From the human T2T-CHM13v2.0 reference genome, Homo sapiens: a stretch of 64,000 bases of DNA. Each line of letters begins with the position of its first letter. The first letter of the stretch is position 1. Under the pieces are notes generated by a model, which saw only the letters and a program-made list of their open reading frames with translations, ran no database searches and had not been told where the DNA came from. This document shows positions 1 through 64,000 of the stretch, piece after piece. The DNA lies in NCBI GenBank assembly GCA_009914755.4, contig CP068257.2, positions 14,400,001 to 14,464,000 on the forward strand, read 5' to 3'. Made by a program: the position numbers and the translations under genes.

Positions 1-1634
1 TCCTTTTTGTGACACAGTTTGTCTTGCCTTAATTGCTTATTACTACTTAATTGCCATTACTACTAATTGTCCAAATGAATAAGAATGAGAAATGAAAATG
101 AAAAATAAATGAGAAAAAGACATGTGAAATCTCTTCATTCCCATACTCTTATCAGCAAAACAATGTTTCAGGGTTATCTGTTCCCCAACATGGAATTCTT
201 CCTAATTCCCTTTCTGTCAGGCTGAGATTATTTCTTGTGCACATAATTCCTCCTGTGGTCTCATTATTGCTGCAAAATATTTTAAAATATATGTTTCATA
301 GCCTGAAGTATTAGGGAAGTGTCAACCAAACTGCTCCTGGGAAATAAAATGAAGTATATTTGATTTTAAATACTCTTTTTTAAAAACTCTTGCTTGTTCT
401 CAAGCTCTAGTTAGTTGAAATCAGTGTATAGGCAAAACTAACTTTTTTTGGTCTGTTTTGAAAACCACTGTCTTTTTAGAATACAACATCATGTAATTCT
501 GTAGGTTTAAGAAAGATTAAGTATAACATAGCATTTGTATCTTTATATAACTAAATTCTAATTATTAATACTAAAGAATGGGGTTGAGGAGATTTCATTA
601 AGATGAGTCAAAACTTACTCCTATTTTTGTGTTGTTGTTATTGCTTTTGTTTTTGTTTTGTGTAACTTTATCAACCAACAGTATGCACCAACCTCCTTTT
701 GGCAAAACAGTGAACATTATATCTCTCTTAAATGATAGTGCTTTATTATTTGAACTTTTTTCAAAAGACAACGTTATTTTAACATGACGTAACTTAATAT
801 TACTGGAGAGTTTTCATTTTTAGCAGTTTCAGAGCGCTTTATGTTAGGGTTTTATTAATTCCCATAACACATTTATAAAGAAAGCCTTGGAAACAGCCCT
901 TCACCAAGAAACGGTTACCATTCAGGGCTTGCTTCTGTGAGAAAACACCTCACCGAGAGTCTGAAATGACCAGCATTTAGCACCAATAGCCTCACTCCCC
1001 TCTCCCACAGTAATTATTTATGGATGAGCACTTAATGTCAGTATGGCTCACAAATTTGGGGTGAGGTTCTAGAGTTGCTGTCTCACAAAATCTTACATTT
1101 TCTCATTCTTTGCAATAGTTTTGCTATATTTTCTGCAATTGTTCCTATAATTTCTGCAATTTTGTTCCTTGTATTCTTATATGTTTTTTAAAATTTAGTT
1201 TGTGTAGGATTTTTTTCTTTCCAAACCAAGTGGTTTCTGACAAAGACAACCTCAAACTCGGGTAAGAAATCATGTGTTGTATTCCCAGCCCTGTCATAAA
1301 TTTGCAATAATCTTGCCATAAAGAACTAGGTTTTTCTTGTCTCTCCTCCCCAAGTATTATTCATAACTCTACAGCGTTATTTCATCTATATACTCTAATT
1401 TTTTGATCATCTGTCTTCCTTAGAAGAAGCGATTATTTTATTTTTATCACCTTGATATCTTCAGCATCTACTATTGTGGTTGGCTCAATAATGTGTGCTT
1501 GATAACTTTTTGTTGATCAAGAAACAAACCACTGACTATTTGGAGTACAAGTCACTTTATAATTCTTGGATGCAGTTTGCTTAGAAGGAATCAGAATAGA
1601 GAATTTCTAAAGTTTCAACTACTAAAATTTTACC

Positions 1635-1929
<295 letters not shown>

Positions 1930-2256
1930 TTACCATTGATCTCTAGTTTCCTGTGGTTGACATGGACATTTTTGGTTTTCCTTTTCTGTCTTGGATGTTG
2001 TTTTCTGCAGCTAGCCCTTTCTTGTCTTTTGCATGTATTAGGAAACAAAGTCTAGCTTTTTGGATATTCTTTTCTTTGTTTCTGTCTCTCCACATATATT
2101 TATTTTTAGAGGCAGTGTCTATGTTTGGGCTTCTATAACAAAATGCCATAAACTGGATGGCTCATAAACAACAGTTTTTATTACTCACTGTTCTGGAGAC
2201 TGGACGTTTAAGATCGAGGCATTGACAGGGTTGGTGTTTGAAATGTTTCAGCATGC

Positions 2257-2497
2257 AGTGCTAAGGTTTAAGAATTCAGTGCTTCCTTTTAAAGAGTCAC
2301 ATTGGTTTGCAATTAAGTATTAGGAAATGAAGTTCTAATACTGCTTTGATGTAAGCTAGTGTGCTTGGCAATTTCTAAATACATTAAAATTGATTTCAGC
2401 AAGATGATAAAGATTTGTAGAAAAAGGCAATTATGTTTGCAGTGTCACAAATATCTTTTTATTATCCTTTTAGTCATTTCTCCTGAGTGACTAAACG
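2257..2497. repeat. copy A of a ~240-bp dispersed direct duplication (partner at 3012-3255), sitting inside the LTR above
   Basis: ctaaggtttaagaattcagtgcttcc...ttggtttgcaattaagtattaggaaatgaagttctaatactgctttgatgtaagctagtgtgcttggcaatttctaaata...tttgtagaaaaaggcaattat...atatctttttattatccttttagtcatttctc aligns colinearly with 3012-3255 at roughly 80-85% identity by eye. Confidence 0.8.
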
Positions 2498-2520
2498 CAT
2501 TTCTCCTGAGTGACTCAACG
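2474..2520. repeat. 24-bp tandem duplication (x2)
   Basis: tcatttctcctgagtgactaaacg followed by catttctcctgagtgactcaacg. Confidence 0.9.
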
Positions 2521-3011
2521 CATTGGTTGAGTTGGTGTTTGGTGAGGGCCCTTTTCCTGGTTCGTAGGTGGGACCTCTGTGAAAGCTCTTATAGGAGCTT
2601 TCTGGGGCCCCTTTATTAGGGCACTAATCCCAGTCATGAGGGCTCCACCCTCAGAATATAATCACCTCCCTAAAGCCCTACCTCCTAATGCCCTCCCACT
2701 GGGGATTAGGTTTCAACATATGGACTTGAGGAGGACATGTTCTATCTACATAGCAGGTGATTTTTAAAAAATGCTATAGAGGTCCTACCTTTAAAAGAAT
2801 TTAATAAGACCGTTATTTTATAGGTGATTAATACGTGAGATACAAAAATGTAAAAACACTCATGTACTCATCCCCCAGTTTCCACAATTATCAACACGTG
2901 GCTGATTGGACTTCATCTCTACTTTACTCAATCCCCCAGCCCTGCTGGGTAATTTAAAAGCAAATATTAAACATCCTATCAATTAATCTGTAAATATTTT
3001 AGTGTGCAACT

Positions 3012-3255
3012 CTAAGGTTTAAGAATTCAGTGCTTCTCTTTAAAGAATAAAATTGGTTTGTAATAATTTAAGTATTAAAAATGAATTTCTGATATTGCTT
3101 TGTTGTAAACTAGCGTGCTTAGCAATTTCTAAATAGAAAAAAACTAAAATATAATTGAGTTTAGCAAAGTGACAAATATTTGTAGAAAAAGGCAATTATA
3201 GCTAAAGTGTAGCAAATATCTTTTTGTTATCCTTTTAGTCACTTCTCAGTTTCTA
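3012..3255. repeat. copy B of the ~240-bp direct duplication
   Basis: ctaaggtttaagaattcagtgcttctctttaaagaataaaattggtttgtaataatttaagtattaaaaatgaatttctgatattgctttgttgtaaactagcgtgcttagcaatttctaaata...tttgtagaaaaaggcaattatagc...atatctttttgttatccttttagtcacttctc. Confidence 0.8.
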
Positions 3256-5099
3256 GTCTCTTTTTTCAGTGCTTGGCTAAGATCAGTAGAGAACTGCAAC
3301 TCCTCTCAAATGCTATGCATTCCATCCTAGTGGTCTGAGATAATTCTCCAAAAGTTACATCAAACCTTAAACTTTATAGCAAATCTTACTCCTACATAAT
3401 AACATGGATTCATGTTACACTGAGCATAGTCCCTAAGTATTACCCTGGGAAGTCTTCATCCAGCTGTTTCAAATTATTTTCATTTCATACGTCATGTTAA
3501 TAGCAGGGAGGAGACTATTGCTAATGGTTTTTTCTTGGAAATTAATCTGTCAACCTGGTGAAAGTATAATGTTTCAGCAGATAAGAAGGGACCCTTCAGT
3601 TTAACATCCTAAGCATATTAATACACTTAGCAAAAGCATAGCAAGATTAAGTAATCGATTAGAATTTCCATTAAGAATGCGGAAAGAGCACATAGAGCGG
3701 GGGATTAACAGCCCTTCAATGTGATGTAGTCATAAAATGTTTAAAAAATACATTTAGATTTTAGGTAGTGATGGTTGAATTCTAATGATGTGCCTTGGGC
3801 CTGGGGGTAGATGTATATAGGCAGTGTAGTGGCCAGAATTTAATGTAATATTTTATGATGTAATATGCTATACTGAGCCCGCATTTGTGGTGTTGGAATG
3901 GGGGGAGATTTTTCCGGTGAGCCATGTATAAAATAAGCTTATGATTTCTCTGATGGTAGTCACTCAAAGGATTTTCAAAAGTTGTTTTATGACTTTGTAA
4001 TTGAATAAGGGTGCCCAGGATTCACAATGTTTTTTATTAATGAGTTAGGAGAAATCTTCCATTGTGCGAAAACACAGATTTTAATCACAGGTACAGATTG
4101 TTATAGAATCAAAGACAAAGAATGTAATGGTGTATCAGTCCTGGAATGTATAACCTCAAACAGATTGCAATATTTCTCTGCCTTTGGCTGTTAATGTACT
4201 GCTTTCTCCAGCATTGAATATGCCAGATACTTGTTTTTCACTTCTCATCCAATAATTTATTTCATATCCTTTTTAATTCACTCGTCTTTTCACTCTTAAT
4301 GCAACTCTCACACTGTAGCATAAACTTAAAGCTGCCATAAATTACTTTCAATTTTGCATATATATTTTTCATAATTTTAATAGCTTGTGAATAGACTCTA
4401 AGTCAGATACTTATAACATTAGAGTTCAGCAGAGGTGAGCTAATTTTTCTCTTGTGATATATGGATAGATCTCCAGTACAGATAATGGTTATATTTCTAT
4501 CTTTTATCTCTATCTGTAGCAACAGATACTCCCTCCAGATATTTTTCACTGTATACCTCAAAAACTTATTATATTTTTGGATTATTAGGCCTCCTACTGT
4601 AAAGGAGTATAAAATAGAGAAATCTTATTGTACTGAGAAAGAGGCAGATCTTAAATGTCAGAAGGGAAGATGTCATTACTCTTTCCCATCCTTAGGTACC
4701 AAAAGCGGATGCTTATTAATAGATAAAAAGTAGAGTGTTCCTAATACATATTAAGAATTAGGCAAATAAAAATGAAAATTGTTTTCCCACTTACACAGTA
4801 ATTCCACTTCAGAGAATCTAAGGAAAACAGATAAGGGAGAAAAATTGAAGCACAGGATAAGTTAATTACAGAATTTTTATGATAGCACAGAATGAAAATG
4901 TCCTAAATGTTTCATTAAAAGTATTAATAAATGGTTCAGTAATGACAAGTAAATTTTGGAACACATATTCAATTTGCTATAGAGGTATATATTAATTACT
5001 CATTTAAAATGACAAGAAAAGTTATGTAATTTTATGGAAATTGCTAAAGATGGGATAATTACTATTATAGAAAACATCCACAAGACCTTAGACAAGCAA

Positions 5100-7275
5100 A
5101 ACAAAAATATGTTGATAAAGACTCAAATCTAAAACCTCAATCTATGAAACTACTACAAGAAAACATTGGGGAAAATCTCCAGGGCATTGGTCTGGGCAAA
5201 GATTTCTTGAGCAATACCCCACAAACACAGACAACCAAAGCAAAAATGGACAAACAGGATTACATCAAGTTTAAAAGCTTTTGCACAGCAAAGAAAACAA
5301 TCAACAAACTGAAGAGACAACCTACAGAGTGGGATAAAATATTTGCAAGTTGCCCATCTAGCAAAGGACTAATGACCAGAACATATAAGGAGCTCAAACA
5401 ACTCTATAGGAAAAAATCTAAAAATTCAATCAAAAAGTGGACAAAAAATTTGAACAGACATTTCTCAAAAGAAGACATACAAATGGCAAACAGGCGTATG
5501 AAAAGGTGCTCAACATCATTGATAATCAGAGAAATGCAAATCAGTACTACAATGAGACATTATCTCACCCCGTTAATATGGCTAATATCCAAAAGGCAAC
5601 AACAAATGCTAATATCCAAAAGGCAATAACAAACGCTATTATCCAAAAGGTAATAACAAACGCTTATATCCAAAAGGCAATAACAAACGCTAATATCCAA
5701 AAGGCAATAACAAACGCTAATATCCAAAAGGTAATAACAAACGCTTATACCCAAAAGGCAATAACAAACGCTAATATCCAAAAGGCAATAACAAACGCTA
5801 ATATCCAAAAGGTAATAACAAAAGCTTATATCCAAAAGGCAATTACAAACGCTAATATCCAAAAGGCAGTAACAAACGCTTATATCCAAAAGGCAATAAC
5901 AAATGCTAATATCCAAAAGGCAATAACAAACGCTTATATCCAAAAGGCAGTAACAAACGCTTATATCCAAAAGGCAATAACAAATGCTAATATCCAAAAG
6001 GTAATAACAAACGCTTATATCCAAAAGGCAATAACAAACGCTAATATCCAAAAGGCAACAACAAACGCTTATATCCAAAAGGCAATAACAAACGCTAATA
6101 TCCAAAAGGTAATAACAAACACTTATATCCAAAAGGCAGTAACAAACGCTAATATCCAAAAGGCAATAACAAACGCTTATATCCAAAAGGCAATAACAAA
6201 CGCTTATATCCAAAAGGCAGTAACAAATGCCTGTATCCAAAAGGTAATAACAAATGCTTATATTCAAAAGGCAATAACAAACGCTTATATCCAAAAGGCA
6301 ATAACAAACGCTTGTATCCAAAAGGCAATAACACATGCTTATATCCAAAAGACAATAACAAACGCTTATATCCAAAAGGCAATAACAAATGCCTGTATCC
6401 AAAAGGTAATAACAAACGCTTATATCCAAAAGGTAATAACAAATACTTGTGAGGATGTGGAGGAAAGAAAACCTTTGTACACTGTTGGTGAGAATGTAAA
6501 TTAGTACAACCACTATTGAGAAGAGTTTGGAGGTTCCTCAACAAATCTAAAAATTGAGCTACCATATAATTCAGCAATCCCACTGCTGGGTATATATCCA
6601 AAAGAAAGGAAATCAGTATATCGAAGAGACACTGTACTCCTACATTTGTTGCAGCACTGTTTACAATAGCTAAGATTTGGAGGCAACCTAAGTGTCCATC
6701 AACCGATACATGGATAAAAAAAATGTGGTACATATACACAGTGGAGTACTATTTAGCCATAAAAAAGAATGAGATCCAGTCATTTGCAACAATAACATGG
6801 ATGGAACTGGAGATCATTATGTTAAGTAAAAAAAGCCAGGCATAGAAAGACAAACATTGCATGTTCTCACTTATTTATGGGATCTAAAAAAGCAATTGAA
6901 TTCATGGACATAGAGAGTAGAAGGATGGTTACCAAAGGGTGGCAAAGCTACTGGGGGTTGGTATAGTTAATAGCTACAGAAAAGAAGTACTTAGAAAGAA
7001 TGAATAAGGCCTACTATTTGATAGCATAATAGGTTGACGATAGTCAATTACGACTTAATTTTACATTTTATAATAACTTAAAGACTAAAATTGGATTGTT
7101 CTTAACTCAAAGAATAAATGCTTGTGGGATGTATTATTACCCCAATGCTATTATTACCATTTTCCATGATGTGCTTATTTCACATTCCATACCTGTATCA
7201 AACATCTCATGTACCCTATAAACATATACATCTACTCTGTACCCACAAAAATTTAAAAAATATGTATTGAAAAAA
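5100..7275 (+). mobile_element. L1 LINE 3' fragment (ORF2 C-terminal region plus 3' UTR), older primate subfamily, interrupted by the minisatellite
   Basis: ORF 5144-5629 translates to ...KLLQENIGENL...KFKSFCTAKKTINKLKRQPTEWDKIFA...[35 protein letters not shown], which is recognisable L1 ORF2. Downstream, ggaggttcctcaacaaatctaaaaattgagctaccatataattcagcaatcccactgctgggtatatatccaaaagaa...aatgtggtacatatacacagtggagtactatttagccataaaaaagaatgag matches the L1 ORF2 end. The 3' UTR-like tail ends near acccacaaaaatttaaaaaatatg. Confidence 0.85.
5578..6447. repeat. 27-bp minisatellite (VNTR-type), ~32 copies, unit gctaatatccaaaaggcaataacaaac with a/t and g/c variants
   Basis: Period counted directly. 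aatatcc recurs at 5584, 5611 and so on, which is 27 bp. The unit derives from the L1 ORF2 codons that flank it on both sides. Because 27 is a multiple of 3, the array creates long stop-free frames on both strands: 5437-6504 +, 5560-6513 - and 6149-6739 -. Confidence 0.95.
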
Positions 7276-8162
7276 TTTTTTAAGCATTTATAGTGGTTGC
7301 ATTTGGTGATAATACAATGGTGGTTTATTTCTCCTATTTGCTGTGTTTTCTCAGTTTTTGATTACACAGATGCAGCACCACTACTTAAACCATGTCTTGG
7401 GAAAGGTTAAACAACTTAATGTAAGTTAGTGACATCCTGTAAGCTTAATTCAATTTATGTGACCTAAAACAGCATTCTGCTATGAGAAAGAAATGTAATT
7501 AATTATTTTGAGATATATGTTGTAGCTATTATACAGTAATAAAATGTTAGTGAGAGAAGCTAGGTGTGGTGGGATACACTTATTTATTGTAAAATTCCTT
7601 CAACTTTATTGAAAGCTTGAAATATTTTATGATACAATGTTAGGGAGGAACAACAAAAATATGCTCTGAGTTTCTGACAACCACCTTACAGTTAAGCTTT
7701 CAGAGCATCATTTCTACGCAAGTCGGAGGCAGTCAGTATAAGGTCCATTATTCATTCGTAATTCTGTTTTTCCTGGTATAATCTAATTAGATGTGACATA
7801 GTCAAATATTGGGGGTTATACAAATTGATCTGTTAATATGTAATTTTTTTCTTGTGCTTATGGCCATTTTTACTCTAAGTTTGATTCTATGGGTTAACTA
7901 TAATATTTTATTACTCATTCTCCTAAATATTATCTCTTCTATTATCTGCCCTTAAAATTTCTTAATATGTTGATGTAATATTTGAATAATTTATTTATAG
8001 GGAAACAAAAGTACATTTTTCATAAATAATATTACTATGTATATAGTAATAGAAGTCTATGTATTCACATGTATGTAATATATATTTTTTCCTTACCACA
8101 GTGCTGTTTTATATTTTTAAATAACCTAAAGTTTTTTTTTCTTTTTTTTTTCTTTATTATTA

Positions 8163-8275
8163 TTATACTTTAAGTTTTAGGGTACATGTGCACAATGTGC
8201 AGGTTAGTTACATATGTATACATGTGCCATGCTGGTGCGCTGCACCCACTAACTCATCATCTAGCATATGTAATA
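8163..8275 (-). mobile_element. short L1 3'-end fragment, antisense
   Basis: ctttaagttttagggtacatgtgcacaatgtgcaggttagttacatatgtatacatgtgccatgctggtgcgctgcacccactaactcatcatctagcatat is the reverse complement of the L1 3'-terminal region (...atgctagatgacgagttagtgggtgcagcgcaccagcatggcacatgtatacatatgtaactaacctgcacattgtgcacatgtaccctaaaacttaaag). Confidence 0.65.
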
Positions 8276-9589
8276 TATTATGTGTTATATAGTTATACAA
8301 TTAAACATTATTAAGAAGATGGTAACCAGCTGTTCTCCTTCTTCAGTGATGCAACAGAGCTAGAATGAATGGGGCTGGGAAAAATATAAAGCAGAAAGAA
8401 TTTCATTATGCACATGTATTTAATTTGGGAACAATACATGTTTCAGTGAAATGATTGTGTGTATGTATATGTATAATATAGGAATATAGAAATAATTGCC
8501 TTGAGAAGGTCTATTTGAAAATGCATATGTACTAAGTTAACCTAAAATATAAAAATTTTCTTTTTATGAGCTCATGAACTGTAAAAGGCTACAGGCAATA
8601 TATATTTATTATCCTGCTATCAGGATATTAATAAGATAAAATATAGATCACTTCAGGTGTGTGTTTCCTTTGTAAATTTTTAAATTTTAGCATTTTTTAA
8701 AGCACATGGATTAAAAAGGTGAATTAAGCTAATTTCATCAAGGAGACAGAAGATCTATGCAAAGCCTCCTAGAGTAGTCTTTCTGAACTGACATTTTTCT
8801 TTGGTCAATATTTGCTGCTAACTTTTAGATCAATCCTTTGAAATTATACATTTGTTGGGATTTTTCTTTGGTCAACATAGTGACAGGAAATGAACCAATG
8901 ATATAAATTTATGTTTAACTTTCCTAAATTCAACTTTATCTAGAGACTTCCTTTTGGTTCCTTGCTTATAAACATATCCCCTTGAAGTTATTTACAGTTT
9001 AACTATCATTATGATAAAAATCCTTCTACTTATCAAAAAATATTTTATATATACAGAGCTAATGAAATATATCGCCTCTGTGTGTACAAAATATGAAAGT
9101 TAATATGTAATGCAAAATATATTTCTGTTAACATTAAATCAGATTACAAGTAATAGAAAAATCCAAATAGTGGTGATTTAAACAAGACAGAATTGTATTT
9201 CTTCCTCAAATTTATGAAGCAGAGAGATAATTTCAGGCTCGTTTTGGTGTTCAAAAGACACTGAAATTCCTTTCATCTTGTTCTGTTATATATGGTTTCC
9301 ACTGTAAAGGTTAACTCTTAATCCAAGATAACTGCTGAAGTTCCAGCCATTGCATCTGCATTTCAGCCATCAGGATGGAAGAAGGCAGAAGGGCATGCCC
9401 CTTTTATTTTAAGGCACACTTCCTGAAATTTTTACAGAACACCTCAGTTTATATTTTATTAGCCAGAAGTTAGTCACATAGTCACACGTAGCTATACAAT
9501 AGACTGTCAAATGTAGTCTTTATTTCATCTGGCTATGCACCAACCTGAAAATCATGGTTACCTCACTGTGGTAGACAAAACAGTAGCCT

Positions 9590-10010
9590 CCCAAAGATGT
9601 CCATGTCTTAATAATTTTACAGAGCAAGAGAGACTTTGCTAATGTGATTATATTAAGAATCTTGAGACAAGAAGATTATCCTGGATTGCACAGAAGGCCC
9701 AGTATAATCACCAGGGTCTTTAAAAGAGTGAAGTTCAGAGGAGATGGGATGATGGAAGCAGAGATTGGAGTGAAGTGTGTGAAGATGGAGAAGGACGTAA
9801 AAACCTAAAGAATGCAGGTGACCTCTAGAAGCTGGAAAAGAAAAGGAAACAGATTCTTCCTGAAAGTCTTTGGAAGGAACCAGTCCTACAAACACTTTAA
9901 TTTTAGTTCTTTAAGATGCATTTAGATTTTCAACTACCAGAATTGCAAGAGAATAAATGTGTATTACTTTTAGCCACCAAATTTGTACTAAATTTCTATA
10001 GGAACAGAAG
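9590..10010 (+). mobile_element. MaLR-type LTR-like ancient repeat (MLT1-like)
   Basis: caaagatgtccatgtcttaat...gattatcctggattgcacagaaggcccagtataatcaccagggtctttaaaagag...ctctagaagctggaaaagaaaaggaaacagattcttcc...ctaccagaattgcaagagaataaatgtgtattacttttagccaccaaatttgtactaa is the stereotyped LTR architecture shared with 11025-11545. Confidence 0.45.
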
Positions 10011-10029
10011 AAAATAAATATACTTATGA

Positions 10030-10408
<379 letters not shown>

Positions 10409-11024
10409 TACTCTACCATACATTTTCAGTGGCATATCCATAATTTTGGTCCTTGAATCTATCTATAGTTTTTTCATATTTGGATTCAGCAGTCAAGTGT
10501 CATTGGCAAGTGGGTAAGAACTCTAAACAGGCTGCCTAAGTACATAGGGCTCAGTTTAAGCACTTGGTAATTGAGAACATCTATTACACAGCCACCAGTA
10601 CTGTGGGAGAAGGCCTCCCTCAAGTGCTTTGTCTAGTATTTGCATGCATATTCCCTCAATCCTAGCATACAACAATCAAGTAGTAAGGCCTGGAATTGAG
10701 GCCAGAGAGAAAGAGAGAACAAAAAACCTGGGTGTGTTGAGGAGGAGGTCCCAGAGAGTGGCCTGTCTCTATTTGATGTCCTGGTCCTTTCTCTTAGTGC
10801 CTGGTAGTCTGTCTCCTAGGTCTCCCCATCTGTCTGAGTTCACCCTCCATTGCCACTTCTCAGGTTGATGATTTCTGTCTGATTATCTCACCACTCATGC
10901 TGATCACTGCTTTCTAAAGGGGATTTTGGTGTTGTTCTTGACCCTAGATTATTCTTCAACTCAAGTTTTATACATTGGCTGAGTATTAATTTTCTTTTGT
11001 TAATTTGAGACTTGCCCTCTGTAG

Positions 11025-11545
11025 TAGATAGAATAACGTTCCCCCAAAGATGTCCATGTTCTAATCCCCAGAACCTGGAAGTATGTTGCATTATGTGGCA
11101 AAGGAGATTTAGAATTGCATATACAATTAAGGATGCTAATCAGCATATGCTGAGATTACCTTGGATTTTATCTGAGTGGGCCCATTGTAATCACAAAGCC
11201 TTAAAAATAGAAGAGGGAGGTGGAAGGTTTCAGCATATGAGGGAGATATAACTAGAGAAGAACGATCTGTGAGATGCAACACTCCTGGGTTTGAATCTGG
11301 AGGAAGAGGCCACCAGCCAGGGCATGTGGGTGCCCTCTAGAATGTGGAAAAGACAAGGAAACAAATTCTTCCTTAGAGCCTCCAGAAGAAACACAGCACT
11401 GCCAACACTTTGATATTAGCTCACAAAAACCCATTTTGAACTTCTCACTTCCAAAACTGTGAGATGATAAATTTGGCTTGTTTTAAGCCAATAAATTTGC
11501 AAACATTTGTTACAGCAGCAATGGGAAACTAATGATATATCCGCC
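11025..11545 (+). mobile_element. MaLR-type LTR-like ancient repeat (MLT1-like)
   Basis: cccaaagatgtccatgttctaatccccagaacctggaagtatgttgcattatgtggcaaaggagatttagaattgcatatacaattaaggatgctaatcag...cttggattttatctgagtgggcccattgtaatcacaaagcc...ccctctagaatgtggaaaagacaaggaaacaaattcttcc...ttccaaaactgtgagatgataaatttggcttgttttaagccaataaatttgcaaacatttgttacagcagcaatgggaaactaat. These are classic MaLR LTR landmarks: lower-jaw motifs ending in actaat. Confidence 0.5.
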
Positions 11546-12788
11546 AACCTGTTTAAAAAAAAAAGACTTGAGAGATTAGAGGTTAAAGCACTGAATAAGA
11601 GGAGACATTTATGGGAGAGAAAAAAAATCCCTCTAACGGAAGCAGAGGCAGCACAATTTATAACACTTGTGCAACAAATTTTGCTTCACATTTTCTGGCA
11701 TCAAAGGCAAAAAGAGAAAGATCTTTGGTTACATAGTTTTCATTATCTGATGACAGCATATAAATGCACCTGAAAATGTAGCATTTTTCTTCCAAATGTA
11801 CTAGAACTGAGATTCATTGAAGTGTCCTTGCTTAGAAGACACTGGCAAAACTGAGGGCCATTCTTTGAACCATGGTTTAGGAAAAGATAGAGTTTCCACT
11901 GGCTCCTAAGGGAGCAAAGACTGTGTTGTGATTTTGAGGTCATCTGAGAGAGGCTCCAGTTATGTATGCAGAGATTTTGCTTTTTGAAAGTCTTAATGTA
12001 GAGATATCTCCTGAAAGAAGTAGCTGAAAGAAAAGTTAATTTAGCTGATTAAACACCAATTTTCTGATTGCAAGGAGAGTAAAGCAGCTGTGTTCTCCTT
12101 TGGAGAAGAGGTCTTTTAGACAGAGACAGGCTTTAATGAACTTGAATAAGTCCTGTTTTAGGCAAATCTCAGTGAAGAAGAAAAGTAAGGGTTCAACAAA
12201 GAGGTAAGTTCAGGGCTGCCATTCCTCATCACAGCAGGCAAGGTAGCCTGGATCACTGCTGCCAGGAGGGGGATGCTGCCCACAACCGCGGCCCCTTTCC
12301 TATCTGCCAAGGGTAGGAACCCAAGTCCCAGCAGGTGAAGCAGAACTGAATTGAATAATTGTCATATATAACTGCTTTATATATAATGCTGCAAGCTTTA
12401 TCCACTCCAGGCCAGAGTTGGATGGTATGAAAAAAGAAAGTGTAATTGCATAGTGGTGGCTTTCTATTGAGACACTTGGATGGATGCTAATATCAGCAAC
12501 CTGTTACCAAGATAAACAGTTAAAAAAAAAAATAAGTCCTGGAAGAGTTAACATTGCTCTCAAAATTCAGAGTTGTAAGATAACCTTTAGCCAAACTCTA
12601 CCTTGTTGATTCAGTCGAGAATCACACGTTTTCCATAAGATTGGTGGGAGGCTGTCAATGCAAGAGCCAGATTTGCATCTGTTTCCCGAACTATATCTGC
12701 CTTAGAAGATTTCACAGCAGGGACCAGTTTATCTCATATGTATTTTTAATGCTAAAAGAATTTTAAAGTTTTCTCAGTTTTTTTTTAA

Positions 12789-13007
<219 letters not shown>

Positions 13008-14639
13008 TAAGTGCTATTTAGATTAGGATATTTTCAGGGAGACTGAGGAAGATGACATGCATCGAGTACATTTTTGGGGGCTATACACCAAGGAAGATGT
13101 TTTAACATGTTACTTTATTTCATCATTGTGACAACATTCTAAAATAGGTTTGATGATTGATCTCTGTTTTATAAATGAATAAATTTCATCTCAAAGCAGA
13201 AAAGCCAAGATTGAAACCTGTGCTTCCTCCCAAGCCTGTGCTTTTCTTACTACCTTACTTTGCTATTTAGTTTATTGAATTTTCACCTCAGAAATACACA
13301 GTTAATTTTTTAAGAAAGAAATGAATGTAATGTGGGGAAGTTCTTTAATCTCTGTAACTCCATATTGAAGGAAGACACCACAAATGTAAACACTCATTAA
13401 ATATTAACTGAGGAAGTATCTACATGGTCTTCACCATCTGGAAGAATGTGGGAAAAACAAGTGAATAAGCCAAATGTTCCTGAATATCTGTACATTTGGC
13501 ATCATGTTGCTAAATGATGCATATGCTTGGTGTCATTTCTTTTTAACATTTTATTTAGTTATATTTGTTATTAAAAATACAGTTAAAAGAAAAGGTCCCC
13601 ATTTCCTTTCCCAACCCATTTAATAAGGAGTAGCAAATCTTAACACATTGGTTGGTATCTTCCCAGATATTTTAAATTCTGATTATAAATGTAGTATTCA
13701 TGCATGTGCATGTGCACACTTGTACACAGAATTATGCTTATTGTTCTGTGCTCTGCTTTTTAAGGGAATTTTGTCAACATTTTTCTGTATAGATAACTAT
13801 CTTATTTCCTTTGTGACATTGTTGGATTGCTAAGTGTCATTTACACAGAGCTCAAGATGGTATAATCTTGTAAATATTGTGAAGAAAACAATGTACTCAA
13901 AATCTCGTTCTATTTCACAGAAAACATTAAGATAAGTAAAAACAGAAAAGCATTATACATGATTTATTAAGTTTTATGTCAAAATGCACTTATGAATTGT
14001 AGTGTTGCTAAAGATGGTACTTCATTTAGTGTGTAGTTTTGGCAAGTTTTTTGACTAATATTAAGATTACATAAGTTAGGATTGTGTTTTATTACATGTA
14101 ATATATGGCGACTTTAAAATATTGGAGATTATTTTGCTCATTTTGGGAAAAACTACTCACGGCCCAGCTACTGAACATCTGTTCAGGAATATGAACTAGG
14201 GGAGTGGGTACCATAATTTATTCGTAGCTCAGAAAGGCCTATTCCAGTTCTCAGGAGAACGTCAAGGCAGGACACTTGTGTGGAGTGAACTGAGGATGGT
14301 GATCAGGCAATAGTTCACAAAAAGGAAAGCAGGCTCTTCATCAACCCATAAAAAGACAAGGTTCAAGCTGACATTAATTCCTCAGTACAAGAAAACAGGA
14401 CAATGGCAAGAGGGATCTCTGCCATGATCTTTATCTGTTGAGTCACACTATTGCCATCTGGACATGTTGCCTCTCCATGTCTAGAGTACAAATGTTGTTC
14501 TGGAATCTCCCTTTACCTTGGAAGGAAATCAAGATTTCTGTCACCTCTCTTCTATTTTGGGTTCCATGACACTGGCATCTCATATCTCCCTCTTTTGCAT
14601 TTTTTTCTTTCATTTTGGTGAAGCTTAGCTTCCACTACA

Positions 14640-15225
14640 TTTTTTTAAAGTTTATATTAGATTGTAACATATATACAGTAGACAAAATCTTAAATGTGCA
14701 TCTTGATAAAAACTCACACATGTACACACTTGTGTAACTGCCACCCAGATTCAGATATAAAATCTGGGTTTCCTGAACCCAAAAGATTCTCTTGTGCTCC
14801 TTTTTAGTTAACATTCTTTTTCCCAACCAAGGAAACACTATTCTGACCTCTATCACTATACAGGAGTTATACTTGTTCTTAACTGTCATATAAATGGAAT
14901 CATATGGTATATATAGTTTTGTGATTGACTCCTTCGGCTCAACATTTGTGTTGTTTAACATGGAAATAGTTCACCCATTTTTATTATGTGTGCAATTATT
15001 TTGCCCATTCTATCATTGATGCACTTTTGGGCTATTTCCCAAATATTCTTATGCATGTCTTTTGGTAGAAATACCGTTCTGTTTTGCTTGACTGTATACC
15101 TTGAGGTGGAATTATTGGATCACTGGGCGTATATATATTCAGATTTATTTGATCTTGGCAAAGAGTGGGTGTACCAATTTATAGCCAAATTAGCAAAGTA
15201 CAAGAGGCTTGATTGATTCACTTTA
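14640..15225 (-). mobile_element. L1 3'-end fragment (ORF2 C-terminus and 3' UTR), antisense
   Basis: ctgtcatataaatggaatcatatggtatatatagttttgtgattgactcc...gcccattctatcattgatgcacttttgggctatttccc...cttttggtagaaataccgttctgttttgcttgactgtataccttgaggtggaattattggatcactgggcgtatatatattcag parallels the reverse complement of L1 ...gttgatggacatttgggttgtttcca...taaatacctaggagtggaattgctgggtcatatggtaa. Confidence 0.75.
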
Positions 15226-15424
15226 TTGAAAACACTTGATATTGTCACGGGCTTCCTGGGTTGTTGCTTTGCCAGCCAGACACCTCTGCGGCTGGTGGCA
15301 CCTTTGCCCAAATTTTGCTTGAGCCCACTGGACTCATTCTGCCCACTTAGCCTGGTAGGCTGTGCTTGGCTTTCGCTATTGGCCGAGATTCCATGTCTGC
15401 CAAGGGCGAGCCAGGCACAGAGAA

Positions 15425-15477
15425 GTGAGTGAGTGAGTACATGAGTACATGAGTGAGTACATGAGTGAGTGAGTGAA
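15425..15477. repeat. imperfect (gagtgagtacat)n / (gagt)n microsatellite
   Basis: gagtgagtgagtgagtacatgagtacatgagtgagtacatgagtgagtgagtgaatg. Confidence 0.9.
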
Positions 15478-15939
15478 TGCAGGGTCCAGCCACTACATTC
15501 AGCTAGGCATGTGAGCTGCTGTGGGGTGGGCAGCACCAGGCGCTGGCATGGGCTCTGGTTCCCTGCTGCAGCTGGACCAGGTGTACTGCAAGAGGCTTCC
15601 ACTGCAGGCACCAGGGAACATGGTAGCACCTGGAAGCTTGGAGACAGCAGGAACCACAGAGCCCCAAATAGGGTGATATAGCCCTGGCTCAGGGACCTCC
15701 TAAGTCTGGGATCCCTGAAAGGCCTCAACTCTTCCCTTTCCTCTCCTTCTCATCACCTGTAACATGGCAAGTGAGGGGCATGTTTCAGCCCTGCTTGTGT
15801 TACAGCCTTTTCAGTCCTGCCATTTGGTGGATCCTGAGTTCTTGTCCTACATCCTGGAAGAATGAGGTACACAGACAACTGGAGGGTGAACAAGGCAAAG
15901 ATGTGCTTTATTCGAGCAACAGTACAGCTCTCAGGAGAT

Positions 15940-16190
15940 CCAAAGTGGGTATCTCCTTTCCACAGGCAGGTTGGCCTGATGAGTGCAGCCCTCAGTGGAG
16001 AGGAGACCCAGAATGGGTAGCTCCTATCTGCGCTCAGGTTATCCTGACATCTCTCCAGCCCTCAGTGGAGAGGAGACCTGGAGTGGGTGGCTCCTATCCC
16101 TAGGCAGGTTGTTCCAACGTCTCTGCAGCCCTCAACAGAGAGGAAACCTGGACTGGGTAGCTCCTATCTGCAGGCAGGCCATCCCATTGT
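15940..16190. repeat. ~70-bp tandem repeat, ~3.5 copies
   Basis: cagccctcagtggagaggagacc recurs at ~15987, ~16058 and ~16126 (as cagccctcaacagagaggaaacc), each followed by ggtagctcctatc.gc.caggtt. The three overlapping ORFs in the track (15771-16103, 15983-16198, 16087-16332) have near-identical peptides because of this repeat. Confidence 0.85.
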
Positions 16191-17073
16191 TTGCCTGAGT
16201 CTGGCTGAGTCCAGAGTTTTTATGGGCTTCAGAGGGGAGGAAGTGCATGTTGATTGGTTCATGGGTGGCCATGGGCACACCTGGAGAAAGCACCGTAAGT
16301 TTCCACTCTGGTCTGTGGAACCGGCAGCTTAGCCCCCAGGCTTCAGGCCATCTCTGGCGTGAAGGTGGGGTTTTAATGGGGATCTTCCTGTTTCTGCCCA
16401 GGAACCTGTCTGCCTCCTGCTACCATTCATGATGCCCAGGCTGTTTGTGCCCTCGCCAAGTTGCCCTAAGCCCCACCTCGGCCTCCTTCCCATGCTCCTC
16501 AGTGCCCAAAGTTCAGAGGAGGCCTAGGGGGCTGGGTGCTGGCATGTCAGTACCGCCCTAAGCGTGTACACGCCTGGCTGGGTCATGACAGTGCCCAGGT
16601 TTGGCCACAACTTTGCTCTGAAATCAGAGTGGGTGCCAGGAGTGGGGAGATGCCAGGCAGTGGGAGCAGGCACTTCCAAGCCTGCAGGGGCAGGGGGGCT
16701 TCCTGGGCCCCAGAAGCACAGGATGCCTAGGTCTGAAGCCGTGGTTATGTGGCTGCAGCCGTGCCCAGGTGGGCGGGCTCTCACCACACCAACTTGGGGG
16801 AGAAACTCCCACCTGTTCCCAGCTCCCACCAGCTCTGCTCGAGCACGCGGCCCCAGCCGTGCCTTTCCCCGCTGCAGCCAGCATCTTTGCAGCAGCAGCT
16901 TCATATGGGCCACTGCTGCTATCAGTAATGTTAATCTTCTGAATTTTTGCAATTTTGTTAGCTATGTAGTCGTATCTAATTGTAGCTTAAATTTTTATAT
17001 CCTTGGTGAATTGCTTATTTCTATTTCCCATTTTTAACTGGGTTGCCTACATTTTTTCTTTACTTATTTGTAG

Positions 17074-17382
<309 letters not shown>

Positions 17383-18429
17383 AGGAATTCTTTATATATT
17401 TTGAATGTGACCCCTTTATATATATTGCATGGACTGAACCTTCTTGCAATATATTTCTTGCTATATAAGTTATCTCTTTCCATAATATTGTCAAAAAACA
17501 GACAATAAAAAAATCCGGGAGTCACAGAGCAATAGCACTTATTTAACTTGAGATTCTCTAAGTTTCGGATGGTTTCATGCTCTCTCATGCATTTGTGGTC
17601 ATCTGTGGGAAAACAAGCTGCTCTACCGTTATTAGCTGGACTCATTGACACGTCTGGGTTGGCTGCCTATTGACTGATCTAGCATGGCTGTATCTGGTGA
17701 AACTGAAGCAGTTTGACTCTGCTCCACATGCTTCATCTTCCAGAAAGCAAGTTTCAGTATTTTCTTATAATCATGGCAGACAAACAAGAGCTGAAACAGA
17801 AATGGTCAGCTCTTTCAGCTTCCTTTAGCTGTCTGTCATATCTGTTAACATCCCATTGGCCAAAGCAAATCAGAAAGCTGATACGAAATTAAGGGTTGGA
17901 GTAAAATCTCTACCTCTGTAGTAAGAGGAATTGAAAGTTTCATGAAAAAGCATGAAAAACTGGGGACATTAATGCAATCAATCTTTTGTACTTGCCTTTT
18001 TACTCTATTAAATGGTGACTTTTGATGAATATAACTTTCTTATTTTATACAATATAATTTATTATTCTTTTATTAACAATATGGCTAGTCACTTTTTGCT
18101 GTTTCTTAAATATATGTCTACCCCAAGCTTATAAAAAAAACTGTCCTAGGTTTTTTAAATAGAAACTTTCTTTTTTTTTCTTTTTTCCCATTTTGGGTCT
18201 ATAAGTCACTATAAATTAATTGTTATACAGGGTGTTAAAAACCATATATATCTAATTGTTTAACACAATCACTGGAAAACTTCTCTTCTGAATAAAAAGA
18301 AAAAATAATATTTATAGTATATTATCAGATAATTGTTTATGAGTAGATCTGCTTTAGAATGCTATTCTGTTTTATGCTGTTTTTTTTGTCTGCCCTTGCA
18401 CAAATACAATACAGTCTTAATTAGTTTAA

Positions 18430-21130
18430 TTGCATAGTAATTCTTGATATCTGATATAGAAGTCTTGATATTATCTTGGCTATTCTAAGCCTTTTACTTT
18501 TATATATAAATTTTGGAATCAACATAATTTTCACCAAAACGTGGTGATTTTGATTTTGATTTGATAGAATTTATTGATCAATTGGACAGAACTGATGTGA
18601 TTCTAATATTAAAAATCAGAATCCATAAACATGACATATATCTTGATTTATTTAGGTTCTTTAAAATTTCTTTCAGTAATATTTTAAAGTTGTCTGTCTA
18701 GTACTTTTTGTTGATTTATTGCTAAAGATTTATTTTTATGGTATTGTTAAAAGGGAATTTTAAAATTTTAAAATTTTAATTGGTTTCGGTATATAAACTA
18801 CAATTGATTTTTGTAGTTTGACTTTATATTCTGATACATTTACTTATTAATTCTAATAGTTGATTTGTATGTTTTGGATTTCCATTATGCATCATCGAGT
18901 CATCTCCAAATATTGACAATTTTACATGAAACTTTGATGTATTTATACCATTTTTCTTGACTTTTCCTACATGTTAAGAACTGCACAATGCTGAGCATAA
19001 GTGACAATAGTGGAGATTATTATCTTGTTTCTGAAGTAAGGGGAAAAGCATTCAATATTTTACTTTTAAGAATCTATCCATCTATTACCTATCTATCTAT
19101 CTATCTATCTATCTATATATCTATCTATTATAAGCTAAGAAAATATCTTCATTTTACTAGTTTGGTAAGAGTTTTTATCTTGAATAAATGTTAAAGTTGA
19201 TCAAATAAATTTTCTGCATCTATTAGGATGGTTGCATGGTTTTGCTTCTTCATTATTTAATGCGATGAATTATATTGATGCTTTTAAAAAAGTGAAAACA
19301 TTTCAGTCCTAGAATAAACTCTACTTGGTCAGGATGTTTTATCCTTTTATATATACATGACTTCAAGGCATGAATTTTTTGATTAGAAATTCTGCTTAGA
19401 TATTTATGAAAATATTGTTCTGTAGTTTTCATTTTTTGTGTGTAAAATTTTTGTCAGGCTTTGTTATCAATGTTATGCCAGACTCACAAGACGTTTGCAA
19501 TTGTTCCATCATTCTCTGGTTTCTGAATGATTTGGTATGGGATTAGTATTGTGACTATCTTAAATTTTTGAAAAATTTTACCAGTAAAGCCATTTGGTCT
19601 TGGAGTTTTCTTTCTAGGGAGGTGCTTAATTCAGGTTCAATATGTGATTATTCATGTTTTTTGTTTTCTTGTATGCCAATTTTGGTAAGTTGTGTTTTTT
19701 AAGGAATTAATCCATTTCATGTAAGTTTTCTAGTTACTGGTGCAATGCTATTTCTAATATCCTCTGTGCACCTTTTTAATGCCTTTAGTGTCTGTAGCCA
19801 TGTTCTCTTTTTTCATTAATGATGTTGGCATTATCTTGCTCCTTTTTCATAATATATGTTTGTTAGGAATTTATTATTTTAAATTATTTTCAAAGGACCA
19901 CTATTTTTCTGTACTGAGTTTCTCTATTTTATGACTGCTTTTTGTTTCATTGATTTCTGCAGTTAATATATATTTTTTCTTTTACTTTCATTGGGATTAA
20001 CTTGTTTTTATTTTTCTAGCTTTTTTAAATAAAAGCTTAAATTTTAGTGTTTTAAAAAATATATATATTTACCTCTATAGTATTTTTTAAATCACTGTTA
20101 CAGTTACATGCATTTCACAAATTTGGCAGGTTGTATTTTATTACTATGCAGTTAAAAACATTTTCTAATTTTCATTTTGTTTTCTTCTTTGACACATGGG
20201 TTAATTATAATATGTTACATAACTTTCAATTATGTAGACATTTTTGAGTTATTTTTATGTGTTGTTTTCAAATTATCTTTATAGTTCTACTTTTGAATTA
20301 TCTTTATAACTGTTTATCTGTTTAATTCTACTTTGGTCCGATAAAATATATGGTATAATTACAATTCTTTGAAATTTGCTGGTACTTACGCTATGGTCCA
20401 ACATCTTTTTCAATTAAGTATTTGTAAAGATAATATTCTGCATGTAATTATAAAAGGATGAAATATATATGCTGAAGTTTTTTATTGACATGTTCTCTAT
20501 ATATTGATAAAAGTCATTTTGGTTAATTTTGTACTTAAAATAATCCTTCTAGGAGATGACCAGTTTTTTCCTAAAATATTATAAAATTATGATAGTAGAT
20601 TAATATAAATGTAAGCTGTTATATCTTCCTATTTAATTAACGTATTTGTTATTACAAAATGCCCTATTTGTTTTCTATAATTTTTTTCCTTCAATTCTTT
20701 GTCTCGTATCATTGTAATCTGTTTCTTTTTTTTTAATGTAGTGTTTGGGGATTTCTTTCTTCATCTTTTTTACTTTCAATTGGTCTCTATACTTATATTT
20801 AAAGTTTGTCTCTTATAAACAGCACACAGTTAATATGTTTTTATACTTAGTCTAAAAATCCTTGAGTTCAATATTTATGAACATATTTAATGTAGTTACT
20901 GAAAAACTGGCTTTAAATCAATACTCTTTTGATTGTCTTTTAGTTGTTCCACTTATTATTTCTTCTTTTGCCTTTCTTTGGATTAATCAGTTTTTAAATT
21001 TTATTCATCTTGTTAACAGCTTTGCAGTAATAAATTCCTATGTTATTATTTTAGAGATTATCCTACATATCATGATATCATCTCTGACTTTCTAGTCTTC
21101 CTGACTTTAGTACTTTCACCAGTTTCCCAC
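18430..21130 (-). mobile_element. ancient L1 fragment (ORF2 region), antisense, strongly diverged
   Basis: Colinear with antisense L1. ttggctattctaagccttttacttttatatataaattttggaatcaacataattttcacc resembles ttttggctattctaggtcctttgcatttccatataaattttagaatcagcttgtcaatttc. tctattaggatggttgcatggttttgcttcttcattatttaatgcgatgaattatattgatgc resembles tctattgagatgatcatatggtttttcttctttagtctgttaatatggtgaattacattgattga. ttttaccagtaaagccatttggtcttggagttttctttctagggaggtgcttaattc resembles attcaccagtgaagccatctgggcctggagttttctttgtgggaagg. Boundaries are approximate. Confidence 0.6.
19073..19137. repeat. (ctat)n / (atct)n tetranucleotide microsatellite, ~13 units, inside the L1
   Basis: atctatccatctattacctatctatctatctatctatctatctatatatctatctatta. 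Confidence 0.95.
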
Positions 21131-21643
21131 CAAAGCAATAATTTTATCACAGTTTATCCATTTAGGTAATCTAGGAAAATCTCCCTATTTTAATGTCAAC
21201 TGATTAGCAACCTTAATTCCATCAGGATCCTTAATTATCCTTTGCTACATAATGTAATATATGCAGTTTCTAGGGATCAGGATGTGGAAAATTTTGGAGG
21301 ACCATCTATCTGTCACCTAAGAGGAAATAACTCAGAAGAGGCTGTTGAAACCAAAAAGCAATGAGATAAATTAATTGGCAAATTTAATTTCTTCTCCTTA
21401 TCCGTAATTACACAGTGGGGTAGAGCATATAATGAAAATTAGATCACTTTTAGAAAATGAAGAAGCCATGTTTCCTTTGCGCATCTGTGGTATACAGTGA
21501 ACAATTTTTTTTACTGCCCTACATGCAGATTGTGAGATACAATCTGACAACTTTCTTGTTAATCATTAATTTAATAACTACTGCTTAATATAATTCTGGA
21601 CTTAGTCTATGGCTTGAGCTTGAGTAGAGCATGTCTTTCTTTT

Positions 21644-22005
<362 letters not shown>

Positions 22006-23877
22006 TAAAAATAATTTTTATTTGCATGAAAATCATTACTCTGAGACAATGAGATAGTCCTAGATACTTGGTGGCAACTTCTCAGATGAAAGGTTTTCAT
22101 TTTTCTTTCTAAATTTCTCTGCTGTTTCTTGTATGTAGGAAAAGAAATCATAGTAATTATAGACCATCAGATTCAAGTTAAAAGTTGCTGAAACCTGTGG
22201 CTGTTTTTTTCTAATAAAATATTTCTCATTAGCTGGTTAATCTGCTTGAAGATTTTCTTTTCCTTTGGGTATTTAGATGTCATGATTTATTATGTTATCT
22301 TTATGAAGTAATTGTATCTTTAGTAAATAATCCCATTAAAAGAGTTTGGGAACTTTGCAAGAGAAGAAGCCAGTTTTAAAAATTGAGGTGCCATGTTTTC
22401 CCACAGGGATACACTGTTCACCTTTTGGAGGTCAATATAAACAAGATCAACCATAACTGTGCACTGAGAAGTGTTTTTTGGTATCAGAATGTAGACTAAT
22501 TGAACCATCAATGACACCTTTAAAATTCTTATGCCTTTCACATCCTATAAAGATGATCATTATTAAATAGTTCAAGGGTTGTGTATTTGAAATCCAAAGC
22601 ATAAACACTGAATTTTTAATCTATAAGTTTGTGGGCAAAAAGCAGTCAGATATTTAGGGCCATTCTGATGATGAGCTGCATCTTGTTCTGTCATCTGAAT
22701 GCTTGTCATTTTGTAGATGGGGGATAAACAGTGGTCTCTTCATGTTAATGAATATTTTCCATACTTATTAAAACTAAGTTTTTTTTAATAAGAATAAGTC
22801 AATGAGCAGACAGACAAGTTGCTTTTTATTATTTTTGTGTCTCTTTTCAAGTTCACTCTTCTTATAGAATGCATTGTATTATTCATAAAGTTAATGCGAT
22901 TGGCTGCTATTTCACATTCTTACAGCCAATTTGTGCAGACTTCACTCTTTTGGTGAGATCATCATGATTGTATGTCTCAGGTTGAGCTTTTGATCTTTGT
23001 AAAGAAGTTTGCTTTCCTTCATCCTGGGAACATAGATGACGTTTATATTCTCCATACAGTTATGTTATAAATGCATGTCTTTGATCTTATGGGAGGAGGT
23101 CATAAATTCCTTATCTATAGTAAAACTCAACCAATTAAAAATATCCTGACAGCAGCCGATCAGAATCGTATTTTAATTAAGGATAGCAGCATGATAGGGT
23201 GGAAATACACTAACTAGTTACTAATTTTCTTTGGATGTCCTATATAAAAGGATGGTTTAAATTTCTAAGGTCTACTTTTTGATTAACTTACCTAGTAAAG
23301 TGGTTCCAAATAAAATTTTATTGCAAAATTATTTCAAATTTGAGTAGTATATTAAAATTTCATCATTGCAATTTGTGTTTGGGATCTGAGAGGGCTAGTA
23401 AAAACTGGATAGTAGAATACCATAAGAAATGCAATATTTTTTTCGAGTATGTCTAGCAACTCAATGGCAGAGTGTTTCTAAGTAGGAAGCCTAGCTTGTC
23501 TGGTTTAATGAATTGTAGTATTTAAGAAAGGCCTCCCATATTTTTAGTGTTTGTTTACAAATACTATTTTGTGAAATGAGTCAGATATGAATCATCCACT
23601 AATCTTGTTTATGAAATTAATATATTCAGTAAAATTCTTTGAATAACAGTAGTTTCCAAACACATTCTATGTGTTAGTGGGATCTAAATCTATGTGATAT
23701 TATGACAGTTTGAACTCTGTTTTGATTTTTACTTAGCAAAATGGTGAACTCACAGTTAAGTATGACCTCTTTGATTTTCCTAAGCTTTTTTTGTTGTTGT
23801 TCAGTGTCAGTTCAAAGAATTGGGATGAGTGGGTAGAAAAGTCGCACATTCTTATGAAATAAAAAGGACAGCCACAG

Positions 23878-23962
23878 TTTTATACATATGTGTATTTACA
23901 TATATGACATATATGTATATGTGTATGTACATATGTATATATATATGTGTGTGTGAAAGTGA
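23878..23962. repeat. compound (ta)n/(tg)n/(tatg) purine-pyrimidine alternating microsatellite
   Basis: catatgtgtatttacatatatgacatatatgtatatgtgtatgtacatatgtatatatatatgtgtgtgtgaaag. Confidence 0.85.
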
Positions 23963-25819
23963 GGGGGAGAGAGGAATGAGGTCTACATAATTTAATTTTA
24001 TTACTAGTACATTTTTATGGTTAATTCAAATATTTAGGCAAATTTGCCTTTAATAGGAAAATCATCAAAAAGGCAAGGCAAGTAGTTGCATAAGCTTTGC
24101 TTTTTTCTGAAATTACCTGCATTCACTTAGAGAAAAAAGGATTTTACATTATCTATCAAGCAACTAATTTACATATATGATTTCAGGTATTTCAATTTCA
24201 ATGTGTGTAGCAGTTCAGGAATAAAAATGCAGTATTTTCTTATATTATTTGTGTTTTTTATGATTGAGCCGTACGATCTTTTGGTTTAGTTAGGAATTTG
24301 GCTTCCCCATCCCTCCTATTAAAACTTGATTTTTGGAAAGTATAGATAGAAGAGCTGTGCTTTTCTTTTAAAATGCTTATAAAATTCAAAAGCAACTGGA
24401 ATACATTTTATGATACCAATTTTACATATATTTAAAAACCAGGACTACAAAATATAAATTTATAAAAAATTATAAAAAATGATTGGGATTCTTTCTCTTT
24501 GGAATGATTATATGTTATAAACATACAGCACCGTGAGTATAAATAGGTTACTGTTTCTCCTAATGTGCCTACTTTAATGATGAATTGCATTCCTGATTAC
24601 AGAATCATGAGCTATCAAAATACACCAATAAATACAGGCAAACATTGGTAAAATTCCGACTTAGAAAATAATCAAAGCTTAAAGCTTAGCATTCTGATTT
24701 GGAGCAAGAAATATGTAAATTGTGAAATAATGAGCAGCTTCTGAGCACATCCCCTTTATTTTACCTGCAAGGACCTGAGTCAGAAGTCTGCATTTCAAAA
24801 TGCTTCTTTTTTTTTACAGTGTGGATGAATGGCCACGAATAATACAAATTGGCTTTACTTTCCAAGTTTATTATACTTAAACATTTGTTGGCAGGTTAGC
24901 GACATCATTTATTATATAATGAGGTAAACCCCAAATGGAACCCCCAAACATCTTCTCTTCCTGGTCATCATAGGCTGCCATTCTTCCCCTAGAAATTAAT
25001 ACATCTGTATGCGGGATCGTGCCTTCTCATCCCCTGCTGCAGAATCCTCGGTCATAACAGCTTTTGTGTTCATGAATATGTAAATGTAACATGCATAAAA
25101 TAAAATAAAAAAGCAGACAGTTTCTACCACAGACTGCCTAACTCTGTTGAACTAATACACAAAAAGCGAAGATTTAATTTTTCAAGCATTTTGAGTCAGT
25201 GTTTCAAGGCATGACATAATTATGTAATATAAAAATACATAAATTAGGCATATGCAGATGTGCATGACAGTTAGACTCAAAATAAATCGGCATGTAGTCA
25301 TGGCTATAGTGATTCATGCAGATTCACTTACTCCTTCACTCTGATGCCTAGTAATACGGGGTAAATGCCTTAGGTATTTAATGACCTTGTATTTACTGAC
25401 TAGATTCTACTCCTATACTTCACCCCAATAAATGACTAGGAAAATGTTTAATTAATATGTATTATTTGTATATGTATGTATATATATGTATTATACACAC
25501 ACATATGCTTTTTTCTTTTGAAGGGGAAAAGCGATGGCTATCTTCCACTGAAGTATTCTGGAGGAAGCTGTGGGAAGAAAATTGGTGGATTTTATTATTG
25601 AAATAAGCAGGCATGTTCATGCATATTTTTACGGCATGCATGGCTATGCGCCACTCTGTGCAAACAGTGCTATTGCAGCTTGTGCGCGGTAATTAGGTTG
25701 ATGTAATTATGGTGAAATAAAGGCAGTCGCACTGATAATTTCACAGTGAATATTAAAGACATATGTGCCTTCCAGTGTACAATGAATGAACCTGAACTGC
25801 TGTCAGGGTCTAGGAGGAC

Positions 25820-25945
25820 AGTGTGGCCAATGCACCTATTGTGTCCCTGCTGCAGAAAGGAGCCTGCCGATTGGCCACTGTCTGCAGCACATAGCACTGG
25901 CTGGTTATAAAGGACTTGTCTAGGGGAGAGCCTGTAGGTACTCCA
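25820..25945 (+). promoter_or_regulatory. candidate core promoter, plus strand. CCAAT box (25827-25831), inverted CCAAT (ATTGG, 25870-25874) and TATA box TATAAAGG (25906-25913), with a predicted TSS about 25-30 bp downstream
   Basis: gtgtggCCAATgcacc, gccgATTGGccact and ctggtTATAAAGGacttg appear in order with ~40-bp spacing, the textbook NF-Y/TATA arrangement. The module lies in a repeat-free, CpG-retaining block with TAATTA motifs nearby (ggtaattaggttgatgtaattatgg, 25689-25713). There is no expression evidence, so this is inference. Confidence 0.3.
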
Positions 25946-26291
25946 TTGTCTGGTAAAGTTCATATGACTGCATTCTTTTTGCAAGGGGGGTGGAGGGAGA
26001 GCGGGGAAGGAGGGGGTGTCAGCTCAACTGTAAAAGCTGCACAGATTTTTTTTCTTTCTCTCTCTCTGCCTCTCCATAGATTGTTTCTGTTTCATGCCCT
26101 GTCTCATTTCGCATAGCTAAAAAAGAATGCTAATTAAGATCCCTTGTCTTAACCTGAAAAATAATGACTCGGCTGTAATTAGAAATCTGGTGAGAGTTTA
26201 AAAATTCTGGTAGGGGACCAAAAACATCAGTTACGGTGCTTAGGAAGAAAATGAAGAATTATTTTTCTGAAATCAAGGTAAACATGGGAGA

Positions 26292-26335
26292 GGGGGGTTC
26301 CCCCCATCTTTTTAACCAATTTTAACCAATGGTGT
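26292..26335. promoter_or_regulatory. palindromic kappaB-like site GGGGGGTTCCCCCC (26292-26305) followed by two CCAAT boxes (26316-26320, 26326-26330)
   Basis: aggggggttccccccatctttttaaCCAATtttaaCCAATggtg. GGGGTTCCCC fits the kappaB consensus GGGRNWYYCC. Chance occurrence cannot be excluded. Confidence 0.2.
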
Positions 26336-26721
26336 TCTACTGCAGATGAGAAGATACTGTATTTCAAAAACTATTTTAACCATCAAATTGAAGGAACACA
26401 AATCAGTAGCAATAGAAGCCTTCTTAATCCTCCTTAGGATGCAATTCAGATGAAAGAACTGCTTTTTCTATTTTTCTTTTTGTGTGTGTGTGTTATAGAT
26501 GGATCTGAGAACGCTGTCTGGGCTTGGTACCAAGAGCTGGTATTTCACAGCAGCGACCGCCTCACAGACGAGCTGTGGGAAGCAGGAGGGAGACTCTCTC
26601 TTAGGGTGCCACTACTATGGAGACACAGCTGGGCTGAACAAGATTTGCTTCAAACGACAACAAGAGAGACAGAAAGTATCTGGTTCAACCGCTGCCCGAG
26701 CAGGCAGGCACCAGAAGAGCT

Positions 26722-26790
26722 AGCAGCCAATCCGGCCATGCTCGAAGCCAGCTCTGCAGCTCAGCCAATCAGTGACATCATTGGTGAGAA
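26722..26790. promoter_or_regulatory. pair of canonical NF-Y Y-boxes (agCCAATcc at 26727-26731 and agCCAATcag at 26765-26769) plus ATTGG (26780-26784), running into a gtgag donor-like site
   Basis: tagcagccaatccggccatgctcgaagccagctctgcagctcagccaatcagtgacatcattggtgagaa. agccaatcag is the strongest form of the NF-Y site. CpGs are retained here (tccggcc, ctcgaag). Confidence 0.25.
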
Positions 26791-26848
26791 ACTCATTTAC
26801 ATCATGCAGTAATGAACTTTGTTTAACATAGACTTCCCCCTTTCCTGT

Positions 26849-26970
26849 CACCCCCCCCCCCTTTCCATATTAGGTCCTTCCATTAATTATTCTGCTGGCA
26901 TAATTTAAACCGCTATGCAAAAATGTGGCTACATTCTCTCTGATGGCTTTTACCTCCCCCCCCCCCCCCA
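26849..26970. repeat. two long homopolymer C tracts (C11-12 at ~26850-26861 and C15 at 26956-26970) 95 bp apart
   Basis: tgtcacccccccccccctttcc and tacctccccccccccccccattgg, read directly. Such tracts are mutable and can form i-motif or G4 structures on the complementary strand. Confidence 0.9.
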
Positions 26971-29900
26971 TTGGTGTCTGCCGTCACTGAAAGTGATTCT
27001 GGGTACAATTCTATTTTGTTTTGAACTTGCAAAAATTATCTTCTCTTTCTTAAAAAAAATTCTTAACAACATTAAACCTCTGTTTATATTGTCTGATCCC
27101 TCTTCTTATGAATGAATACATGCTTCTCCAAGTTGGGGTTCAGAATTGTACAAGGCAACAGAGAATAAGGTGTGCATTGCCATGGAAGTTGCAGGTTTTT
27201 CAAACAATCTGTATCTTAGAACTTCCTTTAACGTTTCCAGATTTTATGCTGCAGTGGCCATTTTACATACAGTGCTTTATCCAAAAAGCACTTGTATGCA
27301 TCTGTCACATGGAGGAAAGTTCACTCTTGTTATATTTCATTCTCCACTGCTCTCAGCCAACATTGTCATTTTATTAATGAATAGAACTGAGGTCATTTCT
27401 GGACAAATCTCCCCCTTCCCATCCCAGCACAATGCACCTGATTTGCATCCATTTACTAGAAAAAATGAATACAAGAACCAGCTTGAAAAGAAGTTAAGGG
27501 ACCAGCTTACGTATTATTTCAGAATATATTGCAGTAATACAGTTTGTTTTTTTAAAATGTGTAATATTTAACATTTGCCTTAGTGTTTCTATAAAAATGC
27601 CTGCTATCCATTTGCAATGTAATACCTTTAGCAAATTTATAGGATTGTTACATAACCAAAGTAGATCAAATTAAATAACGTTCACAAATGAGTTCATTTA
27701 TCTGCAGAAAACCTGTGGAAATACAATTTTGCCTTGCACATTTGTATTTAGTTGTCAGGGATAAAGTCATTTTTTCTATAGATAACTTAAAGAGGCTGGA
27801 ACATGTGGCATGTGAAGATTTCAGGTTGCTTTATAAAATCCCAGAGAGCAAAACTGGGTCACACTTCAATGCAATTTCTATTAAGTCATATCTTTATTGC
27901 ATATTTGCGTTAAAGGCGCACAGTTTTCTAGCAGAGAAGGTGAAGTTTCATTGTCTTTCTTTTAAAAGGATGTTTTGAATATAATTATTCAAAAACATGG
28001 AATTTTAAAAATATTGACAAGGGTTTCATAATAGTGCATGATTCATTTAAGAAGCTTAGAGAATGCAATGATAGGCATAGTCACTTTTTAAAGCATATGA
28101 AGGATTTAGATGGGAAACCATGGCCCTTTTAATTCATGAGGCATTCCATCATCCCATCATCAGTATTCAGGGGGCGACTGTCCTGAATCAGTCACGAGCT
28201 CCCCTGCTGCAGATCCTGTAATTTGAATCATGTGTAATAATATATTATCCTACTGGGGGCCTTCTTTCAGTAGGAGAATGGTTTATACATTCTGCTGTAA
28301 GAGAACTTTTGGCTTCTAGCCGACTCACAGCTATTACTCACATAGGCAATCACGATCGTCTTCCTTAAGGAATAACATCTGCACAACCTCCAGAGCCAAA
28401 AATCTGCAACCTCCCGCACAGTATGAATTATGATTTCTTGGAATTGGGAACACTTGACAAACTGAAGTAGAAAAATGGAAGGTTTAAAGGAATGGATCAA
28501 CATTTTATTGAGTGTGCCATGTGGCGACAGCGCAAACTCCCATTCCTTTGAAATGATGGAGAATGGTGAGGAAAGGGGGCCAAAAATATACCTACATGTG
28601 TTCATTTGATTTTTAGACACAGCCGAAATGTAATGTGTTTTATGAAGACGTGGCTGCCTCTGTGTTTTTCTGTGGACATCCTAGCAAGGTCCTGTAAAGG
28701 GCGTAGCAACGTGGAGAAATAAATGGGGGGCGAAGGTGGTCGTGAAAGCAGAGAAATTGTCTCCCCTCGAGAAGGAAGCAATGTAATGTAGCAGGAACCA
28801 TTTTGACCCCGGAGTTAAAAATTATAGTGTACCTCCGACTCTTTCTCTTGTTATCACCTTGATCAGATCACTTAATTTCTTTCCATTTTCTCCTGCATTC
28901 AAAAATTCAAGACAATGCCAGCATAGAGATTTTCTCTTTGTGTGAAATGCCTTCCCATTTTTTAAGAGTCTAGATCCTTTTTTGCTTCAAGGACCAAGTT
29001 AAATGTCTCCTCTTCTGTGAAATCTCTCCAAATCATCACGACCAGAATCTCTCACTTCTCCACCCCTTTTCATCTCCTTTATTGCCTGTGTGCCAGTCAG
29101 TATTGCTGTAGGGCCACATGTGTGTACGTCTTTGCCACTAGACTGAAAGCCCCTTGGGGACAGAGACCACATTGAATTCTTCCACCCCCAGCTCTAAGAA
29201 TAATGAATGATGCTCCTAAGGTTCAAATCCATGTTTTAATTAATGAATTATAAGTACATTATAAATTGCAGAGGGAGGGTCATACAAATTCTGGGGATTA
29301 CAATTATTGTTGTCAACTATTACCACTATGTACCAGTTGATGTCAGCTTTACCTCATCAATGTTAAGCCTTTTATTTCACTGGCCCTTCATAATAAATCT
29401 CAGATTAAATGGTCCTTGTATTATTTTTCTTAAATAGCCAGTCATAAGGAAATGCAAATCATTTTGTTTATTAAATATAAAATTGAGCCAACTTAGTTGG
29501 TGTTTAAAAACTTAAAAATAGGTGAAATTTATGTAGATTCAAGCAACCATGATAAGCAAATTACAGTATCCAGCTCTACTGTTCATGATATGAAAAATTA
29601 CTTGGAAAAGGTAAGCAGTTAACATGGAATGTTGAAATGCTTTACAAAGCATAATAAATCAGGAAATATAGAATCCCATGTCAGCGTTATAATTAATGTA
29701 TGTATTTTTAATCTGTAAACTAGTACAATAATCTTGAGTGATTTCTAGATGTTTTTGATATAATCTGATAACATAATGCCAAAGCATGATTGATTTTATG
29801 TTAGTTATCTATTTAAGTTTATACTTTTGGTTATTATACTACTGCTAAGAGGAAATTAATGTTTTGGCAAAAATGATATTTTTGTTAATGTTTGAAAATC

Positions 29901-31424
29901 GTCTTTAGATTTAAAAATATATTTTAAACTGTTTTTCACTACCTTTTATGAGAAGAGAATGAAATAATTAGAAAATATATATATCTTTACTTTTATATCT
30001 GGAAAAATAGAAATTTCAGAGCTTGAAATCAGCTTAAGTATTTTGTAAAAGTATTAGAGAGGAAAAGTATCTCGCCCAAAATACGTACTTTCAAGTTCCC
30101 GGGACAGCTAAGACTGGTGTCAAGAATTCGGAAAGACTGGGTCAATATTTTTTTACCCTACCAAATAATCTTCATGTTAAAAACCAGCAAGATAGGATTA
30201 TACAATTTTATAGTACTAACATAAATTACATTTACTTATGTAATCCAATACTGTATGTAGAATTCACATATCATAGGGAAAAATGGGAGACTGGACCTTA
30301 TTGAGCTGTATTTTTCCACTATCCTACAATAATGCAATTGGGTCCTAATAAATAATCATTTATATTAGTATTCTTTAAAAATAATTATGGTTATGATGAA
30401 GTAAAAATGGAAATGATATCTGGGTTCACTCTGCTAGCTCTGAATTCAGTTAACACAGATATTGTATCTTAATGACAAGATTGGTTAAATAGATTTGGGT
30501 GGGTCAGTTTGAACTTTTTTTAACCAATGAATTATACTGTTATTCTTAATCTTTTTTATTCTGCTTAAGTCTCCAGTTATCCCAAAGATGAGATATTTGC
30601 ATCTAGCCAATTATTTAAAAATATAATTCTGGACCTTGTAAATACTGAGAGATGAATTGTGCCCACTTAGAAACGAATGTTTCTCAAAGACAATAAAAAT
30701 AGTAGGACTGTCCAGCATCTTCTGTTTAGAAAATTACAGTTAAGAGTTCAGAGAGTGACTGAGAAAATGTAAAGCATCTTAAAGAAAATGTTACTTTACT
30801 TCCTAATTTAAGACGTGGTAACTGACAGCCGTGTGCATTTGAATACTATTTTGTTTTTCTAAATTTATTAAAGTAATGATAAACAAGATAGAAATAATGT
30901 AACACCCCCCCATACTGGTACTTATTGATACCATAATTGTACGGTCCTTATTCCAAAATTAATTATTGAATTAGGAAAGTGGAGTAAATATTAGGGCATA
31001 GGCTTACACAGCAAAACTAGTAAGTTTGTGATTGAGAATTGCTTATTTGTAAGATGGCAAAGAAATAGATAAAACTGACCTAAAACATTTGCATATTCTG
31101 GCTTTTTTTCCTGCTTAACCCTTACGACATGATTTAAAAGCAGTATCAATATATTTCGGTGTTTACCGAGTATTTCCACGAACTGAAGATAACACATCTT
31201 GTTATTGATCAGTGAGGTTGCTCTGTAACTGGTTGCTGAACCAAGAGGAGGAACAAAAGGCTTTGAGTTAATGGCTAATATTTGCTGGGGCCTAATATTT
31301 CCACTATATGCCATATGCTACACTATGTGCTATGCACACATTCTTTCATTTAATTCTCAAATCAATCCTTTGGTATAATTACTATCCTTATTTTACAAAA
31401 CTGAGAAAATTGAGTTTCAAAAAG

Positions 31425-31520
31425 GCTAAGCCACTCCTCAAAGTCACATGACTAACAAGCAGCAAAAGAGGGATTTGAACGAAGGATTCTGACTTGAGAG
31501 AATGCATTCCTAATCATTCC
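31425..31520 (+). mobile_element. MIR-like SINE fragment (5' region)
   Basis: ggctaagccactcctcaaagtcacatgactaacaagcagcaaaagagggatttgaacgaaggattctgacttgagagaatgcattcc resembles the MIR ggtcacacagctagtaagtggcagagctgggatttgaacccaggtctgtctgactccaaagcc. Confidence 0.4.
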
Positions 31521-33054
31521 AAACTGAATAATCAGTACATGTGATTTTGCTGTTTGCTGTAGAAACAGATTTTTTATATATATTACATTCATTAATGGTG
31601 TATCTGGTTCAGTTTTTTAAATGTTCACATATATTTTTACCTTAGCATTTTATAGGTCAGTTTGAAAGCTATTGAGTTCGCAATAATATCTACATTAATA
31701 TTTTCTTCATATTTTGGTATTTCTGCACCCAATCAGATCATTTAGGTAATACATACCAAAACAATTTCTAAACAGTGACATACCAGACAAATGTAAGGTC
31801 ATGTTAGTAGTAAAATGTCTTTGTAAGTCTGAATTACTAAAAATAAGTATTAGACTAAATGTTTCCATTTCCTCTTTTTCCTAGATATTTTACTTATTAA
31901 ATATAACACCTATTTTATGACAAAATTAATTCTCATTAATTTGGCAGTTGCAGAATGTCACTTTGGCTTATTTAGACCCTGACTATCCAGACATGTAAGG
32001 TAGTTCAGGTTCTCACTCCTGTTTACACATCTTGTGTCTACAACCCACTGCAATCCACAGGATGTTAAAAGAATCTTACAATTACTGAATATGTAGTAAT
32101 ATATTTTATGCCTAATGCTATATTTTTTAGTTTTTATCTACAGTGGTCAAGACTAGAGGGCATAGCTGACAAGTTGTTGACTTTCAGGGAATCAGCTTAA
32201 TTTGGGGAAGGGAAAGGAGAAAACAGAATTGTGTAGTTTCTTAGCTTCCTGATGAAATGTTGTCCAGTTTCTTTCTCAATTTTCTATTTCTTTCTAGAAC
32301 AATGTTGTACACTTACCATATGTCAGAAACTGTGCAGGCAATAAAATGATCCTCTCATGAACTCCAACTTCAACATTGTTATTGATTTTCATAATGAAAA
32401 CACTATATCAATATATGTTCATGTATAATTGAGGTGTTTAGTTTGGTTACATAATTTATGGTACCCTCTTTTAAAAAAATCTAGAAAAGCAGAAGTTTTG
32501 ACCCCTATGATTCTCATTTGAATGAAACTCCACTCCACTGTGCTCTCCACTGTGCCTTTGCCTCTTCTATGATCCTGATACCTAGAACTCAATACACTGC
32601 TCCTTGGAAGGTTTGAGGAATGCAGGGTGAAGGAGGACTATCATCTCTGTGTTTGGGGGCCACTAGGCCCATGGATGTGGTGCAAAGACCTCAATAGCAG
32701 GTTTAAGGATCATATTCTGATTTTGCCCATGCCTTACGCTATTCTCGGTACAGTTAGAATTTGATATTATTTTTTCTCGCAAGATTCCTTGATGTTCGCA
32801 TTACTAATAATTACCTTTGTGGGAAAGAATCAAGGTCAACATAGCAGTTCCTTTCATTGCTTCTGAACTTACTGAGAAAGCACTTAAAGTATAGGACTTA
32901 AGCACTAGTAAAGTACTTAAAACATTTATTTTCAGAATGTTAATTTTTACACAGTGAAAACTAGAGATAATAGTGTCAATGACTACTTAGTGATCACTTA
33001 ACTCCATGAGGTACTGTGAGAAGTGGTTAGGAGCATAAAATCTCTGTACAGATG

Positions 33055-33200
33055 CCTGGTTCTGATTCTGAACTTCATGACTTAGTAGATACATAACCTT
33101 GGACAAGTTACATAACTTCCCCGGGCCCCAGTTTTCTCATCTGTGCAATAGTACATACCTTAAAAGACTGTGAGGATTCTAGTGCATTTTTGCAAAGGAT
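33055..33200 (+). mobile_element. MIR SINE core fragment
   Basis: cttggacaagttacataacttccccgggccccagttttctcatctgtgcaatagtacataccttaaaagactgtgaggattc matches the MIR core cttgggcaagttacttaacctctctgagcctcagtttcctcatctgtaaaatggggataata...gggttgttgtgaggattaaatg. Confidence 0.6.
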
Positions 33201-33869
33201 GGCATTATAAAGATGTGCAAATTCATGTTCTTTACTCTTCGAAGTATGGAATGTAGAGAGTATGTGTTTGTATATATTTAAATAAATATTAATGCAGTGT
33301 AGTTAAGTGCTATACCAGAGATGTATTTATGCTTCATAAATACTTTTAAAGTTTAATTTTACTTCACCTCTTTAACCAAGTTTTGTTTTTATTTGAACAA
33401 GTTGTCAACCATTGTTATAATCATCAGTTTTATCCCATCAAATATTGGTTTCATTTAAAAAGTTGTTTAAAAAGACTCTATGTTATTTTAATAATATCTA
33501 TATAAGTTTACAATTTCAGGCAACTAATAATATTCAATCCATTGATTCTACTTTTTCCTCCATTGCTCAGTGTATATATCAGAAAATACAAATGTCCGAA
33601 GTCACATGTAAAAATACATGAAACCATTTATTCTGATTTTTGCAAAGCTCGATGGTAGAGCTAATATTTTAGACCATGATACCCTAGAATGACCAGAGGT
33701 TAGGTTCCTAGTTAGTGGCATTCTGTAAAGACAATTAATCCATAGTCCAAGTGTCTAATGTTCAAGAATCAGATACTTGATCACGTAGACTGTCCTTTAA
33801 CAATCTCCATTGTACTCAGGAAGAAAATAATAGATTCTAATCCGAAGACCTGACCTAAAACCCTTTGTA

Positions 33870-33970
33870 AGTGCTCCAAGCCTCACTTTTCTTATTATGA
33901 AATGGGGATAGTAATGCCTAACTGGAAAGATAATTGTGTGGGCTAAATAAGAGGACCTGTGGAGTACTGT
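33870..33970 (+). mobile_element. MIR-like fragment
   Basis: gcctcacttttcttattatgaaatggggatagtaatgcctaactgg resembles gcctcagtttcctcatctgtaaaatggggataataatacctacctc. Confidence 0.4.
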
Positions 33971-36900
33971 TAGGTTTTCTCTTCTGTAAGTTTTGCAAAG
34001 TCTGTTCAAGTGTGTGTTTCAATGTCAATGAGAGCAACAGGACTTCAAATAAAATGCAAGCTTCTGAGGAGGCAAACTCTAGTATGATGTATTCTATAGA
34101 ATAGAGAATGACAAGATTCTTTAAAAATATTTCTCATTAAAACCCCCATTAGTTCAAATGATTTCAGGGGATTGTGAATGCAAGTTAATTAAATCAGAAT
34201 TCTTTCTCATCTTATCCTGGGAATGACTGAAACTAAAAATGGTTTCATTTTAAAAAGAGGTTCATGAGCTCGCTCCCTCTCTCCACCTCCATCTCTATCT
34301 CTGTCTTTCCCTGCCTCTGAGAGAAACTGACGTATTTGGGTAGAGAAGAGCATCAGTAAGTGTTTCCAGTGATTGAGGCAGAGGGATGTTCAAAGGCATG
34401 AGTATTTTTAGATTAATAGTAACGATGCAACTAATTTTCAGGTGTCTCATTAAGGTGAAAAATAATATACTATAAATAGCATCATATTTGGACACCTATG
34501 TGCCAATTTTATGATGCTTTTACAATTTCATCTAATCTATTACAATTTGTTATTACTCCCTTCAAGTTTTATCCATGCTTTCATGGTACTAATAATGAAG
34601 ATGACGATCAACTGAACTTTGCCATGATATTTTGTAGGTGTACCTGTTGTTTGAACTATGTATATAAATCATAAAGCAAAGAAATTACACATTGTGTTTG
34701 GGATATCTTATAGTAATATTGCCTTTTAATAATCCCCGTTTCTCCTTTTATTTAACAGCAATTACCCAACATCCTATTAAACATCAACAGAGATCGTCTT
34801 GCATGTCATTATAGTGCAATAAGATCTGTTTAGCTTTTCAGCTCTTACAAGATATTCATTTTGCAGTGGAGTTAAGCTTTTCTATTACCTTCCTAGGATG
34901 ATGGTTTAGGAGTCTTTAAAAATTTTTATTAAACTCATTTTAGTTATTTTTTCCCTTTGTTAGTTAATTGATTTTTCTAGGACTGAGAAAGTGGGTTTTT
35001 AACATATCTCTTCTCTAGGGATAGGCTTCAGTATGGGGGCTGTTGGAGAGACCATATACCCCATTTCTCCGGGGATATGTCTAGTTTATGCCTATTGTAC
35101 CAGGGTAATTATTGATGGTGCCCTCTTTCATTTTCAGTAGTGACCCATTTTTCATTAGAAATTATGTGGCCATTCTATAATATAAAGTTAATTTCTGAAT
35201 GTTTTGGTAAAGATTATATTTTTGGATATGCAAATCTGTTGTCATCATGAAAGTATTTGTACTTTGCAGATTGTGTAACATGAGTTTAGGTTTTGCAAAT
35301 GTGGTCACTACAGTAATAGATAATTTTGTTGATAGGTGTTAGACATGCAATGAGTAATTGTTGATCTAAACTCACTCATTTGAGCATCAGATTTCATTAG
35401 TACTCTAGTCTAGACTAACAGCAGGAAGAAGTCCAGCATGTCAATTCATTTAACAAATATTGGTTGAGCACTATGTGCCAATCATTGCTATAAGCACTGA
35501 GGGACACAGCAGTAAAGCAAATAGACAAAGTCCGCTGTGCTCATAAAGCTTGTGTTCTGAGGTCCTTTATAGGGTAATAATATATATTTATTAAGTTATA
35601 CCAATGACATTTTGCTCTCTTATACAAATTGCTTTGACAAAAGGAAGGTTTCATTTAAAATCCAGCCTGTTTTTATTCAGACTGCTCCATGATGTAGGCT
35701 AACTTTATACCATGAATTCCTACTGGGTACGTTTTTCTTTCTCTCACTCAGTAGCTTACCTGACATCTTAGGCCCTCCTGGAGTTGATGGTGCCAGCTGC
35801 CCATGATTTTTATGTTTTATTTAGTCAAGAAGCAGCTCAGAAATCCTAATAACTTGAGATCTTCTTATGTTCTAGCTAACACACAAAGGTACATGGAAAA
35901 TGTACTACCTTATTTGTTTTTGGAAACTTTTCTTTTCTCCCTGAGAACAGGTTATTGTCATTTTTGCCTATATATATAAAATTCATGTTTTTAAATGTAT
36001 CCTCGAGCTTTTCAAGTGATTTCTCTCCTGTGGAAGCACCTTCTCTTGTTATTTGGCTTTTTATAAAGCCCACGAATATTTTAAAATTTTAAATGACTTA
36101 TGTGCATAAAAAAATAAGCAATTTTTATATTAAGAATACATATTTAAGCAATTTATCTGTTAAGAGTACATATTTAAAATGAGAACAATTATATCATAAA
36201 ACCAGAACTGTTTGGAGTTTGACATAGACTTGAGACAATTGTTTAATTCCTTTATTTTTTAAATGTGCCCAGAAAATGTGTAAAGAAATGGTATTCAACT
36301 TGCTCAGATTTACAGAGTAGTTTGTGATAGACTCAGAAAAAAAAGATTTTTTAAAATTTGAATTTTTAAAGTTTTGATTATAAAAATATTTTCTCTGCTC
36401 TAAATTTGAAAAATTTTAGAGTTATATGAAAGAAAATTGAAATATTTAGTTATTTTACTCTGTATAAATTACCATAGTTGCACAAATTCTAAAAATACAT
36501 ATGTCTTTTGAATAATATTGAAGTTTCACTATATAAATATTTATATCTTGTTTTTAAACATGAAGAGAGAAAATATTATGTGGTATGATATAAGGGATGC
36601 ACATTTAGATGAAAAATAAAGGAAGAAAGAATTGATAAGACAGGCATTTAAAAACCTAGGTATTTTTGAATTACAACTTCACAAATTATATGAGGCTATA
36701 TAGGATATATATAGAAGTGAATATGAATATGTCAATGTCATTTCATAAAAATGTTTTGTGGTACACTGAAGAGAGACATGTCAAAGTGACAATGCTGTCA
36801 TAGATGTGGATGCCCTTTCTTGCTCCTGGGAAGTAGTATCTCTTCCCTCCACATATACTCTGGGTTATACCCTCTCTTAAATCCTCATGGAATTTTTCCA

Positions 36901-38852
36901 TCGATGATCCTTCTCCTGTATCATCACCTTCCTCTCAACCAGTTCTTCCCTCCCAGAACTCAAAAATGACCAACTTTCACTCATCCTAAGTAAACAGATG
37001 AGGAAAACAATAATAGCCACCCCCCATAAACCTATTTCCTCTTGTATCTCTTACTTATCCATTCTGTTGCTGGACACGAAGTCAGGAGAGCTGAGAAAAG
37101 ACTCTAACTCACTCGGGACAAGTAGTGTAACTTCTTTGCACTCCAGCAGAATTGATAGTTTTATATTTCATAAAATATAAAACGGTGTTAAAAAGCTATA
37201 GTTTTTTTTTTTCCAAAAGTACTTTGTCCACCTTGAACACCACATAAATGTAAAGGAGAAGAGAGGAAATATCCTCTACAAGCTACTTTTTAATTGTTAT
37301 TTTTAGGGAGCTCTAAAGTAACTCTAAAGGTGTTTTTGACATAATATAATTACCATTTACAGCCATGATCTCATTTCCATTTATTTATTTTGAGATTCTG
37401 TTCCCACTCAGGGTTCTAATGGTGCAGGGGTGGTAGTAGGGTCAAGTTATTTTAAATAACGATCAAGGAAACAATCTATTTTTAAAGGAAATAAGCTCTT
37501 TGTGCTATTGAACAAAGATCGCTGCACTTGAAGTCTATTTGTTACTCCAAAATTATTTCAATGAGAGTAGGAATCAGATGATCTCATATCTATTGCTAGC
37601 TATGCCACTAGTCATTTGTGTGACATTGGAAAACTGGTGTTTATTGGTTTATCAGGATGGACAGGAGACCAGATCAGGACTTTCAACAACTTTTCTTAAA
37701 GTAGAATTCTTTCTTAAATAAAATCGACTCAGAATCTCAAAATATTTTTAGAAAGTGCAATGACCCTGTTTGGATTAGGGTTGGGAACCTCAGAGCTGTA
37801 TTCTTTTACTCCTCATGCACTTTAGGTGGTGCCTAAGATGCCCTCATTACAGCCTCGTAACTCCATGAGAATAAAGCCACTAGAGTAGATAATTGTTGAC
37901 ATTGCTTAGAGTTTGAAAATTAGACTGTTTTTTTTTTGTTGTTGTTTTGTTTTGGTTTTGCTTCTTTTGGTCAGCCATTAATTAATATAAATTAAACTTC
38001 CACTAGATGGCAGTAGATCAAATCTTTGATCTTGACAATCTTCAGTCTAATATTTAAAAGCACATATTTGGACTTCTTACACAAATTTTAGAAGAATTTT
38101 ATTGTCTTATATTTTAAACTTTAAAATTCTTTTTCAACCTCTGAATTTTCACTTGGTATTCTGTTTTCAAGACATTACGAACTATTGGTTAGTCCAGTCT
38201 TTATGATGTCTGGTAAAAAATATTACTTGCTCTGATTATAGAAATTTTTAAAAATTGCATAATGTTCAAGTGAACACATTTTCATGAGCATCTAAATTTA
38301 TTATTCATACAGTCTTGATTTTACAGCTTCACTGGAAGGCTAATTTTTAACCCAAAATTTACAGTGACCTGGTCATTCATTTTGCTATCCCATAACGCCC
38401 ACTCCCTTCCACAGCAATGCAATTCCAATGATAGTCTGCATTGTGTATACTCTTAACTTTGCAGAGAGGGGATGCTTTCAAATTATATTAGATGATGGGA
38501 ATTTGTGATAAGGATAACTAGCGAAATGAGGTATCTCAGGAAGCTGCTTCATATCCCTAAGGTTAAAGGTATAGTAATTTCTTGGAGGTACAGAGCAACA
38601 CCTTCCTTTGGGATTCAGCAGGTCCTCCTGGAACCCAACAGCTCTGGTACCCTCATGCCAACAATGAGCCTCCCAGAAGTTGCCTCTGCTCCTCTTTTTG
38701 GATACCACTTATTTATACTCCCCAGGAAAGAAGAACTGGTTGAGTCAGTTTGTTGTAGTTGTACACAGATCATCCCTTAAGTGCAGTCTCTTGCTAAGTA
38801 AGTCCCCTGAGTTGGTTAGACCCGACTGAGGACAGCTTATTCTTTAACTAGT

Positions 38853-39213
38853 GTATTAGTCTGTCTCATGCTGCTAAAAAGACATCCCTGAGACTGGGTA
38901 ATTTATCAAGGAAAGAGGTTTAATAGACTCATAGTTCCACATGGCTGGGGAGGCCTCACAATCGTGGCAGAAGATGAAGGAAGCGCAAAGGGACGTCCTA
39001 CATGGTGGCAGGCAAGGGAGCATGTGCAAGGGAACTCCTCTCTATAAAACCATCAGATCCCGTGAGACTTATTCGCTATCATGAGAATGGCACAGGAAAG
39101 ACTCGCCCCCATGATACAATTACCTCCCATCGGGTCCCTCCCACAACACTCGGGAATTATGGAAGCCACAATTCAAGGTGAGATTTGGATGGGGACGCAG
39201 ACAAACCATATCA
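38853..39213 (-). mobile_element. THE1-type MaLR solo LTR (~361 bp), antisense, with imperfect 5-bp TSD actag/aatag
   Basis: tgtattagtctgtctcatgctgctaaaaagacatccctgagactgggtaatttatcaaggaaagaggtttaatagactcatagttccacatggctggggaggcctcacaatcgtggcagaag...ggtccctcccacaacactcgggaattatggaagccacaattcaaggtgagatttggatggggacgcagacaaaccatatca is essentially the reverse complement of the THE1 consensus (tgatatggtttgg...ccatgtggaactgtgag...ggactaataca). Confidence 0.85.
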
Positions 39214-53033: not shown

Positions 53034-53662
53034 CACTTTGGTGTGTCTCTTAACAAAGTCTTTTCATCTCAAGCTCCCTGATATATGTGGAATTTGTCCA
53101 CCCCTCTCTGCCTCTGTTTTCTCTCGTAGCTTCTATCATTCCCAGCGTGAACTATAACCTCCTAACTGGTGTCTTCACTTGTGTTCTGTTTCCCTATTGT
53201 TGATTCACCGCATATCATTTAAAAGATGTTTTACAAATGAAAATCTGAGCATTCCTGTTGCTTAAAAATATTTGGTGGCTACCTCAAATCCTTAATATTT
53301 CTAATCTTCATGATTATGTTCCTGAAAATACTCTCTAGCCGCATTCATTTACTAGATCATTAGATTTTGTGTGTTTTTGGCTGTCATCATAGTAAGATAT
53401 TTGTGTCATCAGTACATATACACACACATACACACACGTGCCTAAAACAAAAGTTTCACAAAAATACCTACCTTTTCTACACACACATATCCACGTACCT
53501 ATGTGACATAGATGTATAATATATGTGTGAATATTTAGTATATATTACTCCCCATTACATGGGACCAGGAAATATGTTTGTCCTATTTGGGTACTTATGG
53601 CCAACATTTTGAATTTTGCCCAGTACAGAATAGGTACTCAGGATATATTTGTTTTTAAGAAC

Positions 53663-53750
53663 CCATAAGCTAAAATAAACTTTACAAAAGAATGCTATGT
53701 TAAGAAGCCATAAGCTAAAATAATCTTCATAAAAGAATGCTATATAAGTG
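53663..53750. repeat. ~44-bp tandem duplication (x2)
   Basis: cccataagctaaaataaactttacaaaagaatgctatgttaag then aagccataagctaaaataatcttcataaaagaatgctatataag. Confidence 0.7.
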
Positions 53751-55189
53751 TTTCACCCTCAGGAGTTTCCAATAAAATAATTTTTTGTAGGAAAAGCAAA
53801 GCTAAGAAAATATTCTCTATTTCTATTTATTGATGTGATTTTATGTGTTAACTAAATGTCACACTTATAATAATTTTCCTTTGAAATCAATAATAGTAGT
53901 TATTTCAGTGATAGAGTTTCACATATTGCAGATTTTAATATATACTATACAAATGTAGGAAAACAAACCACATTAAAAAATGTATGTGTTGCTTTGTTTA
54001 AGGTAGAACATTACATTCATTTTGTTCTGATATGTTTGGCTTTAGGCAGAGATATATTTTCATTTACTAGACAAGATTCATCATTGTAGAATCCATTAAC
54101 TAGGCACTGAGTACCTAAAAGCTTTAGGTGTTTAGAGGATGTTTGGAAAACTGATGAAATGGGAATCTGAGCTGCACAGGTAGGATCCATTTAATTTGGG
54201 GCATGCAGGAGTCAGCCTTAAGGGAGATTCATTATGATGGTTAATAAAACCATCTAGCATATGTAATTGGTGTGGGATTGTATTGATAAACTTCCTTTCT
54301 AGAGTATTTGAGCTGGCTATTGAGCCTTTCAGCTTTCAATGTTGGATAAAATTTATATTAGCCTCAAGCATTAAAACCAAGTAGCTTCATGTGTTTACTA
54401 TTTGTTGGTCTTTATACAGTCCAACTTTATACCAGGATTTGAATAAGGCAAAAGTGCATTATTTAATCTTCAGAGATATCAACATATATCCAGTATGGTG
54501 ATTGATAGATTTCCTAAAGTCATCTATTATTTGCTTTTCTTAATATCAACTGTGGCTATTGTCTCTTCTAAAATTATTTAAAAGAAGAATAGGATTATTT
54601 CTTAGTGCTTTTTTATAATTAAAAAAACAAAAGGAAAATAGACTCAAAAATTGATAGTAGTTGGGGTCCAATCTTTGCATTTTTCTATTAAACTCTTGAA
54701 CTCATATGGATAACATGTTCTTCTTACAATTACTTACTAGTTAGGAATCGACTAAGTTGCAATGAAGAGATTTTTAAATTATGGAAATTTGAAAGAATTC
54801 TTGAAAACAGTTATTTTAACAATTATCCCAGTAAATTGAAATAATTTATAGCATGCTTTTCTATTTCCTGCCCAGCCTTTAAACTTTTATTTTGCAGTAA
54901 TGGTATTATTTTTCTTTCTCAGCAAGATATGGAGATGATAATTGTTTATTCCAGCCATGATCTTCATATTTGTGATCCTTCCCTGACCAGCTGTGCTAGA
55001 GTATGTTGTTAGTGCTATTCTGGGAATCATGTAAAAGACTTGGTCACTTAATGTCAGGAGGTGATCTTGGATAAAGTCACTTAGAAAAAGGACAAGGCAA
55101 CTCCTAATCTTAAGAAAAAACAGATGAATAAGAGTATAATATATACTCAGTATATAACAGCTGCCTTTTCTCTCAATCTTGCCAGCATT

Positions 55190-57450
55190 TGATATTTTTT
55201 TTTTGGTCTTTTTGCTAGCCATTCTATTTGTAGTTCTCTGATGATTAGAAACATTGAGCATTTTTTTCATATACCTCTTGGTCATCTTTATGTCCTCTTT
55301 TGAGAAATGTGCACTCAGATCCTTTGCCCACTTTGTAGTAGGATTATTTGTTTATTTTTTGCTGTTGAATTATTTGAGTTCCTTGTATATTCTTGATATT
55401 AGTCCCTTGATGGACACATAGTTTGCAAATATTTTCTCCCATCCTACAGATAGTGCAATGCCTCCAGCTATATTCTTCTTGCTTAGGATTGCTTTGGCTG
55501 TTCAGGGTATTTTGTAGTTATGTACACATTTTAGGATTGTTTTTTCCATTTCTGTGAAGAGCATTATTGGTATTTTAATAGGAATTGAATTGAACCTGCA
55601 GATTGCTTTGGGTAGTATTGTCATTTTCATGGTATTAATTATTGTGGTCCATAATCATGGGCTATCTTTCCATTTGTTTGTGTCCTCTTCGATCACTTTA
55701 ATCAGTGTTTTCTACTTTTTTTGATAGCGGTCTCTCACCTCGTTGGATAAATGTATTCCTAGGTATTTTTTTGGTAGCTATTATAAATGAGATTGCTTTC
55801 CAGATTCTTTTTCAGCTGGTTTATTATTGGTTTTAAGGAATCCTATTGATTTTTATATTTTGATTTTGTATCCTACAATTGTACTGATTTTGTTATCAGT
55901 TTTAAGGGGTTTTGTTGCAGTCTTCAGGTTTTTCTAGATATAAGATCATGTTGCCTGCAAAGAGGGACACTTTGACTTCCTCTTTTCCAGTTTGGATTCT
56001 TTTTATTTTTCTCTTGCTTGATTGCTCTGTCTAGGACTTTCAGTACTATGCTAAATAGGAGTGGTTAAAGTGTGCATTCTTATCTTGTTTCCAGTTCTTG
56101 AGGAAAGGCTTTCAGCTTTTTCCTATTCAGTGTAATGTTAGCTATGGGTTTTATCATATATGGCCTTTATTGTGTTGAGATATTTTCCTTCTGTGCTTAA
56201 TTTGTTGAAGGTTTTTATTAGGAAGGTATGTTTGATTTTATCAAATGCTTTTTCCTGCATCTATTGAGATGATCAGATAGTTCTTGTCCTTTATTCTATT
56301 GATTTGATGTATCAGATTTGTCAACGTGCCTATGTTGAACCATCCTTGCATCTGTGGGATAAATTCCATTAGATTTTGGCACATTATCTTTTTAACATGT
56401 TGTAAGATTTAGTTTGCTAGTATTTTGTTGAGGATTTTTGCATCAATATTCATCAGGGATATTGGCCTGTGATTTTCTTTTGTTGTTGTTGTTGTGTCTT
56501 TGTCTGGTTTTGTTTTCAGGCTAATACTGGCCTTATAGAGTGAGTTAGAAAGAATTCCCTCTTTTTAATTTTTTGGAATAGTTTTAGAAGAATTGGAGTT
56601 AGTTTTTCTTCAAATGTTTGGAAGAATTCAGCAATAAAGCCATCAGTCCTGGGCTTTTCTTTGTTAGGAGACTCTTTATTACTTATTCAATCTTGTTACT
56701 AATTAATGGTTTGTTCAGGTTTTCTATTTCTTCCTGGTTCAATATTGGTAGGTTGTATGTGTTCAGGAACATATCCATTTCCTCTAGGTTTTCCAATCTG
56801 TTGCCATGTAGTTGTTCATAATAATCTCGAATAATCTTTCTTATTTCTGTGGTATCAGTTGTAATGTATTTTTTGTTTCTGATCTTATTTTATTTTCTTT
56901 CTCTTTTCTTAATCTAGCTAGCAGTTTATCAATTTTATCTTTTTTAAAAAAACAACTCTTCACTTTATCTTTGTATTTTTTTAGTCTATACTTTGTTTAG
57001 TTCTGCTCTGATCTTTACTATTTATTTTCGTCTAATTTTGAGATTAGTTTTTTCTTGCTGTCCTAGCTTCTTGAGGTGCATAATTAGGCTGTTTATTTGA
57101 AATCTGTCTACTTTATTGATGTAGGTGTTTATTGCTACAAGCTTCCCTCTTAGCATTGCTTTTGTTGCATCTCATAGGTTTTGGGATGTTGTGTTTCCAT
57201 TTTCATATGTTTTAAGAAATTTTAAAATTCCTTCTTAATTTCTTCATTGATCAATGGTTGTTCAGGATTATGTTGCTTAATTTACACACATTTGTAAATT
57301 TCAAATGTGTTTCAAATTTCCTCTTGTCATTACTTTCTATTTTTTTCCATTGTCATTTGATAAGATGTTTGATATGACTTAGATTTTTAAAATTTTTTTG
57401 AGACTTTGTCTTGTGGCTTAATATGAGATCTATCCTGGACAAAAGCTCTA
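55190..57450 (-). mobile_element. L1 fragment (ORF2 region), antisense, lacking the 3' end, with an internal deletion relative to the copy at 59580
   Basis: ...ttgagcatttttttcatatacctcttggtcatctttatgtcctcttttgagaaatgtgcactcagatcctttgcccactttgtagtaggattatttgtt...gttccttgtatattcttgatattagtcccttgatggacacatagtttgcaaatattttctcccatcctacagatagtgc...cttgtttccagttcttgaggaaaggctttcagctttttcctattcagtgtaatgttagctatgggttt...tcaaatgctttttcctgcatctattgagatgatcagatagttcttgtcctttattctattgatttgatgtatcagatttgtcaacgtgcctatgttgaaccatccttgcatctgtgggataaattccattagattttggcacattatc...gaattcagcaataaagccatcagtcctgggcttttctttgttaggagactc, all colinear with antisense L1 ORF2. Confidence 0.85.
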
Positions 57451-59648
57451 GTTTCTTATAGGTGGACTGGAGACAGAAAAATCAGTCTTTGGCAAAGACA
57501 AACAGAGCAGATAAGTAGAAAGAAGTGAGCAATATTACAAATTCAGAAAGACAGAATGAGTTGCTGGTTTCATTGTTCCCCATGACTATGTTAATTCCTC
57601 TTGAAAGGTATGTGTATAATCTAGAAAACATGAGATATTTCTGAATCCAGAAATAGTAGGAGTAGCTTCCTGTTGCTAATGGCGCTGTGCTGTCAGCTTA
57701 CTAATCTTGGTTGCTAACAAATTATGTCAGTGATGTTGTGATCCTGGAGCAAGCTGTTATACTGAAACTTTCCAATTTTCCAGACAGCTTTCTGTCATAG
57801 AAGAGGCTGTAGTTTCCTCCATGGTGCACTTCTGAATTGTGACGTTAGGAGTTCTTCCTGAAGGCTCTGCCTAGAATATTTTTGTTCATTTCTCCCAGTG
57901 ATTCTGTAAGTCATTTAACACCCTGTGATACACAAGTTGGGTCTGAAAATACCAAGTGTGGATTATTTTCTCTGAAACTGAACTTTAACAAATACAATAA
58001 TTATAGCATTTAGAAAACTATAAGGTGATACTATGTATTTATTCATTCATATGTGCTTGAGAGTCATTGGTAAACAGACAATACCCTCATGGAATTTACA
58101 TGCTAGAGGAATAAGACAGACAATAAGCAATAAACAGAAAAGAATAAGTACATAATATATCATGTGAAAAGGTAGTAAGAGCTAAGAAAGAAGAAGTGGA
58201 AAGTGTATCTGTAGTTTTAAATAAGGTAGGCAGGGTAGGTGACATCTGAGCAAAGACTCAATTGAAGGAGATTTTGTATTGTTATTTCAATATTGTTTCA
58301 TTATACAAGCTTCAAGATGAAACTTCAGTTTCTCTTTAATATTTTATCTATAATAACACTATATAACCTTTTAAAAATTTCATATTTGTCTCATATTTGT
58401 CAAGTGTCTTCATTCATCTTCTTCAGATAACGGATATGCAGGCTTTAATACAAGTATTTGCGCAGATTATCAGGTGGTTAGATTTTCCTTTCTTATATCT
58501 CATTTACAGCCAGAGCAATTTAAGAGTAGGTTGAAACTGATAAGGAATTAAGTAAAGACCATTAGGTAACAGTTATAGAAGTAATACTTTAAATTTTGGC
58601 GATCATAACAATAACAAAAGAGAATTTTGCATAGGGTGAAAGTTTCAGATGATTATGAGTAGCAAGAAAGCTCAGAAATCATAAATGTTGACAATTCTTA
58701 GAACGTATGAATCTCTTACATAACAGCAAAGATCATTCCAATTTGTCAAAACCTCTCCAAATGGAACAGATATTTTATTTGTGATTTACTAAGGCCAATG
58801 AACATGAAGTTTTTACTTTCTTTGTTGTGGCCACTCCACCTTTATTTGCATGGCTTAAAGTTTTCACTAGATATTTTCGCCCTTTTATCACACGTCACAT
58901 TATTGACCAATAATGAACTTCAAATTTACTAAAAACCCTGTCATTGGTACTTACTCAACTGTGCCTTTCTACATATTTGAAATTTTAATTTTGCAAATTC
59001 TAATAGCTGAATTTTACTTTTTTCATTAAATTTTATCTTGTTAGATTGGAGTCATTTTTATGACTATTGAATCTAAGTAATCCCTGACTCTTTTGTCAGA
59101 TAAGCAATTTTTGGGTTCCCTTGTTGTCTTCTTTACATTCTTCTCTACTCTCATTCATGAGACTAATGAGTCTTCTTAAATGTATCAAAATGGAAGACTA
59201 AATCTGGCAGCAGACACCAGAAATGTTTCACTGACTGCCCATCAAAATCCCACACTCATAGGAATGATACTCTAGACATTTATACATCGCCCAGCCATTT
59301 GTACGTAAGAATGACCATTCTTCCATTTATACATTTACTGGTGTAAAGTAGTGTTCCCACTGAGTGAATGAACTTCTGTGTGATTCACTTGTGTATATTT
59401 GCTACAGCATTTTTTCTCTTTTTAAAGTGGAGTCATACCATAACCTTGAAATGCTATTAGGATTAAATAAAATAAGTTAGTAAAATAATCCCTAATATAT
59501 ATTAAATGTCTTATGAATTTAAGTTCTCATTTCTCACTTTCCCTTCTTTTTTGTTATATAAATGTCTTCTTTGAAGAAACGTTTATTCAGGTCGTTTGCC
59601 CATTTTTTTATTGAGTTGTGTGAGTTCTTTATAAATTTTGGATATTAA

Positions 59649-60084
<436 letters not shown>

Positions 60085-60428
60085 ATTTTGTCTTGTTTTG
60101 TTTGCTTTTGTTGCCTAAGCTTTTGGTATAATATCCAAAACGTCATTGCCAAGGCCAACCCCAAGGAGCTTTTTCCTAATTTTCTTCTTGTAGTTTTATA
60201 ATTTCAGGTTTTACATTTAGGTCTGTTATTTATTTTGATTTGATTTTTTGTATATGGTATAATATAAGGGTCCAATTTTAGTGTTTTGCATGTGGATATC
60301 CAGTTTTTTCATCACTATTTATTGAAGAAACTATCCTTTTCCTATAGTGTCTTCTTGGTGACCTGTCAAAAATTAGTTAATCATATATGCCTGGGTTTAT
60401 TTTTGCACTCTCTATGCTGTTCCATTGA

Positions 60429-60785
<357 letters not shown>

Positions 60786-61039
60786 CATACTGTTTTACAT
60801 ACTATAGCTTTGTAATATAATTTAAAATTAGGCAGTTTAATGCCTCCAACTTTGTTTTTATTTCTCAAGTTTGCTTTGGCTATTCAGTGTCTTTTGCAGT
60901 TCTATATAATATTAGCATTTTTTTCCATTTCTGTGAAAAATATGGAAATTTTGATAGAGATCGTATTGAACCTATAGATAGCTTTAGGTAGTACAAATAT
61001 TTTGGCAATACTTACTTTTCCAATCTTGTCCAAAGTGAA

Positions 61040-61235
61040 AAGGAAGAAGCAAAATTATCCCTTTTAGCAGATGACATAGCCCTGTATATAGAAATCTTTG
61101 ATGAATCCACAAAAAACTGTTAGAACTAATAAATGAATTCAGTAAATTTTCAGAATTCAAAATCAACATAGGAAAATCAGGTGCATTTCTTTACACCAAC
61201 ATGAAACAAAAATATTGAAAATGTATTTTTTCTTT
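61040..61235 (+). mobile_element. short L1 ORF2 fragment in sense orientation, abutting the antisense L1
   Basis: gcagatgacatagccctgtatatagaaatctttgatgaatccacaaaaaactgttagaactaataaatgaattcagtaaattttcagaattcaaaatcaacataggaaaatcaggtgcatttctttacaccaacatgaaacaaaaatattgaaa translates to [48 protein letters not shown], which is the L1 ORF2 reverse-transcriptase segment ...[45 protein letters not shown]. Confidence 0.65.
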
Positions 61236-62199
61236 CAAAACTTTTACTCACTTTCTCATCTTACAGCAATTGATTATTAACTGAAAATCCCAAGGCACCT
61301 AACCTCATAGCCTTATTTATTTTCTAATTATTTTATTATTGAAAAATTAATACATGAACAATCAGACATACAATGAAAATAAATCTCACTCTTTGCTATA
61401 GAACCTCCATCCCTCTCCTCCTAGCAAAATAAAATAAGATTTTATTATGCTAGACCAGAACTATCTAGTGGTCTTGGAAGTCACTAAACTGTAAAAGGAG
61501 GGGAAAACGACATAAAGATAAAGAAGATAATCTGCTAACTTTGTTGCTTTCCTAAACTGAGACTTTAATTAAAACAATTAGACCTTGGGAATTTAGCCTA
61601 TCAGTCTCTTATATATTGACCGAACAATGTCAGATATAGACATTGGTTTGCAGATTAAGTTCCTACAAACATATGATTAAGAACCCCTTTAAATATGCTC
61701 TTTTGTATGAAGCACTTTTCAGCATAGGTACACTATTTTTTTGTTTTAAATTTATAAAATAGAACCTCATTTTGTTTGTTTTCAAATAGAGCTCAAGCAA
61801 AGAGGTTGCCATGATTCTTACAGGATCAGAAATAGAGAAAGCAGAATCAGATTGAAGAGAGTGGTTGGCTGAGATACATTTATCAATTTGATTGAAGAGA
61901 CACTACAGTTGTATTGTTTAACATGATGGTTTTTGGAAGTACAATATCAGGATAAACCATAATAGGTATCTCATTCTAGAAACCATCTTTGCAAAATAGT
62001 TTTTCCAAAGTCTAGGGAATTAATTCATTATGGATTTGTGTTTTGATTAGTTAAAAATAGTATTGTATTTATCAGTTATAGGTACAAACTGGGAGATTCT
62101 TCGTTTGATTTACTGGTTTTAAAACAAAGATCTTTGGAAAGATTTATCTTTCTAAAACAACAGAAAAGAAAGGGAAGATGGGGGAATACGTGGTGTCTT

Positions 62200-62590
62200 A
62201 GCCTGTTTTGTGTTGCTATAACAGAATATCAAAGATTGGGTAACATATAAAGGAAAGACATCTATTTTTTACAATCTGGAGGGTGGGAGTCCAATAGCCG
62301 GGTGCTGGCATTGAGGAGGGCCTTTTTGCTGTGTCATCTCATGGCAGAAGGCCGAACAGCAAAAGAGCACAAGTGCTCATGAGAGAGAGGAAGGAGGCCA
62401 AACTCATCCTTTTATCAGGAACTCACTCCTGTGATAATGGACCCAATCCGATGATAAGGGCATTAATCTATTCATGAGGGCAAAACGCTCATGACCTAAT
62501 TACCAATTAAAAGTCTCACCTCCTAACACTGTTGCATTGGGGATTAAGTTTACAGCACATGAACTTTGGGGGACACATTCAACCCATAGT
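62200..62590 (-). mobile_element. ERVL-MaLR-type LTR (MST/MLT1-like)
   Basis: tgtcttagcctgttttgtgttgctataacagaatatcaaagattgggtaacatataaaggaaagacatctattttttacaatctggagggtgggagtccaatagccgggtgctggc...tcatggcagaaggccgaacagcaaaagagcacaagtgctcatgagagagaggaaggaggccaaactcatcc...ggcattaatctattcatgagggcaaaacgctcatgacctaattacc...ctcctaacactgttgcattggggattaagtttacagcacatgaactttgggggacacattcaacccatagtgtatag. Same architecture as 2121-2755. Confidence 0.6.
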
Positions 62591-64000
62591 GTATAGTATT
62601 CAAGTAAAATCTGAATTCATTCTTATTCAGTTAGAAAGTCAAACCAAAACATTTCCACCAATTCATTAAATATTTTTTTGGCCATTTTTTCTGACTTTTC
62701 AATTTTATATCTTAACCAGAAAGGGATTGATCTAAACAAACCTTAAAACACAAAGTGAATTTTGACAAAGTTTATGAGTGTTTGCATATTTTCTACAAGG
62801 TTGTATTTCTTCTTCCATCCACTTTTAAATTAATTAAATACATCTCTTTCTTTCAATAATTTATTCAACAAATATTTACTGAGATTTCACAATATTCTAG
62901 GCACTGTGAATACAAATAAGAAAAAGCTGTTTGCCGTCATGAAGCAAACAGGAGGAAGAACGATGATCACCATACATACCAGTAAAACATATAAGGAGAC
63001 AGATGCTGATAAGTACAATGGAGAAAAATGGAGCAAGAAAGAGAGAAAAGGGATTGGAATGACGGGCTATTTCAAACAGGTTGGTTTGGAAAGACTTGAG
63101 TGGAGACTTAACAGAGGTGAGAGAGTGATGCAGTGCTGAGGAGGAAGGCTTTGCATGAAAGAGAATAGCAAGGGCAGGCCCTGACACCAAAGAGGGCTTG
63201 GCAAGTTTAAGTAACAGCAAGATGGCCAACGTGGTTGTAAGGAAGAGCTGCCAAGGTGGACTCAAAGAAATAGCCAGGGTCAAACTGCGGAGGGTCCTGT
63301 AGGCCACTGTCAGCACATTGACTTTTATTCTGAGGATCTGAAGAAGTGACATTATCTCACATATTTTAGAAGAGTCAACCTGGCTGTTGCATTGAGTGTA
63401 GAGCACAGAAGCAGACATGAGGGTAAAACTAGAGAGACACACACACAATTGATCATCAATATTTGCAGGTTTCATATTTGTGAATTTCCCTACTTGGTAA
63501 TAACCCCCAAATCTATACTTCATACATGCATTACAACACATGCATGTACAATGTGTTGAAAAATTTGAGATGCACAATGCACATGTTCGAACAAGGTGAT
63601 TCTCTGCCCTGCTTTCTGGTTTTAGCTCTCATGCAGTAAACAAGTGTCCTTATTGCAGTCTATCTGGGGCCACATTTATTTTTGCATTTTCATGGGATTT
63701 TGTTGTTTAAAATTGCCCTGATGCAAAGTGCTGAAGTGCTGTCTAGTGTTGCTAAGTGCAAGAAGCTGTGATGTGCCTTACAGAGAAAGTATGTGTGTTA
63801 GGTCAATTTCATTCAGACATAAGTGATAGAACTGTTGATTATGAATTTAAAGTTAATGAATCAACAATGCAGTATGCCCCAAAAATAGAGGAAATTCACT
63901 AATATGCACATCAGGCCACAAAAATGATAAATTAACACTTATGTATTGAAGCTATGGAAAAAAACTAAATTTGTGAATTCATAAGATGATGACCAATAGA

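What the first reader, a model, noticed from the sequence alone, without database searches (positions are those of the whole stretch)
25820..25945. Textbook CCAAT / inverted-CCAAT / TATA promoter module on the plus strand
ggCCAATgc (25827), ccgATTGGcc (25870) and TATAAAGG (25906) occur in that order with ~40-bp spacing. This is the NF-Y plus TATA architecture of many RNA polymerase II core promoters. A G-rich stretch lies just downstream (gggggggtggagggagagcggggaaggagggggtg, 25986-26020). The predicted TSS at ~25935-25945 would transcribe rightwards into the CCAAT/kappaB/poly-C region. No annotated gene can be recognised from the sequence, so this may be the promoter of a lncRNA or an unannotated alternative first exon.
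Basis: partly seen in the sequence, partly recalled or inferred. Interest (0 to 1): 0.6.

Follow-up and report, generated by a model that had tools for sequence, protein, structure and literature searches.

The report
Conserved TATA/CCAAT module inside MIR99AHG
The three promoter-like boxes are real and sit in the most deeply conserved part of an intron of the known human microRNA host gene MIR99AHG on chromosome 21, so they are most likely an internal promoter of that gene, which is ordinary and probably already described.

Summary
As a motif combination they are not above chance (3 such modules in the window, 5.4 expected).

What singles this module out is conservation. It is the core of a 1.25-kb non-coding block (25580-26830). 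That block is 92-99% identical among placental mammals. The interval 25820-25945 is 91% identical, without indels, between human and two sauropsid (reptile or bird) sequences.

[quoted passage not shown] Window 26499-26785 is one of its exons.

Some transcripts come from further upstream and splice across the module. Pig models instead use an exon ending at an invariant donor (26277/26278), about 340 nt downstream of the TATA box. That fits an alternative first exon.

Published work reports three 5'RACE-mapped starts in this gene. The HOX and PBX site distances given for "TSS2" fit a start near 25931-25936, but only loosely.

No start site could be demonstrated here. Conservation is blanket rather than box-specific, and the first CCAAT is CCAGT in sauropsids.

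Verdict: a probable internal TATA-type promoter of a known gene, of low novelty.

The parts
25580..26830 (+). Deeply conserved non-coding block that contains the finding, a short intron and a MIR99AHG exon
   Evidence: blastn of 13 orthologous contigs. Five non-primate mammal-like contigs are 0.92-0.99 identical per 100 nt over 25600-26800, against a background of about 0.7-0.8. The two sauropsid contigs, L001 and L018, align over this block (25580-26830 for L001), plus a few short islands at 24944-25115, 27251-27537 and 28115-28521.
25827..25831 (+). CCAAT box 1 (GTGGCCAATGC)
   Evidence: Identical in all mammal-like orthologues. Reads CCAGT in both sauropsids. The 3' flank does not fit RRCCAATSR.
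25870..25874 (-). Inverted CCAAT box 2. The minus strand reads GTGGCCAATCGG, which fits the NF-Y consensus RRCCAATSR
   Evidence: the consensus match starts at 25868. Invariant in all eight sequences, sauropsids included.
25906..25913 (+). TATA box TATAAAGG
   Evidence: Invariant in all eight sequences.
25931..25945 (+). Predicted transcription start zone, 25-39 nt downstream of the TATA box. TCCATT at 25942-25947 resembles an initiator
   Evidence: Inference from TATA geometry only. The published TSS2 site distances (-18, +192, +866) fit a start at 25931-25936 at +/-8 nt tolerance, and 3% of all window positions fit equally well.
25986..26020 (+). G-rich stretch, mammal-specific
   Evidence: Deleted in both sauropsid orthologues, with 21 of 35 positions gapped.
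26044..26079 (+). Long polypyrimidine tract ending in AG. This is a possible 3' splice acceptor, so the downstream exon could be internal rather than first
   Evidence: Sequence. The AG is conserved in mammals, shifted in L018 and absent in L001. No evidence that it is used.
26131..26136 (.). TAATTA homeodomain site in GCTAATTAAGATCCC, about +195 from the predicted start
   Evidence: Conserved in mammals and sauropsids. Candidate for the '+192 HOX site' of PMC4003278.
26251..26277 (+). 3' end of an exon. ATGAAGAATTATTTTTCTGAAATCAAG encodes MKNYFSEIK and is followed by the donor GTAAAC at 26278
   Evidence: Pig Gnomon isoforms X1 and X3 (P0055 and P0054) begin MKNYFSVIK|MDLRT, which is this sequence joined to 26499. 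TGTAATCAAGGTAAACA is an invariant island in sauropsids, where the flanks are only about 66% identical.
26278..26498 (+). Short intron.
   Evidence: The junctions are defined by the pig models. The segment 26285-26340 is 48-59% identical with large indels in sauropsids.
26499..26785 (+). MIR99AHG (C21orf34) exon, non-coding
   Evidence: Matches human 'C21orf34 isoform CRA_c' (P0072) at 100% over 94 residues. The spliced RNA contig L016 matches exactly 26499-26783. Gnomon models from more than ten species are spliced at both ends of it. Frameshifting 2-bp and 8-bp indels between species show it is not coding.
26786..26830 (+). Donor and 45 nt of intron, 98% identical between human and sauropsid. 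Contains the PBX-like TACATCATGCAG at about +866
25690..25709 (.). Pair of TAATTA homeodomain motifs upstream of the module
   Evidence: Sequence. Conserved in mammals and sauropsids.

Best explanation
The module is a CpG-poor, TATA-type internal (alternative) RNA polymerase II promoter of the microRNA host gene MIR99AHG (LINC00478, C21orf34, MONC) on human chromosome 21. It is embedded in an amniote-conserved regulatory block.

Proposed mechanism:
- TBP/TFIID binds TATAAAG at 25906.
- NF-Y binds the inverted CCAAT at 25870, and in mammals also the CCAAT at 25827.
- Transcription starts near 25931-25945 and runs rightwards through an alternative first exon that ends at the conserved donor 26277/26278.
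- That exon is spliced to the shared exon 26499-26785 and onwards. The same primary transcript would carry the downstream intronic miR-99a/let-7c/miR-125b-2 cluster.
- Conserved homeodomain and PBX-like sites around it (25690-25709, 26131-26136, 26176-26181, about 26800) would give tissue- or HOX-dependent control.

Shown here: the gene identity, the exon/intron structure downstream, the use of the donor, and the conservation.

Inferred: the start site itself, factor binding, and identity with the published TSS2.
For: Gene context:
- The exon 26499-26785 is 100% identical to human C21orf34 isoform CRA_c.
- The orangutan gene model and the RNA contig L016 join this exon to exons of the published MONC/MIR99AHG transcript.

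Exon downstream of the TATA box:
- Pig isoforms X1 and X3 start MKNYFSVIK|MDLRT. This equals window 26251-26277 spliced at CAAG|GTAAAC to 26499.
- That donor is an invariant island even in sauropsids.

Conservation:
- The interval 25820-25945 is 98-100% identical in placentals.
- It is 91.3% identical, without indels, between human and two sauropsid lineages. That equals the conservation of the exon (92.6%).
- TATAAAG and the inverted CCAAT are invariant.
- A control motif module at 24516 is not conserved.

Literature:
- MIR99AHG has three 5'RACE-confirmed start sites. The TSS2 promoter is the most active and has HOX sites at -18 and +192 and a PBX site at +866 (PMC4003278). A start at 25931-25936 reproduces these positions at +/-8 nt.
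- Intronic microRNA promoters are typically CpG-poor, narrow and TATA-enriched (PMC4053815). This matches CpG observed/expected of 0.2-0.36 here.
Against: - No transcript 5' end was observed at 25931-25945.
- The RNA contig L016 and most gene models enter the exon at 26499 from upstream exons that lie outside the window, so for them the module is intronic.
- The exon ending at 26277 could instead be an internal exon that begins at the strong acceptor at 26079/26080.
- Conservation is blanket, not box-specific (p = 0.46).
- CCAAT box 1 is CCAGT in sauropsids.
- The motif combination is at chance frequency.
- The TSS2 match holds only at +/-8 nt, and 3% of all window positions match equally well. 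The -18 site is only the edge of the TATA region.
- The TSS2 coordinates and primers are in supplements that could not be read.
Confidence: 0.55

Rival explanations
1. The block is a conserved non-coding element that acts on DNA as a developmental enhancer or similar regulatory module of the MIR99AHG/miRNA locus or a neighbouring gene. The CCAAT, ATTGG and TATAAA strings are incidental parts of a densely constrained sequence, and no transcript starts there.
For: - Conservation is uniform across 25740-25985 rather than concentrated on the boxes (1 of 17 against 16 of 109 variable columns).
- One box is lost in sauropsids.
- The motif trio is at chance frequency.
- Multiple conserved TAATTA homeodomain motifs flank it.
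- Several further amniote-conserved islands lie nearby at 24944-25115, 27251-27537 and 28115-28521, as in clusters of conserved non-coding elements.
- All transcripts with known 5' parts splice over it.
Against: - The TATA box and the NF-Y-consensus CCAAT are invariant over roughly 300 million years, in the canonical order and spacing.
- A used, invariant splice donor lies 340 nt downstream on the same strand.
- The gene is documented to have internal start sites.
Confidence: 0.3
2. The block is intronic RNA-level information for the adjacent conserved exons, either splicing-regulatory sequence or a structured RNA. This would resemble the conserved intron flanks of ultraconserved alternative exons.
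For: - It lies 220-700 nt upstream of a very conserved exon.
- A strong polypyrimidine/AG acceptor is at 26044-26079.
- The 45 nt after the exon's donor are 98% conserved.
- The 9-nt inverted repeat GTGGCCAAT/ATTGGCCAC would tolerate the sauropsid A-to-G change as a G-U pair on the + strand.
Against: - RNAalifold found none of 68 pairs with compensatory change, and the covariation term was +0.31.
- The single-sequence fold has z = -1.5.
- Rfam gave no hit at gathering score, only weak sub-threshold miRNA-like hits in the G-rich/pyrimidine region.
- The best-conserved core is more than 500 nt from the acceptor at 26499.
Confidence: 0.08
3. A chance co-occurrence of short motifs with no function of its own.
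For: Three such modules are observed in the window against 5.4 expected in shuffles.
Against: The interval is 91% identical between human and sauropsids without indels, and 98-100% identical among placentals. Local background is about 70-80%. The comparable module at 24516 is not conserved.
Confidence: 0.03

Closest known systems
Internal start sites of MIR99AHG/LINC00478 (TSS1-3 of the hsa21 miR-99a~125b-2 tricistron; Emmrich et al. 2014, Genes Dev, PMC4003278)
   Same: Same gene and same strand. The region is conserved across species and has HOX/PBX-type sites downstream of the start. The reported distances for TSS2 (-18, +192, +866) can be laid onto a start at 25931-25936.
   Different: Identity is not shown. 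The paper's coordinates, RACE products and primers are in supplements that are not available. The fit needs +/-8 nt of tolerance, and the -18 site is not a clean HOX core.
CpG-poor, narrow, TATA-type intronic microRNA promoters (PROmiRNA analysis, PMC4053815)
   Same: It lies in an intron of a microRNA host gene, is CpG-depleted (observed/expected 0.2-0.36) and has a consensus TATA box.
   Different: That paper reports intronic promoters as less conserved than host-gene promoters, whereas this one is exceptionally conserved. The microRNAs are not in the window, so the distance to them is unknown but is more than 37 kb.
Canonical NF-Y/TATA promoters with CCAAT boxes at about -60 to -100 (general knowledge)
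   Same: The order and spacing of CCAAT, inverted CCAAT and TATA fit. Box 2 fits RRCCAATSR.
   Different: No mapped start and no NF-Y occupancy data. Box 1 lacks the 3' flank consensus and is not conserved outside mammals.
Conserved non-genic / ultraconserved-like elements in vertebrate gene deserts (general knowledge; chromosome 21 conserved non-genic sequences)
   Same: More than 500 bp at 93-99% identity among placentals and more than 90% to sauropsids. It is non-coding, is flanked by homeodomain motifs and sits in a cluster of similar islands.
   Different: It sits immediately upstream of, and is contiguous with, exons of a spliced non-coding RNA, and it carries a canonical core-promoter arrangement. 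The strict definition (200 bp or more, 100% identical in human, mouse and rat) was not tested.

Membership tests
TATA/NF-Y RNA polymerase II core promoter | Consensus TATA box (TATAWAWR) | tested here: met
   TATAAAGG at 25906-25913. Invariant in 8 of 8 species sequences.
TATA/NF-Y RNA polymerase II core promoter | CCAAT box or boxes with NF-Y flanks (RRCCAATSR), about 60-100 nt upstream of the start | tested here: inconclusive
   Box 2 (25868-25876, minus strand) fits the consensus and is invariant. Box 1 does not fit the 3' flank and is CCAGT in sauropsids. Distances are relative to a predicted start, not a measured one.
TATA/NF-Y RNA polymerase II core promoter | A transcription start mapped 25-35 nt downstream of the TATA box | not testable with these tools
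   No CAGE or RACE data were available. The RNA contig L016 and most gene models enter from upstream exons. The third protein search, using the + strand ORF 25895-26113, gave only two unnamed genomic hits.
TATA/NF-Y RNA polymerase II core promoter | Transcribed exon downstream on the same strand | tested here: met
   Pig isoforms X1 and X3 contain window 26251-26277 spliced at 26277/26278 to 26499. The 5' limit of that exon is unknown.
TATA/NF-Y RNA polymerase II core promoter | Boxes more conserved than the spacers between them | tested here: not met
   1 of 17 box columns is variable against 16 of 109 non-box columns, Fisher p = 0.46.
TATA/NF-Y RNA polymerase II core promoter | TBP, NF-Y and Pol II occupancy, and promoter activity in a reporter | not testable with these tools
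   Requires ChIP-seq or experiments.
MIR99AHG (LINC00478/C21orf34/MONC) locus | Contains sequence of a human C21orf34/MIR99AHG exon | tested here: met
   P0072 'chromosome 21 open reading frame 34, isoform CRA_c [Homo sapiens]' matches window 26501-26782 at 100% over 94 residues.
MIR99AHG (LINC00478/C21orf34/MONC) locus | The exon is spliced to exons of the published MONC transcript ENST00000445461 | tested here: met
   Orangutan model P0023 residues 150-196 match MONC nt 241-381 at 89% (E = 3e-28). RNA contig L016 matches MONC nt 241-481 at 83-87%.
MIR99AHG TSS2 promoter (Emmrich 2014) | HOX sites at -18 and +192 and a PBX site at +866 relative to the start | tested here: inconclusive
   Satisfied for a start at 25931-25936 only at +/-8 nt tolerance. 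The background is 2.9-3.1% of window positions.
Conserved non-coding element (ultraconserved-like) | Long stretch of at least 95% identity among placental mammals and conservation beyond mammals | tested here: met
   0.95-0.99 identity over 25700-26200 in five non-primate contigs. 91-94% identity to two sauropsids over 25820-25985.
Conserved non-coding element (ultraconserved-like) | No protein-coding constraint | tested here: met
   Frameshifting indels between species in and around the block. The open frames differ between species. No Pfam domains are recorded for any hit.
Conserved non-coding element (ultraconserved-like) | Strict definition: at least 200 bp at 100% identity in human, mouse and rat | not tested
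   The species of the Logan contigs are unknown, and no rodent sequence was identified.

The most novel reading that the evidence does not exclude
The 165-bp core (25820-25985) is as conserved between human and sauropsids as the neighbouring exon (91-94%, no indels), which is far more than a TATA/CCAAT promoter needs. It could therefore be a dual-function element. One possibility is an ancient HOX-responsive promoter-enhancer. Another is a 5' leader with an RNA-level role that governs expression of the let-7c/miR-99a/miR-125b-2 cluster independently of the distal host-gene promoter, maintained since the amniote ancestor.
Probability: 0.12. Interest if true: 0.5.

Novelty: already known. Interest (0 to 1): 0.22.

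Why it matters
[quoted passage not shown] Knowing which internal promoter drives the cluster in which tissue is therefore useful.

If this module is the HOXA10-responsive TSS2, the finding only rediscovers it. If it is a further start site, it adds one more alternative promoter to a gene already known to have several.

The near-ultraconservation of the promoter-like core across amniotes is notable. It is not surprising, however, for a locus that hosts microRNA families regarded as among the oldest in animals (general knowledge, not tested here).

Tried and rejected
- **Rfam.** No family reached gathering score in the window. Relaxed thresholds gave only weak miRNA-like hits at 25983-26078 in the low-complexity G-rich/pyrimidine region. 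Rejected.
- **RNA structure of 25790-25985.** No compensatory pairs were found, and z = -1.5. Rejected for lack of signal, although there is little sequence variation to test with.
- **Protein coding.** The minus-strand ORF 25673-25984 and the plus-strand ORF 26450-26812 are open in many species. They carry frameshifting indels and their extents differ between species. Rejected.
- **LTR or transposon origin of the boxes.** The block is single-copy, is orthologous in sauropsids, and had no repeat-family-like multiplicity of hits (16 and 22 hits, all orthologues). Rejected.
- **Donor at 26190 (CTG|GTGAGA).** It is not conserved in other mammals. Rejected as the exon end.
- **Exon 25787-25951.** The GT at 25953-25954 is GC in sauropsids, and no transcript supports it. 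Set aside.
- **Literature searches.** Searches with sequence strings and with the LOC gene identifiers found nothing. MIR99AHG qPCR primers from PMC10559167 do not lie in the window or in L016. By eye, the forward primer occurs exactly in the published MONC sequence and the reverse primer nearly so.
- **Sources for TSS2 coordinates.** Supplements of PMC4003278 are not held. PMC9883498, PMC8675481 and PMC9036120 gave no usable sequence.
- **Profile search of 1.84 billion representative proteins for more distant orthologues.** Besides P0016, which was already known, it returned only a repetitive spurious hit (P0039) and a frame-shifted genomic ORF (P0040).
- **Contig L017.** It starts too close to the exon to cover the finding.

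Full report
**Observation.** CCAAT is at 25827, ATTGG at 25870 (as CGATTGGCC) and TATAAAGG at 25906, with spacings of 43 and 36 bp. The G-rich run follows at 25986-26020.

As a bare motif combination this is not unusual. The window has 53 CCAAT, 69 ATTGG and 64 TATAAA. Two or more CCAAT boxes in either orientation within 120 nt upstream of a TATAAA occurs three times. Dinucleotide-preserving shuffles give 5.4 +/- 2.4. The region is not a CpG island, with observed/expected of 0.2-0.36.

**What kind of DNA this is.** Alu-derived and L1-derived ORFs show that the window is primate DNA. Rfam finds nothing at gathering score.

To obtain orthologues I translated a spurious minus-strand ORF (25673-25984) that spans the finding and searched the large protein collection. 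Sixteen "proteins" from Logan and ENA assemblies matched at 89-96% identity, and one matched at 68%. Their contigs (L001-L015) are collinear genomic orthologues.
- Two contigs are about 94.6% identical to the window over 7.6 kb and look primate.
- The others are 76-85% identical over 4.5-10 kb (the shorter contigs L009, L010 and L015 at 81-87%).
- The most distant, L001, aligns mainly over 25580-26284 and 26320-26830, plus a short island at 24944-25115.

One scan of JGI metagenome contigs added a second distant lineage, L018/L019. L001 and L018 are only 79% identical to each other in flanking sequence. Both carry the 8-bp insertion that gives the "SGHAALFETSS" reading also seen in the gecko and snake gene models. 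They are therefore two different sauropsids.

**Conservation.** Among five non-primate mammal-like contigs, identity per 100 nt rises from a background of about 0.7-0.8 to 0.92-0.99 across 25600-26800. The maxima are at 25900-26000 and 26600-26800.

The finding interval 25820-25945 is 98-100% identical in placentals. It is 91.3% identical, with no indel, in both sauropsids. The next 40 nt are 94% identical. These values equal those of the neighbouring exon, at 92.6%.

TATAAAG and the inverted CCAAT are invariant in all eight sequences. The inverted box, read on the minus strand as GGCCAATCG, fits the NF-Y consensus RRCCAATSR. The first CCAAT is CCAGT in both sauropsids, and the G-rich run is deleted there.

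The conservation does not pick out the boxes. One of 17 box columns varies against 16 of 109 other columns (Fisher p = 0.46). A control module at 24516 is not conserved at all.

**The gene.** The plus-strand ORF 26450-26812 led to many NCBI Gnomon models named "uncharacterized protein LOC...". They come from orangutan, mouse lemur, seals, a bat, sheep, pig, lynx, naked mole-rat, a gecko and a snake. The multi-exon Gnomon models share window 26499-26785 as an exon with splice junctions at its two ends, joined to various other exons; the ab-initio lynx model reads through the donor at 26785/26786.

A Logan RNA contig, L016, is spliced. Only its nt 662-946 match the window, at 26499-26783. Its 661 upstream nt and about 950 downstream nt lie outside the window.

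The exon is not coding, because species differ by 2-bp and 8-bp indels within it.

Three results fix the identity.
- A cluster member is human "chromosome 21 open reading frame 34, isoform CRA_c". It is 100% identical to window 26501-26782 over 94 residues.
- The published MONC/MIR99AHG transcript ENST00000445461 (Additional file 3 of PMC4118279) matches the C-terminal exons of the orangutan model (89%, E = 3e-28).
- The same transcript matches the 3' exons of L016 at 83-87%.

**Is the module a promoter?** For the transcripts that come from further upstream it is intronic, 550-680 nt before the acceptor at 26499.

Two pig isoforms, X1 and X3, begin MKNYFSVIK|MDLRT. This is window 26251-26277 joined to 26499 through the donor CAAG|GTAAAC at 26277/26278. 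That donor is an invariant 17-nt island in sauropsids, whose flanks are only about 66% identical.

Its 5' end is not visible from the protein models. It could start near 25936 as an alternative first exon. It could also start at the strong polypyrimidine/AG acceptor at 26079/26080 as an internal exon.

The literature shows that this gene has three 5'RACE-confirmed start sites. The promoter at TSS2 is the most active, responds to HOXA10, and has conserved HOX sites at -18 and +192 and a PBX site at +866 (PMC4003278). A start at 25931-25936 would place:
- +192 at the conserved GCTAATTAAG (TAATTA at 26131-26136);
- +866 at TACATCATGCAG (26799-26810);
- -18 at the 3' edge of the TATA region.

This fit needs +/-8 nt of tolerance, and 3% of all window positions fit equally well. 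The paper's supplements are not available. I treat this as a lead only.

Intronic microRNA promoters in general are CpG-poor, narrow and TATA-rich (PMC4053815), which agrees with the sequence here.

**Alternatives.** The main rival is that the block is a DNA-level regulatory element in which the boxes are incidental. Four points favour it: the blanket conservation, the flanking TAATTA motifs, the further amniote-conserved islands at 24944-25115, 27251-27537 and 28115-28521, and the lack of any observed 5' end.

An RNA-structure or splicing role has no support. There is no covariation, the fold z-score is -1.5, and Rfam gives no hit. Pure chance is excluded by the conservation.

**Verdict.** I put about 0.55 on an internal TATA-type promoter of MIR99AHG, possibly the published TSS2. 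I put about 0.3 on a conserved enhancer-like element without a start site, and the remainder on other roles.

Either way the element belongs to known categories in a known, annotated gene with documented alternative promoters. Novelty is low, and the interest lies mainly in the unusually deep conservation of the core.

Noticed in passing
window 27240-27614: A second conserved block (0.91-0.92 identity in mammals, 78% to sauropsid L018 over 27251-27537). It is used as a terminal coding exon in the mouse-lemur isoform X1 (P0042, 93% over 76 residues) and in a raccoon-dog model (P0058). It is therefore another alternative MIR99AHG exon.
   Followed up: partly
window 28115-28521: Another amniote-conserved island: 83% identical to sauropsid L018 and 0.99 identical among mammals at 28200-28300. 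No transcript or motif analysis was done.
   Followed up: no
window 42396-42508 and 50053-50100: Further MIR99AHG exons used in other species. The pinniped and bat models end in 42396-42508, which is preceded by tttcccttTAG. A Cercocebus isoform X3 C-terminus maps to 50053-50100.
   Followed up: partly
window 26780: The ATTGG at 26780 inside the exon is specific to the human sequence. All other sequences, including the primate-like L005, have ACTGG. The two CCAAT boxes at 26727 and 26765 in the exon are conserved in all species, together with a CRE-like TGACATCA.
   Followed up: partly
window 5581-6443: A 27-bp tandem repeat of 32 copies at 90% match (GCTTATATCCAAAAGGCAATAACAAAC), lying inside or next to L1-derived sequence. 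It creates long spurious ORFs on both strands.
   Followed up: no
window 15200-16900: A GC-rich insertion (0.50-0.57 GC) with 70-bp tandem repeats at 15967-16186, apparently inserted into L1 sequence. It looks like a primate LTR or retro-element rather than a CpG-island promoter.
   Followed up: no
window 25980-25981: The human sequence has one T fewer in the T-run than every other mammal sampled. This is why the spurious minus-strand ORF is shorter in human.
   Followed up: yes
protein P0039 (716 aa, from the representative library): A tandem-repeat 'protein' with eight copies of an approximately 86-residue unit weakly resembles the translated core (LCAA...NRC.G). The summed E-value is 4e-17. 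It is probably an artefact of repetition. Its origin is unknown.
   Followed up: no
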